Below the pieces are notes generated by a model that worked only from the letters and a program-made list of their open reading frames with translations, was not told the origin of the DNA and did not search any database. A stretch of DNA of 63,912 bases, the filler included, from an uncultured bacterium (GTDB lineage: Bacteria; DAOPZR01): the NCBI GenBank assembly GCA_964637655.1. It is 7 parts of 7 records of this genome, joined end to end, with 100 filler letters (N's around TTAATTAATTAA, not from the genome) between each part and the next. Parts side by side here need not be neighbours in the genome. Positions count along the whole stretch, not along the records: positions 36,878 to 45,842 come from CAZWUZ010000161.1; 6 more parts are not named here. The stretch is one strand, 5' to 3'. Each line of letters opens with the position of its first letter. Position 1 is the first letter of the stretch. Below, one piece after another: positions 1 through 63,912 of this stretch. Both the position numbers and the translations under genes were made by a program.

Positions 1-1
1 C

Positions 2-517
2 GATGCCTGGCGGCGGAGCACGGCCGCTGGTTTCACCACGGCGGAAGTGGTGATGCCGGGCTTCAAATACAACCTTACCGATATCGCTGCTGCCATGGGC
101 ATCCATCAACTGGCCCGTCTCGACGAGAACCTGCGGCACCGGACGATGCTGGCGGAACGCTATTTCCGGGCGCTGGATGGTATGCCGGTACTCGCGGTGC
201 TGTCACCGACAGATTGCGGTACGCCGGCGCATCACTTGCTGGTGATCCGCCTGCGGCTCGACCGGTTGCGCGCCGACCGCAACCGGGTGGCAGCGGCCAT
301 ACAGGCCGAAGGCATCGGCGTGGGCGTGCATTTCGTCGCTCTGCCGCGCCACCGCTATTTCCGCGAACGACTCGGGTACCGGCCCGAGGACTACCCGGTG
401 GCCGACCGCGCGTCAGACGAAGTGCTGTCGTTGCCGCTGACCGCGGGAATGAACGAAACCGATGTTGACGATACCGTCGCGGCGCTCCGCAAGGTGCTCG
501 ATGCCTACCGCGCCTGA
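2..517 (+). CDS. DegT/DnrJ/EryC1/StrS sugar aminotransferase, C-terminal part (5' truncated by window)
   Basis: GFKYNLTDIAAAMG, GVGVHF and EVLSLPL motifs; frame is open from position 2. Confidence 0.9.
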   Translation, partial: DAWRRSTAAGFTTAEVVMPGFKYNLTDIAAAMGIHQLARLDENLRHRTMLAERYFRALDGMPVLAVLSPTDCGTPAHHLLVIRLRLDRLRADRNRVAAAIQAEGIGVGVHFVALPRHRYFRERLGYRPEDYPVADRASDEVLSLPLTAGMNETDVDDTVAALRKVLDAYRA

Positions 518-526
518 GCATGTGTT

Positions 527-1795
527 ATGGCCCGCCGCCTGATTCTCGGGCTCGACGGTATGCCCGGCGGGCTCTTCCGCATCCTGACTGACGACGGCAC
601 CATGCCGGCACTGGCGCGGCTCCGGCAGCAGGGCGTTCTGCGCGACCTGCAGTCGTCGCTGCCGTCGGTGTCGTCGGTCGCCTGGAGTTCGATCATCACC
701 GGGACCGGGCCGGGCACGCACGGCATCTACGGGTTCAGCGATTTTGCCCCGGATTCGTACCGGGTCATCTATCCGAATTACCGCGCCCTGCGCGCGTTGC
801 CGTTCTGGGAGCAACAGCCCGTGTTGCGCTGCGCGATCATCAATGTCCCGGCCACCTACCCGGTGCGCCCGATGACGGGCGTGCATATCGCCGGGTTCGT
901 CGCGCTCGACCTCGAGCAGGCCGTCCATCCGCCGGTACTGCTGCCGGAACTGCAGGCGCTGGCGTATAAGGTTGATGCCGATGCCGGGCGCGCGGCTGAC
1001 TCGCCCGCGGCCTTCATGGCGGAAGTCCTGCGCGTGCACCGCGCGCGCCTGGCGGCAATGCGCCGCCTTTGGGCCGCGGAGGCGTGGGACGTCTTCATGC
1101 TCGTCTTTACCGGGACCGACCGCATTTTCCACTACCTCTGGCCGGCGGTGACCGATGCGGCGCATCCCTGCCACGCGTCGATCATCGACTATTTCCGCGA
1201 ACTCGATGCCGGCTGCGGCGAATTGCTGGACACCCTGACTGCGGATGACGAGGTGCTCGTCCTTTCCGACCACGGGTTCGGCCCGCTGCAGGTGGAATGC
1301 AACATCAATATCCTGTTGCGGCAGCGCGGCTACCTGCACTATAGCGAGTCGCTGCCACGGGCGCTCAACCAGCTCGCGGACGGCACGACGGCATTCGCGC
1401 TCGATCCCGGGCGCATCTACCTGCACCGGGCCGGGCGTTTCCCGCGCGGCACGGTGACGGCGACGGAGGCGGAACCGCTGCTGAGTCGCCTGCGTGACGA
1501 GCTGCTCGCCCTGCGCTGGCAGGGGCAGCCGGTCAGCGCCGCGGTCGAGCGCGGCGACAGCGCCTATCGCGGCCCGGCAGCGGCACTGGCACCCGACCTG
1601 GTGGCTGTTCCCGCGCCGGGAGCGGAGTTGCGCGCGCGGCTGGCAGGTGACGAAGCACTGACGCCGGCAGGACGTTTTGCCGGCTGCCATACAGAAAAAG
1701 CCATGCTGCTGTACCGTGGGCAGGCGACGGTGCCGGACACCGTCAGCGTTGCCACGGTATTGCAGCTGCTGCGACTGACGGAGGAAGAATCATGA
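527..1795 (+). CDS. Alkaline phosphatase superfamily (type I phosphodiesterase/nucleotide pyrophosphatase) protein
   Basis: ILGLDG, SSVAWSSIITG..PG.HGIYGF, TDRIFH, LSDHGF and terminal GCH motifs. Confidence 0.88.
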   Translation: MARRLILGLDGMPGGLFRILTDDGTMPALARLRQQGVLRDLQSSLPSVSSVAWSSIITGTGPGTHGIYGFSDFAPDSYRVIYPNYRALRALPFWEQQPVLRCAIINVPATYPVRPMTGVHIAGFVALDLEQAVHPPVLLPELQALAYKVDADAGRAADSPAAFMAEVLRVHRARLAAMRRLWAAEAWDVFMLVFTGTDRIFHYLWPAVTDAAHPCHASIIDYFRELDAGCGELLDTLTADDEVLVLSDHGFGPLQVECNINILLRQRGYLHYSESLPRALNQLADGTTAFALDPGRIYLHRAGRFPRGTVTATEAEPLLSRLRDELLALRWQGQPVSAAVERGDSAYRGPAAALAPDLVAVPAPGAELRARLAGDEALTPAGRFAGCHTEKAMLLYRGQATVPDTVSVATVLQLLRLTEEES

Positions 1796-3278
1796 CGACT
1801 CAGCCACACAACGCCAGCTGCACCTGCTGGAACTGCCCGGCGATCGATTTCAAGGGGAATGTCGATTTCCGCGCCTGCGGACAGGAAGCGAAGAAGCGGC
1901 GCGGTGACAATGCGGCAGCCCCGGCGGAGGTGCTCGTCGAGTGCAAGCGCCGGCGTGACCTCGGCCTGTTCAACCCGGCGTCGGTCAGTTTTGCCGACTG
2001 CCCGGAATGGGAACTCACGCCTGACGGCTATCGCCTGAAGAACATGCGCGTGCTCATCCTTGGCATGGACGGCTTCCTCGGCTGGACCCTTGCGCTCTGG
2101 CTGGCCAAACGCGGCTTTATCGTCAGCGGCGCCGACTGCTATTATCGCCGCGAGTGGGTGCAGGAGAAGGGCTCGCACACGGTTGTCCCCATCGCACGCA
2201 TGACCGAGCGGCTGCATGCCGCGCGCGAGGTGCTCGGCTTCGACTTCAACTTCCGCAAGCTCGATATCCTCGACACCGCGCGCCTGCGCGAGTTTATCGC
2301 CGAGGTGCGCCCCGAGGCGGTCGTCCACTACGCCGAGTGCCCGAGCGCGCCCTACAGCATGGTCGACTACGAGCATGCCGCCTTCGTGCAGCGCAACAAC
2401 GTGCTCGGCACGCTCAACGTCCTGTTCGCGCTGCGCGACCTTGCGCCCGAGGCGTCGCTGGTCAAGCTCGGCACGCTCGGCGAGTACGGGGCGCCGCTCA
2501 CCGGCCGGCCCCTCTTCGAGGGACTCTTCCCGGCTGACGCGGTGCTGCAGTGGGGCGGCGACGAGTGGAGTTTGGGCGGCGAACTGACGCCGCGCGACCC
2601 GGTCTCGTTCTACCACGTCAGCAAGGTGCAGGACACCTTCAACGTCTACGAGGCGTGCAAGTACTGGTGGCTGCGCTCCTACGATGTTATGCAGGGGGTT
2701 ATCTATGGCGTACACACCGACGAGGTGGCTGCCGACCCGCGCCTGCGCACCCGGTTCGATATCGACGAGTGGTTCGGCACGGTCATCCACCGCTACGTGG
2801 CGCAGGCGGTAGCCGGCCTGCCGCTGACCATCTACGGGCGCGGCGGGCAGATTCGCGGGTTCATTGCCCTGCGCGACGCCATGCTGTGCATGACCCGCCT
2901 GATCTGCTGCCCGCCGGAACCCGGGCAGTACGATGTGGTCAATCAGATCACCGGGGTGTTCCAGATCCGCGAACTGGCGGAAACGGTGGCGCGGGTCGGC
3001 GCCGAATTCGGTCTGACGGTGAAGATCCAGCGCCTCGAGAATCCGCGGGTCGAAGCGGACGAACACCCGTTCTCCTGCCTGCACAGCAAACTGGCTGATC
3101 GCTTCGGTTTTGTCAGCACCGTCACCCTCGAAGAGGAAGTGCGCGAGATGTTCACCCTGCTTATGCAGCACCGCGAGCGCATCGCCGAGAAACGTCACGT
3201 CATTACGCCGGTCACCCGCTGGTCGGGGGAAAAGCGCCCGTCCGAAGTGCTCGAGGAATACACGCCGGGAGCGAAACC

Positions 3279-3282
<4 letters not shown>
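1792..3282 (+). CDS. sqdB: UDP-sulfoquinovose synthase-like SDR (SqdB/SQD1/Agl3) with an 84-aa Cys-rich N-terminal extension
   Basis: ILGMDGFLGW, SAPYSM, NNVLGTLNVLFA, LVKLGTLGEYG, SFYHVSK, QGVIYG, GQIRGF and ENPRVEA match SQD1-family motifs; ATGA overlap with upstream gene. Confidence 0.85.
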
Positions 3283-7294
<4,012 letters not shown>

Positions 7295-7295
<1 letters not shown>

Positions 7296-8539
7296 TGTCG
7301 CGATCGTGGCTGATCCTGATGATGTACTGGTTCCCCAACGAGGGGGCGACCGGGTACATCGTGCGCGACATCGCGCGCGAACTGCGCCGGCGCGGGCATG
7401 CGGTGACCGTGCTCACCTCGCGTCTGCACCGCCGTCCGGGTCGCGACTGCGCCTGGCCGGCCGCGGTGGCGCAGCAACACCGTTTCACTGATGCTGACGG
7501 CATTGCCGTGCACTGTGTCCCGGTGCTGGCGCCGGCATGGCTGCTCGCGCGGAGCCCGAACCTGTACCGCGCATTGTCGTTTGCGACCTTCGCCCTGTCG
7601 GCGCTGCTGCGCCTGCTCACGGGCCCGGCTTTCGACCGCTGTCTGGTCACCAGTTCGCCGCCGTTCGCCGGTGTGCTCGCAGCCGTGCTGGCCGGCAGGT
7701 ACCGCGGGATGAAAGTATTCTACTCCATCCAGGATCTCTATCCCGATATCCTGCAGGCCGCCGGACTGGTGCGCGACCGCGGCCTGCTCGCGCTGCTGCA
7801 ACGGGTGGAAAACTTCTCGCTCGCCGGGGTGGAACGGGTACTGGCCATTACCCCGGGCATTCGCGACCTGGTTGCGCAGCGGGTGGCCAGACCGGAGAAG
7901 GTGGTGCTGGCACCCAACTTCGTCGATGCTGATGAGGTGCGTCAGGGTTCCCGGAATAACGCCCTGGCGCGCGAGCTGGGACTGGTCGACACCTTCAATC
8001 TCGTCTACTCAGGGAATATGCTTGCCTGCCACGGGTTGGAGTTCTTTGTCGCGGCGGCGGATGCGCTGCGGGCACAGGCGGATACCGGCAAGGTGCGCTG
8101 GGTATTTATCGGCTATGGCGAAGCGGCGGCGGCGCTTGCAGCGATGGTGCGGGAGCGCGGGCTTGCCGATATCGTCCGCTTCCTGCCGCTGCAACCGCGG
8201 GAGCGGGTGCATGAAATCTACGCGATGGCGGATGCGGGAATTGTCGGCTGTCCGGGAGACCTGTTCCGGCTGATGCTGCCGTCGAAGATCGCCAGCATCA
8301 TGGCGGCCGGCCGCCCCGTGCTGGCCTACTGCCAGCCGGAAAGCGAGATTGCCCGCATGCTGCGCGACAGCGGCGCCGGGCATGCGGTCAGCACCGCCGC
8401 CGAACTGTGCGCGGCCGTGGCGGCGCTTGCCGGGCGCCGGCACTGGCAGGAGTGTGCGGACCGCGCCCGGGCGTATGTCGAACAGCACCTGGCGCAGGCG
8501 CGGGTACTGCCCGCGCTGGTCGCACACCTCGAGGCATAG
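7295..8539 (+). CDS. GT4 glycosyltransferase (WbuB-like)
   Basis: TSSPPF, IQDLYPD, YSGNM, PSKIASIMAAGRPV. Confidence 0.88.
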
Positions 8540-8548
8540 CTGACGGTC

Positions 8549-9001
8549 ATGCGGGAAGCATACATACGGCTGGCAGGAGAGGCGGAAAGCGCCGCCATGC
8601 GGTTGCCGGCTGCATTGCCGGCGGCAGCAGACGCGACAGCAGCATCGCCGGCGCTTACGGACGGTGTCCGCCGGCTGCCGCTGCTTGCGACGGGGGGCGT
8701 CAATCCCGAACTGCTGTCATTCCTGACCGGGTACTTCGACAGCATCGATTACCGGCCGGGGCGTGACCTGTTCCGGGCGATTCCCTTCCACTACCACCAC
8801 GTTCCGCCCGGCCTGCGCCTGTTGCTCGTGCGCATCCTGACCTGGCTTACCCGGCCGGCGGAACTGACCCGGCCGCCGTACCTGTTTGTCCCCGCGTGCG
8901 GGTGCTCACGCACCGCCGGCGGCGCGGGCTGTCGGATGCGCTCAATACCGGGTTCACCGCGGCGGCCGGCGCCAAACTGGTCTTCCTGTGCACGGACATG
9001 A
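8549..9001 (+). CDS. Hypothetical protein, probably interrupted at about 8890
   Basis: Follows the GT4 gene; sequence is protein-like up to ..PPYLFVP and then looks out of frame. Confidence 0.45.
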   Translation: MREAYIRLAGEAESAAMRLPAALPAAADATAASPALTDGVRRLPLLATGGVNPELLSFLTGYFDSIDYRPGRDLFRAIPFHYHHVPPGLRLLLVRILTWLTRPAELTRPPYLFVPACGCSRTAGGAGCRMRSIPGSPRRPAPNWSSCART

Positions 9002-9149
9002 CGGCACATCCCGACGAGGACATCCCCAAGCTGCTGGCCGGTCTCGACGGTGATGTCGATCTCGTCTGCGGCCGCCGGGTCAAGCGCCGCGAACTGAAAC
9101 TGCTCCTCTCGACGGTCTACAATCTGACCGGGCGCCTGCTGTTCGGGCT
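8887..9149 (+). pseudogene. GT2 internal fragment lacking its N-terminus and cut by the contig end
   Basis: RVRVLTHRRRRGLSDALNTGF..VFLCTD..DLVCGRR; no upstream DDGS motif, in-frame stop at 8764. Confidence 0.7.
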
Positions 9150-9249
9150 NNNNNNNNNNNNNNNNNNNNNNNNNNNNNNNNNNNNNNNNNNNNTTAATTA
9201 ATTAANNNNNNNNNNNNNNNNNNNNNNNNNNNNNNNNNNNNNNNNNNNN
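9150..9249. other. Artificial contig linker
   Basis: N-run + TTAATTAATTAA + N-run, 100 nt. Confidence 0.98.
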
Positions 9250-9398
9250 GCCTCGCAGAGCATCTCGCGCGGGATGGCCTGCTCGCTGACGGCGTCGGTG
9301 GCGAGGTCAAGGTCAATGCCCGGGCGGAAATCCGCCGGCCGCGTCGCGGCCGCGGCGCGCGCCCCGTACGGGGAGAAGAAGCAGCGCGCGTCAGTCAT
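9250..9398 (-). CDS. Hypothetical protein, N-terminal part (truncated by contig end)
   Basis: ATG overlaps the end of the nuclease gene; MTDARCFFSPYG... Confidence 0.5.
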
Positions 9399-10164
9399 CC
9401 GTCTCGGTGACGTCGAGCAGGTCATGCAGCGGGATGCCGCACTCAAGGTTGCACGGGCAGGAGGCGCAGTAGCAGTTCTTTTTCGCGGGGAATTCCGTCG
9501 CGGTGGCGACTTCCTCGACGAGCGCGCCCAGTTCCGCCTCGATGGCGGCCACGCTCTCTTGCGTGTAGCGCGTGGTGCTCAGCACCTGCGCGTGGCGCAG
9601 GAAGAGGAGCGACAGGCGCTGCGGGAAGACGTTGAGGCCGCGGGCGCAGCCGAGGAAGTAGACCGCGAGCTGCAGGTCCTTGTCGATTTCCTCCTGCGTG
9701 CGCAGCGTCTTGTCGCTCTTGTAGTCGACCACCTCGATGCTGCCGTCGGGATGCTTGTCGATGCGGTCGATATAGCCGCGCACGCGGTGCGCGCCGCAGA
9801 AAATCTCGAAGTACTGCTCCACCCGCCACGCGGGGCGGAACTTCCCCCCGTCGACAAAGGTCGCGTGGAAATTCTTGAGGATTTCGAAGCCGGCGGAGCG
9901 CGCCTGGTCGGCGTCCTCGGTTGTAGGAAAGGTGAAGGAGCGCCAGGCGCGGTCGAAGCAGTCGTTCATGCGCGCCGGCGACGGCTTCCGCAGGTGGAAG
10001 GTGGTGAGCAGGTCGTGGCGGTAGAAGTCCTCGAGCGCCTTGTGCAGCACGCTGCCGAGGATCATGGCGGGGGTCGGCGGCGTGTAGTGCCCGTCGATAT
10101 ACCGGTGCTTGTAGGCGAAGGGACACCGGCGGTAGAGCGCGAGTTTCGAATAACTGAAGTCCAT
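9391..10164 (-). CDS. PD-(D/E)XK nuclease, RecB/AddB/Cas4-like, with Fe-S-type cysteines
   Basis: FSYSKL..Y.RCP, GSVLHKALE, RGYIDRID, VVDYKS, QLAVY, C-terminal CYCASCPCNLEC; GGAGG SD. Confidence 0.88.
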   Translation of the reverse strand: MDFSYSKLALYRRCPFAYKHRYIDGHYTPPTPAMILGSVLHKALEDFYRHDLLTTFHLRKPSPARMNDCFDRAWRSFTFPTTEDADQARSAGFEILKNFHATFVDGGKFRPAWRVEQYFEIFCGAHRVRGYIDRIDKHPDGSIEVVDYKSDKTLRTQEEIDKDLQLAVYFLGCARGLNVFPQRLSLLFLRHAQVLSTTRYTQESVAAIEAELGALVEEVATATEFPAKKNCYCASCPCNLECGIPLHDLLDVTETDD

Positions 10165-10360
10165 GGGCTGCCTCCGTACCCCGATAGTACAACTGCCGTC
10201 TGTTGCCGTCAAGCCGTTTGCGGCATCTGCGCTGTAACATCAGCGACAGACCGCAGAAAGCTTTCAGTGCCAATTTCCCCACGGTACCCGACGGTGAGGT
10301 GGTGCCGTCCCCGCCCAAACCGGGATGTTTCACCCCGGAGGCAATCAGGTCTCCCTTGTT

Positions 10361-10471
10361 CCCCCTCTCCCGACGGGAGAGGGGCCGCGCAGCGGTAGGT
10401 GAGGGGGAGGCGTACGCCGGTCTACTTTCCCTCACCCCGCCCCTCTCCCAGAGGGAGAGGGCGAAAAAGGG
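10361..10471. repeat. REP/BoxC-like palindromes (CCCTCTCCC..GGGAGAGG), two units
   Basis: Two hairpins; first unit resembles 58891-58937 and 59061-59107. Confidence 0.8.
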
Positions 10472-10517
10472 TCTCCCGCGCACATGGCTCCGTNNNNNNN
10501 NNNGGCATACTGCGGGC

Positions 10518-11951
10518 ATGGACGCTGCCGTGCGGGAAAAACTGCGCGAATTGAGTGCTGCCGCCCCGCTGACCCCCGGGGTCTACTTCATGCGCGATAC
10601 GGCGGGTGCCATCATCTACATCGGCAAGGCGCGCCGGCTGCGCCTGCGGCTGCGCTCCTACCTGCGCGGCGACCTCGACCCTAAGACCGCGCACCTGATG
10701 GCCAAGGTGGCGGCGTGGGAGTGGCAGGAGACGGGGAACGAGATCGACGCGCTGCTGCTCGAGAGCGAACTGGTGCGTTCGGGCAAGCCGCACTACAATG
10801 TGCGGCTCAGGGATGACAAGCAGTTCCCGCATATCGCGGTGACGATGTCCGAGGAATTCCCGCGAGTGGTCATCACGCGGCGCATGGCGCAGCCGCGCGA
10901 CCGCTACTTCGGTCCCTTTCCTGACGCGGCAGCGGCCAAGCGGCTCGTGTATGAACTCAACAAGGCGTTCCGCCTGCGGCGCTGCCCGATGATGAAAAAA
11001 CGCCCCTGCCTCAACGCGCAAATCCGGATATGCCGCGCCCCCTGCACGGGCATACCCGACCCCGCCTACCGCGAGGATATCAGCCGCATCCTGCTCATCC
11101 TGCAGGGGAAGGGGCGCGACCTGAAGCAGGAACTGGCGGCGAAGATGCAGGAGGCGTCGGCGGCGCTGCACTTCGAGCAGGCGGCGGGGTATCGCGATGC
11201 GGCGGCGGCGGTCGAGGGGGTGCTGGCACAGCGCGGCTATTTCCAGGACGCGGCTGAGGGGCGGAAAATGGCGCCGACGCTGCGTCCCGCGCTGCTGGCG
11301 CTGCGTGACGCGCTCGGCCTGCCGCGGCTCCCCGTGCGGCTGGAAGGATATGACATTGCCACGGCACAGCGGGGTCGGCATGCGGTCGGGGCGCAGGTGG
11401 TGATGCACTGGGGGCGATTCGAGCGCCGGCACTACCGTCTCTACGCCATCCGCACCGTGACGGGGACGACGGACGATTACGCCATGCTGGCGGAGACGCT
11501 GACCCGGCGCTGGGGGCATCCCGAGGTTCCCTATCCCGACGTGGTGATGGTGGACGGCGGAGTCGGGCAGCTGCATGCGGCGCTGCAGGCGCTGCAGGCG
11601 GCGGGGGCGACGGTGCCGGTCATCGCGCTCGCCAAGCGCGAGGAAATCGTCTACACGGGCGCGGAAGGGCGCGAGGTGGCGCTCCCCGAGGCGGCGCGGC
11701 ACCTGCTCATCCGCCTGCGCGACGAGGTGCACCGCTACGGCAACAGCGCCTACCGCCGGCGGCATGGCAAGGCGCAGCTCGGCTCCGTGCTCGAGGAGGT
11801 CCCCGGGGTGGGGAAGAAGCGGGCGCAGCAGCTGCTGCGGCACTATGCACTCGACGAGTTACGGACACTGCCGGCGGAGAGCGTGGCAAAAAAGTGCGCG
11901 GTGCCGGAAAAGCTGGTGCTGACGGTGCAGGAGTGGCTGCGCGCGCAGTAG
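10518..11951 (+). CDS. uvrC: Excinuclease ABC subunit C (compact)
   Basis: GIY-YIG (PGVYFM..IIYIGKA..LR.RLRSY), YNVRLRDDK, UVR coil, RLEGYDI, DDYAML, VDGGVGQL, RLRDEVHR, HhH (VPGVGKKR). Confidence 0.93.
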   Translation: MDAAVREKLRELSAAAPLTPGVYFMRDTAGAIIYIGKARRLRLRLRSYLRGDLDPKTAHLMAKVAAWEWQETGNEIDALLLESELVRSGKPHYNVRLRDDKQFPHIAVTMSEEFPRVVITRRMAQPRDRYFGPFPDAAAAKRLVYELNKAFRLRRCPMMKKRPCLNAQIRICRAPCTGIPDPAYREDISRILLILQGKGRDLKQELAAKMQEASAALHFEQAAGYRDAAAAVEGVLAQRGYFQDAAEGRKMAPTLRPALLALRDALGLPRLPVRLEGYDIATAQRGRHAVGAQVVMHWGRFERRHYRLYAIRTVTGTTDDYAMLAETLTRRWGHPEVPYPDVVMVDGGVGQLHAALQALQAAGATVPVIALAKREEIVYTGAEGREVALPEAARHLLIRLRDEVHRYGNSAYRRRHGKAQLGSVLEEVPGVGKKRAQQLLRHYALDELRTLPAESVAKKCAVPEKLVLTVQEWLRAQ

Positions 11952-11952
11952 G

Positions 11953-12204
11953 TCAGGAGCGGAAGCGGTCGCGGATGAGGACGACGGCGGCCGCGGCGAG
12001 AAAGAGGCAGATGACGGCGAACATGGCGCCCAGCAGCACCTGTCCGACCGAGTAGCACCAGGCAATCTTCTGCGTGCTGCCAAGCCAGAAGAGCGCAAAC
12101 CCGAGCAGCGCGAGCGGCCCGATGACCTGCATATAGACACGGCAGACATTCCACCGTGCGGATGCCGGTACGGTTTCCGGTGCCGACTGCGGTCGCGTTT
12201 CCAT
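11953..12204 (-). CDS. Small two-TM membrane protein
   Basis: Two hydrophobic segments; TGGTATAAT 6 nt upstream of the ATG. Confidence 0.6.
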   Translation of the reverse strand: METRPQSAPETVPASARWNVCRVYMQVIGPLALLGFALFWLGSTQKIAWCYSVGQVLLGAMFAVICLFLAAAAVVLIRDRFRS

Positions 12205-12250
12205 GTCCCGATTATACCACAATCCGGCCGTATGCTACACTCGCGGTATC

Positions 12251-12880
12251 ATGCGCCTGCTGCTCTGCCTGACGGCCATTCTAATGTTGCCCGCCTGCGG
12301 CGATCCCGCCGCAGAGGTGCCGGCGGCGGTACGCGCTGCGACACTGCGCGATGGGGACATCGTCTTTCAGACCTCGCTTTCGACGCACAGCGAGGCGATA
12401 CGCCGCGCCACTGACAGCCCCTACACCCATTGCGGTGTGGTCTTCATTATTGACGGCGACACGCGGGTGCTTGAGGCGGTGCAGCCGGTGCGCTGGACGA
12501 AGTTCCGCGAGTGGACGGAGCACGGCGAAGGTGATGCGTATGTCGTGCGGCGGCTGCGCGACGCGGAACGCGTGCTGACCCCGGCGGTGGTGAAGCAGAT
12601 GCGGGCGCTGGGCGGGCGCTGGCTGGGGAAGGCGTACGACTTGCATTTCGGCTGGAGCGACGAACGTTTCTACTGCTCGGAACTGGTCTACAAACTCTAC
12701 GAGCGGACGACAGGGTTGCGCCTGGGCACGCTCAAAAAACTGGGCGATTTCGATCTTGATGATTTTGTCGTCAGGCGCGCACTCAAAGAACGTTATGGCG
12801 ACCATATCCCGCTGGACGAACCGGTCATTTCCCCCGCCGACCTGTTCGACGCCGAACAACTCGTGACCATCGGCAACTGA
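12251..12880 (+). CDS. YiiX/YebB-like permuted papain (NlpC/P60) lipoprotein
   Basis: Lipobox LPAC; GDIVFQTS, YTHCGVV, YDLHFGWSDERFYCSELV. Confidence 0.9.
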   Translation: MRLLLCLTAILMLPACGDPAAEVPAAVRAATLRDGDIVFQTSLSTHSEAIRRATDSPYTHCGVVFIIDGDTRVLEAVQPVRWTKFREWTEHGEGDAYVVRRLRDAERVLTPAVVKQMRALGGRWLGKAYDLHFGWSDERFYCSELVYKLYERTTGLRLGTLKKLGDFDLDDFVVRRALKERYGDHIPLDEPVISPADLFDAEQLVTIGN

Positions 12881-12920
12881 CTTTATCTCAGCAGGATATA
12901 CAACTTTTTCGCTGCCGCAC

Positions 12921-12951
12921 TTGACCCTCACGTAACGTCATGGTGTATACT
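12921..12951 (+). promoter_or_regulatory. MerR-type (TipA/Mta) promoter-operator
   Basis: TTGACC-19 bp-TATACT with a dyad (TCACGTAACGTCA) in the spacer, directly upstream of a MerR gene. Confidence 0.88.
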
Positions 12952-12957
12952 GCCGGC

Positions 12958-13743
12958 ATGAAGCGCAAGGAAAAATTCTTCACGGTCAAACAGGTGGCGC
13001 GCATGGCGGGCATCAGCGTGCGCGCGCTGCACCATTACGACGAGCTCGGACTGCTGCGCCCGGCGCAGCGCACGGCGGCGGGCTACCGCTTGTACGGACA
13101 GCGGGAACTGCTGCTGCTCCAGCAGGTGCTGCTCTACCGCGAACTGGAACTGCCGCTGGAACAGATACGGAAGCTCATCAAGGCGAAGGATTTTGACATC
13201 GCGCAGGCGCTGCGCGAACATCGCGCGGCGCTGCAGCAGCGGCAGGAGCAGACGGCCACGCTGCTGCAGACCATCGACACGACGCTCAGGCGCCTGGAGG
13301 AGAAGAACATGGACATGGACGAAGAGAAGGTCATCGACCTGTACGAGGGTTTTTCCCGCGAGGAGGCGCGCGCGCTGCATCGCGAGGCGAAGCAGCGCTG
13401 GGGCGGGACGCCGGCCTGGGACAAATCCATGCGGCTGGCGAAGACGATGACGAAGGCGCAGCTGCAGGAACTGAGCGTCGAGGTGGATGCGGCGCAGCGG
13501 CGGATGGTGGCACTGCGCGACCGCCCGGTGAGCGACCCGGAGATCCAGCAGCTGGTGGATGCGCATTACCGCTGGATAAAGAATTTCTGGACACCTGACC
13601 GCGATTCCTACAAGGGACTCGGGCAGATGTATGCCGACGATGTGCGTTTCCGCGCGCATTACGAGAAGTACGGGAAGGATTTCGCCGACTATCTCGCCGC
13701 TGCCATCGCGTACTACGCCGACCACACGCTCGCCGCACGCTGA
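12958..13743 (+). CDS. MerR family regulator with TipAS effector domain (Mta/TipA-like)
   Basis: TVKQVARMAGISVRALHHYDELGLL..GYRLY; C-terminal GLGQMYADDVRF. Confidence 0.93.
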   Translation: MKRKEKFFTVKQVARMAGISVRALHHYDELGLLRPAQRTAAGYRLYGQRELLLLQQVLLYRELELPLEQIRKLIKAKDFDIAQALREHRAALQQRQEQTATLLQTIDTTLRRLEEKNMDMDEEKVIDLYEGFSREEARALHREAKQRWGGTPAWDKSMRLAKTMTKAQLQELSVEVDAAQRRMVALRDRPVSDPEIQQLVDAHYRWIKNFWTPDRDSYKGLGQMYADDVRFRAHYEKYGKDFADYLAAAIAYYADHTLAAR

Positions 13744-13795
13744 CCACGCTTGCTCCGCTGCAGCACCAATGGTATCGTGCGCGGCGGGGGTCATC

Positions 13796-13957
13796 ATGGC
13801 GTGGGACTGTCCGCATAACCTCAACGGCACCTGTCAGCGGCGGCAGGCGGCGTGTGCCGTGCTGGCGCCCGGTTGCGTGCTGCGCGGGCAGGGGCTGAAG
13901 CGCGTTGTGGCGGAGAGCGTGCCGCCGGCCGACACCGGCTCCGACGCCTGCCGGTGA
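13796..13957 (+). CDS. Small Cys-rich hypothetical protein (53 aa)
   Basis: MAWDCPHNLNGTCQRRQAACAVLAPGCVLRG; stop overlaps the GTG of the MFS gene. Confidence 0.6.
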   Translation: MAWDCPHNLNGTCQRRQAACAVLAPGCVLRGQGLKRVVAESVPPADTGSDACR

Positions 13958-15165
13958 ACCAGCACGCCCGCCGGCGCCTGCCGCGCGCCTACCGCCGTCT
14001 CGCCCTGCTGCTCACGGCGCTGTCATCGTTGGGCCCCTTTGCCATCGACACCTACCTGCCGTCGTTCCCCGCCATCGCGCGCGATTTTTCCGTGACAAAC
14101 ATGGCGGTGCAGCAGACGCTGACCGCCTACCTCGTCCCGTTCGCGCTGATGTCGCTCTGGCACGGGGCGCTGTCGGACGCGCTCGGGCGGCGGCGGGTCA
14201 TCATCGGCGGGCTCGTGCTCTTTGCGCTCGCTTCGCTCGGCTGCGCGCTGGCGCCTACGCTCGGCGTGCTGCTGGTGTGCCGCGCGGTGCAGGGACTGAC
14301 CGCGGGGGCGAGCATGGTGGTGGCGCGCGCGGTGGTGCGCGACGTGCTCGACGGGGCGGCGGCGCAGAAGATGCTCTCGCTGATCGCGCTGACCTTCGCG
14401 CTGGCGCCCGCCATCGCACCCGTCGTCGGCGGCTGGCTCGAGGTCTGGTTCGGCTGGCACGCGGTTTTTCTCTTTCTCGCGCTGCTGACGCTCGCCTTCG
14501 CGGCCTGGGCGCAGCTCGGACTGCCCGAAACGCTTCCCGTCGCGCAGCGGCGCCCGTTCACTCCGCGGCATCTGTGGCAGGGGTACCGGCAGGTGTTCGC
14601 CTCGCTCCCCTTCGTGCTGCTGGCACTGGCCACAACGTGCAATTTCGGCGGGATGTTCATCTACATCCTCGGCGCGCCCCGCTTCCTGATGGAACACCTC
14701 GGCCTCGGGGAGACGCAGTTCGGCTGGCTCTATATCCCCAACATGCTGGCGATGATGGCGGGCTCGTGGCTGTCGGCGCGTCTCGCGGGGAAGCGCACGC
14801 GCTGGCAGGCGATACGCCTGGCGGCCGCCATTATGCTGGCGGCCGCGCTGCTCAACCTGCTGGTTAACCTGCTGCTGGCCCCGCATCCCGCGTGGTGCCT
14901 CCCCCCCATCATGCTCTTCGTGCTCGGCGTGGCGCTGGCCATGCCGTCGCTGACGCTGCTCGGGCTCGACCTCTTCCCGCAGCGGCGCGGGCTGGCGGCA
15001 TCATGCCAGGCCTTCGTGCAGTCGGCGGGCGGGGCGGTTTTTGCCGCGGCGGTGGTGCCGCTGGTCTGGCACACGCCGCTGACGTTCGCGCTGGGGATGG
15101 CGGTACTGCTGCTGCTGAGTTGTGTGTGCACGATCGTTGCGCACCGCCGCCTGCGTCCCGCCTGA
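13954..15165 (+). CDS. Bcr/CflA multidrug MFS transporter
   Basis: GPFAIDTYLPSFP, GALSDALGRRRV, APAIAPVVGG, LPETL; about 12 TM segments. Confidence 0.93.
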   Translation: MNQHARRRLPRAYRRLALLLTALSSLGPFAIDTYLPSFPAIARDFSVTNMAVQQTLTAYLVPFALMSLWHGALSDALGRRRVIIGGLVLFALASLGCALAPTLGVLLVCRAVQGLTAGASMVVARAVVRDVLDGAAAQKMLSLIALTFALAPAIAPVVGGWLEVWFGWHAVFLFLALLTLAFAAWAQLGLPETLPVAQRRPFTPRHLWQGYRQVFASLPFVLLALATTCNFGGMFIYILGAPRFLMEHLGLGETQFGWLYIPNMLAMMAGSWLSARLAGKRTRWQAIRLAAAIMLAAALLNLLVNLLLAPHPAWCLPPIMLFVLGVALAMPSLTLLGLDLFPQRRGLAASCQAFVQSAGGAVFAAAVVPLVWHTPLTFALGMAVLLLLSCVCTIVAHRRLRPA

Positions 15166-15220
15166 ACCACGCTGCATCACGCTCGGCAGGCGGGCGCCGA
15201 CCCGGTCACAACCTTACGGC

Positions 15221-15362
15221 TTTTACCACAGAGCACGCAGAGCACACAGAGCGTCTGCGGTCTGTCTGGTGTGTTCTGTTGCTTATGGGCCTGTTGCCCG
15301 AAGGGCCGGCGTAGCGGAGCCCCTGGTCTTTCTCTGCGTGCTCTGTGTGCTCTGCGGTGAAC
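15221..15362 (+). repeat. About 140-bp palindromic interspersed element (CACAGAG family)
   Basis: Ends ACCACAGAGCACGCAGAGCACACAGAG and CTCTGCGTGCTCTGTGTGCTCTGCGGT are inverted; similar copies at 59327-59475 and 59511-59643. Confidence 0.85.
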
Positions 15363-15403
15363 GGTGTGATGCCGTGTTCCGTGTACCCCGTGGTGAACGG
15401 ACG

Positions 15404-16516
15404 TTAGAGCAGTTTGTGCTGTGCCAGCAGGGCGGCGGCCTCGGCGAAATGGTCGACCGCCTCGGCGCCCGCGCTCCACGCGATGAGTTCGCGCATGGCG
15501 TCGTCGAAATCGCGCAGTTCCGTGAGCCCGAGGTGCGCCGCCGCGCGCGTGCGCTCGGCGAAGCAGTGGCGGGTGTCACCCTTGCGGAAGGTGCCGGTCA
15601 CCTGCGGTTCAATGTCTTTGCCCATGAGGCGGGCAAGCGTGCGCGCGATGTCGGCGATGCCGCGCGGCGTCCCGCTGCCGATATTGACGGAGAGTCCGTC
15701 GGCGCCCGGCGTCGTCGCGGCGGCGATGATGCCGCGCACCACGTCGCTGACACTGACGAAATCGCGGGACTGCTTCCCGTCCTCGTAGACCACCGGCGGC
15801 TGGTTGTTTTTCAGGCGGCTGATGAAGATGGCGGCCACCCCGTTGTAGGGGTTGCTCAGCGACTGGCGCGGCCCGAAGACGTTGAAGAAACGCAAGGCGA
15901 CGGCGGGGATGCCGTAGGTGCGCCCGACGCAGAGTACCAGTTCCTCCTGCCACTTCTTGTTGAGCGCGTAGACCGAGCGCGCGTCCTGCGTGCCCGTTTC
16001 GGGCATCGGCAGCGGGGAAAGTTCCCCGCGGCAGTGCGGGCAGCGCGGCTCCCAGACGCCCGCGCGCAGGTCCTCCTCGCGGCGGTCGCCCGGGCGCACC
16101 GGCCCGCAGGCCCCGCAGCGGTACAGCCCCTCGCCGTAGCTGCTCATCGACGCGGCGACCACCAGCTTGCTGACGGGGAGTTTATGGTTGACCATCAGGT
16201 CGAGCAGCACCGCGGTGCCGGTGGCATTGACGTCGGTGTAGTGCTGCACCTGGTACTGCGACTGCCCGACCCCGACGGCGCCGGCCAGGTGGATGAGCGT
16301 GTCGATCCCCTGCAGCGCCCGCGCCATGGCGTCACGGTCGCGCACGTCGGCGCGGATGAACTCGGCGCCGGCATGGAGGTATGCGGGGGGGCTGCCGCCC
16401 GGGTGGATCTGTTCGAGCAGTGAATCGACGATGCGCACGCGGTCGCCGCGCGCGACCAGTGCATCCACGAGGTGCGACCCGATGAACCCGGCGCCGCCGG
16501 TGACCAGCACATGCAT
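15404..16516 (-). CDS. NAD-dependent epimerase/dehydratase (extended SDR) with CxxC..CxxC insertion
   Basis: VTGGAGFIGSH, YALNK, LRFFNVFGP, SRDFV; CGAC...CPHC insert. Confidence 0.9.
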   Translation of the reverse strand: MHVLVTGGAGFIGSHLVDALVARGDRVRIVDSLLEQIHPGGSPPAYLHAGAEFIRADVRDRDAMARALQGIDTLIHLAGAVGVGQSQYQVQHYTDVNATGTAVLLDLMVNHKLPVSKLVVAASMSSYGEGLYRCGACGPVRPGDRREEDLRAGVWEPRCPHCRGELSPLPMPETGTQDARSVYALNKKWQEELVLCVGRTYGIPAVALRFFNVFGPRQSLSNPYNGVAAIFISRLKNNQPPVVYEDGKQSRDFVSVSDVVRGIIAAATTPGADGLSVNIGSGTPRGIADIARTLARLMGKDIEPQVTGTFRKGDTRHCFAERTRAAAHLGLTELRDFDDAMRELIAWSAGAEAVDHFAEAAALLAQHKLL

Positions 16517-16594
16517 GACGATTGACCCTTTCCCTGCCGCGTGCTACCATCAAGTATATCCTGCCGCCGCGCGCGGCGCAAGGGAGCAGCCACG

Positions 16595-16924
16595 ATGGCG
16601 GACCCGCGTGTACTGACCGATGCCGATTTTGCCGCGACCGTGCACGACACCTCCGGCTGGTGGCTGGTGCTCTGTACCGGGAGCGGGGCGCCGGCGCAGG
16701 CGATGGCGGAACAGTTCGCCGCGGCGGCAGCGGCACTGGCAGGCACGGTGCAAACGGCACTGTGCAACGCGGAGACCAGCCCGCAGACCCGCGCGCGCTT
16801 TTCGTTGCAGGGGGTGCCGACGCTCATCCTCTACCGCCACGGCAAGCCGGTGTTCACCCTGCTCGGCTGGCATGCAGCGGCTGAAGTGGCGGAAAAAGTG
16901 CGGGCCGCGACTGCTACCGGTTGA
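16595..16924 (+). CDS. Thioredoxin-fold protein lacking CXXC
   Basis: LTDADF..TV, QGVPTLILYRHGKP; active-site region reads LCTGSGAPAQAM. Confidence 0.7.
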   Translation: MADPRVLTDADFAATVHDTSGWWLVLCTGSGAPAQAMAEQFAAAAAALAGTVQTALCNAETSPQTRARFSLQGVPTLILYRHGKPVFTLLGWHAAAEVAEKVRAATATG

Positions 16925-16949
16925 CAAGCCCCGCGCATATAAATATACT
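16921..16949 (+). promoter_or_regulatory. Sigma70-type promoter of gatC-gatA
   Basis: TTGACA-17 bp-TATACT. Confidence 0.8.
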
Positions 16950-17035
16950 CGCGCAAGCATCGCACAACACAGACGTGTTGTTCCGCGCGGCCGGGTGAGG
17001 GGCGGCCGGCGGCATCCTGCGGAGTGTGCAACAGT

Positions 17036-17332
17036 ATGGCTGAGATCACCCCCGAGACGGTGGCGAANNNNNNNNNNGCCCGGCTCTCCCGCCTGCATAT
17101 CACGGCGGCGGAAGCGGAACGCTACCGTACCACGCTGCAGGACATCCTCGGTTATATCGGTAAACTGGGCGAACTCGACACGGCTTCGGTGGAGCCGCTC
17201 GGGCATATCCTGCCGCTGACCAATGTTGACCGCGAGGATGTGGTGCAGCCCTCGTTGCCGGTTGACACCGCGCTGGCGGGCGCCCCCGACCGCAGCGGCG
17301 ACTATTACCGCGTCCCGCAGATCATCGAATGA
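17036..17332 (+). CDS. gatC: Asp/Glu-tRNA amidotransferase subunit C (contains a 10-N gap)
   Basis: ARLSRL..ILGYIGKLGELDT..VEP..REDV..YYRVPQIIE; upstream of gatA. Confidence 0.92.
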   Translation: MAEITPETVAXXXXARLSRLHITAAEAERYRTTLQDILGYIGKLGELDTASVEPLGHILPLTNVDREDVVQPSLPVDTALAGAPDRSGDYYRVPQIIE

Positions 17333-18342
17333 GCATGCCCCTGACCGCGCACGCGCTGCTGGCGCAGTACCGCGCGGGGCAGGCGACCCCGGCGCAGACG
17401 GTGGAGACCGCGCTGGCGGACATCGCCGCGCGTGACGGGGAGATCAACGCCTTTCTCGAGGTGCTGGGCGACCGCGCGCGGGCGCAGGCGGCGAAACTGG
17501 CCGGGCAGGACCCGGCGTCGCTGCCGCTCTACGGCGTCCCGGTGGCGGTCAAGGACAACCTCTGCCTGGCGGGGGTGCGCACCACCTGCGGCTCGAAGAT
17601 GCTGCACAATTTCGTCCCGCCCTATACCGCCACGGTGCTGGAGCGCATCGAAGCGGCGGGGGGCATCCTTATCGGCAAGTGCAACATGGACGAGTTCGCC
17701 ATGGGCTCGTCGACGGAAAACTCCGCGTTCAAGGTGACGCGCAACCCGCGTGACACGTCGCGCGCGCCGGGCGGCTCGTCGGGCGGCAGCGCGGCGGCGG
17801 TGGCGGCGGGCTTCGCCCCGCTGGCGCTCGGCTCGGACACGGGCGGCTCCATCCGCCAGCCGGCGGCGTTCTGCGGCACGGTGGGGATGAAGCCGACCTA
17901 CGGGCGCGTCTCGCGCTACGGGCTGGTCGCCTTCGCCTCGTCGCTCGACCAGATCGGCCCGTTCGCGGCGGACGTGCGCGACGCGGCCCTGCTGCTGCAG
18001 GTGATGGCGGGGCACGACCCGCACGACAGCACCGCGACGACGCACCCGGTGGCGGACTACGTCGCCGCCTGCGGCCGCGGCGTGACGGGGCTGCGGGTCG
18101 GCGTGCCGCGCGAGTACTTCATCGACGGTATGCAGCCCGAGGTGGCATCAGCCGTGCGCGCGGGCATCGCCGCGCTGCAGCAGGCGGGGGCGACGGTGGT
18201 CGGCATCGGGGTCTGCGTGGAAAAGAGCTTTCAGCCCGGGCACCGCAAGCTGGCCGACGAGGGCTACAAGGTGGTGGCCCTGGCCCGGGTGACGGGCATT
18301 CAGGACGGCAATCTGGTCGTTGAGGACGGAACGGAAGGGTGA
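17329..18342 (+). CDS. gatA: GatA N-terminal ~290 aa joined in frame to a xanthine phosphoribosyltransferase-like C-terminus (chimera)
   Basis: Amidase signature GKCNMDEFAMGSS, PGGSSGGS, GSDTGGSIRQPA; tail GIGVCVEKSFQPG..V.ALARV is Xpt-like. Confidence 0.85.
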   Translation: MSMPLTAHALLAQYRAGQATPAQTVETALADIAARDGEINAFLEVLGDRARAQAAKLAGQDPASLPLYGVPVAVKDNLCLAGVRTTCGSKMLHNFVPPYTATVLERIEAAGGILIGKCNMDEFAMGSSTENSAFKVTRNPRDTSRAPGGSSGGSAAAVAAGFAPLALGSDTGGSIRQPAAFCGTVGMKPTYGRVSRYGLVAFASSLDQIGPFAADVRDAALLLQVMAGHDPHDSTATTHPVADYVAACGRGVTGLRVGVPREYFIDGMQPEVASAVRAGIAALQQAGATVVGIGVCVEKSFQPGHRKLADEGYKVVALARVTGIQDGNLVVEDGTEG

Positions 18343-18365
18343 CGGAAATGCTTGCATTTCCGTCA
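18340..18365. terminator. Strong hairpin at the end of the chimeric ORF
   Basis: TGACGGAAATGC-TT-GCATTTCCGTCA; no clear U-tract. Confidence 0.45.
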
Positions 18366-18371
18366 GGTACT

Positions 18372-18471
18372 NNNNNNNNNNNNNNNNNNNNNNNNNNNNN
18401 NNNNNNNNNNNNNNNTTAATTAATTAANNNNNNNNNNNNNNNNNNNNNNNNNNNNNNNNNNNNNNNNNNNN
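18372..18471. other. Artificial contig linker
   Basis: N/TTAATTAATTAA/N. Confidence 0.98.
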
Positions 18472-19044
18472 CAGGTGGTCGTGGGACTGCTCTGGCAGCG
18501 CCTCTGGCAGCTATGTGCCGCTTTTGCCGCGACCCTCCCGCTGTTGCTGCCGAACTTTTATATGCTCATGCTCTTCACCCCGCTGGTCCCGGGACATGCA
18601 GCTCCCGGCGCGGTTGCCGCTTCGTGGCTGCTGCTGCTCCCTGCGCTGCTGCTGCGCGGTCTCACGCTGCTCTGCGTCTGCGGGGCCGGGGTATGCGCCG
18701 GGCTCGGCGCGTCGGTAATGACCCGCTCGACGCAATCGGCGATGGCGGTCGGGCTCGGCCTTTTCTTTGTGACGGCGGTCGCCCGCTGGTTCGTGAGTAT
18801 GGTGATAATGTTCGGCGGCATGGCGGTGATGGCCGGCGGCGGCATGCTGCTGGCCCGTCTGCAGGGCGTTGCCGATACTGCCCTCGCTCCGCAGGTGCAG
18901 CAGCAACTCATGCAGGCGCTGCAGCCCGTGCTGCCGCTGGCCTTCCTGCTCCCTGAATGCATGGCGGCGGTGTCGGTGTTCCTGCTGGCGGCGGGGGGCT
19001 GGTATCTTGTCAATCGCGACCTCGAACAGCACCTGCTGAATTGA
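18472..19044 (+). CDS. Multi-TM membrane protein, C-terminal part (possibly ABC permease)
   Basis: Four to five hydrophobic segments; frame is open from the contig start. Confidence 0.55.
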   Translation, partial: QVVVGLLWQRLWQLCAAFAATLPLLLPNFYMLMLFTPLVPGHAAPGAVAASWLLLLPALLLRGLTLLCVCGAGVCAGLGASVMTRSTQSAMAVGLGLFFVTAVARWFVSMVIMFGGMAVMAGGGMLLARLQGVADTALAPQVQQQLMQALQPVLPLAFLLPECMAAVSVFLLAAGGWYLVNRDLEQHLLN

Positions 19045-19048
19045 CTTT

Positions 19049-20536
19049 TTACCTGACCAGCGCTTCGCTCTCCGCCAGCAGCTGCTCCAGTTCGCGGCTC
19101 TCACCCATGCCGACACGGATGAGGTGGGCGGCGATGCTCAGGTTGCCGCGCGCGCGGCAGAGAGCCACGGGGCGCTGCAGCGTGCCGGCGTCCATGCCGG
19201 CGGCCAGCGCATAATCGTTGAGGAACGCGGCAAAATCCCATGCGGCGAGCGCACCCGGCTGCTCGCGGAACTGAAAACAGAACTGCGCCGCGAAATAACC
19301 GAGATCGAATGCCGGGTGATGCAGCAGCGTGCTGCCGAAATCGATGACCGAGATAAAGCGCGTATGCGGGTCAGGCGCTAAGTCCTGCCCGAAAATGATG
19401 TTCTTGGGATGGAAGTCGCCGTGGCAGCGGGCCAGCGGGCCGGCCAGCAGGACATCAAGTTCGCGCGCCAGCGTCGTGAGCAGCGCTGCCGCGCGCGCGG
19501 TATGCGGGTTATGCGTATTGGTGAAGGCGCGCAGGTAGGAGGCGAACTTACGCTGCTCACGCTCACGCGTGCCGGCGTTGCCGCCCTGTGCGGGAATGGC
19601 ATGCAGTTTCGCCAGCCAGCGCGCGCAGAGGCGGCGGTACTTCATCGCCACCGCGCCGGAGACCTGCGGCAGCAGCGTATGGAGTGTTTTGCCCCGCTGC
19701 CCCGTCTCGACCATGTAGCGCTCGGTGACGTTGCGCGCCAGTTGCACCGGGATGCGCAATTCGCCGCGGTCGAACCCGTGCGCGGCAATGAACTCGGTGA
19801 CCGCCGCGGTTACCTGCGCGCGCTCCCAGGCACGCTCGTCGCTGAACTCGCGGATGATGAGCCGCGGACGCGCCTCATCGTCACCCTTGGGCCCGATAAC
19901 CAGTTCGGTGACGGTCAGATTGCTGCCGGCGCGTGGAATCTCCTTGTGCAGCGGGCGGCAGTGCCCGGCGCGGATTTCCGCGGCCAATTCCAGCGTGGTG
20001 GCGACGGGATGGTCAAACAACGTGGGGAAGGTCCCCACCTGACCGGGGAGATGGGCATCGCTCCCCGCAGTGGCGGTGCGCCTGACCTTGTGCCACGCGC
20101 GCAGCGCGGCGTAGTTTTCCAGCGGCTGATGGTTGCGATTGAAGATCTCGATGGCGTCGAGCGCCGGATGCAGCAGTTTCTCCGGTGCCGGCAGCCGCCC
20201 GCCGCGGAACGGATGCGCCCAGATGAGCGCGGCCGCGGGAAACAGCTGGCGCAGTTCCGCGACCCGCCAATGCCCGTCGAGTGAGCGGTCAGCGCCGATG
20301 ACCAGCACATGCCCGAGGTCGGTTTCCGCCTCCTGCCCGCTGAGCAGCACGAAATGACCGGGAATGCCCGCCTGCTCGCGCAGGGCGCGAAGTTCGTCGT
20401 CAGACCACTGATAGCAGTGCTCGGTAATGAGCAGGCCCTGCAGGCCGCGCTCGACCGCCTCGCGCACCGCGATGACGGCGTCGAGGTCGCTGCAGCCCGA
20501 GTGACGGCTGGTGTGGCAGTGCAGTTCGCACAGCAT
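19049..20536 (-). CDS. PHP metallophosphoesterase fused to an APH/choline-kinase-like phosphotransferase
   Basis: ELHCHT, ITEH, WAHPFR, IEIFN, GSDAH (PHP); WLAKLH, CHGDFHPKNI, VIDFG, FDLGYF (kinase). Confidence 0.88.
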   Translation of the reverse strand: MLCELHCHTSRHSGCSDLDAVIAVREAVERGLQGLLITEHCYQWSDDELRALREQAGIPGHFVLLSGQEAETDLGHVLVIGADRSLDGHWRVAELRQLFPAAALIWAHPFRGGRLPAPEKLLHPALDAIEIFNRNHQPLENYAALRAWHKVRRTATAGSDAHLPGQVGTFPTLFDHPVATTLELAAEIRAGHCRPLHKEIPRAGSNLTVTELVIGPKGDDEARPRLIIREFSDERAWERAQVTAAVTEFIAAHGFDRGELRIPVQLARNVTERYMVETGQRGKTLHTLLPQVSGAVAMKYRRLCARWLAKLHAIPAQGGNAGTREREQRKFASYLRAFTNTHNPHTARAAALLTTLARELDVLLAGPLARCHGDFHPKNIIFGQDLAPDPHTRFISVIDFGSTLLHHPAFDLGYFAAQFCFQFREQPGALAAWDFAAFLNDYALAAGMDAGTLQRPVALCRARGNLSIAAHLIRVGMGESRELEQLLAESEALVR

Positions 20537-20736
20537 CAGCGCTGCTCCGGCCCGAGCGGCTTTTCCCCACTGCGCTGACGCGACAGGCAGGCATGGCAGC
20601 GGTCGTCGCTGCACCACTGGCAGAAGAAGCAGTCGCGGCACGGATGCTTCCTGTGTGTCGACGCGGGCGGCACGAAGCATTTGCCCGGCAGCCCGCCGGC
20701 ACACGGCTCAAAACGGGGTTCGTCCTTGTCGCACAT
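20536..20736 (-). CDS. Small Cys-rich protein (66 aa)
   Basis: KHPCRDCFFCQWCSDDRCHAC; stop overlaps the PHP ATG; TGGACG-17-TACAAT promoter 6 nt upstream. Confidence 0.7.
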   Translation of the reverse strand: MCDKDEPRFEPCAGGLPGKCFVPPASTHRKHPCRDCFFCQWCSDDRCHACLSRQRSGEKPLGPEQR

Positions 20737-20821
20737 GCGTGCATTGTAGGTTATCCGCCTGCTGCCGTCCACCCAGTAAAGAGGCAGGATACTCGTTGTG
20801 TATCCCGGGAACGGACATGCG

Positions 20822-20850
20822 TTGACGGCGATTGGAAGGGGTGATAGTAT
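20822..20850 (+). promoter_or_regulatory. Sigma70-type promoter
   Basis: TTGACG-17 bp-TAGTAT. Confidence 0.6.
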
Positions 20851-20899
20851 GCAGGCAGTGAATTGTTGGAGGAATACGATTGATTTGCTTAGGGGCACA

Positions 20900-22318
20900 A
20901 TGAAAGAGAAAGCCGTTGCCGCGCGAAGACTCGCCGTCCTCATTCGCCAGGGTGAAGGTGCCACCCTTGAGTTCAAGCGTTCAACCGGTGAGCTCCGTGA
21001 AGCCATGGAGACCTTATGCGGGATGTTGAACGCAACCGGCCATGGTCGGGTACTTTTCGGGATTGCTGATACAGGCAGGATTCTCGGGCAAACGGCTGCA
21101 GCAGGAACGCTACGTGACATTGCGCACGCCTGCGGACGAATCGAACCTGCTGCCCGCTTCAAGACCACGGTTGTTGCGGCAGGTAACAGTCAGTCAGTGA
21201 TCATCCTGGAAGCCGTCGCCCGTGAACCCGCGCTCTTTACACATGAAGGGCGCGGTTTTCTCCGGATAGAAAACACCACGCAGAGGATGTCCCGCTCCGA
21301 ATATGACCGCCACGTCACCCGCCGCCACGAGCACACAGTGCCCTGGGATCGGGGCATTGCCATCGACTGGAAAATGCGCCATTTGGACCGGGGTGAAATT
21401 CAGCGAACCGTCGAGGAGGCGGTCGAGGCCAAACGGCTGACAGGTATTCTGGGCGAGAAAAATGAAGTTGTTCTCCGCCGTCTCAAACTTGTCTCGGACC
21501 GGGGAATCACCCGCGCGGCGGCCATTCTGTTCGGCAAAGAGGACGGTCCAGGCTTTCCCATGGGCGAGATCCGACTGGCGCGTTTTCGCGGGGTCACCAA
21601 AGATGAATTCAGGGACAACCGGCAGTTTACCGGATCCGCCTTCATGCTGCTCCGGCACGCAGAACGCTTTCTTGATGAGCACGTTCCGGTAGCCAGTCGA
21701 TTTGTGGAAGGCCGCCTGCGGCGCGTTGATACGGCGCGCTATCCGCCCCTTGCGGTTCGTGAGGCACTCGTCAACGCGCTGGTGCACCGGGACTACGCGA
21801 TGGATGGGGGCGCGGTGAGTATCGCCCTGTTCGATGACCGGCTGGAAATCTGGAGCACCGGAGTGCTTCCGCAAGGGCTGACGCCGAAGAAACTGATGGG
21901 CACCCATGAATCCATTCCGCGCAACCGGCTTATCGCGGACGTATTCCACCGCAGAGGGTTGATCGAACGGTGGGGGCGTGGCACCAACAAAATGCTGACC
22001 GAGGCGGCAAAACACGGTTGTCCGAAACCTGAATTTGCAGAGATCACCGGCGCTTTTGTTGTGCGGTTCAGACCAGCACCTGTTGCAGCTGAAATTATGG
22101 CGTCTATTGACCCGGGTCCGCGTGGAGAACAGATTCTCGCAGTACTACGACGGGCAGAATCGCTGAGTACGACGGCAATTCAAAGAAATCTTGCCATTCC
22201 TATGCCCGCAAGAACACTGCAAAGAGAAATCCGTCGCCTGCTGCACATGGGGGCAATCGCTGCAAGTGGTAAGGCGCGGGCCACCAGGTACCGGGTAGTG
22301 CCGAAAGACAAAACATGA
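20900..22318 (+). CDS. Schlafen/AlbA_2 domain + HATPase_c_4-like domain + C-terminal HTH
   Basis: GEGATLEFKRS..CGMLN..GRVLFGI; YPPLAVREALVNALVHRDY, DDRLEI, PRNRLIA, IERWGRG; HTH with GKARATRY. Confidence 0.88.
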   Translation: MKEKAVAARRLAVLIRQGEGATLEFKRSTGELREAMETLCGMLNATGHGRVLFGIADTGRILGQTAAAGTLRDIAHACGRIEPAARFKTTVVAAGNSQSVIILEAVAREPALFTHEGRGFLRIENTTQRMSRSEYDRHVTRRHEHTVPWDRGIAIDWKMRHLDRGEIQRTVEEAVEAKRLTGILGEKNEVVLRRLKLVSDRGITRAAAILFGKEDGPGFPMGEIRLARFRGVTKDEFRDNRQFTGSAFMLLRHAERFLDEHVPVASRFVEGRLRRVDTARYPPLAVREALVNALVHRDYAMDGGAVSIALFDDRLEIWSTGVLPQGLTPKKLMGTHESIPRNRLIADVFHRRGLIERWGRGTNKMLTEAAKHGCPKPEFAEITGAFVVRFRPAPVAAEIMASIDPGPRGEQILAVLRRAESLSTTAIQRNLAIPMPARTLQREIRRLLHMGAIAASGKARATRYRVVPKDKT

Positions 22319-22327
22319 ACCGGAATA

Positions 22328-22367
22328 ATCGCGCCACATCGCGCCACATCGCGCCACATCGCGCCAC
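22328..22367 (+). repeat. 10-bp tandem repeat ATCGCGCCAC x4
   Basis: Read directly from the sequence. Confidence 0.92.
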
Positions 22368-22454
22368 CGGTTGGGCGCGACTGCAGGCGTTCTTGCCCGA
22401 TAAACGGACTGATTGTGGAGCAGCATATCAGCAACAACATTACCGGAGCGTATC

Positions 22455-22640
22455 ATGACCAGCAACAAGTATGAAGCACCGCGGCTGCTGCCGCTTACGG
22501 ACAATCAGCTGCCGGGGATGAGCCCGCTGCCGCGCGAGTGCATCGGCGGCACCAGCGCGCCCGCGGTTTGCGGCACCGGCATCAAGCCGAAGGACCTCGC
22601 CAGTCGCCACCCGGGACGGAAACGGCGGAGCCGCGCATGA
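22455..22640 (+). CDS. Candidate RiPP precursor peptide (61 aa)
   Basis: GGAG SD; YEAPRL leader motif; CIGG..CGTG; ATGA overlap with the GNAT; upstream of an NHLP-type exporter. Confidence 0.62.
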   Translation: MTSNKYEAPRLLPLTDNQLPGMSPLPRECIGGTSAPAVCGTGIKPKDLASRHPGRKRRSRA

Positions 22641-23473
22641 GCACGCTGACCGTCCGGAGCATGACTGCGGCGGAGGCGCAGCTGCCGCTGGCATGGGCGG
22701 CGCGCGAAGGGTGGAACCCGGGCGGGCAGGACGCGGAACTGTTCTATGCGGCCGACCCGCAGGGGTTCTTCGTCGGGCTCGAGCAGGGCGAACCGGTTGC
22801 GACCATTTCCGCGGTCACGTACGGCGACCGCTATGCCTTCATCGGGCTGTTTATCGTGCGCCCCGACCGGCGCGGTGACGGCATCGGCCCGCTGCTGGCG
22901 GAAGCGGCACTCGCGCATTGCGGCGAGCGGACCATTGGCATCGACGGAGTACTCGCCAAGGTGCGCAATTACCGCACGTACGGGTTCGTGCTCGCGCATC
23001 GCAACGCGCGCTATGCGGGCGACGGTACTGCGGCGCCGGCATCCGTCTGCGAGCCGCTGGCCGCGTTCGACGAGGAGGAAGTGATGGCTTACGACCGTCG
23101 CCATTTTCTCTTCCCGCGCGACACGTTCCTGCGTGGCTGGCTGCAGCAGCCGCAGGCGCTGGCGCTGGGCGTGCGTCATGACGGGCACCTCGCCGGCTAC
23201 GGAGTGGTGCGCAAGTGCCGGGTCGGCTACAAGCTCGGCCCGCTCTTTGCCGATACTCCCGACATCGCCGCCACGCTGTGCATGGCACTCGCCGCACCGG
23301 CGGCCGGGTCGGTCTATTTCCTCGATATCCCCGAAGCCAACCCGCAGGCGCTGGCGCTGGTGCAGCAGCGCGGCATGAAGGAAGTGTTCGCCACCGCACG
23401 CATGTATCGCGGCGCGGCGCCCGCCCTGCCGCTCGAGCGCATCTACGGCATCACCTCGTTTGAACTTGGCTGA
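22637..23473 (+). CDS. Tandem GNAT acetyltransferase (YitH-like)
   Basis: WAAREGWNPG, FIGLFIVRPDRRGDGIG, GYKLGPLFAD, FATARMY, GITSFELG. Confidence 0.9.
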   Translation: MSTLTVRSMTAAEAQLPLAWAAREGWNPGGQDAELFYAADPQGFFVGLEQGEPVATISAVTYGDRYAFIGLFIVRPDRRGDGIGPLLAEAALAHCGERTIGIDGVLAKVRNYRTYGFVLAHRNARYAGDGTAAPASVCEPLAAFDEEEVMAYDRRHFLFPRDTFLRGWLQQPQALALGVRHDGHLAGYGVVRKCRVGYKLGPLFADTPDIAATLCMALAAPAAGSVYFLDIPEANPQALALVQQRGMKEVFATARMYRGAAPALPLERIYGITSFELG

Positions 23474-23553
23474 AGCCCTGACGCCACGCCCGGTGATTTG
23501 CCTCTGCGTATCCAATATGTTACATTTGCGCGGTATCCCTCGGGAGGGGAAAG

Positions 23554-25131
23554 ATGCCGGACCGTTGGCACCGCCTTGCAGGCGCTTTATGTGTGTTCTG
23601 CCTTTGTGCGGGACTGGTGTCGGCAGCGGCTGCGGATACCCTGCCGTATAATCCGCTCAACCCGGACGGTTTCTCCATCCTCGATGCGGTATTTACCACG
23701 CTGGCGCATGACCCGAACATCCAACTGGCGCAATTCGACGTGCAGGCGAGTGCGGGCACGCTGCAAGCGGCCCGCGGTACGTTCGACCTGACCATCGGCG
23801 GTTCAGCCACCGGCGCAGTCACGCGCACCCCGACCGTGGCCTTGACCCGCGCGACGACCGGGGTACCCGCCACGGTCACCGCGACCACCAGTTTCGACAA
23901 TTCCGTAACCCAGCCGTTCCGCAGCGGTGCTTCCGCCTCGCTCGCCGCCAATCTGACCCGCAGTGAAGACCTTACCCTGTACTCCGCGACCAGCCCGACC
24001 AACCGTTCGAGCATTACGTTCACCTTTGCGCAGCCGCTGCTGCGCGGGCGCGGGGCCGAGGTCGCGGCGGTGGCGGAGCGCACGGCCGCGCTCGAATACG
24101 AGGCGAGTGAACACACCTTCCGGCACACCATCAGCCAGCAGCTCAACGCCACGGTGCAGGCGTACTGGGCGCTGGTGGTGGCGCACGAGCAACTGACCGC
24201 GCGGCAGCATTCCGAGGAGAGTGCCCAGACCATCATCGACAAGACACGCAAACTGATCGAGGCGGGTGAGACCCCGCGCGCCGAGCTCGACCAGGTGCTC
24301 GCCACCTACGAGCAGAATCGCGCCGCCCGGCTCGACGCCGGGCAGAATCTTTTCGCCGCACAGCAGGCGCTGACGCTGGTCATGGGTCTCGACCCGCGCC
24401 TCGACACGCTGCCGCTCCCGCTCAGCCGCCTCGACAGTTTCACCGCGGCGAGCATCGGACCGCCGGCCCCGGTCGCACGCTATCTCGCCCTGGCGCTCCG
24501 GCAGCGCCAGGATTATCGGGCTGCGGTCAGGCGCGTGGCCGCGGCCCGGGCGGCCCTGGTCGCCGCGCAGCACGATCTGCTGCCCGACCTCGACCTGGCC
24601 CTGGCCGCGGGGTACAACGGACTCGACGAGGGCAGTGCGCCCGATGATTTTCTGCGCGGCTACAGCAACAGCATTCATGGCGCCAATGTCTCAGCCACCC
24701 TCACCTACGGCTGGCCGGTGGGCAACAACGCGGCGCGCGGCACCCTGCTGCTGCGGGAATCGGCCTATCAGCGGCAGGCGCTGAATGCCGACAATCTCGC
24801 CCGCACCATTCGCAGCCGCATCATCACGCTGGCCAATGCCATCACGCGCGGACTCGATTCGCTGCACAGCAGCCAGGCCGCATACCGTTTCTATGAGACC
24901 GCGCTGGCCAACGAGAAGAAGAAGTACCTGCTGGGCAATTCCACCCTGATCAACATCATCAACTATGAGGATCGCCTCACCAGTGCGCGGCTGAACGTGC
25001 TTGCCGTACAGCAGGAACTGGCGTACAACGTGGCGCAGTTGCGCTACGAGACGGGAACCCTGACCGACGCCGCCACGCCCGAGGCCAGGGTCACGGTCGC
25101 GGCGCTGACCACGCTGCCGCCCGTCGAATGA
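23554..25131 (+). CDS. TolC family outer membrane protein
   Basis: Signal peptide; QPLLRGRG, VQAYWALV, LLPDLDL; helical OEP repeats. Confidence 0.88.
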   Translation: MPDRWHRLAGALCVFCLCAGLVSAAAADTLPYNPLNPDGFSILDAVFTTLAHDPNIQLAQFDVQASAGTLQAARGTFDLTIGGSATGAVTRTPTVALTRATTGVPATVTATTSFDNSVTQPFRSGASASLAANLTRSEDLTLYSATSPTNRSSITFTFAQPLLRGRGAEVAAVAERTAALEYEASEHTFRHTISQQLNATVQAYWALVVAHEQLTARQHSEESAQTIIDKTRKLIEAGETPRAELDQVLATYEQNRAARLDAGQNLFAAQQALTLVMGLDPRLDTLPLPLSRLDSFTAASIGPPAPVARYLALALRQRQDYRAAVRRVAAARAALVAAQHDLLPDLDLALAAGYNGLDEGSAPDDFLRGYSNSIHGANVSATLTYGWPVGNNAARGTLLLRESAYQRQALNADNLARTIRSRIITLANAITRGLDSLHSSQAAYRFYETALANEKKKYLLGNSTLINIINYEDRLTSARLNVLAVQQELAYNVAQLRYETGTLTDAATPEARVTVAALTTLPPVE

Positions 25132-25153
25132 GCCGCGAAAGGAAAACCTACTG

Positions 25154-26425
25154 ATGGCAGACGACAACCCGCTGTTCCGCAAGGTCGCGCTCGAACGCCT
25201 GTCGAACCCGGAACAACTCGACCAGCTGATGGAAGTCACTTCGCCGCGCCTCTGGCTGGCGCTGGCCGGACTCGCCGTCATCGTCGTGGCCGCGCTTGGC
25301 TGGTCGGTGTTCGGCACCATTCCGGAAAAGGTTGCGAGCCGCGGAATTTTCCTGACCACGGGCGGCACCGTGCGCGTGACCGCGGCGGCGGGCGGCCAAC
25401 TGGTCGGATTTTCGCTCGCGGCCGGCGACCGTATCAGCGCCGGCGACCTGCTCGCCCGCGTTGCCCAGCCCGAACTGGCGGTTGATTTCGCCCGGGCCCA
25501 GGCGGAGTGCGACCGCGTCCGCGCTGAATACGCCAGCAAGAGCGCCGAGGGGCTCGACGAAGATGTTCGGCTCAACCTGCTCGCCAACACCCGCCGCCGC
25601 GAGGCCACCAACCTGTCAATCCGCAACCTGCGCGAGTACCTCGTGCAGTTGGAAAGCAAGGTGCGCACCCAGGAGGAACTGCTGGCGCAGGGGCTGGTCG
25701 TCCCGCAGACGGTCCTGAGCACGAAACGTGAGGTGACGGACGCGCAGGAACGCATCCGGCAGCACGAGGTCGATCTCATCAGCATTGCGGCCGAAGCGGC
25801 CTCCCTGCGCAAGACCCCTGAGGGAACGCTCGAGCAGTTGCAGAAGGAACTGCAGCAGGCAGAGGCCGCACTGCAGCAGCAACTCGCCAAACTCGAAATT
25901 GCCGACCGCATCGAGTCACCCTTCACGGGGCGCGTGCTCGAGGTATTCACGTATGACAACGACCGCATCACCGCCGGCGCACCCGTCTGCACGCTCGAAC
26001 TGACCGATACGGCACAGCAGCGGCTCGAGGCGGTACTGCTGGTGGCGGCCGCCGACGCGGCCCGCGTGCGCGCCGGTCAGGCGGTCATGCTTTCCCCGGA
26101 CAACGCCCGCAAGGAGGAATACGGGATGCTGGCCGCCACGGTGGACGCGGTTGCCGGCTATCCGACCAGCATCGCGTCGATCAACCGCTACCTCAACAAC
26201 GAGGCGCTGGCGCGTGCCATCGCCGGCGAAGACGCGGTCGTCGAGATCCGCGCCACCCTGACCCCCGATCCCGCCACCCCGAGCGGGTACCGCTGGTCAT
26301 CGTCGCGCGGCTATCCCGAGCCGCCACGCAGCGGCACGCTCTGCGCGGCGGAGATTGTGGTCACGCAGAAACGTCCCATCACGCTCGTGATTCCCGCGCT
26401 CAAGTCGCTGGTCAATGTCGACTGA
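25154..26425 (+). CDS. NHLP bacteriocin system secretion protein (HlyD-like adaptor)
   Basis: LFRKVALERLSNPEQLDQLM, IESPFTGRV, TPSGYRWSSSRG, GTLC, RPITLVIP. Confidence 0.9.
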   Translation: MADDNPLFRKVALERLSNPEQLDQLMEVTSPRLWLALAGLAVIVVAALGWSVFGTIPEKVASRGIFLTTGGTVRVTAAAGGQLVGFSLAAGDRISAGDLLARVAQPELAVDFARAQAECDRVRAEYASKSAEGLDEDVRLNLLANTRRREATNLSIRNLREYLVQLESKVRTQEELLAQGLVVPQTVLSTKREVTDAQERIRQHEVDLISIAAEAASLRKTPEGTLEQLQKELQQAEAALQQQLAKLEIADRIESPFTGRVLEVFTYDNDRITAGAPVCTLELTDTAQQRLEAVLLVAAADAARVRAGQAVMLSPDNARKEEYGMLAATVDAVAGYPTSIASINRYLNNEALARAIAGEDAVVEIRATLTPDPATPSGYRWSSSRGYPEPPRSGTLCAAEIVVTQKRPITLVIPALKSLVNVD

Positions 26426-26454
26426 CGCAGGGTTCCGGCACCCGGGACGCAGGC

Positions 26455-27586
26455 ATGGCACGTAACCGCGTCAGGACGCCCACCGTCATCCAGATGGAGG
26501 CGGTGGAGTGCGGCGCCGCCGCTTTGGCCATCGTCATGGCGCACTACGGGCGCATCGTGCCGCTGGAGGAAATGCGCCTCGCCTGCGGGGTGTCGCGTGA
26601 CGGCAGCAAGGCGAGCAATATCGTCAAGGCGGCCCGCACCTACGGCTTCGACGCCAAGGGGTATCGCAAGGAGCCGCGCCACTGTTTCGACCTGCCGTTG
26701 CCGCAGATTGTGCACTGGAATTTCAATCATTTCGTGGTGCTCGAGGGGTGCGACAAAAAGCGCGTCTATCTCAACGATCCCGCCTCCGGGCCGCGCACGG
26801 TGCCGCACGAAGAGTTCGACCAGTTATTCACCGGCATCACGCTGACGTTCGCGCCGACGCCGGCCTTCCGGCCCGGGGGCGCGAAACGCTCGCTGCTCGC
26901 CGCGCTGCAGCGCCGCCTGTCGGGCGCCGCGCTGCCGCTCGCTTATGTCGTGCTGTGCGGCCTGCTGCTGGTCGTGCCGGGACTCGCGGTCCCCGCCTTC
27001 GGCAAGATATTCGTTGACGACATTCTCATCCGCCACCTGACCGGCTGGGCGCTGCCGCTGCTTGCCGGCCTGCTGGTCACCGGCATCGTGCAGGCGCTGC
27101 TCACCTGGCTGCAGGAATACTGCCTGCTGCGCCTGGCCACGCGCATCTCGCTGCGCGACTCCAGCGCTTTTTTCTGGCACATCCTGCGCCTCCCCGTCGA
27201 GTTTTTCACCCAGCGCTACGGCGGTGAAATCGGCACGCGGGTGGCCATCAACGACCGGGTCGCGAAACTGCTCACCGACCAGTTCGGCAAGAACCTCATC
27301 AACATCTTTACGGTCAGTTTTTACCTGCTCCTCATGGGGCTCTACAGCGTGCCGCTCACCCTGCTCAGCGTCGGGGTCGCCGCGCTCAACATTGTCGTCC
27401 TGCGCCTCATCACCCGGATCCGGGTCGACCGCAGCCAGAAGATGCTTATCGACGGCGGCAAACTCGCGGGCGTATCGATGGGCGGACTGCAGTCGATCGA
27501 AACGCTCAAGGCCGCCGGCCGCGAATCCGACTTCTTCAGCACCTGGGCCGGCTACCAGGCGAAAGTCGTCAACGCCCAGCAGGAAC
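26455..27586 (+). CDS. NHLP-type ABC transporter with C39 peptidase domain (3' truncated)
   Basis: RTPTVIQMEAVECGAAAL, CGVSRDGSKA, HWNFNHFVV, LNDPA; TM domain follows. Confidence 0.93.
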
Positions 27587-27686
27587 NNNNNNNNNNNNNN
27601 NNNNNNNNNNNNNNNNNNNNNNNNNNNNNNTTAATTAATTAANNNNNNNNNNNNNNNNNNNNNNNNNNNNNNNNNNNNNNNNNNNN
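27587..27686. other. Artificial contig linker
   Basis: N/TTAATTAATTAA/N. Confidence 0.98.
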
Positions 27687-28244
27687 CACGCCATCATACG
27701 CCGCCACTTCCTGCCGCGGTTGCGGCAGGAGGAGTGGCTGGTGACGGACGGGAAGCCGGCACCGGCGAAGTACGCGGCCGGCGAGGCGGGGGCGGGGCTG
27801 AACGCGCGGCTGCGGGTGGCGCTGGTGCGGCACCTGCGCAAACTGCTGCGCTACGAGGACCGCAACTCGATGGCGCACTCCATCGAGACGCGGCTGCCGT
27901 TCCTCGACTACCGGCTCGTCGAATTCGTCACGCAGCTGCCGGAGGAGCACAAGTTCCGGGCGGGCGAAACGAAGCACCTGCTGCGGCGCGGCCTGCGCGG
28001 GACGGTGCCGGACGCCATTCTCGACCGGCAGGACAAGATGGGGTTCGTCACGCCGGAGACGGCGTGGCTGGACCGCTCGCGGATGGAGATCGAGGCGCTG
28101 CTGCATGATTCGCGCGACCGCGGCGAGTTTACGCTGCCGGCGGGCCGGCAGCGGTTATGGCAGCTGTTCAATCGCGAACCTGAAGTGTATCACCAGAGCA
28201 TGTGGAACCTGATCAATTTCCTGCTGTGGTACGAAGAACTATGA
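27687..28244 (+). CDS. Asparagine synthase-like amidotransferase, C-terminal part
   Basis: LLRYEDRNSMAHSIETRLPFLDYRLVE, KHLLR, KMGFVTP. Confidence 0.9.
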   Translation, partial: HAIIRRHFLPRLRQEEWLVTDGKPAPAKYAAGEAGAGLNARLRVALVRHLRKLLRYEDRNSMAHSIETRLPFLDYRLVEFVTQLPEEHKFRAGETKHLLRRGLRGTVPDAILDRQDKMGFVTPETAWLDRSRMEIEALLHDSRDRGEFTLPAGRQRLWQLFNREPEVYHQSMWNLINFLLWYEEL

Positions 28245-29842
28245 ACGCGCCAGGAACCATGAATGTCCGGATATGGCTCGGGGCGACACTGTTGCTGCTC
28301 GCCTGTGCGGCGGTGCATGTGGGCGTTGCCTATCGCGGGATCAGCTGCGATGATGCGCTGCTGCTGGCGCTGAATGGGCACAGCATCCTGGCGGAGCGGC
28401 CGGTGCAAGGCGTGTGGAGCATGGGCGGACTGAAGAGCGAGCCTACTCGCCTGTGGTTCACCAAGCGTTACTGGACGATGCTGGCAAGCTACGCGGTACT
28501 CACCCAGCTGTTCGGACTGCGGGAGCAGGTGCTGCTGGTGTTTTCGCTGGCCTGGTACCTCGTGGCGGGTTGGTGGCTGCTGCGCAGCGCCCGCAATAAT
28601 CTGCCGCCAACCTATGCCTGGCTGGCGCTGACCGTGTATGCGACATCGCCGGTTATATTGGAGACGGCGATCAGCGGGATGAGCGAAAGCATCATGATCG
28701 TTCTGGTCGCGCTGCTCGGGTGGCGGCTGGGCGTGGCGCCGGCGACATGGCGGAACCTGGGGGTGGTGCTCGGGCTGTTGTACCTCGGCTATTTGACCAA
28801 CCCGGTATTCCTGACGGTAATCGCCGCGGCTGTGGTGGTGCTGCTCTGGCGGTATCGCGGGCGCGGCCTGATTGGTCTGCTGGTATTGTATGTCGCCTGC
28901 GTGCCGCTGTCGAACGGACTGCAGAACCTGGCGGGTACCGCGCAGTATCGGGGAACGGCACTATTTACGGAACTTTCCGTCATGAACAGCGATGTGCGCC
29001 TGCTGCTTAATCGTGATACGGCGAATGACTATGCACAGTTCCGCGGTGGTGCCGCGACCGGTGCGGAAACCAGCTTTGCGCACCGCGGCGAACAGCTGCT
29101 GCTGCGGATGAGCGGCAATATGCGCAACTACCTGCAGATGATCGGCAAAAACATGCTGGCCCTGTTCGCGCTGGTCCTGTTCCTGCCGCTGCTGGACCCG
29201 GAATTTCGCACGAAGTATGCCGGCGTGTACCTGTTCATAGTACCGGGCCTGATCCTGACGGTTGCCGGGACGTCGGTGCTCAAGGATGCTACGGCACGAC
29301 GCATTGTGATATTCCTGCCCTGGCTGATCCTGCTTGCCGTGCAGGCGTTGCGCGCTGTGGCGCTCAGAGTGCCCGGTCGCCTGCAGACGGTTGTCATCAT
29401 CGGACTGATTGCGGGCTTGCTGTTGCCCGGCCTGTGGCTGGAGCGGCGGCTGGCGTACCGGAACGGATTCGTTTTTCTCTCGGGAAAGTACACAGACGGC
29501 AGGTTTCCCGCATGGCTGGCAGCGACGGCCGGACCGGGCGCGGCGTTTGTCAGCGACATACCGTGGGATGTCGCATTCTATGCGCAGCGTTCAGCTGCCT
29601 GGCTGCCGCCGACGCTGGCCGATCTGGAACGGCACAACCGCCGCGACGCCGCGGTCAAAGTTGAGTATATCCTGCTCAGCGACTTTGTGGTGCAGCCGTT
29701 CTACGAGCAATTCTGGCGTGATGTCTACCGTGACCGGCCGGAGCGGCTGGGCGGGTTCCGTTGGCAGGAAACGATGACGATCGACGGGCGCAACTACGTG
29801 CTCTACCGGACCGCCACCGATACGGATGCGTCACATGACTGA
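28241..29842 (+). CDS. GT-C fold (ArnT/PMT-like) membrane glycosyltransferase
   Basis: About 11 TM segments; N-terminal loop with a DD pair; located in a polysaccharide cluster. Confidence 0.6.
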   Translation: MNAPGTMNVRIWLGATLLLLACAAVHVGVAYRGISCDDALLLALNGHSILAERPVQGVWSMGGLKSEPTRLWFTKRYWTMLASYAVLTQLFGLREQVLLVFSLAWYLVAGWWLLRSARNNLPPTYAWLALTVYATSPVILETAISGMSESIMIVLVALLGWRLGVAPATWRNLGVVLGLLYLGYLTNPVFLTVIAAAVVVLLWRYRGRGLIGLLVLYVACVPLSNGLQNLAGTAQYRGTALFTELSVMNSDVRLLLNRDTANDYAQFRGGAATGAETSFAHRGEQLLLRMSGNMRNYLQMIGKNMLALFALVLFLPLLDPEFRTKYAGVYLFIVPGLILTVAGTSVLKDATARRIVIFLPWLILLAVQALRAVALRVPGRLQTVVIIGLIAGLLLPGLWLERRLAYRNGFVFLSGKYTDGRFPAWLAATAGPGAAFVSDIPWDVAFYAQRSAAWLPPTLADLERHNRRDAAVKVEYILLSDFVVQPFYEQFWRDVYRDRPERLGGFRWQETMTIDGRNYVLYRTATDTDASHD

Positions 29843-31181
29843 ACTGAACCAGCCGACCATCCTGCGCAACTCGGCAACCAACCTGATCGGCTATTTCTGC
29901 AGTGCGGTATTTACGATGGTGCTGGGGGTGTTCCTCGCCCGCTGGCTGGGGGTTGAACTGCAGGGCAAGTACTTCATCATCATTGCCGGCAATGCGATTA
30001 TCGCGTCGCTATTTTCCTTTTCGATGGACCAGCCGAACATCTATCATGTGGCCAAAGATCCGACCCGCCTCCCCCGGCTGCATACCCAATCGCTGGTCTG
30101 CACCCTGCTGTTCGCGGCAGCCACCGTCATGCTGTTCGCCTGGTGCGAGTCGTGGCTGTCGGCGACGCTGTTCCGCGGTGTGGAGCGGCGCTACATGTGG
30201 CTGATGGTGCTGATGGCGCCGGTGGTCATGTACAAGATCTATTGCCGGGGGCTGCTCGTCGGTATGAACCGCCTGTTTCTGGTGAACCAGCTCAAGGTGG
30301 CGGAGAGCGCATTGCTGCTGGCGGGGAGCGCGGCGGTGCTCTGGTGGCGGCGTGCGGACCTGCTGAACGTGATTCTCGTGTGGTGCCTGGTTTCGCTGGT
30401 GATCGCGTTGTATTATCTGTGGTATTTTGTCGTGCGCTGTCGCGCCCGGCTTGCGTTTAACGGCCGCGAGTTTCTCGCGGCTTTGGGTTTCGGTGCGCGC
30501 GCGCATTACGGCAATTTCCTCTACCTGCTCTATTCGCGGTTCGACCTGCTGCTGGTGAACCTGACCGCCGGCCTGCAATCGAGCGGGGTATATGCCCTGA
30601 CCAACAGCTACTACAACAACTGCGGCACGGTGGTCAATGCCTTTCAGCAGGGTGCGATTCCGCGGATTGCCGGACCGGACCGGGAGCGCGCGCAGGAAGC
30701 CACGGAGCAGACGGCGCGTTTCGTCACGGCCATCCTGACCTTTCTGCTCGTCGGGATCGCCATCTTTGCCTATCTTGGTTTTCGCTGGATTTACGGCCCG
30801 GCCTATCAGGACGCAATTGTGCCGTTGCTCATCATCATGTGCGGCTTGTATTTCCTGTCCGCAGACATGCTCATCAGTTCGTATGTGGCGACGCAACTCG
30901 GCCGGCCGGAACTGGTGTCGATCGTGCCGGTCGTGACGGCCGGGTTCTACGCGCTGAACGCCTTCTACTGGCTGCCGCGCCACGGAATGATCGGCATGGC
31001 GGCAACGATCGTACTGACCAATTTCTGTTCGTTTGTGCTGGTCTATCTCGTCTATTTTCATTTTACCCGGCGCGGGGTGCACCATTTGTTTCTGGTGCGC
31101 ATTGCCGACCTGCGCGCGCTGCGCTTGCGGGTGGTGGCGGCCTGGGGAAAGGTGCAGCCATGGCTGGCGAACCGCCGCTGA
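29835..31181 (+). CDS. Wzx-like polysaccharide flippase
   Basis: LRNSATNL, LARWLG..QGKY, RFDLLLV, GVYAL; 12 or more TM segments. Confidence 0.85.
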   Translation: MTELNQPTILRNSATNLIGYFCSAVFTMVLGVFLARWLGVELQGKYFIIIAGNAIIASLFSFSMDQPNIYHVAKDPTRLPRLHTQSLVCTLLFAAATVMLFAWCESWLSATLFRGVERRYMWLMVLMAPVVMYKIYCRGLLVGMNRLFLVNQLKVAESALLLAGSAAVLWWRRADLLNVILVWCLVSLVIALYYLWYFVVRCRARLAFNGREFLAALGFGARAHYGNFLYLLYSRFDLLLVNLTAGLQSSGVYALTNSYYNNCGTVVNAFQQGAIPRIAGPDRERAQEATEQTARFVTAILTFLLVGIAIFAYLGFRWIYGPAYQDAIVPLLIIMCGLYFLSADMLISSYVATQLGRPELVSIVPVVTAGFYALNAFYWLPRHGMIGMAATIVLTNFCSFVLVYLVYFHFTRRGVHHLFLVRIADLRALRLRVVAAWGKVQPWLANRR

Positions 31182-31984
31182 AATATCAGTGCCCGTATTG
31201 CCGGCACCTGCTGGTCGAGCGGTATTGCGCCACCTGCCGGCATGAGTACCCGCTGGTCGACGGGGCGGTTTCGTTCCTGCGCCCGGAGCTGCTGACGCGG
31301 CGGTTCGGAACGAAGCGCCTGGCACTGGCGCAAACCCTCGGCCGGCGGTTGGACCGCTGGCGGCTGGACGAAGGAGAACGACTGAAAACCGCGACCGCGG
31401 CGATGCACCGGCAGTTTATCGACTTCGCCGGCCTGGCTGATGCCGCAGGGACCCTGCTGGATATCGGGTGCGGTGAGGGGCGGCTGCGGGAACTGCTCCC
31501 TGCGACGATCATCTATCACGGACTCGATCCGGCACCGCCGGCGGAACGCCCGCCGTCCCTGACCATCGGCATTGGCGAACTGCTGCCGTTTCCCGACCAG
31601 AGCATCGATTTCGTCATCAGCACTGCGGCGCTCGACTATGCGTATGACCATGACGCTCTGTTGGCGGAGATACGGCGGGTGCTGCGTCCGGGCGGCCTGG
31701 CGGCATTCGAAGTGGGAACCTGCGACATGGACATGAACGCCCTGGTGACCAGCCGTGCGGGGTTTGTCGTGCGTTCCGCATGGTCGTGGCTGCGCGGGCA
31801 GCTGCCGTGGCGGATGCTGCGCAAGGTCGTCTATCGCGCCCTGTTTTTCCGGCGGATGCACATGCGCTATTTTACGGTGGAACAGCTGCGCGCAGCAGTG
31901 AACGGAGAGTTTGTCATCGACGGGATGCGTGAACATCATTATGAGGGGGCACGATCGATGTTTATCAGGGTGCGGCCGAAATGA
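31160..31984 (+). CDS. Class I SAM methyltransferase with N-terminal Trm112-like CxxC..CxxC
   Basis: CPYC..CATC..YPLVDG; LLDIGCGEG, LPFPDQSID, RVLRPGG. Confidence 0.85.
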   Translation: MAGEPPLKYQCPYCRHLLVERYCATCRHEYPLVDGAVSFLRPELLTRRFGTKRLALAQTLGRRLDRWRLDEGERLKTATAAMHRQFIDFAGLADAAGTLLDIGCGEGRLRELLPATIIYHGLDPAPPAERPPSLTIGIGELLPFPDQSIDFVISTAALDYAYDHDALLAEIRRVLRPGGLAAFEVGTCDMDMNALVTSRAGFVVRSAWSWLRGQLPWRMLRKVVYRALFFRRMHMRYFTVEQLRAAVNGEFVIDGMREHHYEGARSMFIRVRPK

Positions 31985-32982
31985 ACGATACCAGCCAGCC
32001 GCGCAATACTCCGGGCAGCAGCGGCACGCAGCCGCTGGTGAGCGTAGTGGTATCGGCCTTCAACCAGGAGAAGTATATCGCGGCCTGTATCGCCTCCTGC
32101 CTCAACCAGCAGGAGTATCCGGTGGAGGTTATCGTGGTGGACGGCGGTTCGCATGACCGCACACTCGCCATCGTGCGCGAGCGCTGGCCGGACATTTCCG
32201 TCATCGAACTGCCCGAAGTCGCGGCCATGGCGAAGCAGGGACGCAGCGGCAATGCCCTGCTGCGCAATACGGGGTGGCGCCGGGCGCGGGGTGAATATCT
32301 CGTATTTATCGACGGCGATGACGAACTGCTGCCGGAAAAACTGGCCCGGCAGGTGCCGCTGCTGCAGGCGCGCCCGGAACTCGGGTTCGTGTACGGCAAC
32401 CTGCACTATTTCCGTGACGCCATAGGCAGGTGCGGTTTCACCAGTGAAGTCATGCCGACCCTGTCGGGGAATGTCTATCGTGAGGTGCTGCTGCATCCGC
32501 TGGCCCTGGTGCATGCGATTCTTTTTCCCCGCCATGTGCTGGAGGCAGTGGGTGGCTTCGACGAGAGCCTGATCGTTTCATCTGACTGGCAGATCGAGCT
32601 GGAGATTACCAGGCGGTACCCTGTGCTCTATGTGGACGTTCCGGTCGGAATCTACCGTCTCCATGGCGGGGGCATCTCCCGTCGCAAGGGGCTGATGGCA
32701 CGCGGCAACGTGCACATCCTTGAGCGGCTGCTGGACCAGCCCGGTGCGGTGCCGGACGATATGCGGGCCGCGATGGCACTGGAAATCGCGTACGCTCAGT
32801 ATCTCATCAATGACAACGACGCCTGTCGTCAATGGCTTGCGCGTGCGGCCCGTGAGCCGCAGCACTGGCGGGACCGGCTGAAGCGGCTGCAATTCGGATT
32901 GTTGTGCGGGCGTATCGACCCGGACCGCTATTGCCGGTGGAAAGATATGTTCCGGCGCCGGAACGGCTATGACAAGTACTGA
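31981..32982 (+). CDS. GT2 glycosyltransferase
   Basis: VSVVVSAFN, VVDGGSHD, FIDGDD. Confidence 0.9.
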   Translation: MNDTSQPRNTPGSSGTQPLVSVVVSAFNQEKYIAACIASCLNQQEYPVEVIVVDGGSHDRTLAIVRERWPDISVIELPEVAAMAKQGRSGNALLRNTGWRRARGEYLVFIDGDDELLPEKLARQVPLLQARPELGFVYGNLHYFRDAIGRCGFTSEVMPTLSGNVYREVLLHPLALVHAILFPRHVLEAVGGFDESLIVSSDWQIELEITRRYPVLYVDVPVGIYRLHGGGISRRKGLMARGNVHILERLLDQPGAVPDDMRAAMALEIAYAQYLINDNDACRQWLARAAREPQHWRDRLKRLQFGLLCGRIDPDRYCRWKDMFRRRNGYDKY

Positions 32983-33024
32983 TTTGGCGGACAGACAACT
33001 TGAGCCGGCCGGGAGATTTGGAGC

Positions 33025-33978
33025 GTGAAGACGCCACCGCGACTCTCTATCATCATCAGTTCGTATAATCACGGTGCGTATATCGGCCAATGCCTGCAGT
33101 CGGCCTTGGCAGTGCCTGGCGCCGAGGTCATTGCCGTCGACCGTGGATCGCAGGATGACACGCTGGCGCAGATGCGCGCCTGTCCGGGCCTGGCGAAGGT
33201 GATCTCGACCCTGGAGTATGCCGACCATCCGCAGACCCCGAACGAGGGCTATCTGCGCAACAAGGGGCTGCCGTATTCCACGGCGCCGTACGTGCTGTTT
33301 CTCGACGGTGACGATTTCCTGTATCCGGAGGCTGTAGCCCGACTGCTGGCAACGATCGAGCGCGACGCGGCGCTGGGGTTTGTCTTTGCCGATCTTGATA
33401 TCGGGGACGCGACGGGCAGGGTATTCTCGCACACGACCCGCCTGCTGCCGCTGCGCCAGCTGGAGGGGTACCTGTTCTCGTCCCTGATGGCGGAGTGCTA
33501 CTACATCATTTCCGCGGTGATATTCTCCACGGCTGCAGTGCGTGCGGTGGGCGGATTCAAGGAAACGTATCAGGGGAGCGCGGACTACGACCTGCACCTG
33601 CGGGTGAGCAGCCGCTACCCGGCGCGGCACTGCGACCTGACGGTCGGGTACTATCGCCGGCATCGTGAGGCGCTATCGCAGGATGCCGTATTCATGAAGA
33701 AGAACATGATCCTCATCATGGAGAATATCCGGCGCCACCCGCTCGAATACCAGCCCGCCGGCCTGACCCGGGCGAACTGGTGCGATCTGTACTACCAGCT
33801 GGGGAAGGCCTACGCCTACTGCGGGCGTCACGCCGAAGCGCGGCGCACGCTGCTGCGGGCAGTGCCGGCATGGCCGCGCGGCCCGCTGGCGGCATGGCAC
33901 CTGCTGCTCTCCCTGTTCAACTGCTCGATGCTCGACGTGCGCGAATGGCGGAAGCAACTGTTTCCGGCAAAGAAATGA
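33025..33978 (+). CDS. GT2 glycosyltransferase
   Basis: SIIISSYN, LRNKG, FLDGDD, ADYDL. Confidence 0.88.
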   Translation: MKTPPRLSIIISSYNHGAYIGQCLQSALAVPGAEVIAVDRGSQDDTLAQMRACPGLAKVISTLEYADHPQTPNEGYLRNKGLPYSTAPYVLFLDGDDFLYPEAVARLLATIERDAALGFVFADLDIGDATGRVFSHTTRLLPLRQLEGYLFSSLMAECYYIISAVIFSTAAVRAVGGFKETYQGSADYDLHLRVSSRYPARHCDLTVGYYRRHREALSQDAVFMKKNMILIMENIRRHPLEYQPAGLTRANWCDLYYQLGKAYAYCGRHAEARRTLLRAVPAWPRGPLAAWHLLLSLFNCSMLDVREWRKQLFPAKK

Positions 33979-34043
33979 ACGGACCGGCGCAGAAGACCCG
34001 GCGGCGCGGGTGATGAACGTGACGGTGGTGAAGGAGAGGAACC

Positions 34044-35021
34044 GTGGCTGAACAGCCGGTCATTCCGGACGCGGTTTTCTTCGAGCTGACCACAGCCTGC
34101 AACATGCGCTGTCCGTCCTGCCCGATTACCAAGGTGACGCGACGGGGGATGCTTGACTGCGCGGATATCGAGCGTTCGCTGCAGGAACTGTGCGCGCTGG
34201 GTTTTGCCGGCACGGTCAATTTCCACGTCATGGGTGAGCCGCTGCTGCACCCGGAGCATCGTGCGATATTCGCGCTGGCCCGGCGTTACGCGTCGCGTCT
34301 CGAGCTGACGACCAACGGCATCCTGCTCGATGCCGGCAAAGCGTACCTGGCGGAGTCCATCACCAGCCTGTGGGTCAGCGTGATGCACCGCGACCTGCAG
34401 CGGCGCACCGGTGCGGCGGGGAGGCAATGGTCTGAGTATGTTGCTACCCTGGCGGAATTTCTGCGGGCGCTGCCGGCTGACAGCACGATGCAGGTCATGC
34501 TGCGGATCGTCGGGAAACGCAACCTGCTGACGCGGTGCATGACGCTGGATGCTGATGGTGCGCATATTGTTGAGGAGATCGCCGTTGCGGCGGGAGTGCC
34601 GGTTACCTGGCCGGAGGGTGCCGATGCGGCGGGCACGATGCGGGTTGCGAACAACCTGCAGGTCAACCTCTACGAATTGATTAACTGGAACCTGGGACCG
34701 AAGCGGTTTCAGCCGGCTTTCGGGCAGTGCCCGATCTGGCCGCAGACGAAGCAGGTTACCGTGCTGGCGGATGGCACGGTCGGGCTGTGCTGCCTTGATT
34801 ACGCGGGCGGGACGGCAATCGGCTCAATACACAACTCGTCCTGGGCGGAACTGCTGAGCAGCGCAGCGCTGCGCGAACAGCTTGCAGGATTCGAACGCTG
34901 GCGACTGGCGCGCCCGGTATGCCGCAGCTGTCGCGGGTCGGACAGTCCGGCGCATTTCTGTCTGCGCAAGGGGAACGACCTGCTGCGCGCGGCCGGTCGG
35001 GCATGGCGGGAGCGGTCATGA
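34044..35021 (+). CDS. Radical SAM protein with SPASM/twitch domain
   Basis: CNMRCPSC, GEPLLH, TTNG; C..LCCLD..G..CRSC. Confidence 0.9.
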   Translation: MAEQPVIPDAVFFELTTACNMRCPSCPITKVTRRGMLDCADIERSLQELCALGFAGTVNFHVMGEPLLHPEHRAIFALARRYASRLELTTNGILLDAGKAYLAESITSLWVSVMHRDLQRRTGAAGRQWSEYVATLAEFLRALPADSTMQVMLRIVGKRNLLTRCMTLDADGAHIVEEIAVAAGVPVTWPEGADAAGTMRVANNLQVNLYELINWNLGPKRFQPAFGQCPIWPQTKQVTVLADGTVGLCCLDYAGGTAIGSIHNSSWAELLSSAALREQLAGFERWRLARPVCRSCRGSDSPAHFCLRKGNDLLRAAGRAWRERS

Positions 35022-36136
35022 CGCTGCGCGTGGGGGTGGCGGTCGACTGCCCGGCAGAGGGCTTGTCCGGGATCGGCGTATACGGGCGTGAGCTGATTCG
35101 CGGCCTGGCCGCGGAGACGTCCTGCGCGCTGACGGTTTTTTCCGGCATGAACTGGCACACTATGGCGGGCACGATGCCCGAGGTGCGCATGCTGACGCTG
35201 CCGCGCTGGCCGCTGCCGACGACGGTGCGCAAGTCGCTGTACTTCGCGACGCATCAGGTCGAGTGCGATATCGTGCACGAAACGGTGCAGATGGGGTTTT
35301 TGCTGCCGACCCGCACGCCGTTCAGGAAAGTGGTGACGGTATTCGATATTGCGCCGCTGCGGCTGCCGCGGCTGTATGCGCCCCATAAGGCGCTGCTCTA
35401 TCGCGCCGCCATGCGCCGCTCGCTGCTTCGGGCCGATGCCGTGCTGACGGACAGCGCGCATTGCCGCGACGACATCCGCGCCGCGTACGGATTTGACAGC
35501 ACGTTCATGGACAAATTTACCGTGACGCCGCTGGCGGCGGACGGGCGATTCAGCCCGGGGAACGCCGACCCGGCGGTGGTGTCGCGTTACGGCATGGACC
35601 AGCCGACATTTCTCTTTGTCGGGATGCTGTCGCCGCACAAGAACCTCGGGCGGGTGTTGGAGGCTTTCGCTGTCGTGCGCGACAGCCAGCCGCATGCACG
35701 CCTGCTGGTGGTGGGCAAGCGCGGCTGGCAATGCGCTGCACTGGTGCGGCGCATGCAGGCGCTGGCGCCGTCCGTGCAGTGGGCCGGGTATGTGCCGGAC
35801 AACGATCTGCCGCACCTGTACCGCGCGGCGATTGCGCTGGTCTTCCCGTCGCTGTACGAGGGGTTCGGCCTGCCCGTCCTGGAGGCGCAGGCCTGCGGCT
35901 GCCCGGTGATCACCAGCCGCGGCCTGGCGACGGAAGAGACGGCGGGCGGCGCGGCGGCGCTGGTCGATCCGCATGCGACCGGGGAACTCAGCGATGCCAT
36001 GCGTCGGGTGGTGTCCGATAGGGGCTGGCGCGCTGATCTGGCCGCGCGCGGCCAGGCCAACGCGGCGCGGTACACGTGGGCGAAGACCGTCGCGTCGACG
36101 CTGGCGGCATACCGGGCCGTTGCGGGACGCGGCTGA
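35018..36136 (+). CDS. GT4 glycosyltransferase
   Basis: HKNL, FPSLYEGFGLPVLEAQACG. Confidence 0.92.
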   Translation: MTLRVGVAVDCPAEGLSGIGVYGRELIRGLAAETSCALTVFSGMNWHTMAGTMPEVRMLTLPRWPLPTTVRKSLYFATHQVECDIVHETVQMGFLLPTRTPFRKVVTVFDIAPLRLPRLYAPHKALLYRAAMRRSLLRADAVLTDSAHCRDDIRAAYGFDSTFMDKFTVTPLAADGRFSPGNADPAVVSRYGMDQPTFLFVGMLSPHKNLGRVLEAFAVVRDSQPHARLLVVGKRGWQCAALVRRMQALAPSVQWAGYVPDNDLPHLYRAAIALVFPSLYEGFGLPVLEAQACGCPVITSRGLATEETAGGAAALVDPHATGELSDAMRRVVSDRGWRADLAARGQANAARYTWAKTVASTLAAYRAVAGRG

Positions 36137-36159
36137 GACGGGAGCACGGACAGTTCACC

Positions 36160-36777
36160 ATGATCTTCAACAGCCTCGAGTTCCTCCAGCTCTTTGTCGT
36201 GGTGCTGATCGCCTATTTCGGGCTGCCGCTGCTGCCGCTCAAGCGGTCGTGGGAGTGGCGCAAGCTCTTGCTGCTTTTCGCCAGCTACTATTTTTACATG
36301 GCGTGGAACCCGCCGCTGGTGGGCCTGCTGATCGCGTCGACAGTGATGGACTACATTGCCGGCCTGCGCATGGCGGCTTCCGACAATCCGCGCCACCGGC
36401 GCCTGTGGCTGCTGGTCAGCATGTCGGGGAACCTCGGCATGCTGGGGTTCTTCAAGTACGGCAATTTTATCATGGGTAATATCGGGGCGGTCACCGGGCA
36501 GCAGTACAGCACGCTCGACATCATTCTGCCGGTGGGCATTTCCTTCTACACCTTCCAGACCATGAGCTACGTGCTGGATATTTACCGGGAGCGCAAGCAA
36601 CCGGTGCGGAGCTTCCTGGATTTCGCCCTGTTCGTCACCTTTTTCCCGCAGCTGGTGGCCGGCCCCATCATCCGGGCGTTCGATTTCCTGCCCCAACTCC
36701 CCACCGCCCGTCGGGTGACGCCCTGGCACATCCAGTGCGGCCTGTCGTAAATCTTCGGCGGATTGGCCAAGAAGGTG
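36160..36777 (+). pseudogene. MBOAT (AlgI-like) O-acyltransferase with an in-frame TAA at 36748-36750, truncated by the contig end
   Basis: LPVGISFYTFQ, FFPQLVAGPI; conserved IFGGLAKKV continues past the TAA. Confidence 0.8.
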
Positions 36778-36877
36778 NNNNNNNNNNNNNNNNNNNNNNN
36801 NNNNNNNNNNNNNNNNNNNNNTTAATTAATTAANNNNNNNNNNNNNNNNNNNNNNNNNNNNNNNNNNNNNNNNNNNN
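36778..36877. other. Artificial contig linker
   Basis: N/TTAATTAATTAA/N. Confidence 0.98.
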
Positions 36878-37360
36878 CAGGCGGATGATGATGCGCCCGG
36901 CGCGGCCGGCTCCGTCGCGGGCGCAGCGCGCGGCGATGGCCGCGCAGGCATGGTGCAGCAGGTAGATGACCATCTGGCGCAGGCGCAGCGGGTGACCGGA
37001 GACGCGGACCTCACGGGCCAGCGCCATGTCCATGTCGGTAGCGATGCCCCGGGCCGAGCAGTGCGGGGCCATGAGCAGGCAGGCGGCATCGACGATATCC
37101 GCCAGGCAGACCGCCTGCGGCGGTTCCTCCACCGCGCTCCGCGCGCTGCCGACAATCTCCTGCAGATGCGCCTGCTGCCGGGCCAGCGTGTCGAGCAGCC
37201 CGCGCAGCGCCGCATCCGCCTGCACCGACGGCTGCTGCTGCGCCGCCAGCAGCGTCGTCTGCATCACCGCCAGCGGCTGGTCGAAGGCCTGCAGCAGCTG
37301 CACCAGGCGCTGACGCTCATGGGTGATGCCGGCCGCCAGCGAGCGGGAAAAGATGTTCAC
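36878..37360 (-). CDS. Sensor-less, degenerate histidine-kinase-like protein (3' truncated)
   Basis: LAAGITHE H-box; LRQMVIYLLHHA is a degenerate N-box; GRIIIR; GTGA overlap with the CARF gene. Confidence 0.62.
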
Positions 37361-38418
37361 CGTTTTCCTCCCGCGCGCAGGCGGAGCTGCCGGGGCGGCA
37401 GTGCCAGCCCGTAGCAGCGGCGGCCATGCGTTCCCGTCGAAACGATGCGTGCCGGCGACTGCGTCGTGCCGGAGAGCAGGGCCAGTTTGCGGTTGATGCG
37501 CGAGATGTGCTCCCGCACCAGCGCGCTGCTGAAAACAAACCGCTTGAGCGGGAAGAGCTGCCGCCCGAGCGCGGCAAGCGCGACGTGGCCGGCAATTTCC
37601 TGTACCCGCAGCGGGTGCTGCCGGCGCTGCTGCGCAAAGAACGCGTACAGGGTGAGTTCCTTGGGCGTGAACGGGATAATCTTCCCCTCGAGCAGAGCGA
37701 GACGGCGTGCCAGGTCGATTTCGAGACGAATCCCCGTCGCGGCCTGCGCGAGGTCATGCAGCGTGCGGCTGGCCGCCACCGCGTTGTCAAAATCAGCGCC
37801 CACCGGCCGCCCGCTCCCCGTCAGCATGCCATTGAGGCGTACGTAGGGAATGGTCACCGCCGTCAACTGCGCACAGGCCTCCTCCGGGGTCAGAATGCGG
37901 CAGTCGCCGTCCTCGAGTGCGCGCGGCAGCACCAGCTGGAAAACCTCGTCATGGTCGCCATACTGCATCGCCGCCTGCACCTGCAGCAGCGAGAGGAGTT
38001 TTCGTCCGCCGGCGAGGCAGACATACACGCGTTCGCCGCGCTGCTTGCAGTCGCGGAAAGCGCGGAACACCGCGCGCTGCGCCAGTTCGAGCGTGTGCGC
38101 CGTGTCGATATCGGTGGCGGTCGCGGCCCCGTCGCGGATCTGGTTGATGACCAGCCGCGGCGCGCGACAGCCGTAGAGACGCGCCCAGCGCGCAAGTTCG
38201 CGCCGCCGCCGGAGGCGCTGCAGCGTTGCACGCCCCTGCGCGGTCTTGGTGATGACCACGCGGTCGAACAGCACAGGCGGCTGCACACAGGCGGCGTAGT
38301 AGCTGAGTGCCGCGGTGAGCGTATTCACTTGTCTGCCCAGGGCCAGCAACAGTACGGCGCGTTGCGAAACAGCCGGTCGTCTGCCGGCTGCTCCCTGTTT
38401 CGCGCTATCGGTTTTCAT
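37357..38418 (-). CDS. CARF domain protein of NE0113/ring-nuclease type with C-terminal winged HTH
   Basis: DRVVIT, DIDT, VYVCLAGGRKLLS, IPYVRL; tail LEIDL..FTPKELTLYAFF..HISRINRKL..YGL. Confidence 0.82.
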   Translation of the reverse strand: MKTDSAKQGAAGRRPAVSQRAVLLLALGRQVNTLTAALSYYAACVQPPVLFDRVVITKTAQGRATLQRLRRRRELARWARLYGCRAPRLVINQIRDGAATATDIDTAHTLELAQRAVFRAFRDCKQRGERVYVCLAGGRKLLSLLQVQAAMQYGDHDEVFQLVLPRALEDGDCRILTPEEACAQLTAVTIPYVRLNGMLTGSGRPVGADFDNAVAASRTLHDLAQAATGIRLEIDLARRLALLEGKIIPFTPKELTLYAFFAQQRRQHPLRVQEIAGHVALAALGRQLFPLKRFVFSSALVREHISRINRKLALLSGTTQSPARIVSTGTHGRRCYGLALPPRQLRLRAGGKR

Positions 38419-38424
38419 GCTGAA

Positions 38425-38491
38425 ATGGTAACTGAGCTCCTCAGCAAATGCAAATTTCACAATATTGTGACGGTGTGTAACCTAAGTTACA
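38425..38491 (-). promoter_or_regulatory. Leaderless sigma70 promoter with two upstream palindromic operator candidates
   Basis: TTGCAT-17-TACCAT-6-ATG; TCACAATATTGTGA (38457-38470) and TGTAAC-N4-GTTACA (38476-38491). Confidence 0.7.
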
Positions 38492-38522
38492 TTCGACATA
38501 TCATCAGGCATGACAGGGCATT

Positions 38523-38554
38523 AAAAGCGCAGGGCGGCATATCCCGCCCTGCGC
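38523..38554 (-). terminator. Intrinsic terminator downstream of the AraC gene
   Basis: GCGCAGGGCGG-6-CCGCCCTGCGC followed by TTTT on the minus strand. Confidence 0.75.
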
Positions 38555-38566
38555 GCTACCGGTTGG

Positions 38567-39538
38567 CTACAGCGGTTTGACCGGAATGCAGATATCCATG
38601 ACGAAGATCGGGTTGCCCTCTGTATCCTGCTGCGTGCCGCATTCCGGCGCGTACTGCTCGTAGCCGGGCCCGTCGGCACACTGCCAGCCGCTTTGCGGGA
38701 ACCATTCGGCAAAGAGCCAGTGATACGCATCCTTGATCTGCGCGGGGGTGCAAGTGACGCGGCAGACGGCATACTGCCCGCCCTTGAGTTCCTGGATGCT
38801 GATCTCCCCTTCGGGTTTCACGTCCGGCCCGACGGTGACCCCCGCATCGTAGCGGAGTTTCGCTGACGGGGTGATTTCCGGATCGTCATGCGAGATGCCC
38901 AGCGTCTGCCCGCTCTGCAACAGGCCGCGCGGCCCCGCCCAGCGGCAGAGCCGGTCCCACACCCTGCTGATACTGCTGTGCTCATACGGCCCGATATGCC
39001 GCAGGTACGCCACGCGATACCCGGGCAATTCCTTCACTGCGACGTCCCCCTTCACCTGCTGTTGTGCCATGTTCTGCTTCCCCTTTCTGATGGTTGCGCC
39101 GGCGTCTGCCGTGCTGCTCCCATCATAGCGCGGGGAAGGCGCAGATGCTTTGCGCTCCTTGCGCTCCGCTTTGCACTCCTTGCGCTCCGTTTTGCCATTA
39201 TTGCGCCAGGCGGTGGCCGACACGCCGAAGTGGCGGCGGAATTCGCGGGCGAAGACCGCCGACGAGGAAAAGCCGCAGTCGAGGGCGATGGCGGTGATGC
39301 TCGCGTCGCGGTTGGCGCGGAGTTTCCCCGCGGCGCGTTCGAGACGCAGGCGGCGGATGCAGGCGAAGAGTGATTCATCCATCAGTTCAGCAAAAAGACG
39401 TGAGAAGTGGCAGGGCGAGAAGGCGGCTACCTTCGCCAGTTCGTCAAGCGTGAAAGTGCGGTCAGGATGCGCACTGATGTAGTCGAGCACGCGGTTGATG
39501 CGCCCGGTATACTCGCGCCGCGCCGCCTGCGGATTCAT
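38567..39538 (-). CDS. AraC family regulator with GyrI-like effector domain
   Basis: RINRVLDYI, FSPCHFSRLF, IALDCGFSS; VAYLRHIGPY, DDPEIT, LRYDAG. Confidence 0.92.
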   Translation of the reverse strand: MNPQAARREYTGRINRVLDYISAHPDRTFTLDELAKVAAFSPCHFSRLFAELMDESLFACIRRLRLERAAGKLRANRDASITAIALDCGFSSSAVFAREFRRHFGVSATAWRNNGKTERKECKAERKERKASAPSPRYDGSSTADAGATIRKGKQNMAQQQVKGDVAVKELPGYRVAYLRHIGPYEHSSISRVWDRLCRWAGPRGLLQSGQTLGISHDDPEITPSAKLRYDAGVTVGPDVKPEGEISIQELKGGQYAVCRVTCTPAQIKDAYHWLFAEWFPQSGWQCADGPGYEQYAPECGTQQDTEGNPIFVMDICIPVKPL

Positions 39539-39942
39539 GGCTCACCATGGCGGCGCAGGAAAATGACGTAGGCGCGGTCCTTGCGCTCGATATGCTGCAG
39601 CAGCCAGTCACGCAGATACTGCAGCAGGGTGACCCCCATGACGGGGCGGTTGTGCTGCCAGTCGTCCTGCCGTGCCGCGAGGTAGGCACTGAACGCCGCA
39701 TGTTCCTGCTCCTGCGCGACGAGCGCGGGATAGCCGTGGCGGCGCAGCAGTTCCTCTTCCGCGGCGAAGTGGCTGCGCGCGTACTCCTGCAGCCGCGTCA
39801 GCACCGTCGTCAGCACGCTCTGGCTGTCGCCCGCGGTCAGCGCCGCGTGCAGGTCGTTGATGATGGTGCCGAGCTGCCGGTGCTGCGCATCCATCGCCGC
39901 GATACCGATATCCCAGCCGTCCTGCCAGTCGAGATACGCCAT
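39535..39942 (-). CDS. Bacteriohemerythrin
   Basis: IGIAAMDAQHRQL, HFAAEE, EH..F, WLLQHI..D. Confidence 0.92.
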   Translation of the reverse strand: MAYLDWQDGWDIGIAAMDAQHRQLGTIINDLHAALTAGDSQSVLTTVLTRLQEYARSHFAAEEELLRRHGYPALVAQEQEHAAFSAYLAARQDDWQHNRPVMGVTLLQYLRDWLLQHIERKDRAYVIFLRRHGEP

Positions 39943-39943
39943 C

Positions 39944-40324
39944 TCAGCCGCACCCGTCGAAAAACATGCCTTCGCCCTTGTCGATATGGTCGAGCCAGCG
40001 CTGCAGGTCGTCATGGGTGATGTTCTTCTGCTGCAGGTCGGCGATCTTCCCGTCAGGCCCGAGCCGGACGAGGTCGATAATCAGTTCGTTCCCTTCGCGG
40101 TGGACACAGAAGCGGTAGGGTGAGCCGGCGGCGACGAGACGGCGATGCGCGTTGGCCAGCGCGGCGGTCAGTTCGGCGAAATGGTCGCCCGCCAGTTCCG
40201 GGGCGCTTTGCGGCGGCGTGTAGCGCCGCTGGCCGCCACCTTCGCGGTCGCCGGGGCGCTCCACCGCCGCCGGCGCCCCGATGTTCTCCACGCGCATGCG
40301 GCGCGGGTCGAAATTTTCGTCCAT
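39944..40324 (-). CDS. Hypothetical protein (possibly FlaG-like C-terminus)
   Basis: Coupled within the operon (TGATG overlap); 126 aa. Confidence 0.6.
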   Translation of the reverse strand: MDENFDPRRMRVENIGAPAAVERPGDREGGGQRRYTPPQSAPELAGDHFAELTAALANAHRRLVAAGSPYRFCVHREGNELIIDLVRLGPDGKIADLQQKNITHDDLQRWLDHIDKGEGMFFDGCG

Positions 40325-40752
40325 CAGAGCGGCATGCCGAAGAGCCAGCAGTCCTCGCCCCCCCACTGCTGCCGGAGACGGAATTCTTCGGTGAACCCCG
40401 CGGCGCGGTAGAACCCCTCGGCACGATAGCGGGTCAGTCACCAGCACCAGAGGTTCTTCGCGCCATGCTCGCCCGCCCAGGCGCGGGCGAACGAACCGAG
40501 GGCGGGCCCCGTCCCGGGCCGGCGCGAGACGACGGTGAGAATCTCGCAGGATGCTTCACGCAGGTCGAGCGCGATGAGCCCGGCAGGCACCCCCGCGCTG
40601 AGCGCGAGGAAGTATTTCCCGGCACGCACCCACTCGTCAACTTCCGCCTCGATGGCGTAGGTGAACTGCGGGGTGTCGAGCGCGCGCAGCAGTTCGCAGA
40701 GCACGGGAATATGCTCCGCGGCAGCGGGGATAATGGTCAGCGGCGCACTCAC
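40324..40752 (-). pseudogene. GNAT acetyltransferase with an internal in-frame TGA (40438-40440)
   Basis: RRPGTGPAL..KNLWCW*LTRYRAEGFYRAAGF..; both ends overlap neighbouring start/stop codons. Confidence 0.75.
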
Positions 40753-41969
40753 AACACGCACCTCCGGATGCGCGCGGCCAGTCCACCCGTCGCCGTCTCG
40801 CGGTACTTGCTCTGCAGATCGTGACCTGTCTGCGCGAGTACCGCCACCGCATCATCGAAGGAAACACAATGCCGCCCGTCGGAAAGCATCGCGTAGACCG
40901 CGCAGTCGAGTGCGCGCGAGGCAGCCATGGCGTTGCGCTCGATGCAGGGAATCTGCACATAGCCGCCGACCGGGTCGCAGGTCAGCCCGAGATGGTGCTC
41001 CAGCCCCATCTCCGCCGCGTATTCCACCTGCGACGGCGAGCCGCCGAGCAGTTGCGTCGCCGCGGCTGCCGCCATGGCGCAGGCGCTGCCGACTTCACCC
41101 TGACAACCGACCTCGGCCCCGGAAATGGAGGCGTTGTGCTTGATGAGGTTGCCGATGAGTCCGGCGGTAGCCAGCGCGCGCGTGATCTTAGCCGTCGAGA
41201 AACGGTAGTCTTCCTGCAGCAGTTTGAGCACCGCTGGCAGCACCCCGGCGGCGCCGCACGTCGGGGCGGTGACGACCTCGCCGCCGGCCGCATTCTCCTC
41301 GGAGACCGCCAGCGCATAGGCAAAGCGCAGTGCGATGCGCGTGGTCGCTCCGTCCGACTGCCGTGCTTTCATGTAGTAGTCAGAGGCCTTGCGCTGCAGG
41401 CGCAGGTCGCCCGGGAGCAGTCCTTCCGCTTCGAGCCCGCGTTCGAGACAGCGGCGCATGGCACGCCAGATGTCAGCCAGGAATTCCTCGAGCCCTTCGC
41501 CTTCATGCTGCGCCACGTATTCCCAGAGCGTCTGCCCCGAGTCCTGCAGCGCCGTGAGAATGGCCTTCATCGAGGTGTGCGGGTAGACCGGGGCGGGAAC
41601 GGGCAGGGTGCCGTCATCGTCGCGCAGCGCTCCGCCGCCGGGCGAATAGACGGTCCAGCTGCCGAGGTCGGTGCCGGCGTCAGCGTGCGCGGCAAAGCGC
41701 ATGCCGTTGGGATGCCCGGGCAGCGCTTCACCCGGATGCCAGCGCACGTCACACGGCAGCGGGGCGAGGGCGCCGCTGAGGGCACGGTCGGTGAGATGCC
41801 CGCGCCCGGTGAGCGCCAGCGACCCGAAGAGGTCGACGGTGAAGCGCGCCGCCTGCGGGTGGCGCGCGCGGAAGATGGCAGCGGCGCGCGACGGGCCGAT
41901 GGTATGGCTCGACGAGGGGCCCACCCCGATGCGGTACAGTTCGCGCAGTGAGTGCATGCCCTGTTCCAT
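40749..41969 (-). CDS. sdaA: L-serine dehydratase (Fe-S, single chain)
   Basis: IGVGPSSSHTIGP, GSLALTGRGHLTD, VVTAPTCGAAG, SISGAEVGCQGEVG, LGLTCDPV..VQIPCIERN. Confidence 0.95.
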   Translation of the reverse strand: MEQGMHSLRELYRIGVGPSSSHTIGPSRAAAIFRARHPQAARFTVDLFGSLALTGRGHLTDRALSGALAPLPCDVRWHPGEALPGHPNGMRFAAHADAGTDLGSWTVYSPGGGALRDDDGTLPVPAPVYPHTSMKAILTALQDSGQTLWEYVAQHEGEGLEEFLADIWRAMRRCLERGLEAEGLLPGDLRLQRKASDYYMKARQSDGATTRIALRFAYALAVSEENAAGGEVVTAPTCGAAGVLPAVLKLLQEDYRFSTAKITRALATAGLIGNLIKHNASISGAEVGCQGEVGSACAMAAAAATQLLGGSPSQVEYAAEMGLEHHLGLTCDPVGGYVQIPCIERNAMAASRALDCAVYAMLSDGRHCVSFDDAVAVLAQTGHDLQSKYRETATGGLAARIRRCVL

Positions 41970-41976
41970 GCCGCCG

Positions 41977-42042
41977 ATTATCGGCTATCCGCGCAGTTCT
42001 GTCAAACGCCTGCTTGACCTGTTCCTCTGCCGGTGGTATCAT
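41977..42042. promoter_or_regulatory. Back-to-back sigma70 promoters (sdaA operon and TA operon)
   Basis: Minus strand: TTGACA-17-GATAAT-7-ATG; plus strand: TTGACC-17-TATCAT. Confidence 0.72.
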
Positions 42043-42051
42043 CGCCCCAGG

Positions 42052-42157
42052 GCAAGTATTCAGCCACCCTCACCCTTCCCTCTCCCGCCGCAGGCGGGAG
42101 AGGGTGGTTGCCTTCCCCCTCTGCGAGGGGGAAGGTTGGATGAGGGTGAATAGTTGC
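42052..42157. repeat. MITE/REP-like element with ~14-bp terminal inverted repeats
   Basis: GCAAGTATTCAGCC ... GGGTGAATAGTTGC enclosing CCCTCTCCC hairpins. Confidence 0.75.
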
Positions 42158-42173
42158 GTTTCAGGAGGTCTCC

Positions 42174-42404
42174 ATGTTGCCGTTTACGCGCATTACCAGT
42201 GACCCGGCAGTCATGGGCGGTCGCCCGTGCATACGGGGTCAGCGGATTACTGTCGGTACGGTTATCGGCCTGCTTGCTGCCGGGCATAGCGCGGCACACG
42301 TTCTTGAATTGTACCCGTACCTCGAGCAGGGCGACATTGACGAGGCCCTCCGCTATGCCGCGTGGCGCGCCGAGGAACAGGACATCCCGCTCGCTTCAGC
42401 GTGA
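42174..42404 (+). CDS. DUF433 antitoxin
   Basis: RITSDPAVMGGRPCIRGQRITV..YPYLE..DIDEALRYAA. Confidence 0.93.
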   Translation: MLPFTRITSDPAVMGGRPCIRGQRITVGTVIGLLAAGHSAAHVLELYPYLEQGDIDEALRYAAWRAEEQDIPLASA

Positions 42405-42784
42405 AACTGCTGGTTGATGTCTGTCTTTCACCGCAGTGGGTTCCCGCCCTGCTGCAACACGGCTATACCGCCATTCACTGGTCTACCGTGGGGCAGCGTA
42501 CTGCTCCTGATGCGGTGCTCACCGCCTGGGCACGCGCGCACGACCATATCGTTCTGACTCACGATCTTGATTTCGGGGCACTGCTGGCCGCCTGTTCCTG
42601 GAATTCCCCTTCCGTGCTCATCCTCCGCTGTGCCGATGTCAGTCCCGCCGGTTCGCTATCTCTCGTGCTGGCAACCCTGCAGTCAACTGCGGAGTTTCTG
42701 CGACGCGGTGCGCTGATAAGCATCGACGAACACCGTTCCCGCGTACGCGTTTTGCCCATTTTCCGTCAGGAGGACATGCCATGA
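42401..42784 (+). CDS. DUF5615 PIN-like toxin
   Basis: KLLVDVCLSP, APD, IVLTHDLDFG, RVRVLPI. Confidence 0.9.
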   Translation: MKLLVDVCLSPQWVPALLQHGYTAIHWSTVGQRTAPDAVLTAWARAHDHIVLTHDLDFGALLAACSWNSPSVLILRCADVSPAGSLSLVLATLQSTAEFLRRGALISIDEHRSRVRVLPIFRQEDMP

Positions 42785-43026
42785 CCTACACCCTGTTGCT
42801 CATCAAGGTGGCACAGCGCGAACAGGCCGCGCGACGCGTGCAGGAGCTGCTCACGCAGTTCGGCTGCAGCATCAAGGTGCGGCTCGGACTGCACGAGTCG
42901 CCGGCCGGCAGTTGCTCGCCGTGCGGGCTGATTGTCCTGCACATGGAGTGCGGCAGCGAGTGCGAGCAGCTGCTCGCCGCGCTCAAGGCCGAGCTCGGCG
43001 TCACCGCCCAGCTCCTCACCATCTGA
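42781..43026 (+). CDS. ACT-like small protein (TM1266 / iron-only hydrogenase regulator-like)
   Basis: R..AARRVQELLTQFGCSIKVRLGLHE...GLIVL. Confidence 0.72.
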   Translation: MTYTLLLIKVAQREQAARRVQELLTQFGCSIKVRLGLHESPAGSCSPCGLIVLHMECGSECEQLLAALKAELGVTAQLLTI

Positions 43027-43153
43027 AAAGGGGACAGACAAGAAAAGGGGACACACACTTTCAGCACAGCAATGCCCGTTGCTGACCGGAAAGTGTGTGT
43101 CCCCTTTTCTGAAAGTGTGTGTCCCCTTTTCTGAAAGTGTGTGTCCCCTTTTC
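43025..43153. repeat. GAAAAGGGGACACACAC repeat cluster: two units inverted against three tandem 22-bp units
   Basis: GAAAGTGTGTGTCCCCTTTTCT x3 (about 43089-43153); reverse complement at 43025-43063. Confidence 0.88.
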
Positions 43154-43155
43154 GG

Positions 43156-44145
43156 TTAGCGGGGGAGGGGGCGCAGCGGACGCAGGGGGCGGCGCAGCGG
43201 CGGGGTGTCGCCGCGCTGCTGATGCTGCGTGCGCAGTTCCTGCAGGCGGGCGGCGCGGGTATCGGCCACTGCTGCCCGGCGTGCCTGCAGCGCCTCACGG
43301 CGGGCCGCGATGCTGTCGGCAACAGCCGCGCGCAGGGCGGCACGACTGTCGGCAAACTCCGCCCGGCGGGTCGCAATGGTATCAGCAGCATCCGCCCGGC
43401 GCTGACGCAGCAGTTCACGCCGCTGCTGCAGATGCTGCACGATGCGCTGGCGGCGCGCTTCCGGCAACTGCCGCAGCACCGTGCGCAGCGACGAGGTGTC
43501 GGTTTCCGGGGAAAGGTTGTAGCGCTGCACAAGGCGCTCCGTCAGCCGGCTGCGCATTTCCTGCCAGCGTTCGCGCCGTTCCTGCCGCACTTCCGCAAGT
43601 TTGAGCCGGCGCCGTTCGATGCGGGCGGCGCGATCGGCCGTCAGCGGCTTCGTCTCGCTGCCATTGCCGGCCACCACCTCGCCCGAAAAGACCTCAACCT
43701 GTGTCGCCTCGCCGTCCACTTCCACGGCAAAATCGGTGCCGCGCACCCCGGCGGTGGCGGCAGCCGTGCGCACGGTGAACCGCTTGCCCGCGGCGGGGGG
43801 AACTTCAAGGCGGATGCCCCCCTGTTCGAGGGCGACAATGATGTGCCAGTACCCCGCCTGCGTATCAGCCCGCTCAACGGTAAAGCGTGCGCCCTCAGTC
43901 ATCTCCAGCATGGTTCCGTCAGGCAGGGTGTAGTCACCCGGTTCGCCACCGCTGTCGACCGCCTGTTGCAGCGGCACCACCGGGGCAACCTCCTGCAGCG
44001 ATATTTCTGCCGGTAGTGCTGCTGTCGTCGTGACAGCGGGTTGCGGTGCTACGGCATGCTCCTGACGGCCACACCCCGCTGTCGCCATCAGCACGAGAGA
44101 AATCACGGCAACGATAAGGAAACGGTTATGCACTTGAAGCTTCAC
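43156..44145 (-). CDS. FecR-domain lipoprotein with helical, Arg-rich C-terminus
   Basis: Lipobox TAGC; LPDGT, FTVRT..ATAGVRGTDFAV, VEVFSGEV. Confidence 0.8.
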   Translation of the reverse strand: MKLQVHNRFLIVAVISLVLMATAGCGRQEHAVAPQPAVTTTAALPAEISLQEVAPVVPLQQAVDSGGEPGDYTLPDGTMLEMTEGARFTVERADTQAGYWHIIVALEQGGIRLEVPPAAGKRFTVRTAAATAGVRGTDFAVEVDGEATQVEVFSGEVVAGNGSETKPLTADRAARIERRRLKLAEVRQERRERWQEMRSRLTERLVQRYNLSPETDTSSLRTVLRQLPEARRQRIVQHLQQRRELLRQRRADAADTIATRRAEFADSRAALRAAVADSIAARREALQARRAAVADTRAARLQELRTQHQQRGDTPPLRRPLRPLRPLPR

Positions 44146-44146
44146 C

Positions 44147-44773
44147 TCACCACCCCTGTGCGACCTTTTCCGCTGCGCTGATGGAGGCGGCAATAGCCGC
44201 CTCGCGTCCCGCGTCATCGTTGGCGTCCATCGGCTGCACACTGATGAAATCGATGTCACGGAACCCGGCAAACCCGAACACCGTACTCAGGTAGGGAATG
44301 ATGTTATCCATGCCGCGGGCAGGGGAATCAGGACCGTAATCGCCGCCGCGGGCGCTGATCACCGCCAGTTTGCGTCCCGTCACCATCCCCTCTGGCCCCT
44401 TCTCTGTGTAACGGAACAGGTAGCCGGGCTGCCAGACGATATCGATGTAGTTCTTCAGGACGTAGGGGATGCTGAAATTCCACATCGGGGTGCTGACGAG
44501 GATGGCGTCAGCCGTCGTGAAACGGCTGATTTCCTCCTCCACCTGTTTCCAGACCGGCTGCAGTTCGGGCGGGATGTTCTTCCCGCCCATCAGGAAATAC
44601 TTGCCGGCCACCGTCTGCTGCGTGACCGACGGGGCGGGATCGGTGAACAGGTTGCGCTCGTCTATGGTCAGGCCGGGATGCTTCTCCCGCAGGGCGGCAA
44701 GGAAACGGGCACTGACGCGCAGGGTGCGCGACGCGCTGCCGCGCGGGGTGGCAATCAGGTGCAGGAGTTTCAT
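44147..44773 (-). CDS. azoR: FMN-dependent NADH-azoreductase
   Basis: ATPRG..SRT, PMWNFSIPYVLKNYID, FRYTEKGPEG, ARGGDY. Confidence 0.92.
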   Translation of the reverse strand: MKLLHLIATPRGSASRTLRVSARFLAALREKHPGLTIDERNLFTDPAPSVTQQTVAGKYFLMGGKNIPPELQPVWKQVEEEISRFTTADAILVSTPMWNFSIPYVLKNYIDIVWQPGYLFRYTEKGPEGMVTGRKLAVISARGGDYGPDSPARGMDNIIPYLSTVFGFAGFRDIDFISVQPMDANDDAGREAAIAASISAAEKVAQGW

Positions 44774-44829
44774 CGGCGTATCCTCCGGAAGCGTGCTGCG
44801 GCGAGGATACCGCCTTCACTGCCTCCGTG

Positions 44830-45840
44830 TCAAACCGCGCGGCGCTGCGCGGTGTCCACTGCCTGCCAGACGCGTTCCGCCACACGCCCGATGAACTCCT
44901 TGGCCACCCAGTAGGACGGGAAGTCGCGGGTGAGCACCGCGACGATGACCGTGCGGTCGCGGAAATAGAGCGTGCCGACATCGTGCACCACGTTGTACAT
45001 CAACCCGGTCTTGTGGGCGATGGGCACCCCCTCAGGGATGAAGCGCGGCAGGCGGTCACGCAGCTTGCAGCGCAGCAGGTGGCCACGCATCTGCTCGCAG
45101 TAGTCGTTGCCGATCAGTTCGCCGCGCTCGAGTTTTTCGAGGAATTCGCCCATGTCGCGCGCGGTGGTCAGGTTCTCGACGCCGCGGTCGCGCGCCGCGA
45201 GGTCCATGACGTCGCGAATCATGTCGGTGCGGTAGAGTCCGAATTCGCGGCAGGCGCGGTTGACGCGATCCATGCCGACGGCATCGACCAGCACGTTGGT
45301 CGCGGTATTGTCACTGACCGTGATCATCTGTTCGAGCAGGTTGCGCACCGTGTCGGTCTGCCCCGTCGGAACGCCCGCCGTCGGCCCGCAGCCGCTTACC
45401 TTGTGGCGTTCGAGCACCGCCAGCGGCGTTTCGAGGGTCAGCCGGCCGGCAGCGATATCGCGGTAGACCAGCCCCATCACCGGGAGTTTGACCAACGAGG
45501 CGCTCGGCATCTGCACGTTTTCCCGGTAACTGATGACGCGGCCGCTGCGCAGGTCCTTGAGGTAATAGGCGACGGGATACGCCTGCATGTTGGCCAGCGC
45601 CTGCAGGTCGCGCTCTGCGAGGTCCCAGCGGGGCACCTGCGCGTCGGTGTCAACCGGGCGCTCATGCCCGCCGCGCAGCGCGGTCGGCAGCACGGCCCGC
45701 GCGACCACGACTTCCTCGTCTGCGGCGGCGCTGGTCAGCCCCCACGGCAGCGGCTGCAGTTGCAGGACGACAATGCTCAGGCCGACCGCCAAAGTCAGCC
45801 ACGGCAGCGTGCGGCGACGCAGCAGGAAGGAAAGCAGCAT
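44830..45840 (-). CDS. Class A beta-lactamase-like serine hydrolase (Beta-lactamase2/PBP-A type)
   Basis: SASLVK (SxxK), SDNTATN, HKTG, HDVG. Confidence 0.85.
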   Translation of the reverse strand: MLLSFLLRRRTLPWLTLAVGLSIVVLQLQPLPWGLTSAAADEEVVVARAVLPTALRGGHERPVDTDAQVPRWDLAERDLQALANMQAYPVAYYLKDLRSGRVISYRENVQMPSASLVKLPVMGLVYRDIAAGRLTLETPLAVLERHKVSGCGPTAGVPTGQTDTVRNLLEQMITVSDNTATNVLVDAVGMDRVNRACREFGLYRTDMIRDVMDLAARDRGVENLTTARDMGEFLEKLERGELIGNDYCEQMRGHLLRCKLRDRLPRFIPEGVPIAHKTGLMYNVVHDVGTLYFRDRTVIVAVLTRDFPSYWVAKEFIGRVAERVWQAVDTAQRRAV

Positions 45841-45842
45841 AA

Positions 45843-45942
45843 NNNNNNNNNNNNNNNNNNNNNNNNNNNNNNNNNNNNNNNNNNNNTTAATTAATTAANN
45901 NNNNNNNNNNNNNNNNNNNNNNNNNNNNNNNNNNNNNNNNNN
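45843..45942. other. Artificial contig linker
   Basis: N/TTAATTAATTAA/N. Confidence 0.98.
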
Positions 45943-45997
45943 TCTTCCTCTCCCGCTATGAACAGCGGGCGAGGGGACAGACGGGCTGAATAGTTAC
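45943..45997. repeat. Partial MITE/REP-like element (same family as 42052-42157)
   Basis: CCTCTCCCGCT..AGCGGGCGAGG..GGGCTGAATAGTTAC. Confidence 0.7.
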
Positions 45998-46023
45998 TAA
46001 TCAGGATACAGTGGAGGTGCGCC

Positions 46024-46263
46024 ATGCTGGCAACTACGGCAACAGCCAAGGGGCAGATAGTCATACCGGTGGCGTTGCGCCGGCAGTTTAACATCCAGCC
46101 CGGCACACGGCTATCGATCAGGGCCGATGCCCGGGGTGAGCGGATAATCGTGCAGCCGATTACCCGGGAGTATTTGCATGCGGTGCGCGGCCAATACCGG
46201 GAAAAGGGGCTGCTCGCCGCGTTACGGGCGGACCGCCGGCGCGACGCCCGCCGGGAACGCTGA
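46024..46263 (+). CDS. AbrB/MazE/SpoVT antitoxin
   Basis: TAKGQIVIPVALRRQFNIQPGT; GGAGG SD. Confidence 0.9.
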   Translation: MLATTATAKGQIVIPVALRRQFNIQPGTRLSIRADARGERIIVQPITREYLHAVRGQYREKGLLAALRADRRRDARRER

Positions 46264-46264
46264 C

Positions 46265-46690
46265 GTGGCGCAAAAAGCGAAACCGCTGGTGCTGGATGCC
46301 TGGGCGGTGCTTGCCTACTATTCTGCCGAAACCGCGGGGGCGACGGTGGCCGATGCCGTTGCTGACGCCCTTGCCGCGAATCAGCCGGTACTGCTTTCCG
46401 TGGCCAATGCCGGAGAAATCTGGTACATCCTTGCCAGGAAACACGGCGAACATGAAGCTGACCGGCGGCTGGACGAATTAACCGGCATGGGGATACAACT
46501 GGTTGCGATTGACTGGCCGCTGGCCCGGATCGCGGCGAGATTCAAGAAAAAGGGCAGGATATCATTTGCGGACTGCTTCGCCGCAGCCCTGGCGCGCAGC
46601 AGCAATGGTATTCTGCTCACCGGTGACGGTGAATTCAAGTCGCTGCAGCCTGAGGTTGCCATACGCTGGTTGCCCACCCGGGGCGCTTGA
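46265..46690 (+). CDS. vapC: VapC PIN-domain toxin
   Basis: VLDAWAVLAY, NAGEIWY, ISFADCFAAALA, LLTGD.EF. Confidence 0.9.
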   Translation: MAQKAKPLVLDAWAVLAYYSAETAGATVADAVADALAANQPVLLSVANAGEIWYILARKHGEHEADRRLDELTGMGIQLVAIDWPLARIAARFKKKGRISFADCFAAALARSSNGILLTGDGEFKSLQPEVAIRWLPTRGA

Positions 46691-46794
46691 AACGGGCAGT
46701 TCGGGGACTGCATGCATTTCAGCAAGCATCGAAACATCCGGTTGATTCACCCTCAGTCATGATGTTGTTTCCCGGCGCCGGTGTGAAAAAAAAG

Positions 46795-46848
46795 GCAACA
46801 AATCAGGCCGGCAGCTTCCTCTCCCGGCGGGAGAGGGTGAATAGTTGC
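46795..46848. repeat. MITE/REP-like element (same family as 42052-42157)
   Basis: GCAACAAATCAGGCC..CCTCTCCCG-CGGGAGAGG-GTGAATAGTTGC. Confidence 0.65.
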
Positions 46849-46896
46849 CCTGACCAGTCACTAAAACAATGCCTGCGTCAACAGGGGAACGTCCGT

Positions 46897-47433
46897 TCAA
46901 TAATTCGCGACCGTACCGACATACCCGCCATCGCGCGCCATGAAAATGTCATCCCGTGAAGTACCGTGTTGAATATCGGCAGAGAAAAGTCCGTTCTCGC
47001 CTTTGCTGAAGATGTCGTATTCCTGATTGATCGGAGCAGTCACATCCATGCGCTTATCTGCCGGCTGGATCAGTTTGAAATTGTTGAATATATACGGGTT
47101 GTTCCACGGATCGAGCGGCGGGGTGCCCAGATTGTCGGGAACCAGTTCCGCCATATTTGCCGGCAGGTTCCCGTTATGCAGGACCCGATGCGTTTCCACC
47201 GCGTCGCGAATGACCACAATCTCGGCAATGGCCCGGCCCTGCTTCGCCTTGTCGATCGCCGACATGAATTTCGGGACCGCCATGGCCGCCAGCACGGAAA
47301 CGATGGTTGCGGTCACCAGCAGTTCGATGAGCGTAAACCCCGCCTGTCCTGACCGCGGCCAGCGGACACGGTTCCCTGGTGACGGGCTGGCCGCGCGCGC
47401 GTCAGTCGTCAGCGCCATGGTCATCACCTGCAT
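46897..47433 (-). CDS. Prepilin-type / GspG-like pseudopilin
   Basis: G|FTLIELL cleavage motif; DPWNNPY; DIFSKGENG. Confidence 0.9.
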   Translation of the reverse strand: MQVMTMALTTDARAASPSPGNRVRWPRSGQAGFTLIELLVTATIVSVLAAMAVPKFMSAIDKAKQGRAIAEIVVIRDAVETHRVLHNGNLPANMAELVPDNLGTPPLDPWNNPYIFNNFKLIQPADKRMDVTAPINQEYDIFSKGENGLFSADIQHGTSRDDIFMARDGGYVGTVANY

Positions 47434-47764
47434 GCCGGGCTCAGGCCGTTTTCCGCAACCGGCGCGACAGCAGCGTCTGCCGGTAGCTCGGTCCGTTCAG
47501 CCATGCGGCTTTCGGCGGCGGGACACTGGTGCCACCCGCGTGCGCGGTGCACCGGTCAATTGCCGGCGTGCCTGCCAGTGCCGCCTGTGACACCGCCCGT
47601 TGCATGCCCTGATGCTGCCGTACCGTGTTATCCACTCGTTCCTCCTGATGCGCCGCTGCGGCAATCCACCACCTCGACGGTCTGCAGCAAGTATACCCGC
47701 AACTGCGGATGCCGGCGATTGGCGGTTTCCCCTTTTGTCTGACGAAGTTCGCTGCCGGCACAGG

Positions 47765-49027
47765 TCATGATGCCGCGGCCGCCACGCACAGTTGCGGCCG
47801 GCGCTTCTCCACGCCCTGATAGGGCGCGAGCAGCGCCACCGTCTGCTGACGCGGCAGGATAACGGTGAATACGGAGCCCTGCCCGGGCGCGCTGACCACG
47901 GTGATCCGCCCGTGCTGGCGGCTGACGAGCGCCGCCGCGATGCTCAGCCCGATGCCCAGACCGCCGGCAGCGCCCCCTTCCGGCTGGTCAACCTGATAAA
48001 ACTGTTCGAAGATGTGCCGCTGGTTGGCCGCGCTGATACCCGGCCCGCTGTCGCGGACGTGGAATTGCACTTCCGTCGGGTTGGCAGCGGCGCTGATGGT
48101 GACCGTGCCACCGGGCGGCGTGAACTTGATCGCGTTGTCAGCGATATTGGTCAGGACCTGGAGCAGTTGCCGGCGATCGCCATACACGGCCACCGCGCTC
48201 CCTTCGCAGCGCAGCGTAATCTCCCGTTCCCGGGCCTTGCCGCGCAGCAGTTCGCCGACCTCTTCGCTCAACCCGTCGGCGGGAAAGGTGTCGTAATTGA
48301 GGGGCAGACCCCGGCGGTCGGTGTTGGCGAGTTGCTGCAGGTTGTCGATCACCGCGAACTGGAGATCGATGTTGTCCAGCATCACGCCGCACTGCTCGCG
48401 CTGCAGCGGTGACACCGGGCCCGACTGGCCGGCGCTGATCATTCTGGCATAGCCGCGCACCGCAATCAGGGGGGTGCGCAATTCATGCGCGATGTTCGCG
48501 AGCAGGTTGTTGTTCATGCCATCGCGCGCGCGCAGGCGGATGTTCGCCGTTTCCATCTCCTTGAGTTGCGTTTCCAGTTTGCAGATCAGCGTCTCATTGT
48601 AGCGCCTGAGGCATACCGGGTCGGGGGTCACGCCGGGCCTGGTCCGCGCCGGCCGCCCCCCCTCCGCCAGCAGTTGCTGCACCGTCGCCACGATCACTTC
48701 GGGTGGTGCCGGCACGGTGATGAACCGGTCGGCGCCCGAACTCATGGCCAGTTGCCGGTCCTTGTCGTCCGTGTATGAGGCGGTGAGGAAAATGAACGGT
48801 ATCCTGCCCAGCATCGGGTCCTGCCGCCATTGCCGGCAGAGCATAAACCCGTCCATCACCGGCATCAGGATGTCGGAGATGACCAGGTCGGGCGGGCGGG
48901 CCAGGGCCACGGTCAGCGCTTCGGCCCCGTTCATCGCGGTGAGCACGGTGTACCCGGCATTCTCGAGGATCGTCTTGAGCAGGCACCGGTTCTCCGCCAA
49001 GTCATCAACAATCAACACACTATGCAT
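47765..49027 (-). CDS. Hybrid receiver-histidine kinase
   Basis: LIVDD, SDILMPVMDG; AHELRTPL, NIADNAIKFT, DSGPGI, GLGIGL. Confidence 0.92.
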   Translation of the reverse strand: MHSVLIVDDLAENRCLLKTILENAGYTVLTAMNGAEALTVALARPPDLVISDILMPVMDGFMLCRQWRQDPMLGRIPFIFLTASYTDDKDRQLAMSSGADRFITVPAPPEVIVATVQQLLAEGGRPARTRPGVTPDPVCLRRYNETLICKLETQLKEMETANIRLRARDGMNNNLLANIAHELRTPLIAVRGYARMISAGQSGPVSPLQREQCGVMLDNIDLQFAVIDNLQQLANTDRRGLPLNYDTFPADGLSEEVGELLRGKAREREITLRCEGSAVAVYGDRRQLLQVLTNIADNAIKFTPPGGTVTISAAANPTEVQFHVRDSGPGISAANQRHIFEQFYQVDQPEGGAAGGLGIGLSIAAALVSRQHGRITVVSAPGQGSVFTVILPRQQTVALLAPYQGVEKRRPQLCVAAAAS

Positions 49028-49155
49028 GGTTGCCACTACGCTCCTGACCCTGGCCGGGCAGTATACCGCCCTGCCGACACCTATCGTGCGCCTGACAGCT
49101 CATGACGAGGAGTGGCGGCAGCCGCGTGACGCGGCTTTCATCCGCAGCGGACTGC

Positions 49156-49377
49156 TCAGCTTTTCCGGCTGCCCGCCAGCAGCACACCGACGCCGATAAC
49201 GATCGTGCCCAACCCGATCCACATCGGAAAATTGACTTCCTTCCGGTCGGTCACCGACACTTCGAGCGGGCCCAGCGTGGCCTCATGCGTTTCCGTGGTA
49301 TAGCCGAACGCGCCATACAGCAACCCCAGCACCCCGGCGACGATCAGCACGATGGCGACAATGTTCACGGTGTTCAT
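49156..49377 (-). CDS. Small two-TM membrane protein
   Basis: GGAG SD; IVLIVAGVLGLLYG..YT.ETH..LGPLEV. Confidence 0.75.
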   Translation of the reverse strand: MNTVNIVAIVLIVAGVLGLLYGAFGYTTETHEATLGPLEVSVTDRKEVNFPMWIGLGTIVIGVGVLLAGSRKS

Positions 49378-49444
49378 AGGTGTTCCTCCCCTGCCCGTTC
49401 TCCCAACGCCGCGCCGGCCTGATGTCCATGGCCGGCCACGGGCT

Positions 49445-49470
49445 AAAAGCCGGCGGCTATACCCGCCGGC
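49445..49470 (-). terminator. Possible intrinsic terminator
   Basis: GCCGGCGG-6-CCGCCGGC followed by TTTT. Confidence 0.45.
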
Positions 49471-49603
49471 CCTGAATGACACGCACCAGAATAGTCAAGA
49501 TGGCAATCGCCAGCAGGACATGGATAAAGCCCCCCATGGTAAACGAGGTGAGATATCCCAGCAGCCACAGGATGACCAGCACCACAGCAATGGATTCGAG
49601 CAT
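49457..49603 (-). CDS. lmo0937 family (DUF5670) small membrane protein, 48 aa, not in the ORF track
   Basis: MLESIAVVLVILWLLGYLTSFTMGGFIHVLLAIAILTILVRVIQGRRV; GAGGAG SD. Confidence 0.88.
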   Translation of the reverse strand: MLESIAVVLVILWLLGYLTSFTMGGFIHVLLAIAILTILVRVIQGRRV

Positions 49604-49839
49604 GTTCATTCTCCTCGTGCCAAGCGGCTTGGCGAACTATGTTCCGGCGGCCCAGGGCCGGCCGGACAGCAGCAATCCTCACCCTGCATAGACCCGTAAA
49701 CTGCGATAGGCGACGGTGCGTTCGATCGGTTCGCTGTGCATGACGGCGGCCGGCGCCCGCGCCGTCCAGTACTGGCGCGGGGCGGGGCCGGTGGCCGCCC
49801 GTTCCCGCCTGCTGCGCTGCCGCCCGGCGGTGCGCCGGG

Positions 49840-50295
49840 TCACGACTGCACCGGCGCGGCAGCGGGAGTACCGGCACATTGTGCCACCATGGCAATAATC
49901 GCGAGCGGGTCGCACGGTTTCTTCAGGAAGGCACGCAGGCCGTAAGCCGCCGCGATACCGGCCGGATCCTCGGTGCCGGTGTACGCCGACATGCCGATCA
50001 GCGGCGTGTGCGCACTCGTCTGGAATTTCCGCAGGTACCAGGCGTTCTCGTAGTTGCTGAGGTCGTCCATGGTGAAGTCGAGCAGGATCACCCCGGGGGT
50101 GACCAGTTGTGCCGCCGCCAGCGCGTTCACGGTGTCAGTGAAGGTCACCACCTCGTAGCCGGCCTCGCGCAGGCGCAGCGCCAGTGCACCCGCCCCGGCG
50201 CTGTCGGCGTCAACGATCATCACGTGGACCGTCCCGTCGTGCGTTGCACCGGTTTCCACTACCGGCCGCCCCGCTGCTGGCGTCGCGTTGGTCAT
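49840..50295 (-). CDS. Single-domain response regulator
   Basis: MIVDAD, ILLDFTM, GMSAY, FLKKP. Confidence 0.8.
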   Translation of the reverse strand: MTNATPAAGRPVVETGATHDGTVHVMIVDADSAGAGALALRLREAGYEVVTFTDTVNALAAAQLVTPGVILLDFTMDDLSNYENAWYLRKFQTSAHTPLIGMSAYTGTEDPAGIAAAYGLRAFLKKPCDPLAIIAMVAQCAGTPAAAPVQS

Positions 50296-51146
50296 TGGCT
50301 GTACCCGCGGAGCAGCTGCCGGGCGACCGGCTGCTGTTCCGCCCGGTCGGCGGAAACACCCATGCGGCGCACCGTCCCGCGTTCTGCGGCCCGCCCCCCC
50401 CTGCCTGATGCTCCGGTCATCATCATGACGACCTGTGCCACTGCCCGCGTCCTCATGCTTTGTGCTCCCTGCCCGACGGAAACTGTTCCCGCCCTTACGA
50501 CAACAAGTGTACTCCGGAACGGGCTGGTGCACGATTGGCAATATCCACTTTTACCTGACCGATATCCGCTGCGGTCGTGACCGCGCCCGGCAGACGCCGC
50601 CGGTCAGCGCGAAAGCCAGTTGCGACAGGCCAGCGTCATCAGCCGGGCCTGCATGCCGGACAACCCGGAGGGAAAACATCTGCCCGGAGAGGTCAGCACA
50701 TTGTCGATCCTGACGGCAGTAAACCCTTCCTGACGCGGGGCCGCGCCAACCGCGAACCGCCGCCGTGCGTTGCTGCTCACCGGTGCTGCCGGTGCGGCCA
50801 TGGCGGTAGCCACCAGCGCCGGCAGCACCCGTTGTGCCGTTTTTTCCATGCTCTCCCCGTCTGGCGACGCCCGTTTTCCGGTGCTGGCCTTCAGGGAACA
50901 GTATACCCGCAGTCACCCCGTACGCCTATTGGCGGTTCCCGCTATATGCTGACGTTTCTCCGCGCTGAACACAGGTTCACGCCGTGGTGTTGACCTGATT
51001 CCTGAACCGGAAACTGACGGGCCGGGGTGGTCGGTCCGGCCGGTTGGCAGAAGTCACTCGGGAAGATACGTGGATGCGGGATGCGGGCAGTTTCGCGGAC
51101 ACCTGCTGCTGCGCTCCCGAACTGAGAGGGAAAACATGGGAACCGC

Positions 51147-51204
51147 GTAACTGTTCACCCTCTCCCGCTGTGCAAAGCGGGCGACAGACGGGCTGAACAG
51201 TTGC
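51147..51204. repeat. MITE/REP-like element (same family as 42052-42157)
   Basis: GTAACTGTTCACCC ... GGGCTGAACAGTTGC with an internal hairpin. Confidence 0.75.
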
Positions 51205-51225
51205 GAAACCGCCCTGATTTAGTGC

Positions 51226-52104
51226 CTATCGTTCGGTAGTTGCGTATGCTGCGGTTGGGCACGGGAGGGGCGATGCTTCGCCCGTCTGTGCCCACCCGCC
51301 GGTGGGCAACTCGATGGTGAAGGTGCTCCCCTTGCCCGGCGCGCTTTCCGCCCAGACCCGGCCGCCATGGGCGGCAACCATCTTGCGCGCAATGGCCAGC
51401 CCCAGCCCGGTGCATTTTTCGCCTCCGGTCGGACGGCTGGCGCCCGGCACAAAGGGCTGAAAGATGCGTTCGAGTTCCGCCGGGGTGATCCCCGGCCCCT
51501 GATCACGCACGACAATCCGCACCACCGGGTGCTGAACAACCGTGCCCACGCTGATCGCGGTATGCGCCGGTGCATACTTGATGGCGTTGCCGATCAGGTT
51601 GTCCACCGCCTGCCGCAATTTCAGCGGGTCGGCGATGACCGTGACCGGCGCGGAGTCCGGGCCAAGCAGCAGGATGATCGACTTGTTCGCTGCCGCCGTC
51701 GCATGCAGGGCCAGCGCCTCACCCAGCAGCGCGGCAATTTCGACCGGGGCCGGATGCAGCAGTATCCGCCCGGATTCAATCACGGCAAGGTCCAGCATGT
51801 CGTCCAGCAGCCGGAGCATGAATTCGCTCACCTGGTGAATGGTGCGCAGCGTCTGCCGCCGCTCTTCCGGCCGCATGGCGGTGGTCAACCCGTCGTTGAG
51901 CAGCAATTCGGTGTACCCGGAGATGACCGTGAGCGGACTGCGCAGGTCATGCGCCGCTATCCCCAGCAGTTCATACTCTTTGTCGGGACACTGCCGGTCG
52001 CGCCGCGCTGCCCCGCTGCGACTGTCCGCCGCCGCCGCCCGCCCGCTATCACTGCCTGATTGATGGGTGCCTGCACTCCGTGACCGCAATTCAATGCTTG
52101 CCAA
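51226..52104 (-). CDS. Histidine kinase core (HisKA + HATPase) without a sensor domain; start uncertain (TTG)
   Basis: AAHDLRSPL, NLIGNAIKY, DQGPGI, TGLGLAI. Confidence 0.82.
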   Translation of the reverse strand: MASIELRSRSAGTHQSGSDSGRAAAADSRSGAARRDRQCPDKEYELLGIAAHDLRSPLTVISGYTELLLNDGLTTAMRPEERRQTLRTIHQVSEFMLRLLDDMLDLAVIESGRILLHPAPVEIAALLGEALALHATAAANKSIILLLGPDSAPVTVIADPLKLRQAVDNLIGNAIKYAPAHTAISVGTVVQHPVVRIVVRDQGPGITPAELERIFQPFVPGASRPTGGEKCTGLGLAIARKMVAAHGGRVWAESAPGKGSTFTIELPTGGWAQTGEASPLPCPTAAYATTER

Positions 52105-52297
52105 TGTGTCCCCCCACTGCAGCGGAATGCCTGCCCTTGCGCTATTGAGTATAGCGACCCCGGCACGCCCCGACCATTGGCCTTTTCCGCATTGTACTGA
52201 CAAATATCCGCAAGCCGCTGGAGTTTCGTTGTTGGCCGGCGCCCTCCCGCTCGCCTTCAGGCACACAGCAGCCCCATGCCGCCCGCGTGCCCCGGGT

Positions 52298-54889
52298 TCA
52301 GGGATTCTGCCGGCGCTCCGTGGTCGCAATGGCATACACTTCGCCGGCGGCATTCGTCAGGGCGGTGGCGATGAGCGAAATCTCCATGACGCTGCCGTCT
52401 TTGGCGAGGCGTTGCGTGTGATACGGTTCGATGAACGTACCCCCGCTGAGTTGGCGGACTCTGGTCAGTTCGCCTGCGCGCAGGCGCTCGGGGATCAGGG
52501 CGCTGATGTTCATCGCCAGCGCCTCGGTTTCGCTCCAGCCGTACAGGCGCACCGCGCCCGGGTTCCAGGCGAGTATGCGGCCGTGCAGATCCTGCGCGGT
52601 AATGGCATCGTGCGCGTCCTTGACCACCACGGCGAGGCGCCGCAGCGGTTCGCTTTCCCGCAACTCCTCCTGCGCCTGCTTCATGCCGGTGATGTCGACG
52701 AAGGTGATGACCGCGCCCTCGATGACATTGGCCAAAGTGCGGTAGGGGAGGATGCGCATGGTATACCACTTCCCCTCCGTTGACTGCACTTCCCGCTCCT
52801 TGGGCAGCAGCGATTCCAAAACCGCCTGCACGTCGGGCACCAGGCGGTCATAGCCGACGAGGTTGGCGACCAGATGCGCCACGGGCCGGCCCACATCGCT
52901 CTGGATCAGGTTGATGATCTGCGTGGTGGCGGGGGTGAAGCGCAGGATGCGCAGGCGGTGATCGACGAACACGGTGCCGATGCCGGTGCCGGCCAGCAGG
53001 TTGTTCATGTCGTTGTTGACCCGCGACAGGTCCGTCACCTTGGTCTGCAATTCGTTGTTGACCGTCGCCAGTTCCTCATTGACCGACTGCAATTCCTCCT
53101 TGGAGGTTTCGAGTTCCTCGTTGGTCGATTGCAGTTCCTCGTTCACCGACTGCATCTCCTCGTTCGATGATTTGAGTTCTTCGTTGGAGGTTTCCAGTTC
53201 CTCGTTGGTGGACTGGAGATACTCCTCCTTGTTGCGCAATTCCTGCTTGAGCGCCGCAATGCTCGCCTCGGCCTCCGCCCCCGGACCGGCCGCTGCGTCC
53301 GGCACCGCTGCCTTATGGCCGGCCTCCGGCGCGTCTTCCATGATGACTAAGTACAACGGCGTGTCCGCAGTCGCGTCGGTTACCGGGCGGACGGTGAGGT
53401 TGACCATGGTAAAATCGCCGTTGGTTTTCACCCACAGGCCATCGTGGCGCACGGTTTCTTTGGTGCCCGCAGCCTTGTGCATGGTCATGATCAGTTCGCG
53501 GCGCAGCCCTTCGCGGGCCATTTTCAAAATGTTGTTCACTCCGCTGTCGCCGGCGGCCGGTTCGAGGTACATCCCGGTGCGGCCATGCAGGTAGATGATA
53601 TCGCCTGCACCGTTGACCAGGGCCGCGGCCGGGGCAACCTGCTGCAGCAGCGCCCGCTCGGTCAGTTCGCGCGGAGTGCTGCTCCCCTTCAGGATCGCGG
53701 TGCGCGGCCGCGCCTGCTCCGGCGAGTCCAGCGGCGGGACGAACCGCCCCGGGAGCGCGCGCCGGGTGCCCTGGAAATCCGCGGTGCGCCGGTAGAGTCG
53801 CGCCGTGCGGTCAAGGGCGGCGAACAGATCGCTGAACTCGCCCACGGTTTCGGAGGTGCCGAGGAGGAGATACCCGTCCGGGCGCAGGGCGTAGTGGAAC
53901 ATGAGCATGAGTTTTTTCTGCAGGTCGGTGCCCAGGTAAATCAGGAGGTTGCGGCAACTGATCAGGTCGAGCCGGGAAAAGGGCGGGTCCTTGATGACGT
54001 CCTGCTCGGAAAAGACCAGCAGGTCGCGGATGCTTTTATGGATGCGATAGGCGGTGCCGCCCGGTTCGGCGGTAAACCAGCGCGCCAGCCGCTCCGGCGT
54101 GATGTCGGCGGCGATGCTGGCGGGATAGAGGCCGGCGCGGGCGGTGGCAATCGACTGGCTGTCGATGTCCGTGGCGAAGACCTGCACCGTATAGCCCTGC
54201 TTCCGCGACTCGAGCTGTTCCTGCAGCAGGATGGCGAGGGAATAGGCCTCTTCACCGGTGGAGCAGCCGGCCGACCAGACGCGGATGGTGGCGCCCGCGG
54301 GCTTGCCGGCGAAAAGTTTCGGGATAACCTGTATGTCCAGCGCCGCAAACACCTCGGGATCGCGGAAGAAACTGGTCACGCCAATCAGCAGGTCGCGGAA
54401 CAGCGCGTCGACTTCGGCCGGGGTCTGCTGCAGGTACTTGACGTACCTGTCCAGTGTCTCGAACTGATGGACCGCCATGCGCCGTTCGATGCGGCGGTTG
54501 ATGGTGCTGGACTTGTACTGGGAGAAATCGTGCCGGGTCTGGGCCCGCAGCAGAACGAAGATTTTTTTGACCGCGCTCTCCGCGGTGGGCGGCGGTTCGG
54601 CCGCATCGCGTTGTTTGTCCCCGAACGCGTGCGCGGCGTAGGCGATAAGCTGGGCCGGCATCGCCGCCGGCGGCAGTTCGTAATCGATCAGGCCGGTGCC
54701 GATGGCGCTGCGCGGCATGCCGTCGTACTCGGTGGTGCCGGGGTCCTGGGCCATGGCCATGCCCCCCTCGCCCTTGATCGCCCTGACCCCGAGCATGCCG
54801 TCGCTGCCGGTGCCGGAAAGGACAATGCCGATGGCCCGCTCATGCTGGTCCGCGGCAAGCGAGCGGCAACAAAAGTCGATGGGCAAACG
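52298..54889 (-). CDS. CheB/CheR fusion with coiled coil and PAS domains (5' truncated)
   Basis: LSGTGSDG, GMPRSAI; IGVTSFFRD, WSAGCSTGEEAYS, SCRNLLIY; LQSTNEELETSNEE heptads; PAS. Confidence 0.93.
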   Translation of the reverse strand, partial: RLPIDFCCRSLAADQHERAIGIVLSGTGSDGMLGVRAIKGEGGMAMAQDPGTTEYDGMPRSAIGTGLIDYELPPAAMPAQLIAYAAHAFGDKQRDAAEPPPTAESAVKKIFVLLRAQTRHDFSQYKSSTINRRIERRMAVHQFETLDRYVKYLQQTPAEVDALFRDLLIGVTSFFRDPEVFAALDIQVIPKLFAGKPAGATIRVWSAGCSTGEEAYSLAILLQEQLESRKQGYTVQVFATDIDSQSIATARAGLYPASIAADITPERLARWFTAEPGGTAYRIHKSIRDLLVFSEQDVIKDPPFSRLDLISCRNLLIYLGTDLQKKLMLMFHYALRPDGYLLLGTSETVGEFSDLFAALDRTARLYRRTADFQGTRRALPGRFVPPLDSPEQARPRTAILKGSSTPRELTERALLQQVAPAAALVNGAGDIIYLHGRTGMYLEPAAGDSGVNNILKMAREGLRRELIMTMHKAAGTKETVRHDGLWVKTNGDFTMVNLTVRPVTDATADTPLYLVIMEDAPEAGHKAAVPDAAAGPGAEAEASIAALKQELRNKEEYLQSTNEELETSNEELKSSNEEMQSVNEELQSTNEELETSKEELQSVNEELATVNNELQTKVTDLSRVNNDMNNLLAGTGIGTVFVDHRLRILRFTPATTQIINLIQSDVGRPVAHLVANLVGYDRLVPDVQAVLESLLPKEREVQSTEGKWYTMRILPYRTLANVIEGAVITFVDITGMKQAQEELRESEPLRRLAVVVKDAHDAITAQDLHGRILAWNPGAVRLYGWSETEALAMNISALIPERLRAGELTRVRQLSGGTFIEPYHTQRLAKDGSVMEISLIATALTNAAGEVYAIATTERRQNP

Positions 54890-54989
54890 NNNNNNNNNNN
54901 NNNNNNNNNNNNNNNNNNNNNNNNNNNNNNNNNTTAATTAATTAANNNNNNNNNNNNNNNNNNNNNNNNNNNNNNNNNNNNNNNNNNNN
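54890..54989. other. Artificial contig linker
   Basis: N/TTAATTAATTAA/N. Confidence 0.98.
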
Positions 54990-55359
54990 CCGCCGGGCGA
55001 CCTCCTGTTGATCGCGTTTCTCCCGCGGGGCGATGCAGCCGGCGTGGGGAATCGTTATCGCCAGCGTGCTGTTTGCGCTGTGCCACCTGCCGCTGCGGCG
55101 CGAACTCTGGCCGTGGACGCTGACCGCGCTGGTGGCCGGGTTCGTGCTGGGCGGTCTCTACGAACTGCTCGGCAACCTCTGGGCGCCACTGACCGCGCAT
55201 TTCGTGGTCAACCTGCTCGGCTTGCGCCGCCTGCGGGGAGTGCGGGTGTCGGGACGCACGCTGTCAGCGACGCTGCCTGACCTGCCGCCGGGCGCGGAGC
55301 GCGACGGACGCTACACGCATTTCAACGTCACTGATCGTGATAACGGGGGAAGCAGATGA
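54990..55359 (+). CDS. CPBP (CAAX/Abi) intramembrane protease, C-terminal part, with an apparent frame break at about 55023
   Basis: RGAMQP, SVLFALCH, GNLWAPLTAHFVVN; the EE motif is missing at the break. Confidence 0.75.
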
Positions 55360-55484
55360 AACGGCAACGACAGTATCTTCAACCGGGCGAAGGCCGACGG
55401 CAGCGCGCACCCTGGCGCGCGGCCGCAGGCATTGTCCGGAGCGACCGAGCGGCCGGTGCCGCCACGAACGGGAGGCCATCATGA
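55356..55484 (+). CDS. Mini-ORF 1 (42 aa), degenerate copy of the downstream gene's 5' end
   Basis: ATGA overlaps at both ends; RAPWRA. Confidence 0.4.
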   Translation: MKRQRQYLQPGEGRRQRAPWRAAAGIVRSDRAAGAATNGRPS

Positions 55485-55618
55485 ATACCCTTATCCACCC
55501 GACGGGCGGTACCGGCAGCGGCCGGGCGGGGGAACGCGCATCCTGGCGCGTCGCCCTCGTCGGCTGCGGCCGCAACAAGAGTGCAGCCGGTGTCACTGCC
55601 GGCGGGAGGGCATCATGA
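55481..55618 (+). CDS. Mini-ORF 2 (45 aa), copy of the downstream gene's 5' end
   Basis: GGGAGG SD, ATGA overlaps; WRVALVGCGR identical to the downstream gene. Confidence 0.5.
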   Translation: MNTLIHPTGGTGSGRAGERASWRVALVGCGRNKSAAGVTAGGRAS

Positions 55619-56787
55619 ATCCCGTCAATCAGCAGCAGGGCAGCGCCACCGGCAGCAGCGCCCGAGGCGGGACGCCGCGCGTACCCTGGCGCGTCGCCCT
55701 CGTCGGCTGCGGCCGCATCGGGTCGCTGTTGGAGGAGGACCCGCTGCGGGCGAAACCCTGCACGCACGCGGGCGCGTTCGCGTCGCACCCCGCCTTCACC
55801 CTGGTGGCGGGGTGCGACCTGAATCGTGAGCGGCTCCTCCGGTTCGGGCGGCAGTGGCACCTCGGCGCGGCGCACCTCTACGAGGACTACCGCGAACTGT
55901 TCGCCCGGGAACAGGTCGACGTGGCGTGCATCGCCACGTGGACCGGAACGCATGCCGCCATCGTCGCGGCGGCGCTGGACGCGGGGGTGCGGGCGCTCTT
56001 CTGCGAGAAGCCGCTCGAAGCGACCGTCGACCGCGCGCGGGAGATGGTGCGCAGTGCCGCCGCCCGGCAGGTGGCCTTCGCCGTCGACCACGACCGTCGC
56101 TGGTGCTGGCCCTACCGCAACGCGCGCGCGCTCATCGCCTCCGGGCAGCTGGGGGCGGTGCGCACGGTCAACGGCTGCGTGCTGACCGGGCCGCCGCTGC
56201 AGGACTGGCATAGCGACCCGGTGCGCGCCGGGGCGGGCCCGCTGCTGCATGACGGCACGCACCTCGTCGATGCCGTGCGCTTCCTGCTCGACGACGACTA
56301 CCGCAGCGTGCGCGGGCAGGTCGAGCGCGAGCGCGGCTGGCAGGTCGAGCATACCGCGCGGGCATGGTTCACCACGTCGCGCGGGGCGACCGGACTGCTC
56401 GAAGCGGGCGGCCGCCGCGGCTTCTTCCATTTCGAGATCGATATCCAGCTGCAGCACGGGCGCCTCACGCTCGGCAACGGCTTCCAGCGCGCCTGGGCCA
56501 CCCGCCCGTCGCGCCTCTACTCGGGCTTCCGCGATCTGGTCGAGATCCCCTTCCCCGACACCGACAAACGCCCGCGCTACAGCATCGCGCTCGATGAACT
56601 CGACGCGGTGCTGACCGGCGGACCGGCGACCCTTTCGTCGACCGGCGACGACGCGCTGCGCGTCATGGAGTTTATCGACGGGGTCTATCGTTCGGCGGAA
56701 GCGGGCGGCGATGCGGTCGACCTGCCGCTCACCGTGCCGGCGCGCGGCGAACAGCGTCAGGCGCGCAGCCTGCGCGCGGAGGCGTAG
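55615..56787 (+). CDS. Gfo/Idh/MocA oxidoreductase
   Basis: VALVGCGRIG, LFCEKP, HDRRW, LLHDGTHLVD. Confidence 0.92.
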   Translation: MNPVNQQQGSATGSSARGGTPRVPWRVALVGCGRIGSLLEEDPLRAKPCTHAGAFASHPAFTLVAGCDLNRERLLRFGRQWHLGAAHLYEDYRELFAREQVDVACIATWTGTHAAIVAAALDAGVRALFCEKPLEATVDRAREMVRSAAARQVAFAVDHDRRWCWPYRNARALIASGQLGAVRTVNGCVLTGPPLQDWHSDPVRAGAGPLLHDGTHLVDAVRFLLDDDYRSVRGQVERERGWQVEHTARAWFTTSRGATGLLEAGGRRGFFHFEIDIQLQHGRLTLGNGFQRAWATRPSRLYSGFRDLVEIPFPDTDKRPRYSIALDELDAVLTGGPATLSSTGDDALRVMEFIDGVYRSAEAGGDAVDLPLTVPARGEQRQARSLRAEA

Positions 56788-58820
56788 AGCAGAATCGCCA
56801 GCAGCAGGCAGAACACCGCCAGACCGAGGCGCTGTGCCAGCGGCCACGGGGCCCGGTAGCGCACGCTCAGGTCATGCGCGCCCGCCGGCAGCCGGCAGCC
56901 GACGAAGGCATGATTGACCGCAAAGAGCGGCAGCAGCTGTTCACCGGCCGCTGACCTCGCCGCGATTTCCCAGCCCATTCCCCGATGTTCACTCAGCACC
57001 AGCACGGCAGTCGTGTCGAGCGTGATGTGCACCCGGTACGTTCCTGAAGCTGTATACGCCAGAGTTAGCGAGTCGCTGCCGCGTGTTGTGCGGAAGGCAG
57101 GCGGTGCTGACGCATCCGCGGTCAGCGCTGCCGAGGACGGGTCGAAGCCCGGCGCGGTGAGCTGCGCGAGCAGGGCGCGGTCATCCGCACAGTGCTGCAG
57201 TTCGTGCACCAGCCACGCGCGTCCGGGCGGGCCATGTCGCCAGACGGCAACCGTGTGGTCACGATGGACCGCCTGCAGGCCGGCAGCGGGGGTGTCGGCG
57301 TCCGCGGCGGTGACAACGTGCTGCACATCGAGCAGGTCGAGCAGCGTTGCCGGCGCAGTGCGGAAACGGAGCGGGGTGCCGTTCACCTGGTGTCCCGCAA
57401 ACGCACTGACCAGTTCGAGGTAGCGGCGCGGCACGACACCGAGATAGCCGCCGCAGTTTTCCAGGCCAAGCGGCAGCGCGGTGTTGAACAGCGTTACCGG
57501 CTCGAGCGTCATGACGCGGCCGGGCCGCGGCTGCGCCTGCAGGAGGGCGGCGGCGCCGTTGTCTGTCTGCCAGTACGGGTGTTCGAGCCGGGCGGGGAAG
57601 GGCTGCCCGAGCAGCTGCCACGACGTGTGCGCCAGCTCCAGCGTGAGGAGCAGCGGCAGCAGCAGGAGAAAACGCCGGGCGCGGCGGGGGAGGCGAGCGC
57701 GGCAGCGGTCGAAGGCGAAAGCCGCAAGCATGGCCAGCGCCAGCACGAAGAGGAGCAGGAAACGCGACGGGACGCGCACCAGGTCGAACAGCGGCAGCCA
57801 GTGGAAAGCGAGACCGTAGAGCGGAGTATACGTGCCGAGCGCCAGCAGCAGCGCCAGCACGCCGAGGCCGAGCCAGCGGCGCGGCAGCGGGCGGCGCAGC
57901 GCGCCGGCCCCAAAGAGCAGGAGCAGCCACGGGGTGAGGCCAACGAAGGCGGCGGTCTCCCAGCCGCGCGCGAGACCGGGCTGCGGCAGCGGCGACGCGG
58001 GATGCCGGTAGCGGAACGGCGACCAGCACTGCAGCAGTTCCTGCGGGTCGAGCGACCCGGTGGCGGCCTGGGCGAGCGTCATGGTGCTGCGCTGCGACAC
58101 CTGCAGCAGGTGCTGCAGCGGCAGCAGGTCGGTGACGGTCAGCGCGGCGAAAAGCGCCAGTGCCATCAGCAGCAGGACGACGAGCCGGGGCAGCGTGCGC
58201 GGAGCGGGGACGCGGATGAACAGCGGCAGCGCGCAGGCGGTGATGAAGAGGAATTGCGGGTAGCCGGCGAGACAGTGTCCCGCGGCGGCAAGTGCAAGTC
58301 CCACGGCATCGGTGGTGCGGCGGCGGGTAAGCAGGCGGTGCCAGGCCGCGATGACCCACGGGGCCCACGCGGCGGCGGCCACGTGCGGGAACTGCCCCGC
58401 GAAGAGGCGCGCGGTGAAGAACGTGCTCCCGGCAAAGGCAAGCGCGGCGCAGAGCGCGGCGAGGCGCGACCTGCCGCAGACGCGTGCCAGCACGAAGAGC
58501 CCGCCACCAGCCCAGAGCAGGTGCAGCCAGGCGCCCCGCGCGAAGACCGCCGGAGACGGGAAGATACGGTAGCAGGCATAGACGGGATAGCCGCGGGAAT
58601 AGAACGTGCCGTCGACCACGCCCGGGCGTCCGGCGAGCAGGTGCGGGTTCCACGCGTCGTCAGGATGCGTGCGCTGGTAATCGAGCAGGTGGCGCGTGCA
58701 GTCGCCCAGGTCGCCCGGCCATGGTGCGGCGCCGGGGAGGAGCAGCGGCAGCGCGATGCCGGTCAGCAGCAGGAAGAGGAAGGCCAGGGCGTGCAGCGTC
58801 TGCCGGGTCGACGGGTTCAC
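56757..58820 (-). CDS. YfhO-like GT-C membrane protein
   Basis: WNPHLLAGRP, AAWAPW, LAGYPQ, VRVPSRF, GWE, VNHAFVG..LPAGAH. Confidence 0.82.
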   Translation of the reverse strand: MNPSTRQTLHALAFLFLLLTGIALPLLLPGAAPWPGDLGDCTRHLLDYQRTHPDDAWNPHLLAGRPGVVDGTFYSRGYPVYACYRIFPSPAVFARGAWLHLLWAGGGLFVLARVCGRSRLAALCAALAFAGSTFFTARLFAGQFPHVAAAAWAPWVIAAWHRLLTRRRTTDAVGLALAAAGHCLAGYPQFLFITACALPLFIRVPAPRTLPRLVVLLLMALALFAALTVTDLLPLQHLLQVSQRSTMTLAQAATGSLDPQELLQCWSPFRYRHPASPLPQPGLARGWETAAFVGLTPWLLLLFGAGALRRPLPRRWLGLGVLALLLALGTYTPLYGLAFHWLPLFDLVRVPSRFLLLFVLALAMLAAFAFDRCRARLPRRARRFLLLLPLLLTLELAHTSWQLLGQPFPARLEHPYWQTDNGAAALLQAQPRPGRVMTLEPVTLFNTALPLGLENCGGYLGVVPRRYLELVSAFAGHQVNGTPLRFRTAPATLLDLLDVQHVVTAADADTPAAGLQAVHRDHTVAVWRHGPPGRAWLVHELQHCADDRALLAQLTAPGFDPSSAALTADASAPPAFRTTRGSDSLTLAYTASGTYRVHITLDTTAVLVLSEHRGMGWEIAARSAAGEQLLPLFAVNHAFVGCRLPAGAHDLSVRYRAPWPLAQRLGLAVFCLLLAILLYASARRLRA

Positions 58821-58882
58821 GCTCCGACTCTATCAGACCGCCGCGCAACGCGTCAATCACAGGCAACGATATCAGCCGGCTA

Positions 58883-59182
58883 CCATGTTTCCCCTCTCCC
58901 TCAGGGAGAGGAAGCCGCGCAGCGGCAGGTGAGGGGTGATGTGCTNNNNNNNNNNNNNNNNNNNNNNNNNNNNNNNNNNNNNNNNNNNNNNNNNNNNNNN
59001 NNNNNNNNNNNNNNNNNNNNNNNNNNNNNNNNNNNNNNNNNNNNNCGCTGCCGCCATGTTTCCCCTCTCCCTCAGGGAGAGGAAGCCGCGCAGCGGCAGG
59101 TGAGGGGCAATTACGGAAAAAACTATCCGCCCTCACCCCTGCCCTCTCCCGCTGCATGCAGCGAGAGAGGGTGAATAATTGC
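58883..59182. repeat. Cluster of CCCTCTCCC..GGGAGAGG palindromes spanning a 100-N gap
   Basis: Identical ~55-bp unit on both sides of the gap; TIR-type element at 59121-59182. Confidence 0.8.
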
Positions 59183-59199
59183 CAAAAGGCAAAGCATTT

Positions 59200-59643
59200 T
59201 CCCACGGAGCACACGGAGTGCACGGTGAAAACCGCAAAGGCGTTCACCGCACACAGAGCCCGCAGAGAAAAACGCAAAGGCGTTCACCGCAGAGCACACA
59301 GAGCCCGCAGAGAAAAACGCAAAGGCGTTCACCGCAGAGCACACAGAGCCCGCAGAGAAAAACGCAGAGAGAGTGAATGAAATGGCCCTGCGGGCAGCAC
59401 CACACTACAGACACCACAACACTGCTGTCAGCTAACCGCAAGCGCTCCGTGTGCTCCGTGCGCTCTGTGGTCAAACTGTTGCCACAACCGTCGCACTGTT
59501 GCAATCGCGGAACACACGCAGAGCACACGGAGCGTCAGCGGGTCGCTGTCTGTCATGCTGTCATGCCGGCAGGGTATTGCCCGCAGGGCCAGTCCCGAGT
59601 TGTTCGGTCTTTCTCGGCGTGCTCTGTGTGCTCTGCGGTGAAC
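59200..59643. repeat. CACAGAG-family repeat cluster: 45-bp tandem x3 plus two ~140-bp elements in opposite orientation
   Basis: CGCAAAGGCGTTCACCGCAGAGCACACAGAGCCCGCAGAGAAAAA tandem; similarity to 15221-15362. Confidence 0.85.
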
Positions 59644-59836
59644 GCTGTGCTGTTTTCTGTGCGTCAACACAGAGCCACAATCTGTGTCATGGTGCAACCA
59701 TGGCGCACACGGAGCGTTTCTGCCGTGACCTTCGGGTCAGCGTGACCATCCGCTGATGCTAACCGGCGGCGACAGGGAGGCACCGCCGCTTTTACCGTGA
59801 CGGACGCTATGCTATACTGCGCGCGGGAGAGGGACC

Positions 59837-60472
59837 ATGCCTGTACCGGCCGGCGCGCCGCGCCTGCTTATGCTGCACAAGCCCAAAGGAGTGACGGTTA
59901 CCACCAGCGATGAGCGCGGGCGGACGACGGTCTACGCCCTGCTCCCCGGCACGCTGCTGACCGACGGCTGGGTGCCCGTCGGGCGGCTCGACCGCGACAC
60001 GCGCGGCCTGCTGCTGCTGACGCGCGATCGTGCGCTGGTCGATCTGCTTACCCGTCCCGGCACCTGCCGCAAGGAGTACCGCGCCACGCTGCGCGGGCAT
60101 CTCACTGACGCGCATCACGCCGCCATCGCGGCGGGGATACCGTCACCGGTCGGGGTGTTGCACGCGACCCTGGGCGAAAGCACCGTGCGCGGCCATACCA
60201 CGACCGTGACGGTTGTCCTCGACGAGGGGAAAAACCGGCATATCCGCCGCCTGTTCGGGGCGCTGCGCGACGAACAGCATGGCACCCCGCTCAAGGTCGT
60301 CGCCCTTGAGCGCGTCGCCTTCGGGCCGCTGCGTCTCGACCTGCCGCTGCGTGCCTGGCGCTACCTGACCGCCGCAGAGGAAGCAGCGCTGCTGCAGGCG
60401 GTGGGGCAGCGACGCTCATCGTCCGCTCATCACCGCTGTGCTACCCTCGGGAGAGGAGAGACACGTGCCTGA
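59837..60472 (+). CDS. rRNA pseudouridine synthase (RsuA/RluB/E/F family), no S4 domain
   Basis: HKPKGV, PVGRLDRDTRGLLLLT, KEY, EGKNRHIRR. Confidence 0.92.
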   Translation: MPVPAGAPRLLMLHKPKGVTVTTSDERGRTTVYALLPGTLLTDGWVPVGRLDRDTRGLLLLTRDRALVDLLTRPGTCRKEYRATLRGHLTDAHHAAIAAGIPSPVGVLHATLGESTVRGHTTTVTVVLDEGKNRHIRRLFGALRDEQHGTPLKVVALERVAFGPLRLDLPLRAWRYLTAAEEAALLQAVGQRRSSSAHHRCATLGRGETRA

Positions 60473-63400
60473 ATCTGCGCCCGCAACCACGCTCCCGGCC
60501 AGACCGCGCCGCGCCCGGCGGCTGCTGTACGCGCTCTGCCTGCTCGCGCTGCTCTGGCTGCTGCTGTCACCGGCCGCGGCGTTTCTCCTGCCGCGCCTGC
60601 TGGCGCCCTATATCAACGGCGACATCGCGTGTGGTGGCGTGGTGCTGCTGCCGCACGCGCGCGCGGTGCGCCTGACCGCGCTGCGTGCCACCGACACCGC
60701 GGGCAGCACACTCTTCACCATCGACAGCATCACCGCGCGCTGGACGGCATGGCAGACGCTGCCGTCGGAAATTGTCATCATGCAACCCGCCTGCACGCTC
60801 GATGCGCCGCGTGCGGCCGCGCTGGCGCAGTGGTGGCGGGGGACGGGCAGCACTGACACGTCACCGCTGCAGCTGCCGGCACTGCTCAGCGTACGCGAGG
60901 CCCGGCTCGCCTATGGTGACGAAACCCGGACGGTGACGCTGACAGGAGACGCCGAGGCGCGCACGGCGGCAGGGACGACGGCGCTGCACCTGCAGTTGCG
61001 CCACGAGCGCGGCTGGCTTGAGGCGCGGGCGGCGTGGGAGGCGGCGACCGGCGCGGTGCGTGAGGTGACGCTCAGCGGCGAACTGCGCGGCGAGAGCACG
61101 ACGCTGCATGCCGACCTGCGCGGCGGTTTCGTTCCGGGTGACGGCCTGACGGTGGAGCGGTTGCTGCTGGGCGACGGTATCGATACCATTGCCGGCGAGG
61201 GGACCTGGCACGATACGCAAGTGGCCCTGACCCTGCGCGCGCGGCAGTTCGATTTCGGGGCCCGCTACCCGGAACTGGCCGGACTGCGCGGCGACCTGCT
61301 CGAACTGAGCGCGGAGGGCAGCGCGCAGCAGGTGCGCTGCACCGCCGCGTATGCCGCGCCGGGAAAAACCCTGCAGGCGTCAGGAACGGTCTGGCCGGCA
61401 GAGTGGCGGGTGCGGCTCGACCGCGCGGAAGGACGCCTGCCGTCGACGGGAACCTTTTCCGCGCGCGGCGAGGCCTGGCGCGATACGGATGCCGTCTGGC
61501 ACTGGCAGGAGGTGACCGCTGACGTGCAGGCCTGGCGCTCGGCCATCGCGCAGTCGTCAGGCCATTACGCGCCCGACGGGAGTTTCACCATTCGCGCCGC
61601 CACCTATCGCTACGACCGCTATCTGCTGCAGCAGCCGGACGGGGAGGCGCGCTGGGCTGACGGGAAACTCACCGTCGCGCGCCTCGCGGCGGGCGGCCTT
61701 GACGGGTCTCTGGTCGCGCGCGGCGAACTCGGCTTTACCCCGGTGCGCGGCGATATCACGGTGGCAGCGCGGCAGGTGAAGCTGGCGGCCATCGACCGGC
61801 TCTTCCGCGCCGAACTGGGCGACAGCATGGCGCTGACCGCGGGCACGCTCAGCGCCGATATCGGGGTACGCTGGGGGAACAACTGGACGGTTGCCGCGCG
61901 CAACCTGGTGCTGCAGGAGGGCGGGGTGCGGCTGGCGGCGGGAACATTGCGCGGCATCGGCGCGGCGGGGGCGCTGGATGTGGACGGGCGCGGCCTGCGC
62001 AGCAGCGGCCTGCGCCTGCGCGCGCTGGAGGGGACGCTCGACTGCGAGGGGAACATCGGCTGGCAGGGTGACGGCAGTATCACCGCCCGCGCCACTGATC
62101 TCGCGTTGCCGCAACTGCAGACGCTGCTGCAGGCGCAACTGGCGGCGGCGGGGATCAACCTTGCGGCCGGCACTGCCGGCGGCACCGTGCGCGCCACCTG
62201 GGCGGACGGGCGCTGGCAGGCGGACATCAGCGACGCGCTGCTGCGCGCAGCGACGGTGCAGTACGGCACGCTTGGCGCGGTGCGTGACATCGATCTGCGC
62301 GCCTCGCTCACCCTCGCCCCGCAGCAGTACCGGGTGCGCGAACTGCGCGGCACGCTGCTGGGGGGGAACATCGCGGGGAGCGGCGAAATCAGCGGCCGCA
62401 GTGGCGCGGTGCGGCTCGCGCTTGACGGCATCAAATTCACCGCGCTCGACACGCTGCTCCGTGCGCGCCTCGCGAAACAGGAGATGCGCCTGACCGGGGG
62501 GGAACTCGCAGGTGCGCTTGACCTGTCGCTCGATTCCGGCTGGCATGTGGTGACACGCGAACCACTGGCGGCCCGCGGCATCGCTGTCTGGCAGCGGCGT
62601 GCGGGGACCATGCGCAACCTCGACCTGCTGCTCGATGTCGATGCGCGCGCGGGCAATGCCGTGCTGCGCCGGGCGGTACTGACCCTCCCTTCCGGTGAAA
62701 TCCGCGCGCAGGGGCGCGCCACCGGAACCGACTACGAACAGATGGAAGGCACGGTTGAATTTGCGCAACTCAAACTGGCGGAAGCGGTAGCGCCATTGGC
62801 GCAACTTTGTCGCGACTCCTGCCGTCTAACCTCAGTGAGTGGTGAGGCCGACGGCAGCATCCGCATCATGACGGAGGCAGACGGCATGCGGCTGGGCGGC
62901 ACGGTGCAGTTGCGCGAGGTCGGCGCGGTACTGGCGGAACCGAATGTGCGGTTTGCCGGGCTGAACGGCACGCTGTCGCTCGATTCCGGCGCCATCCTGC
63001 TGGATGAGGCGCGCGGCTATCTGCGCGAGCGGTTCGACGCCGGCTGGCAGGAACTGGCCCCGGCGGTCGCGCCGAACGTCACCTGCCGGGAACTGGCGGC
63101 CGGCGACCTGACGTTCACCGACCTGCGGCTGAAACTCGCGGTGACCTGGCCGCGGCTGGTGCTGGAGCAGGCGTCATGGCGGCTGTTCGGCGGCGAGTGC
63201 CGCGCGCGGGGGCGGGTGGCTTTTGTCGACGACGGGCAGTTCGCGCTGACCACGCTCTTCGACAACCTTTCGCTGCGGCGTGTCTGCGCGACCTTCCCGG
63301 GCATCGAGAACTATCTTACCGGGAAGGTGCGCGGCACGCTCTGGCTGAAAGGGGAGCAGCTGACCCTCCCCGCGGTACGGGGCCTGGTCGCGGGCTGGGT

Positions 63401-63704
63401 CTACCGCAGCGACGACGAGCCGATGACGATTCACCGCGACATGCTCATCCGGCTGGGAGGGGAAACGGTGCGGCGGCAGGGGCTGGCGCAGCGCGAGACG
63501 CTGCCGCTCGACCTGGGTGAATTGACAACCCGCGTGGAGGCGGGTAAAATGAACTTTGAGGAGTTGCGGCTGGAGAGTACGACACTCTTCACCACCATTC
63601 GCGTGGTGGTGCCCGAGGGGCATGACCGCATCGGTATCGAACATTTCCTGCGCACCATCAACGTCCTGGCGGGACGCGGCACGCAGGTGGATGTCAACTT
63701 TTAG
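60465..63704 (+). CDS. AsmA-like / YdbH-type bridge-like intermembrane protein
   Basis: N-terminal TM anchor; long repetitive beta-strand pattern (LxGxxxxxG); followed by a small lipoprotein. Confidence 0.7.
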   Translation: MPESAPATTLPARPRRARRLLYALCLLALLWLLLSPAAAFLLPRLLAPYINGDIACGGVVLLPHARAVRLTALRATDTAGSTLFTIDSITARWTAWQTLPSEIVIMQPACTLDAPRAAALAQWWRGTGSTDTSPLQLPALLSVREARLAYGDETRTVTLTGDAEARTAAGTTALHLQLRHERGWLEARAAWEAATGAVREVTLSGELRGESTTLHADLRGGFVPGDGLTVERLLLGDGIDTIAGEGTWHDTQVALTLRARQFDFGARYPELAGLRGDLLELSAEGSAQQVRCTAAYAAPGKTLQASGTVWPAEWRVRLDRAEGRLPSTGTFSARGEAWRDTDAVWHWQEVTADVQAWRSAIAQSSGHYAPDGSFTIRAATYRYDRYLLQQPDGEARWADGKLTVARLAAGGLDGSLVARGELGFTPVRGDITVAARQVKLAAIDRLFRAELGDSMALTAGTLSADIGVRWGNNWTVAARNLVLQEGGVRLAAGTLRGIGAAGALDVDGRGLRSSGLRLRALEGTLDCEGNIGWQGDGSITARATDLALPQLQTLLQAQLAAAGINLAAGTAGGTVRATWADGRWQADISDALLRAATVQYGTLGAVRDIDLRASLTLAPQQYRVRELRGTLLGGNIAGSGEISGRSGAVRLALDGIKFTALDTLLRARLAKQEMRLTGGELAGALDLSLDSGWHVVTREPLAARGIAVWQRRAGTMRNLDLLLDVDARAGNAVLRRAVLTLPSGEIRAQGRATGTDYEQMEGTVEFAQLKLAEAVAPLAQLCRDSCRLTSVSGEADGSIRIMTEADGMRLGGTVQLREVGAVLAEPNVRFAGLNGTLSLDSGAILLDEARGYLRERFDAGWQELAPAVAPNVTCRELAAGDLTFTDLRLKLAVTWPRLVLEQASWRLFGGECRARGRVAFVDDGQFALTTLFDNLSLRRVCATFPGIENYLTGKVRGTLWLKGEQLTLPAVRGLVAGWVYRSDDEPMTIHRDMLIRLGGETVRRQGLAQRETLPLDLGELTTRVEAGKMNFEELRLESTTLFTTIRVVVPEGHDRIGIEHFLRTINVLAGRGTQVDVNF

Positions 63705-63720
63705 GCACGGGAGGCATCAG

Positions 63721-63912
63721 ATGAAACGCTTCGGCTGGCTGGCAATGCTCCTGCTCATGGCAGGCTGCGCAGTGGTGACGGTCAACGTCTACTTCCCCGA
63801 GGAAGACGTGAAAATGGCGTACGACCAGATGGCGGACGAATTCATGCGGCAGGCGGCGGAAGCGCCGGCGACCCCGGCCCCGGCGGCAACCCCGGCCCCG
63901 GTCGCTCCGGCC
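63721..63912 (+). CDS. YnbE-like lipoprotein, N-terminal part (truncated by window)
   Basis: GGAGG SD; MKRFGWLAMLLLMAGC lipobox; VTVNVYFPE; Pro/Ala linker. Confidence 0.75.
   Translation, partial: MKRFGWLAMLLLMAGCAVVTVNVYFPEEDVKMAYDQMADEFMRQAAEAPATPAPAATPAPVAPA

Follow-up and report, generated by a model that had tools for sequence, protein, structure and literature searches.

A CARF-wHTH gene outside any visible cas context that overlaps a degenerate histidine-kinase-like reading frame

Type III CRISPR systems signal through second messengers for which CARF domains serve as receptors, and almost all CARF domains that have been studied act inside CRISPR loci. The two-domain architecture that concerns us here is common to the CARF-wHTH proteins of the NE0113 family (PF09623; TIGR02584; CARF5--CARF), which are ~340-420 aa long and share an invariant AGGRK motif as well as the invariant C-terminal blocks LxPxE..Y..FA and S.INR. 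Cad1 couples a CARF domain to a deaminase; PMC12669630 places this CARF domain in the “CARF5” clade and describes that TaqCad1 K106A loses both binding and cleavage of cA4. Csa3 (PDB 6wxq, 2wte), which binds cA4, combines a CARF sensor with a winged-helix output in place of an enzymatic effector and is tied to type I-A/III loci (PMC8844856, PMC8699464). The ring nucleases Crn1/Sso2081 and Sis0455 have the CARF fold together with a Gly-Arg-Lys motif II; in Sso2081, Arg105Ala abolishes cA4 binding, Ser11Ala severely reduces cleavage, and Glu17 reads the adenine.

Two-component signaling provides the other point of comparison. In pairs of the OmpR/PhoB type such as ompR-envZ, the gene for the response regulator comes first and overlaps that for the histidine kinase, and the N-box asparagines of such kinases hold Mg-ATP. 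NifL binds and inhibits NifA, and Spo0B and ChpT are phosphotransferases with a CA-like domain that does not bind ATP. Our literature search for CARF domains together with a kinase or OmpR found no described pair; the 2020 CARF classification tables, which possibly list non-CRISPR members of CARF5, lay outside this search.

The locus described here belongs to the metagenome-assembled genome (MAG) of an uncultured bacterium (GCA_964637655.1; 90.55% complete, 485 contigs, 3.99 Mb searched). The window, i.e., the whole stretch of 63,912 nucleotides that was analyzed, is a chain of contigs of this MAG joined by N44-TTAATTAATTAA-N44 spacers. One of these contigs, G000:C161 with 8965 bp, ends at position 36878 and carries at this very edge a gene pair for which we annotated the following features:

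37357..38418, minus strand: CARF-wHTH gene, 353 aa, with an ATG start as in the relatives P0002 and P0003
37849..38361, minus strand: CARF domain, residues ~20-190, from PF09623 over residues 54-184, fold matches, and alignments
37393..37731, minus strand: OmpR/PhoB-type winged-helix DNA-binding domain, residues ~230-342, from fold and family profile
36878..37360, minus strand: histidine-kinase-like open reading frame (ORF), DHp helices and first part of the CA domain, 161 aa seen, no stop
37367..37371, minus strand: Shine-Dalgarno sequence GGAGG, still within the last part of the CARF-wHTH gene and 6 nt ahead of the kinase-like ORF's GTG

We give about an even chance to the reading that this pair combines a ligand-gated transcription factor, orphaned from CRISPR, with a kinase-derived partner that is not catalytic. 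The upstream protein would be a one-component transcription factor in which a CARF sensor of the NE0113/Cad1 type is fused to an OmpR/PhoB-type winged helix.

The ORF at 37357-38418(-) encodes the CLAGGRK motif that an earlier note on this DNA had pointed out in a 353-aa protein (residues 134-140), and an open GTG 14 codons upstream of the ATG is an alternative start. The CARF assignment of that note held up in profile searches: PF09623 matches all 25 aligned NE0113-family members including this protein, for which it gives 50.5 bits (E 3e-13; cut-off 23), and the PADLOC model CARF5--CARF matches at 8.2e-17. The protein is 18-27% identical to NE0113-family members and misses the cut-off of the TIGR02584 equivalog (“CRISPR-associated ring nuclease Csm6”) with 13.3 bits versus 80.65. 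The AF2 model (pLDDT 85) and structural alignments give the N-terminal half a Rossmann-like CARF fold, for which the best match is the CARF domain of Cad1 (PDB 9c68, 9ofc, 8z3k; Z 15.4, rmsd 2.7 Å, 160 of 161 residues); the top 11 Foldseek matches are all Cad1. Sso2081 (Z 13.5) as well as Csm6, Can2, and Card1 (Z 11-13) are further CARF matches. Csa3 aligns over both domains (Z 11.7), though it belongs to another CARF clade and arranges the domains differently (whole-chain rmsd 13.6 Å). The CARF domain is a true member of the NE0113/Cad1 (“CARF5”) kind which, unlike that of Cad1, comes with a DNA-binding effector and no deaminase domain.

Motif II, which follows β4 and contacts the ligand phosphate, is fully preserved: all 25 aligned relatives share G137, G138, R139, and K140, the last two of which are the counterparts of Arg105 and Lys106 in Sso2081, and K140 aligns with the TaqCad1 residue K106. 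D103, which corresponds to Sso2081 Asp75, is kept as well. Motif I, which had looked diverged in the earlier note, does depart from the family and from Cad1 in our alignments. Where the family version of this G-x-S/T motif reads G-L-T-P-Q-V-V-T-E-T, this protein has G28-R29-Q30-V31-N32-T33-L34-T35-A36-A37; the 16 cas-linked relatives all have G, P, Q, and E in this motif, and of these residues G alone survives here. Relative to Sso2081, Thr10-Ser11 have become R29-Q30 (with Q30 at the Ser11 position) and Glu17 has become A36; given the effect of Ser11Ala in that enzyme, ring-nuclease activity is doubtful here. With the Ser/Thr, Pro, Gln, and Glu of motif I all lost, the protein probably does not act as a ring nuclease, and it may have come to bind a ligand other than cA4/cA6. 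A nucleotide-type ligand is probably still bound through GGRK (R139, K140) and D103, and the protein probably dimerizes via its CARF domain.

The only close relatives are two metagenomic proteins known solely from the Logan collection, P0002 and P0003, which show ca. 80% identity and the same stop position and have likewise lost motif I while keeping motif II (GGRK); their genes lie on contigs of 9412 bp and 1546 bp, respectively. A degenerate motif I is also seen in the relatives P0010, P0014, P0044, P0048, and P0059. The clade of these three proteins has 100% SH-aLRT and a stem of 1.65 changes per column, and the nearest other row of the tree lies at a path of 3.45. Scanning metagenomes with the window protein brought up no contig, the same scan with P0009 returned a single 1016-bp contig, and there was no match in the plasmid collection. 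The sole genome of the same taxonomic family lacks the CARF-wHTH gene. We picture a descent from a protein family usual in type III CRISPR-Cas loci, a setting that this lineage would have left, with strong divergence.

The winged-helix-like region that the earlier note had seen at the C-terminus is, by its fold, more precisely of the OmpR/PhoB type. Among the 50 fold entries listed, 21 align to the winged helix alone (residues 230-342), and all of these are OmpR/PhoB-family proteins matching with Z 7.3-9.4 and rmsd 2.2-3.4 Å over 82-99 residues, i.e., nearly the whole target domains; fold matches include GlnR, AdeR, PrrA, VanR, CadC, VicR, PhoP, CpxR, OmpR, KdpE, and ToxR. The DSSP element order (N-terminal β-sheet, three helices, C-terminal hairpin wing) fits this fold, and it is the type with an N-terminal β-sheet that the domain resembles better than it does Csa3. 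At the sequence level, the family profile gives weak matches to OmpR-family chains (E 3e-4 to 6e-3) and Pfam Trans_reg_C has no match at E ≤ 1 among the 25 NE0113-family members, so that it is the fold, together with these weak profile matches, that carries the OmpR assignment. The OmpR/PhoB fold extends to the DNA-binding half of NE0113 proteins in general, and members of this family therefore resemble response regulators in which CARF replaces the receiver domain. This architecture is a concrete model also for the uncharacterized cas-linked members of the family.

Ligand binding would alter DNA binding, possibly at two palindromes upstream of the gene's own start, which are preceded by the end of the neighboring gene:

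38476..38491, no strand: candidate operator with the palindrome TGTAAC-N4-GTTACA, which lies 58-73 nt before the ATG
38457..38470, no strand: candidate operator with the perfect 14-bp palindrome TCACAATATTGTGA, which lies 39-52 nt before the ATG
38527..38554, minus strand: intrinsic-terminator-like hairpin that ends the upstream AraC/GyrI-like gene (38567-39538)

TGTAAC-N4-GTTACA has its sole match in the window at this site against a mean of 0.06 in shuffled sequences, a chance figure that is post hoc because the palindrome was chosen by eye. Similarly (and also post hoc), TCACAATATTGTGA has no second site in the window even when 2 mismatches are allowed, and a near copy with 1 mismatch occurs once elsewhere in the genome (C321:2263). 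The hairpin, inverted repeat I1, consists of a 6-nt loop on an 11-bp stem, in which 10 pairs are G-C, followed by TTTT (-29.4 kcal/mol for a 50-nt stretch), and bears out the terminator that the earlier note had placed before the gene pair. That note's claim that the pair has its own promoter found no such support, as a sigma-70 scan of 36878-40200 gave 0 sites. TTGCAT-17-TACCAT, a candidate picked by eye (8/12), was rejected as too weak; ending 6 nt before the ATG, it would also imply a nearly leaderless mRNA. None of the sequencing runs is listed as an RNA source for the locus. No ligand source was identified near the CARF-wHTH gene.

The 7.4 kb upstream are indeed free of cas genes as first described, with 8 of the 11 ORFs scanned assigned to non-cas Pfam families and 3 to no family. 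Searches of the 3.99 Mb MAG found no match for Cas1, Csm1, Cmr2, or RAMP, and the Cas10 palm2 domain reached 19 bits at best, which is under the cut-off. A k-mer scan of the MAG for CRISPR arrays gave no array-like repeat; among its 7 repeat sites, the 5 listed (on C130, C49, C36, C163, and C3) are tandem repeats without variable spacers. The CARF-wHTH gene stands outside any visible cas context, unlike its relatives, of whose 91 loci 83 have cas genes no more than 8 kb away. In a first set of 80 such loci, 73 have cas-family genes inside this distance and 47 have Cas10; the 34 among them that span at least 15 kb include 32 with cas genes and 27 with Cas10. For 11 further loci from a sample of 400 genomes, cas genes adjoin in 10.

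These frequencies speak for a different reading in which the protein is an ordinary type III accessory regulator that senses a cyclic oligoadenylate made by Cas10, with the cas genes located past the contig end or on unbinned contigs. The contig stops 483 nt downstream of the CARF-wHTH gene, and CRISPR loci are frequently missing from bins, so that the absence of cas genes is not proven by a MAG that is 90.55% complete in 485 contigs. However, the genome-wide searches for cas genes, palm2, and arrays make a cas operon past the contig end unlikely, and the genes upstream are all unrelated. Moreover, an ordinary type III regulator would sit poorly with the loss of motif I residues that are invariant in cas-linked relatives, with the long isolated branch, and with the downstream kinase-like gene that none of the 91 relatives has beside it. 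We therefore consider this reading unlikely.

Another potential source of ligand emerged from a check for CBASS suggested in the earlier note, which showed that a CBASS-like pair is present elsewhere in the MAG:

Contig C9: patatin phospholipase gene (PF01734, 8.5e-30), then a DncV-like nucleotidyltransferase/SMODS gene

The nucleotidyltransferase matches PF21654 at 7.5e-14, and PF18144 scores 26.0 bits on the same gene in a protein scan (just under the 26.5-bit cut-off) and 27.6 bits in a genome search. The CARF domain with its ligand-contacting GGRK might thus sense the product of a CBASS-type cyclase, or another cellular cyclic nucleotide, and relay it to transcription with the kinase-like protein as co-regulator, in which case a cyclic-oligonucleotide pathway would operate here independently of CRISPR. 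We regard this as quite improbable, since the CBASS-like pair lies on a separate contig, already has its own effector, and is not tied to the CARF-wHTH locus by anything we found, while motif I and the equivalent of Sso2081 Glu17 are lost. To our knowledge, there is also no CBASS with a CARF-wHTH receptor.

The second gene of the pair begins as the earlier note had described, with the CARF-wHTH gene's TGA (37357-37359) overlapping the GTG (37358-37360) of the kinase-like ORF in a GTGA. The two genes would be co-transcribed and translationally coupled, yielding a short cytoplasmic kinase-derived protein alongside the regulator. Against a profile built from 44 kinases of the same genome, the ORF scores 34.9 bits (E 6e-13), compared with 11.3 bits for the best of 501 shuffled or reversed controls, and its phospho-acceptor H14-E15 aligns with the H-E of the profile, which puts AAGITHE on the H-box. 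The nearest Atlas clusters of the fragment carry HisKA (0.96-0.98), and Pfam HisKA itself gives no match to the ORF at E ≤ 1. Among NCBIfam models, the one for NifL matches best (19 bits and E 4e-4, over positions 284-406 of 494), far under its cut-off of 242 bits, and a PDB sequence search with the fragment returned one chance-level match only. AF2 of the fragment alone reached a pLDDT of 51.9, with 61-69 for two long N-terminal helices only, and thus did not give a model good enough for fold comparison.

That this ORF encodes a sensor-less pseudo-kinase, as the earlier note had it, stands for the N-terminus and the N-box; the claim does not extend to the C-terminal end, which lies beyond the contig. 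Between the GTG and an in-frame stop ~132 codons upstream there is no canonical start, so the protein cannot carry an N-terminal sensor. The N-box reads LRQMVIYLLHHA, in which YLLHHA aligns with NLldNA of the profile and both Asn are replaced, by Y and H, though the His at the N-box position might still hold metal. The kinase-like ORF is a real histidine-kinase homologue that is degenerate in its visible catalytic motifs. It can be seen for 161 aa only because the contig end cuts it, 17 residues past the N-box and before the G1/F/G2 boxes, and the missing part of the partner could still hold an ATP lid with normal G1/G2, a sensor at the C-terminus, or some fused domain. Over its first 150 nt, the contig shares no run longer than ~18 nt with other contig ends of the MAG, and contigs of the runs X1 and X2 extend 233 and 200 nt beyond 36878. 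C226, the one orphan contig end with a CA domain, was rejected as a continuation of the cut gene because it fits the end of C479.

The earlier note had named a lack of conservation elsewhere as evidence against the pairing, and for the wider family this is the outcome: an adjacent kinase occurs in 0 of the 91 loci examined, and the nearest case is one ordinary kinase at a distance of 6 kb and on the opposite strand. The CARF-wHTH family as such is thus not characterized by a kinase-like neighbor, and the adjacency seen here could be recent or accidental. In the latter case, a decaying or ordinary kinase gene would lie next to the CARF-wHTH gene without any functional tie, and the CARF-wHTH gene might itself be a decaying relic. 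Such chance neighborhood is made easier by a kinase-rich genome with 69 HATPase_c matches and would fit the degenerate catalytic motifs. The same can be said of the search for relatives of the fragment in a collection of 5.8 billion proteins, which found none at 88-282 aa or at 283-2000 aa, though the fragment itself is absent from this collection and cut genes may thus be missing there. Against it stand the overlap of 4 nt and a suitably spaced consensus GGAGG, the fact that both frames are open with strong coding-type GC3 (0.805 for the CARF-wHTH gene and 0.913 for the kinase-like frame), and the conservation of the CARF protein at ~80% with the same stop position in two metagenomic contigs. 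The kinase-like stretch itself also recurs in one other study, in two 151-nt contigs with 4 and 6 differences. On balance, we hold an accidental or remnant adjacency to be possible but rather unlikely.

Returning to the preferred reading of a CRISPR-orphaned transcription factor with a kinase-derived partner, the latter combines the absence of a sensor and of both N-box Asn with a retained His-Glu and would most likely be non-catalytic, i.e., a subunit with a binding or regulatory role or an adaptor in phosphotransfer, and not an ATP-driven kinase. Precedents for such proteins are NifL, Spo0B, and ChpT, which similarly have a DHp-like helical hairpin and a degenerate CA-like region, a likeness by which ATP-driven autophosphorylation is not expected. 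In contrast to NifL, the fragment has no PAS domains and its partner is neither a NifA-type nor a receiver-domain protein. The two proteins may be in contact; a complex prediction with the CARF-wHTH alignment and the kinase-like fragment scored 0.00 in a run without controls, which speaks neither for nor against such a contact.

The pair also resembles OmpR/PhoB-type pairs in its gene order, the start/stop overlap, the OmpR-type DNA-binding domain, and the DHp His-Glu in the second gene. It differs in that the kinase-like protein lacks a sensor and the N-box Asn and in that the upstream coupled protein has CARF as its N-terminal half, not the receiver domain of a cognate response regulator, and hence no evident phospho-acceptor Asp pocket. 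One may speculate that CARF replaced the receiver in an OmpR-type pair and thereby wired a nucleotide messenger not made by Cas10 into two-component-style transcription control, with a kinase-derived partner that is not ATP-driven docking on or obeying the CARF-wHTH regulator. We put this forward as a doubtful proposal. If true, such a pair would be a CRISPR-independent signaling module assembled from defense and two-component parts.

If our preferred reading is true, a CARF-wHTH protein that gave up its CRISPR context and the cleavage-type motif, while retaining the motif for ligand contact and acquiring a kinase-derived partner, would illustrate the re-use of a defense sensor for ordinary gene regulation, and the pair could serve in the search for CARF ligands that do not come from Cas10.

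The CARF-wHTH gene and the kinase-like ORF downstream of it lie on a single 8965-bp contig (C161; window 36878-45842) of a metagenome-assembled genome (MAG) that comprises 3,985,905 bases in 485 contigs (completeness 90.55%, contamination 3.64%). The window of 63,912 bases is a chain of separate contigs of this MAG joined by N44-TTAATTAATTAA-N44 spacers, so that gene neighbourhoods are not readable across the spacers and coordinate 36878 is the end of a contig, not the end of a gene. Other runs of N, 10 and 100 bases long, stand at window 10494, 17068, and 58946. Elsewhere in the MAG, the assembly seems to have split one gene in two: a kinase gene is cut off at the end of contig C479 (…RLTVSD), and what looks like its other half, a CA-domain fragment, comes in from the end of C226 (DTGIGIP…). 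The features discussed here are:

37357-38418, minus strand: CARF-wHTH gene, 353 aa from its ATG
36878-37360, minus strand: kinase-like ORF, with a GTG start that shares its final TG with the TGA stop of the CARF-wHTH gene
37367-37371: GGAGG, 6 nt upstream of this GTG
38527-38554, minus strand: terminator-like hairpin, 3' of an AraC-like gene
38457-38470: palindrome TCACAATATTGTGA, between terminator and ATG, unique in the window
38476-38491: palindrome TGTAAC-N4-GTTACA, between terminator and ATG, unique in the window
9150-9249, 18372-18471, 27587-27686, 36778-36877, 45843-45942, and 54890-54989: spacers

The CARF-wHTH reading frame (GC3 0.805) is also open from a GTG 14 codons upstream of the ATG. 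Its sole Pfam family is PF09623 (Cas_NE0113; residues 54-184, E 3e-13, 50.5 bits with a cut-off of 23), and the CARF assignment that had been made from the sequence alone is thereby borne out by an HMM search. The top PADLOC model was CARF5--CARF (8.2e-17), followed by Csx1 and CARF3 models, while the NCBIfam equivalogs TIGR02584 (13.3 bits vs 80.65) and Csx14 (17.1 vs 90.35) stayed below their cut-offs. For the AlphaFold2 model calculated with 25 aligned relatives (mean pLDDT 85.0, pTM 0.66), the best 11 Foldseek matches in the PDB were all Cad1, followed by Csm6, Sis0455, Sso2081, Cam1, Csa3, and Can2. An all-against-representatives structural search divided the model into two domains. Residues ~18-209 match CARF domains, i.e., Cad1-CARF with Z 15.4 (rmsd 2.7 Å, 160/161 residues), Sso2081 with Z 13.5, and VC1899, Csm6, Can2, and Card1 with Z 11-13. 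Residues 230-342 correspond to DNA-binding domains of the OmpR/PhoB type (Z 7.3-9.4 over 82-99 residues, rmsd 2.2-3.4 Å, target domains nearly fully covered), and 21 of the 50 listed entries align there alone; they include GlnR, AdeR, PrrA, VanR, CadC, RitR, VicR, PhoP, KdpE, CpxR, OmpR, CssR, VbrR, PmrA, ToxR, and ArlR. At the sequence level, a profile built from the family alignment likewise picks up OmpR-family chains (3q9s, E 3e-4; KdpE, 1.4e-3; MtrA, 6.4e-3) at profile positions of about 206-265. What had been described as a winged-helix-like region is therefore real and can be named more precisely by fold and profile, though the relationship is remote; none of the 25 family members matches Pfam Trans_reg_C at E <= 1.

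Motif II of the CARF domain is intact. Invariant positions in the alignment of 25 relatives are G28, T59, G137, G138, R139, K140, and D157, and in the HMM alignment K106 of TaqCad1 falls on K140; the K106A variant is reported to lose cA4 binding and cleavage (PMC12669630). For Sso2081, PMC10018336 gives Gly9-Thr10-Ser11 as motif I and Gly104-Arg105-Lys106 as motif II, with cA4 binding abolished by Arg105Ala, cleavage severely reduced by Ser11Ala, a strong contribution of Asp75 to binding, and adenine read by Glu17. In the CARF-wHTH protein, D103 (in TDIDT) occupies the D-I-R-T position of the family. Its motif I reads G28-R29-Q30-V31-N32-T33-L34-T35-A36 vs G-L-T-P-Q-V-V-T-E in relatives, and it keeps only the G of the G, P, Q, and E that are invariant in 16/16 cas-linked relatives, so the earlier note was correct in seeing a diverged first strand-loop. 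Such a combination of kept and missing residues points to a protein that would have retained the phosphate contacts and lost ring-nuclease chemistry, perhaps with altered base reading.

The family usually resides in CRISPR loci. Scanning one genome per species with the pattern PQV[VIL]TET[LVM][YW] matched at least 602 stretches (594 confirmed), of which the best 80 loci were kept; their 897 neighbouring ORFs (simple greedy caller) were clustered by BLASTP, and from each of the 28 largest clusters a representative was searched against Pfam. Frequent neighbours in these best 80 loci are Cas6, RAMPs, Cmr2- and Csm1-type Cas10, Cmr3, Cmr5, Csm2, Csm6, Cad1, Card1, Cas1, and Cas2. At least one such cas-type cluster occurs in 73 of the 80 and Cas10 in 47; for the 34 loci that span 15 kb or more, the numbers are 32 and 27, respectively. 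Of 400 further genomes searched with a profile, 20 gave matches, and ±8 kb were fetched around the 11 full-length ones: all 11 carry the canonical motif I and 10 have cas neighbours, the exception being a 3-kb contig. The two CARF5-clade receptors often co-occur in such loci, with Cad1-type CARF-adenosine-deaminase genes (~710 aa) directly adjoining canonical CARF-wHTH genes in 7 of the best 80 (L076:5234-7369; also L016, L050, L057, L058, and L069). Three further protein clusters (with members at L054:953-1921, L016:9242-10507, and L049:4777-6159) recur beside canonical CARF-wHTH genes in type III loci and may be uncharacterised accessory genes; two of them, of 322 aa (11 loci) and 421 aa (9 loci), are without a Pfam family, and the remaining one, in 9 loci, belongs to DUF2130.

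Family searches for Cas1 (PF01867), Csm1 (TIGR02578), Cmr2 (TIGR02577), and RAMP (PF03787), each positive in control genomes, had no match in the whole MAG; the Cas10 palm2 domain gave a single 19-bit match, under the cut-off, on a contig also bearing a kinase, and PF09623 matched the CARF-wHTH gene only. A k-mer scan for spaced repeats returned 7 sites, and the 5 displayed are plain tandem repeats. Near-perfect tandem repeats (3-4 copies of ~50-73 nt), some of them containing hairpin-like palindromes, occur on several contigs (C130:7180-7420; C49:12500-12760; C36:14370-14560; C163:4230-4400; C3:1-230 and ~7300-7510) and were rejected as CRISPR arrays because variable spacers are absent. The genome does encode a CBASS-like two-gene defence pair on contig C9 (L007:480-2502), where a DncV-like/SMODS nucleotidyltransferase gene (PF21654, 7.5e-14) follows and overlaps a patatin-like phospholipase gene (PF01734, 8.5e-30); the AT content of this stretch looks higher than that of the remaining genome.

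Close relatives of the CARF-wHTH protein are rare. A word-indexed search of 5.8 billion proteins yielded 7 at E <= 1e-3: the query itself, P0002 and P0003 at 80-81% identity (both represented by a single sequence, on Logan contigs of 9412 and 1546 bp, respectively), and four proteins with 24-28% identity. When 1.84 billion representatives were searched in full with HMMER, 54 proteins reached E <= 1e-3 and just 3 reached E <= 1e-10, namely P0002, P0009 (30% identity), and the 5048-aa repetitive protein P0008. In the latter, a large repeat protein, residues 184-214 of the query (a 30-residue stretch) are matched 55 times. In a quick maximum-likelihood tree of 74 rows (all 300-450-aa matches, every third full-length protein from cas-linked loci, and the 11 from the genome sample), the window protein, P0002, and P0003 form a clade (SH-aLRT 100%) whose stem measures 1.65 changes per column, with the next row at path 3.45; P0044, P0048, and P0059 group loosely with it, possibly by long-branch attraction. 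The lineage is sparsely sampled, since only 1 of 199,900 species genomes is from the same family and other relatives share merely the domain; that one genome lacks a CARF-wHTH homologue.

The kinase-like ORF shows the stop/start overlap and the sensor-less N-terminus ascribed to it by the earlier note: an in-frame stop lies ~132 codons upstream of the GTG with no ATG, GTG, or TTG between, which leaves no room for an N-terminal sensor or membrane segment. Its GC content by codon position (0.776, 0.478, 0.913) is the real-gene pattern of this MAG. It has no Pfam family at E <= 1, no PADLOC match, and no PDB relative, and its NCBIfam matches (NifL, E 4e-4; RppB, 0.01) are far below the cut-offs. 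A profile of 44 DHp-CA cores from the MAG's own kinases (phmmer from the window kinase 47765-49036) matches the fragment with 34.9 bits (single-sequence E 6e-13) along positions 10-140 of its 232, vs at most 11.3 bits for the reversed sequence and 500 shuffles. The nearest clusters in an ESM Atlas feature search (0.96-0.98) include 7 with HisKA and 2 with HisKA and HATPase_c, and together these results show that the fragment is kinase-derived. AGITHE aligns on agvaHEl and LRLRQMVIYLLHHA on arlrqvllNLldNA; the H-box thus keeps His-Glu without the following R/K-T/N-P-L, and the N-box is decayed, as had been noticed, with Tyr and His replacing the two Asn. The contig ends 17 residues past the N-box, and any G1, F, and G2 boxes would lie beyond the visible part. 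The pairing did not recur at the relatives' loci examined: the same kinase profile found 1 kinase among the 897 ORFs of the best 80 loci, on the opposite strand at a distance of 6 kb from the CARF gene, and none in the 11 further loci.

All genes annotated upstream on C161 are non-cas, in line with the earlier reading: an AraC/GyrI-like regulator, hemerythrin, two family-less ORFs, L-serine dehydratase, a DUF433/DUF5615 pair, an 81-aa ORF, a FecR-domain protein, a flavodoxin-like reductase, and a class A beta-lactamase-like protein. In the pair (42174-42784, plus strand), the DUF433 gene (76 aa) overlaps the DUF5615 gene (140 aa, PIN-like), an arrangement commonly interpreted as a toxin-antitoxin module. 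The proposed terminator ahead of the CARF/kinase-like pair is present as a terminator-like hairpin, but the proposed own promoter was not confirmed, with no sigma-70-type site found in 36878-40200. The two palindromes were picked by eye and are thus only candidate operators; the sole near copy of the 14-bp one in the genome (1 mismatch; C321:2263), just after a histidine kinase gene, may be chance. Parts of the stretch are present in 6 runs from 3 studies (wastewater, sludge, and landfill metagenomes), with no RNA runs on record among them. Runs X1 and X2 hold perfect short pieces, two of which extend 233 and 200 nt past the contig end, X5 has two 151-nt contigs over the kinase-like ORF (6 and 4 differences), and X6 has a 617-nt contig over 37343-37848 (40 differences). 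The kinase-like sequence is therefore present in at least one other study, although none of these pieces is long enough to reveal the gene pair.

Stated most cautiously, the CARF-wHTH protein is a CRISPR-orphaned and divergent representative of the NE0113/Cad1 CARF clade with OmpR-type DNA-binding output, i.e., a one-component transcription factor with a putative ligand, translationally coupled to a kinase-derived protein with degenerate visible catalytic motifs. The order and overlap of the two genes mimic a response-regulator/kinase operon with the CARF domain in the receiver's place, which makes a functional tie between them attractive but unproven. NifL-, Spo0B-, and ChpT-like roles are analogies for the kinase-like partner. 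In the literature searched, we found no description of a CARF protein with a kinase as its partner. Standing alone is not in itself new, given Makarova et al.; what is new is the motif pattern of the lineage of the window protein, P0002, and P0003, along with the kinase-like partner.
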